DNA of 64,000 bases from Eledone cirrhosa (lineage: Eukaryota), in NCBI GenBank assembly GCA_964016885.1, contig OZ024749.1, forward strand, positions 2,666,001-2,730,000. The letters are read 5' to 3'. Below, in pieces: positions 1 through 64,000 of this stretch. The notes below the pieces were generated by a model. It worked only from the letters and a program-made list of their open reading frames with translations, had not been told where the DNA came from and did not search any database. Every line of letters begins with the position of its first letter. The stretch's first letter is position 1. A program made the position numbers and the translations under genes.

Positions 1-104
1 TTGCGACTCTAACGATTCTGCTAATTCAGCGAGTGCTAATATTGACAGAATCAGCAAATATTTTCAGAATGTCTGAACTGTAATCGATTGAATACGTGGC
101 TAAT

Positions 105-298
105 TAATAATTGTTTCTACGTTTTAGCACAAGATCAGCAATTACCCCAGTGTATTACTGGTACTTTATTTTATCGACGACGTAAGGATGAAAGGTAAAT
201 TTAACCTCGGCGGGATTTGAACTCAGAATGCAAAGGGCCGTAACTATGCGTCAAAGCATGGTGTGCGACACTCTACCGATACTGCCAATCCACCGCCA
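105..298 (-). mobile_element. tRNA-derived SINE (Octopus OR/MetaSINE-like family 1)
   Basis: Minus strand reads TGGCAGTATCGG (A box), GAGTTCAAATCC (B box), then the core CCTTTCATCCTTACG..GTCGATAAAATAAAGTACCAG; at least 7 further copies in the window. Confidence 0.85.
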
Positions 299-620
299 CT
301 GGATAATTAATAATGACATCACCACTGCATCACTAGAAATGAAATTGGCAATCCCACGCATATGAACATTTGTAAGGCTTCGAATAGTTTGAGAGACTGA
401 TGGGGAATTTGTAAGCAAACCCACTACGGGTAAAATTTCAATCTTCCACGTTCCCTTTTATATTTCTCTCAGTATATTACAATTGGGTGCCTAAGGATAA
501 GGCCATTCTTGTGGATTTGTGACCGGGCCTTATCTCGGTTTCCGAGATTGTTGGGTGAACTAGAATACAAAGCCCACCGAGGGTAATACAATGAAGTACT
601 AGTCAACAAGTAAAGATGAT

Positions 621-810
621 TTAACTCTTTTGTTACCAATCCGGCCAAAACCGGTTCTGGTTCTATGAAACAAAATAAAATCTCCCATTTTAAAGGTTTC
701 TAATTAACATTTTCCAATTTTATATAAGAATCTTAGTAATGAAATATTTGTTATAATTCCATCAACATTCTTCATTAATTAATTGAAAATGTAGTCATGA
801 AAAGGTCTTT
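621..810. mobile_element. possible degenerate MITE end (TTAA-CTCTTT, piggyBac-like terminus)
   Basis: Begins TTAACTCTTTTGTTACCAATCCGGCCAAAACCG; partner terminal inverted repeat not identified. Confidence 0.3.
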
Positions 811-819
811 CGTGACTAC

Positions 820-876
<57 letters not shown>

Positions 877-1339
877 ACACACATATATTGAAACTAAGGC
901 TTCAGCCGGAATTTCCATTTTAAATAATTTTACGCACACTTTTACAAATGAAAAAAAATTGAGTCTTACTTAAATTAAGTTTCTAGTCTATAGAAGTAAA
1001 TCTAAATGGTAATGAATACATAGCATTAACTCTATAGTTTACGGTTGCAAACACAGGAACATTTCCTTACACTTATCAATATGTTTTCATTTGTTTTAGA
1101 GACTTCAAAGATAAAGGAGGGGAAACTCTCATAATGTCATACTGATAACTTGAGTTTCAAAGATTCTTGGTGTATCTCTACCAAGTCTAATCTCTCAAAC
1201 TATCACTCTTGTTTATATATATATATAAATATATATATATGTTATATATATGTCATATATATATATATAATTTGAAAGCAGAAATTCTTTGCTTAAACAT
1301 TAATTTGTACTAATTGTGTGTGTGTGTTAAGCTGCAAGT

Positions 1340-1612
1340 TAATTGTATCCGTAGGCGGTATGCCGAGTGAGAACTCGATGCTCTTAGGGAGCAGAGTATA
1401 AATAGTATTAATATATAAGGAACAAAGAATCAGTATTGTATCATCTACATATTTTATTACATATTACATATGTTTCACTGAGGAGCTTCCGATTCCAGAG
1501 TCAGGTTCGTTCATTAACAGATCGTTCCTCGAACCTATCGACAGTGAAACATATGTAATAAATGTATATATGATGCAACACTGATTGTTTGTTCTTTGTA
1601 TATTAACACTAT
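1340..1612. mobile_element. Fold-back element family A with hammerhead-like core
   Basis: Inverted arms ~1403-1480 and ~1542-1612; plus strand CTGAGGA(1478)...GAAACATATGTA; homologous to 40790-41045. Confidence 0.75.
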
Positions 1613-1623
1613 ATATATATATA

Positions 1624-1795
1624 GTGTTTGGTACCCTTGAAATATATATAATAGAATAAATATGGTTTTATAAATATAGGTTCCATTTATTTAATATCAT
1701 TGAATATTATACTCCAGAAATCTGTCGAGTGCTTTGAATCAGTTATAAATATTTATATTTGTTGAATAACCAACAAAATGAATATCCATTTTGCT

Positions 1796-1796
<1 letters not shown>
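1624..1796 (+). mobile_element. Family B fragment, 5'-truncated inside hammerhead stem II
   Basis: TTTGGTACCCTTGAAATATATATAATAGAATAAATATGGTTTTATAAATATAG matches 43607-43658; tail matches 53760-53855 and the reverse of 16460-16545. Confidence 0.75.
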
Positions 1797-1833
<37 letters not shown>

Positions 1834-2006
1834 TATATCCAAGGTATATATTAAGTTAGAAACTCGTCGAGCTAATTCAAATGTCGGGTAGACCCGGCTG
1901 CTATTTTTAGTGGCGTGAGTTTGCGAGACACGCTAACTTCTGATACCATGTGCGTTGTATACAAACACACTATCCAGTTTTTTAAGATACTTAGAAGTGA
2001 CCAGGA

Positions 2007-2106
2007 TACCAATAATTCTTCACCCGCTGATGAGCGAGAATATGGTATTCCTTTTCACAATTAATATTGCGAAACAGTATTATCAAAACTGTCCGGGTGA
2101 TTGGTA
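2007..2106 (+). ncRNA. Type I hammerhead ribozyme (canonical)
   Basis: Stem I TCACCCG/CGGGTGA extended by TACCAA/TTGGTA across a bulge; core CTGATGA 2027-2033; stem II GC..AATAT/ATATTGC; GAAA 2071-2074; stem III ACAGT/ACTGT; GUC triplet 2091-2093. Confidence 0.9.
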
Positions 2107-2649
2107 GTTACCGCAATTATGGTTTGTATTTATTTTCTTGATTTATTCTTAAATTAAGTTTGACAAATCATATTTTCTTTAGTTAGTATTCTTTTCCCCT
2201 TAGCGAATCTGGTCCCCTACGATTTGAGCACATGTACGTATGTATATGTCTGTTTTCGTTTTTCTTTTTGTTCAGTTATATATATATGTATATATATAAT
2301 TGTAAACATTCTAGTTCAAATTAACTCTCAATTAATGTGTAGTTCACTGTGAATTATTTAATGAAACTACACTGTTTGTGCATGCACTATTATATCATCA
2401 CATCATCATCACTCGTCGACTACTGTCGAGATGATGGATCTCACTCTCATGCCCCAGAATTCCCTGTCCCCCATCGCTGCCCCCAGGTCCTGTCTACTGA
2501 TTCCCGTATCCCTAGAGATAACGTCAGGGAATGACAGCTTCCTACTCCTACTATTATATACATTGTAGTGACCAGTTTAGCCAGTTTTGCCGAGTGGTAA
2601 GCTGTATACAGTGGTAGCTAAATACAGATACAGTACAGGATTGAGTGAG

Positions 2650-2785
2650 ACTGTGAGAGTATATATATTTATATACACACAGAGTATATAGATATGAGAA
2701 TATATATATTTATATACACACAGAGTATATAGATATGAGAATATATATATTTATATACGTAGAGTATTTAGATATGTAAATATGT
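2650..2785. repeat. ~40-bp tandem repeat (about 3 copies)
   Basis: AGAGTATATAGATATGAGAATATATATATTTATATACACAC repeated. Confidence 0.8.
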
Positions 2786-2844
2786 TATATTTCCTTATTT
2801 CCCTGTTGATTAAATTAATGATGATCAGCCGTAATCGATCTTCG

Positions 2845-3778
2845 AGAACCCCTACCGATGCGCTGAACGAGTGTGACTTTTTAGTCCAGCCAGCGACTTG
2901 AAAACTCTGGTACAAACACTACACTTGTGACAATTATTGACACAGTGCTGGGCCCATGATACCATGTGACGACAAGTGCAGAGAGATCTCCAGATATAAA
3001 GCAATGCCTGTGCCGTGAAGCTTTTATAGTGAGCAAAGGCACTGCACAAAGCCAGTCCCTCTCTCTTAACCAAGATGATATTTACCAAAAAGAAGAACAA
3101 GTCAACATCATTGGATACCATCAGGGTTGCAGGTGTTATATCAGAGTTTTCCTTCTTCTAGAATTCTGCCTTGACAAAGGCTAAGGGGTCATCTCTCCCG
3201 GTGATTTTGGATGGCCATTGACTCTTAAGAGCTCCTTTGCCCTTTGACAGGTTTTGTTTTTAGTCCTGCAGGATGTCCAAAGTCACCCTCCTCACCAAGA
3301 AACCTTGGTGGGGTTGCCAGTTTAGTCGCCAACGACCCGACCAAGGGACAGGTTGTACTGGGATACAAAACCTGTCAAAGGGCAAAGGAGCTCTTAAGAT
3401 TCAATGGCCATCCAAAATCACCGGGAGAGATGACCCCTTAGCATTTGTCAAGGCAGAATTCTAGAGAAGGAAAACTCTTATATATGACCTGCAACTCTGA
3501 TGGTATCCAATGATGTTGACTTGTTCTTCTTTTTGGTAAATATCATCTTGGATGAGAGTGGGACTGGCTTTGTGCAGTGCCTTTGCTCACTATAAAAGCT
3601 TCACGGCACAGGCATTGCTTTATATCTGGAGATCTCTCTGCACTTGTCGTCACATGGTATCATGGGCACAGCACTATGTGTCAATAATTGTCACAAGTGT
3701 AGTGTTTGTACCAGAGTTTTCAAGTCGCTGGCTGGACTAAAAAGTCACACTCGTTCAGCCCATCGGTAAGGGTTCTCC
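2845..3778. mobile_element. Head-to-head inverted dimer of a non-autonomous RTE-like retroelement
   Basis: Arms ~2845-3258 and ~3364-3778 are near-identical reverse complements; 3' end encodes [22 protein letters not shown] (C2H2 motif like RTE ORF C-termini); TCTAG(G)AGAAGGAAAACTCTG motif resembles RTE 5' UTRs; other copies at 34300 and 49718. Confidence 0.8.
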
Positions 3779-3789
3779 TACATATATAT

Positions 3790-4565
3790 ATACACAACCA
3801 CACACATTCGCACACATAACCACACAGTCAAACACAACCACCTACAGTCAAACACATAACCACACACAGTCAAACACAACCACACACAGTCAAACACACA
3901 ACCACATACAGTCAAACACATAACTCCACACAGTCAAACACATAACCACACAGTCAAACACACAACCACACACAGTCAAACACAACCACACAACCACACA
4001 CAGTCAAACACACAACCACATACAGTCAAACACATATCTACCCACAGTCAAACACATAATGACACACAGTCAAACAAACAACCACACACAGTCAAACACA
4101 CAACCACACACAGTCAAACACACAACCACACACAGTCAAACACATAACCACACACAGTCAAACACATAACCACACACAGTCAAACACATAACCACACACA
4201 GTCAAACACACAACCACACACAGTCAAACACAACCACACACAGTCAAACACATAACTACACACAGTCAAACACATAATCACACACAGTCAAACACCCACC
4301 CACATACAGTCAAACACACAACCGCATACAGTCAAACACATAACTACGCACAGTCAAGCACACAACCACACACAGTCAAACACACAACCACACACAGTCA
4401 AACACCCACCCACATACAGTCAAACACACAACCACATAAAGTCAAACACATAACTACACACAGTCAAACCCACAACCACACACAGTCAAACACCCACCCA
4501 CATACAGTCAAACACATAACCACACACAGTCAAACACACAACCACACGCATTCACATACATAACC
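3790..4565. repeat. ~20-22-bp minisatellite (ACACAGTCAAACACAYAACCAC)n
   Basis: Direct inspection. Confidence 0.95.
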
Positions 4566-4679
4566 ACACTCATCCGTAAACACATTGTACTTAAATGCAT
4601 TTACACAAAATATAAATATAAACATTAGCGTTGAAGGATTTGTGTGTATATATATATATTACATGAAAAAGGTGAATGT

Positions 4680-5448
4680 GTATGTGGTATGTATGTGTGT
4701 GTGTGTGTGGGTGTGTGTGTATGTGTGTGTACACACATACGTTGCCTGCATGCAATCGTGACCGACACAGTTCGTGTGTGTATGTGGGTGTATGTATACG
4801 CATCTATGTGTATGTGTGTATGTCTTTGTATACGTGTGTTACTGTGTGCGGGTGTGTCTCCGTGTATGTGTCTATGTGCCTGTATGTATATGTGTATATC
4901 TGTGTCTACATCTATGTGCCTGTACGTATGTGTGTATGAGTATGTGCCTGTGCATATGTGCCTGTATGAGTATGTATGTATGTGTATGTGTATATGTGCG
5001 TGTATATGTATGTATATGTATCTGTATATATGTGTGTATGTATGTGCCTGTGTATATGTCTCTGAATGTGTATGTATGTGCCTGTGTATATGTGTCTGTA
5101 TGTGCATGTATGTGCCTGTATATATGTATCTGTATGTATATGTATATGCCTGTGTATATGTATCTGTATGTGTCTGTATGTGTATGTATATGCCTGTGTA
5201 TATGTATCTGTATGTGTCTGTATGTGTATGTATGTGCCTGTGTATATGTGTCTGTATGTGTATGTATGTGCCTGTGTATATGTATCTGTATATGCCTGTG
5301 TATATGTGTGTGTATGTGTATGTATGTGCCTGTGTATATGTAGCTGTATGTGTGTGTATGTGTATGTATGTGCCTGTGTATATGTAGCTGTATGTGTGTA
5401 TATGTGTATGTATATGCCTGTGTATATGTGTGTGTATATGCCTGTGTA
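4680..5448. repeat. TG/TA-rich minisatellite (unit around TGTGCCTGTGTATA)
   Basis: Direct inspection. Confidence 0.9.
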
Positions 5449-5744
5449 TCACTCTAATGTACGACGATTCTCTTCCAAGAATCTTCCCTGTTGCAGTTTT
5501 CTCTTCTCTCTATCCTACTTTCTTCTCTCTCGCTCTCTCTCTGCCTAAAATCTCTCTCTCCATCATTCTCTATATCGCAGTCTCTACACCTCTCCCTTCC
5601 TTCCTTTCTATCTATCTACTTATCTATCTTTCCGTCCATCCAACCACCCATCCACCCCTCCAACCACCCGGCCCTCTATATAACTCTATCTACCTACCTC
5701 TCTATATCTCCATCTCGAATCTACTACCTACCCCGTTAACTTGG

Positions 5745-5954
5745 CAACTAATTATTAACTAGCTAGCCAATTAACTAGCTTACCAATTAACTAGCTAGCC
5801 AATTAACAAGGTTACCAATTAACTAACTAGCCAATTAACTAGGTTACCAATTAACTAGCTTACCAATTATCTAGCTAGCCAATTAACTAGGTTACCAATT
5901 AACTAGCTAGCCAATTAACTAGGTTACCAATTAACTAGCTAGCCAATTAACTAG
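5745..5954. repeat. 16-bp minisatellite (AATTAACTAGCTAGCC)n
   Basis: About 12 units with variants CTAGCC/GTTACC/CTTACC. Confidence 0.95.
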
Positions 5955-6384
5955 GAAGCTATATTGCTACCTAATTTACAAATCAGTTCTATTTATCCGC
6001 TTCATATCTTTTATGAAATATTGAACATACACACACGCACGAAAATATACACAAACATACACGTATATACAGGTCGTACTCGAAGTACACACACACACAT
6101 TCAAATTTACATAACATTTCACACCTGCCTGCACACCTGTGCATGCACCCAATCAAACATGGACACACATGCCTAAGTTTCTCTACAATTGCGTGCTCAT
6201 TAAAAGATAATATACATTCATATATCAGCATGTTTCATTTAATACAAACGAATATACACACTTCACACATAAAAACATGTTATATACACACTATATATAC
6301 ACACGCACACGTACCTGGTATATATTATAGAAATACTAAACATACGCATAGATGTACTCAAACATAAATAACAAACACTTGCAT

Positions 6385-7800
6385 ATAAAGACACACACAC
6401 ATACATACTATAGATACAACCAGACTACATGCACACACACATACATACTATAGATACAAACATACTACATACACACACATACATACTATAGACACAAACA
6501 TACTACATACACACACACACATACATACTATAGACACAAACACACATACATACTATAAACACAAACATACTACATACACACATACATACAAACTATAGAC
6601 ACAAACATACACACACACACACACACAATACTATAAACACAAACATACTACATACACACACACATACATACTATAGACACAAACATACTACATACACACA
6701 CACATACATACTATAGACACAAACACACATACATACTATAAACACAAACATACTACATACACACATACATACAAACTATAGACACAAACATACACACCCA
6801 CACACACACACACACATAATACTATAAACACAAACACACTACATACACACACACATACTACATACAAACTATAAACACAAACATACTACATACACACACA
6901 CATACATACTATAGACACAAACATGCTACATACACACACACACACACATACATACTATAGACACAAACATACTACATACACACACACACACATACATACT
7001 ATAGACACACACACACATACATACTATAAACACAAACATACTACATACACACATACATACAAACTATAGACACAAACACACACACACATACATACTATAA
7101 ACACAAACATACTACATACACACACACACACATACATACTATAGACACACACACACATACATACAAACTATAGACACAAACACACACACACATACATACT
7201 ATAAACACAAACATACTACATACACACATACATACAAACTATAGACACAAACATACACACCCACACACACACACACACATAATACTATAAACACAAACAC
7301 ACTACATACACACACACATACTACATACAAACTATAAACACAAACATACTACATACACACACACATACATACTATAGACACAAACATGCTACATACACAC
7401 ACACACACACATACATACTATAGACACAAACATACTACATACACACACACACACATACATACTATAGACACACACACACATACATACTATAAACACAAAC
7501 ATACTACATACACACATACATACAAACTATAGACACAAACACACACACACATACATACTATAAACACAAACATACTACATACACACACACACACATACAT
7601 ACTATAGACACACACACACATACATACAAACTATAGACACAAACACACACACACATACATACTATAAACACAAACATACTACATACACACATACATACAA
7701 ACTATAAACACAAACATACTACATACACACACACATACATACTATAGACACAAACTTACTACACACACACACACACATACACACACACACACACATACAT
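6385..7800. repeat. CA-rich minisatellite (ACATACTATAGACACAAACATACT) with higher-order duplication
   Basis: Block ~6730-7200 is repeated at ~7200-7680. Confidence 0.9.
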
Positions 7801-7993
7801 ACAGACTCAAACGCACTACATTCATGGCATATACATAGAGCTGTATGCCGATAGACATATTCACACAAACTAAAACATACATATATATGTTAACCTAATA
7901 TATACCTTCCATATACTGTACCGATTGTGTTGTTTTTTTCTGTTTACCTTTTACACACACACACACACACACACATATACATATAGACCCACC

Positions 7994-8039
<46 letters not shown>

Positions 8040-8158
8040 ATATATATATAGTCTATATACAATTATAAATAAAAGAGGTAATATTTTGTATTACCCAATT
8101 ACCAGTAAGAAAATTAGCTCAATGTAAAATATCAGATGTATTACAGAGCAGAAACACA

Positions 8159-8195
<37 letters not shown>

Positions 8196-8219
8196 TTATA
8201 TATATATATATATATATAT

Positions 8220-8411
8220 AGGAAAAAGTATGACCCTGACGGCAGAGCTCAAGCAGTTTCGACGGCTATTTCTGGACTGAAATAGTCGTCGAAACGGCTT
8301 GAACTCTGCCCTCGGGGTCATACATTTCCTTATTACCCACTCTACTACCCTAAGTATTGAGTACTCTGGAGCGTTATGGTTCATCTGGTTCCTTACCACA
8401 ATTCCTTCGTT
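8220..8411 (+). mobile_element. Family C element with fold-back over a hammerhead 3' half
   Basis: Hairpin 8229-8323; GAAACGGC-loop-GCC(C/G)TC-GGGG; flanked by (TA)n; homologs at 9788, 13860-14075, 46850. Confidence 0.75.
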
Positions 8412-8427
8412 ATATATATATACATAT

Positions 8428-8503
<76 letters not shown>

Positions 8504-8749
8504 GTACACACACACACACACACGTATTGGTAATATACTGTTGGATTAATATTTTAACATTCACTCTCACACACACACACATATATACACACACACACAT
8601 ATATATACACACACACATATACACTTATATGTAATATACGGTTGAATTAGTATTTTAACATTCACACATACTTACACATACACACATACATACAACTAAG
8701 CCAGGACGCTATCACACACGCTATCATTGGTAAACAAATGTTATACATA

Positions 8750-8797
<48 letters not shown>

Positions 8798-9414
8798 TAT
8801 TATGTTTATAAACATGAGCTTTCAGACAGTCACAAATGTACACCTCACATACATACACACACACATATATGTAGACATACATACACACACATACAAACAT
8901 ATACACGCACACATATATGGACAAGTATATATTTTCTTGGGAGAATGCCTGTAAGTAATCAGCTGATATGTTAGAAATAACAGCCAGATCCCTCTTAATC
9001 ACACAATACCGCATGAAAAATACCGCCCTCTTAGATTACAGTAGATAACATGATATGAGAAGATACCAGGAATACAAAGGAAAATCTTTGATCATAGGTC
9101 TCTTCAGGCAAATCTGGCCTAGGGTTAAACAACAACAATCACCAACATATGTAGATTTTTTTTTCATTCAATTTACTGTTTTCAATTATTAAACTGTGGC
9201 CACACTGGAGCACGTCTCGAGTGTTTAGTTCATTATATCAATATCACATTTCAGTCTGATGACTTAATTCATCGATTTACAGTTATCGAACTGATAAGAT
9301 ATGGGATAAAAAGGGACGCAATACAACAACAAAAGAAACCCCAACAATAACAACATAAAAACACCGGGTTTTATTTTATAGAAACCAGTATACGCATAAA
9401 CATGCAGGCACGTA

Positions 9415-9457
<43 letters not shown>

Positions 9458-9459
9458 AG

Positions 9460-9735
9460 AGGGAGATAGGTAGCGGGGGAGATGTAGAGGAGGAGAGAGG
9501 GAGAGGGAGAAAGAGAGAGTGGGGGAGAAAGTGAGAGTAAGGAAGAAAGAGAGAATGTGGGAGAAAAGAGAGAGCGAGGAGAAGAGAGAGAGTGGGGGAG
9601 AAGAGAGAGAGTGGGGGAGAAAAGAGAGAGTGAGGGATAAAAGAGAGGGAGACAGAGAGAGATAGGGAGAAAGAAAGAGAGAGAGAGAGGGAGAAAGAGA
9701 GAGGGAGAAAAGAGAGAGAGAGGGAGAAAAGAGAG
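9460..9735. repeat. GA-rich polypurine tract
   Basis: Direct inspection. Confidence 0.9.
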
Positions 9736-9787
9736 ACTAAACAGATTGGAGTGTATCTGGTGTATATATATATATATATATATATAT

Positions 9788-9911
9788 AACGAAGTAGGTG
9801 TGGTAAGGAACCAGAGTACTCAATACAGAGGGTAGTAGAGTGGGTAATAGGAGAATGTATGACCCCGACGAAACGGCTTGAGCTCTGCCGTCGGGGTCAT
9901 ACTTTCTCTTA
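9788..9911. mobile_element. Family C element, short fold-back
   Basis: GAGAATGTATGACCCCGACG / CGTCGGGGTCATACTTTCTC inverted around GAAACGGCTTGAGCTCTGCCGTC; (TA)n on both sides. Confidence 0.75.
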
Positions 9912-10194
9912 TATATATATAAGCACACATCCACAGACACGTACACACGCATCCACACATACATACACTACTAGCAATGGATTGAAAGCGTACATACACA
10001 TGTGTATATATATACACACACACACACTTATATACACGCATAGTTATATGTATATATATATATATATACACACACATACTTATATACACATATACTTATA
10101 TACACATATATATATATACACACACATACTTATATATACACACACACACACACATACATATATATAGATACACACATACTTATATACATACATA

Positions 10195-10239
<45 letters not shown>

Positions 10240-10265
10240 TCTTATATACACACATACTTATATAT

Positions 10266-10300
<35 letters not shown>

Positions 10301-10341
10301 GACACATATTTACATTCTTATATACACACATACTTATATAT

Positions 10342-10374
<33 letters not shown>

Positions 10375-10488
10375 CACATATTTACAACACACACAGACGT
10401 ACATAGAAACAGTAAGAAACACATGCTACGACAAATATACAAACACATACACTCTCACTTACATACGAATATATATATGTATATATAA

Positions 10489-10535
<47 letters not shown>

Positions 10536-10647
10536 CACACACACACACAGATGGGCGCACACACATACGGCGATACACGCACATTTATGTAGACACACAC
10601 ACAAAATAGACACACACTAAACATAACGCATAGACACACTACACATT

Positions 10648-10960
10648 ACAACTGACACACACACACGTATAGACACACACTGACACACACTGACATACAC
10701 TGACACACACACTGACATACACACTGACACACACACTGACGCACACTGACAGACACACACCCTGACACACACTGACACACACACACGTATAGACAAACGC
10801 TGACACACTGACACACAGACACTGAGACACACACACACACACAGACACACACTGACGCACACTGACACACACACAGACACAGACACTGACACACACACAC
10901 ACACACGTATAGACACACACACACACACTGACACATACATACACTGACACACACACACGT
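10648..10960. repeat. (CTGACACACACA)n-type minisatellite
   Basis: Direct inspection. Confidence 0.9.
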
Positions 10961-11049
10961 AATCCACAAACCTGTGACGCCACTATGTGGTCGCAGGAAT
11001 TGTTAGTAACAGCAGCTATATCTCTTTCATACACTGAATGTCTTCCTTG

Positions 11050-11365
11050 ATACATGTTATAGAGAGAGGGGGAGAGATATATACATACATGTTATAGAGA
11101 GAGGGGGAGAGATATATACATACATGTTATAGAGAGAGGGGGAGAGATATATACATACATGTTATAGAGAGAGGGGGAGAGATATATACATACATGTTAT
11201 AGAGAGAGGGGGATATATATATACATACATGTTATAGAGAGAGGGGTAGAGATATATACATACATGTTATAGAGAGAGGAGGAGATATATATATATGTAC
11301 ATGTTATATAGAGAGGGAGAGATATATACATACATGTTATATAGAGAGGGAGATATATATATATA
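11050..11365. repeat. 35-bp minisatellite (ACATGTTATAGAGAGAGGGGGAGAGATATATACAT)n
   Basis: About 9 units. Confidence 0.9.
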
Positions 11366-11986
11366 CATACATTGATATATATATATACACATACATACAC
11401 ATACATACATACACATACATACATTGATATATACACATACATACATTGATATATATATACACATACATACACATACATATATACACATACATACATTGAT
11501 ATATATACTCATACATACATTGATATATATACACATGCATACACAATATACATAAGCAATACATACACAATACGTACACACAAATATATATATATACATA
11601 GACATATAGACATACACACACACACGCAAATATATATCTAAGTACACATATACATAGATACACATACATACACAATACACACATACATAAATGCATACAC
11701 ATACATATGTGTGTGTGTCGTTATATGTGTGTGTGTGACGCTGTGTGTGTGTGATGCTATATGTGTGTGTAACGCTATATGTGTGTGTGTGTGTGTGTGT
11801 GCGTGTGACGCTATATGTTTGTGTCTGATGCTGTATGTGTGTGTGTGACGCTATATGTTTGTGTGTGTGTATGGCGCTATGTGTGTGTTTGTAACGCTAT
11901 ATGAGTGTGTATGTGTCACTATATATGTGTATGTGTCGTTTTATGTATGTGTGTGTCGCTGTATATATGTGTGTGTGTGAGATGTT

Positions 11987-12035
<49 letters not shown>

Positions 12036-12042
12036 ATGATAC

Positions 12043-12325
12043 GTGGTTCAATCCCGCGCATCACATTATATCCTTGAGCAAGACACTTTATTTCACGTTA
12101 GTCTACTCGGCAATACTGAGTTGTAGCTGTAATTGACAGCATTGTCAGCAATTAGGTCATGCTGAATCTTCCTGAGAACTACCTGACCTACGGCCAGAAA
12201 GGAAAGCTAGGCCACTTGCTGTTACTCCTATAATACACATAACTATAAACGACAGAGTGATAGAGGCAGTAACCAGCCAGTTACCTACTTTATCAGACCT
12301 AGGGCTAAAATACCACGCATTATAA
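12043..12325 (+). mobile_element. Degenerate SINE (family 3)
   Basis: B-box-like GGTTCAATCCC then TCCTTGAGCAAGACACTTTATTTCACGTT; related reverse fragment at ~45565-45645. Confidence 0.5.
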
Positions 12326-12879
12326 ACCACACATAAATTATCACACGCAAACGCACACGCGCAGACACGCACACACACGCAGGCACACACACGCACACGC
12401 AAACACAATATATATAGGGGCATAAGCATTCATATTCACCTATATACTAGCAAATACACATTCATACACATACATACACATACATAAATAATACATATGC
12501 ATTCATACACATGCGTCGCTCTATCTCTCTCTCCCCCTTTCTCTCTTATATATATATATATACATATATACACGAATACATAAAAATACGTACATGCATA
12601 TTCAAAGACAAACGGATATATATATACATATATACGTATATATATATATATATATACATATATGTACATATACATATATACATATATATATATACACACA
12701 CAAATATATATATACATAAATACACACAGTCACACACACATTCATATATAGACATACACACACCTACATATATAAGCCTGCTTGCACTTTTATACATACA
12801 CACACATTTGTGCTGAATGTTTTGGATTTTTCTATAATCGACGAATTATAGTTTGTGTTTGGGGGGGGGGGGGGGGTTG

Positions 12880-13580
12880 TGTGTGTGAGTGAGTGTGTTT
12901 TCATTAGTTAGTGTGTGTGTATTCATTAGTGTGTGTGTGTGTGTGTTTATGTGTGTGTGTGTGTTCGTGAGTGAGTGTGTGTGTGTTCGTGAGTGAGTGT
13001 GTGTGTGAGTGAGTGAGGGTTCGTCAGTGTGTGAGTGTGTGTGTGTTCATGTTTTCATGTGTGAGTGTGTCTATGTATGAGTGTGAGTGTATGTGTGTGT
13101 ATGAGTGTGAGTGTATGCGTATGTGTGTATATGAGTGTGTGTGCTCATGTGTGAGTGTGCAACCATGTGAGTGAGTAAGAGTGTGAGTGTATGTGTGTGT
13201 GTGTGAGTGAATGAGTGTGTGTGTGTGTGTTCGTGAGTGAGTGTGTGTGTGAGTGAGTGAGGGTTCGTCAGTGTGTGAGTGTGTGTGTGTTCATGTTTTC
13301 ATGTGTGAGTGTGTCTATGTATGAGTGTGAGTGTATGTGTGTGTATGAGTGTGAGTGTATGCGTATGTGTGTATATGAATGTGTGTGCTCATGTGTGAGT
13401 GTGCAACCATGTGAGTGTGTAAGAGTGTGAGTGTATGTGTGTGTGTGTGAGTGAATGAGTGTGTGAGTGTATGAGTGTGTGAGTGTATGAGTGTGTGAGT
13501 GTATGCGTGTGTGTATTTGCGTGTGTGTGTGTGTAAGAATGTGTGTGTATGTGCGTGTATGTATGTGTGTGTATGTGCAC
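12880..13580. repeat. TG/TGAG low-complexity array with ~240-bp internal duplication
   Basis: ~12985-13215 repeated at ~13225-13460. Confidence 0.85.
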
Positions 13581-13689
13581 GCGATGTTTAGTCTGTATTA
13601 GTTTGTATATATAGTGTTGTGTAGCATGAACGAGAGCCCTCTGGCGAGGATTGTTGAGTGTTTCAGGGGTTAGCTTCACAAGAAATAGG

Positions 13690-64000: not shown

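What the first reader, a model, noticed from the sequence alone, without database searches (positions are those of the whole stretch)
1840..2240. Canonical full-length type I hammerhead with GUC site
Seen: perfect core, 7-bp stem I with a 7-nt bulge and 6 further bp (TACCAA/TTGGTA), and a true 5-bp stem III, inside a unique island of about 400 bp that follows (TA)n. Known: a stem I bulge contacting loop II is typical of fast natural hammerheads. Inference: this is the best candidate for an active monomeric ribozyme, cutting after 2093, and may be one retrozyme or pLTR unit.
Basis: partly seen in the sequence, partly recalled or inferred. Interest (0 to 1): 0.75.

Follow-up and report, generated by a model that had tools for sequence, protein, structure and literature searches.

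The report
Long-pseudoknot hammerhead in Penelope-like repeat
This is one truncated copy of a common, non-coding ~520-base repeat in an animal genome, likely a jumping element, that carries a complete hammerhead-type RNA motif, likely self-cutting, whose predicted fold is braced by an unusually long extra helix rather than by the bulge first proposed; cutting is untested.

Summary
The hammerhead is real: full core, 7-bp stem I, 5-bp stem III, GUC site after 2093. First, the island is not unique. It is a 5'-truncated, 5'-inverted copy (1839-2280) of a 518-531-bp non-coding repeat with 786 exact core-pattern matches (control 0). The family shows Penelope-like signs: (TA)n targets, partial tandems, inversions and an optional ~90-nt tail. 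Second, the bulge plus TACCAA/TTGGTA helix is not the conserved fold. Stem II is only 2 bp. Best reading: a pseudoknot-braced type I hammerhead of a non-autonomous Penelope-like element, probably cutting only part of the time. 5' ends of copies are about 3-fold denser just 3' of the cut site than just 5' of it (p 0.002), which is suggestive only. I found no RNA data, no coding partner and no Rfam match. The scan earlier noted a shorter leader/loop II pairing in another genome's Penelope element, but not this family.

The parts
1796..1838 (.). (TA)n microsatellite, left part of the likely target site
   Evidence: family copies sit in (TA)n
1839..1866 (-). short inverted piece of the family's 3' tail abutting the truncated 5' end
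   Evidence: reverse complement matches the tail; 65 of 97 sampled copies have such an inverted piece
1861..2280 (+). 5'-truncated copy (~420 of ~520 bp) of the non-coding repeat, ending at the short 3' terminus
1915..1994 (+). possible retained 80-nt spliceosomal intron (GTGAGT...TTAG); inferred, not shown
   Evidence: acceptor AG kept in about 55 of 59 loci, donor GT in about 35 of 59; no intron-less copy in 250 loci; no RNA data
1997..2019 (+). 5' leader strand of the long helix P (pairs with 2037-2058)
2020..2026 (+). stem I 5' strand (pairs with 2094-2100)
   Evidence: 4 of 7 pairs change on both sides, 93.8% of cells paired
2027..2033 (+). core CUGAUGA
   Evidence: core positions 97.6% majority in 78 copies not selected on the core
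2034..2070 (+). 2-bp stem II (2034-2035/2069-2070) with 33-nt loop II: helix P 3' strand 2037-2058, A/U-rich return linker 2059-2068
2071..2093 (+). GAAA, 5-bp stem III with 9-nt loop, GUC; predicted cut after C2093
   Evidence: 3 of 5 stem III pairs change on both sides
2094..2100 (+). stem I 3' strand
   Evidence: 39 versus 9 of 71 copies; U-A 37 / C-G 12 of 58
2277..2298 (.). (TA)n, right part of the likely target site

Best explanation
The locus is a truncated, partly inverted copy of a ~520-bp non-coding repeat, likely a non-autonomous Penelope-like retroelement, carrying a type I hammerhead motif that is predicted to cut after C2093 and to be braced by a long leader/loop II pseudoknot helix. 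Shown: the motif, the repeat family, its insertion anatomy and the covariation. Inferred mechanism: (1) a tandem or read-through transcript first folds leader 1997-2019 onto loop II 2037-2058 as a 17-20-bp hairpin; (2) stem III, the 2-bp stem II and the 7-bp stem I then close on that hairpin's loop, so helix P holds stems I and II side by side, as shorter pseudoknots do in phage hammerheads; (3) the distal part of P leaves only a 7-10-nt return linker, so it probably must fray for the core to close, and cutting would be partial; (4) a Penelope-type RT/GIY-YIG protein from another element would nick (TA)n DNA and start cDNA at one of two internal sites ~90 nt apart; (5) most cDNAs pass the cut site (uncut or re-ligated circular template), and a minority would stop just 3' of it (cut template).
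For: Core and stems. 786 versus 0 pattern matches. Core 97.6% versus loop II 86% and loop III 69% majority in 78 copies picked by 3' motifs; 53 of 78 have a full core. Helix P: 9 of 17 pairs with both-side changes, e.g. G-C 22/U-A 14/A-U 5, A-U 40/G-C 12, A-U 26/U-A 23 (58 rows); beats shuffles (z<-2) in 61 of 71 and 58 of 69 unbiased copies; a leader fits its own loop better than other copies' loops in 57 of 71. Penelope-like anatomy: unit 518-531 bp in 7 copies, 24 of 97 copies cross the head-to-tail junction, 65 of 97 have an abutting inversion; two 3' ends; the tail runs into the unit start in about 90 of 100 listed matches. These match published PLE features (PMC8557442 passages; PMC11167929). 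Truncation rate 0.65%/nt at +0..+39 versus 0.22%/nt at -40..-1 (32/4904 versus 9/4068 nt, p 0.0017), same direction in two samples; best change point +2.
Against: No cleavage or expression data. Nested folding of 1995-2115 gives P plus an off-pathway hairpin that captures the stem I 3' strand in this copy, so this copy may be slow or dead; the program cannot score pseudoknots. Copies are related, so covariation counts are inherited changes, not independent events. The truncation signal is a peak followed by a dip: the rate rises again to 0.37-0.54%/nt beyond -100, and a fit over change points -200..+89 on sample 1 chose about -195. RT stalling at the structured domain, or fold-back at the small palindromic hairpin, could give the same pattern; inverted pairs and duplicated loci are not independent. 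No coding partner with this terminal repeat was found. The donor of the possible intron is only partly conserved.
Confidence: 0.68

Rival explanations
1. Helix P is an off-switch, not a brace: the full hairpin pulls the 2-bp stem II apart, and the ribozyme fires only when P is opened (by protein, or by a transcript starting inside the leader).
For: P spans about 20 positions while the return linker is 7 nt in 15 and 10 nt in 32 of 58 copies; by recalled A-form geometry 7 nt cannot span that. P forms first and is stable (-15.5 kcal/mol alone). 54 of 97 copies read through the site. The anole PLE ribozyme needed protein to cut (PMC11167929).
Against: P shares no bases with stem I, stem II or the core, and starts in a fixed register beside both. 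Without P the ribozyme has only a 2-bp stem II and no evident tertiary contact; short stems II go with rate-enhancing pseudoknots in PMC3088659.
Confidence: 0.15
2. A classical non-LTR retrozyme that spreads through an abundant ~520-nt circular RNA, with efficient monomer cutting and re-ligation.
For: Non-coding unit that closes on itself, one hammerhead per unit with a true stem III, some copies pass two cut sites (L012, L030). PLEs were proposed as the retrozyme mobiliser (PMC7229834). Compatible with the best explanation if the template is a circle.
Against: Published animal retrozymes are 150-390-bp tandem repeats from dimers to large multimers; here only 4 of 97 copies extend more than 400 nt 5' of the cut and no array of full units was seen. 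No circle is shown.
Confidence: 0.1
3. One reading: canonical extended type I hammerhead with a 7-nt stem I bulge docking on loop II.
For: The six pairs exist in this copy and form when the leader is cut at 2007.
Against: Not above shuffles in paralogues, broken where the 3' hairpin covaries, probability 0.0 with the natural leader; the bulge is 3-4 nt shorter in most subfamilies.
Confidence: 0.04
4. A catalytically dead relic whose structure is kept only as an RT-binding element.
For: Most copies read through the site; ribozyme mutants did not affect insertion in vitro for the anole PLE.
Against: The catalytic core is the best-kept part across subfamilies while adjacent loops change; 5' ends step down at the cut site.
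Confidence: 0.03

Closest known systems
Hammerheads with a stem I/stem II pseudoknot (Perreault et al. 2011, PMC3088659; passages read, figures not seen)
   Same: Full core, stem II of two pairs, a Watson-Crick helix in place of the loop-bulge contact; said to occur in all three types and in about 40% of hammerheads.
   Different: The helices in the passages read are 4-6 bp; here 17-20 bp with a constrained return linker, in an animal repeat.
Hammerheads in pLTRs of Penelope-like elements (Cervera and de la Pena 2014, PMC4209133, parts 1-2 of 4; Frangieh et al. 2024, PMC11167929, parts 1-2 of 4)
   Same: Type I motif in the terminal repeat, partial tandems, tail from two RT start sites, AT-rich targets; in D. 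virilis an intron ends near helix I.
   Different: Animal PLE motifs are minimal (no or palindromic helix III, long helix II, extra base after A9, dimeric); this one has a 5-bp helix III, 2-bp helix II and no extra base. No ORF.
Non-LTR retrozymes of animals (Cervera and de la Pena 2020, PMC7229834, passages; review PMC7761336, passages)
   Same: Non-coding, AT-rich unit with one type I hammerhead, more-than-unit copies.
   Different: Larger unit (520 versus 150-390 bp), dispersed truncated and inverted copies rather than arrays, no canonical loop 1/loop 2 contact, no circle shown.
PK (RAGATH-1-type) hammerhead (Zhan et al. 2024, PMC11300833, part 1 of 6)
   Same: Pseudoknot built from an upstream element.
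   Different: There a 6-bp pseudoknot from a hairpin loop replaces helix II; here helix II remains (2 bp) and the leader next to stem I pairs with loop II.
Type-SGC permuted hammerheads (Eckert et al. 2023, PMC10085705, passages)
   Same: Helix joining stems I and II.
   Different: This motif has the ordinary type I (CGS) strand order.

Membership tests
Type I hammerhead ribozyme | Core C3 U4 G5 A6 N7 G8 A9, G12 A13 A14 A15, U16 H17 | tested here: met
   criteria from PMC3088659
Type I hammerhead ribozyme | Pairs next to the core in stems I, II, III; stem I open | tested here: met
   G2026-C2094, G2034-C2070, A2074-T2092; covariation in stems I and III
Type I hammerhead ribozyme | Site-specific self-cleavage | not testable with these tools
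   only the indirect 5'-end step
Type I hammerhead ribozyme | Match to an Rfam hammerhead model | tested here: not met
   the long loop II probably explains it (inference)
Canonical metazoan type I hammerhead | 4-bp helix II with short loop contacting a helix I bulge; weak helix III | tested here: not met
   2-bp stem II, loop 29-37 nt in 71 copies, 5-bp stem III; distal stem I unsupported
Minimal PLE hammerhead | No or palindromic helix III, long helix II, extra base after A9 | tested here: not met
   against PMC4209133
Pseudoknotted hammerhead | Covarying helix joining stems I and II, short stem II | tested here: met
Pseudoknotted hammerhead | The helix raises the cleavage rate | not testable with these tools
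   needs disruption and rescue mutants
Penelope-like element (non-autonomous) | Partial tandems and 5'-truncated inverted copies | tested here: met
   24 of 97 cross the unit junction, 65 of 97 have inversions
Penelope-like element (non-autonomous) | Optional 3' tail and microsatellite targets | tested here: met
   two 3' ends ~90 nt apart, tail in about 14 of 43 scorable loci, (TA)n after most; published tails are 30-40 bp
Penelope-like element (non-autonomous) | Retained spliceosomal intron in the pLTR | tested here: inconclusive
   no RNA
Penelope-like element (non-autonomous) | Coding partner sharing the terminal repeat | tested here: inconclusive
   none found in sampled loci or in the PLE family of this window; sampling was partial
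Penelope-like element (autonomous) | RT plus GIY-YIG ORF | tested here: not met
   the unit closes on itself at ~520 bp; no attached ORF
Non-LTR retrozyme | 150-390-bp tandem repeats, dimers to multimers | tested here: not met
   518-531 bp, mostly under one unit
Non-LTR retrozyme | Abundant circular RNA | not testable with these tools
   no RNA run listed

The most novel reading that the evidence does not exclude
A non-coding ribozyme element moved by Penelope machinery, whose hammerhead is tuned by a ~20-bp leader helix acting as brace and brake, so that only some transcripts are cut; the 5' ends of its genomic copies record that cutting in the germ line. It would link retrozymes to Penelope elements and give genomic evidence that a PLE-type hammerhead fires in vivo.
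Probability: 0.3. Interest if true: 0.72.

Novelty: new variant of a known kind. Interest (0 to 1): 0.5.

Why it matters
Hammerheads in Penelope-like repeats are known, but their role is described as unclear (PMC8557442), and no reads ending at the cut site were found for the anole element (PMC11167929). This family offers a full, monomer-type ribozyme with many natural variants, a long covarying helix that Rfam misses, and hundreds of insertions whose 5' ends can be mapped against the cut site. That makes two questions testable: whether the ribozyme cuts the transposition template in vivo, and whether Penelope proteins move non-coding hammerhead repeats. This single locus is only a truncated copy and has no special standing.

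Tried and rejected
Rfam: 0 hits at gathering for the window, two chance non-ribozyme hits at E<=10 for 1840-2290. Expression: no RNA holder listed; three runs of one sample, of unknown kind, were laid as contigs and show only that the family is present; their uneven depth is no copy number. Coding partner: the GIY-YIG PLE family of this window (39,541 candidates, 150 scored, 30 loci) has a different hammerhead-like motif and no similarity to the unit; PLE fragments near some copies look like separate insertions; five short family motifs were absent from the stored, cut supplement of PMC8557442, whose unseen part may hold a partner. A Pfam scan of one such fragment was not obtained, so its clade is open. 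Spliced copies: 7 fuzzy hits in 250 loci, all still intron-containing. No other copy in this window. An ORF starting at the core ATG was dropped by eye: loop II lengths are not in one frame. Literature searches; none listed a paper on this family or on a leader/loop II helix of this length; Lunse et al. 2017 was not held (title only), and subscription papers are not covered.

Full report
Observation. The window comes from a 3.0-Gb, microsatellite-rich genome; an animal, possibly a cephalopod, which is my recollection of such sequence and was not tested. Rfam does not recognise the motif.

The island is a repeat. A DNA search of the own genome gave 2071 candidates; 40 were scored, with full-length hits 88-93% identical. 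A core pattern matched 786 times against 0 for its reversed control. The unit is 518-531 bp in 7 copies, has no attached ORF, and its tail runs back into its own start in about 90 of 100 listed matches (246 in all). Copies end at one of two 3' sites ~90 nt apart, mostly followed by (TA)n. Of 97 copies picked by a 3' motif, 65 have an inverted family piece at the 5' end, 54 extend more than 10 nt past the cut site and 24 cross the head-to-tail junction. Partial tandems, 5' inversions, an optional tail and (TA)n bias are described for Penelope-like elements (PMC8557442 passages), and the tail is explained by two internal RT start sites (PMC11167929). The window copy is an inverted tail piece (1839-1866) plus 1861-2280. 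A possible 80-nt intron (1915-1994) ends 2 nt before the structured leader, recalling the D. virilis intron that ends at helix I; its acceptor is well kept, its donor less so, and splicing is not shown. No coding partner was found.

The leader is complementary to loop II. I compared 71 copies: the window, the first 30 pattern hits, and 40 of the other 70 listed hits, which I picked by eye for diversity. Leader/loop II duplexes averaged -16.2 against -7.0 kcal/mol shuffled (z<-2 in 61 of 71); leader/3'-strand duplexes averaged -7.6 against -7.1 (2 of 71). To avoid selecting on the core I repeated this on copies found by 3' motifs: 78 of 166 span the region, 53 of 78 have a full core, core columns are 97.6% majority against 86% in loop II and 69% in loop III, and in 69 parsable copies the counts were 58 versus 1. 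On a 58-row alignment (13 of 71 left out: 10 near-duplicates, 3 with rearranged leaders), helix P has 9 of 17 pairs with changes on both sides and 82.7% of cells paired; stem I 4 of 7, stem III 3 of 5. A 28-row alignment gave the same picture. These are related sequences, so counts reflect a few inherited events. With the leader from 1995, ViennaRNA gives most P pairs 0.82-1.0 and the distal helix 0.0; stem I is also 0.0 in this nested model, partly because an alternative hairpin captures its 3' strand in this copy.

How it likely works. P shares no base with the core or stems I-III, so it can coexist with them as a pseudoknot. Short stems II with a helix joining stems I and II are common and rate-enhancing in the hammerheads of PMC3088659, where the passages give 4-6 bp. 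Here the helix is three to four times longer. The strand returning from its far end to stem II is 7 nt in 15 and 10 nt in 32 of 58 copies; if only the proximal part pairs it is 17-20 nt. By recalled helix geometry the distal pairs must fray for the core to close, at least in the 7-nt subfamily, so I infer partial cutting. A pure off-switch is the main rival.

Indirect sign of cutting. I mapped the 5' ends of copies relative to the cut site. Sample 1 was 97 motif hits in 90 loci; sample 2 was 69 hits in 65 other loci found with a second motif, leaving out loci already used and one 91-bp tandem array. Ends per nucleotide at risk were 17/2524 and 15/2380 at +0..+39, against 4/2139 and 5/1929 at -40..-1; pooled p 0.0017. 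The best pooled change point within -120..+64 was +2 (interval -18..+11). Junctions near the site were read by eye and are real. Against: the rate recovers beyond -100, a wider fit on sample 1 chose about -195, some ends fall at the palindromic 3' hairpin, and RT stalling at structure could mimic the step. I treat it as suggestive. Most copies read through the site, which fits uncut RNA being the main template, as found in vitro for the anole element, or a re-ligated circle.

Comparison and novelty. It meets the sequence and structure definition of a type I hammerhead, with catalysis untested. It is neither the canonical metazoan form nor the minimal PLE form (PMC4209133), nor the PK form in which helix II is replaced (PMC11300833), nor a permuted type (PMC10085705). 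The element behaves like a non-autonomous Penelope-like repeat and resembles a retrozyme, but fails the retrozyme size and array criteria. Seven searches listed no description of this family or of a helix this long; coverage is limited to open papers, and the PMC8557442 supplement was cut. I had found helix P before consulting the scan's notes; these record a 6-bp leader/loop II pairing in a PLE of another genome and permuted hammerheads in other families of this genome, but nothing on this sequence. Verdict: real, a new structural variant of a known kind; interest 0.5.

Noticed in passing
window 47063-48800: 5'-truncated, broken GIY-YIG Penelope-like element between microsatellites; its family has 39,541 candidates and open frames up to ~780 aa. 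Its 3' region has a hammerhead-like motif with an ~85-nt insert in stem II and a palindromic stem III, and it too has two 3' ends ~100 nt apart.
   Followed up: partly
window 40917-40988 (-), related piece at 1331-1620: Another hammerhead-like repeat with a long loop II, palindromic stem III and a GUA site; its upstream strand may also pair with loop II.
   Followed up: no
window 14998-15160, 16607-16814, 23235-23415, 43586-43722: Four inverted pairs of hammerhead-like cores from other repeat families, typical of Penelope-type 5' inversions.
   Followed up: no
window 40307-40335: Minimal PLE-type hammerhead (extra base after A9, no stem III loop, GUC).
   Followed up: no
window 2844-3777: ~930-bp element with 96%-identical ~410-bp inverted arms; 95-98% identical pieces at 34300-34671 and 49715-50078.
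   Followed up: no
L003, L004, L006, L008, L010, L016-L021, L027: One insertion of the family multiplied as a passenger with shared flanks on four contigs; all carry the same core change at G8, so 11 of the 30 closest loci are not independent.
   Followed up: partly
G000:C1:218613459-218613856 (L279, L280): A 91-bp piece of the family's 3' region repeated five times in tandem.
   Followed up: no
window 17772-34096: About 16 kb of degenerate (TA)n with embedded repeats.
   Followed up: no
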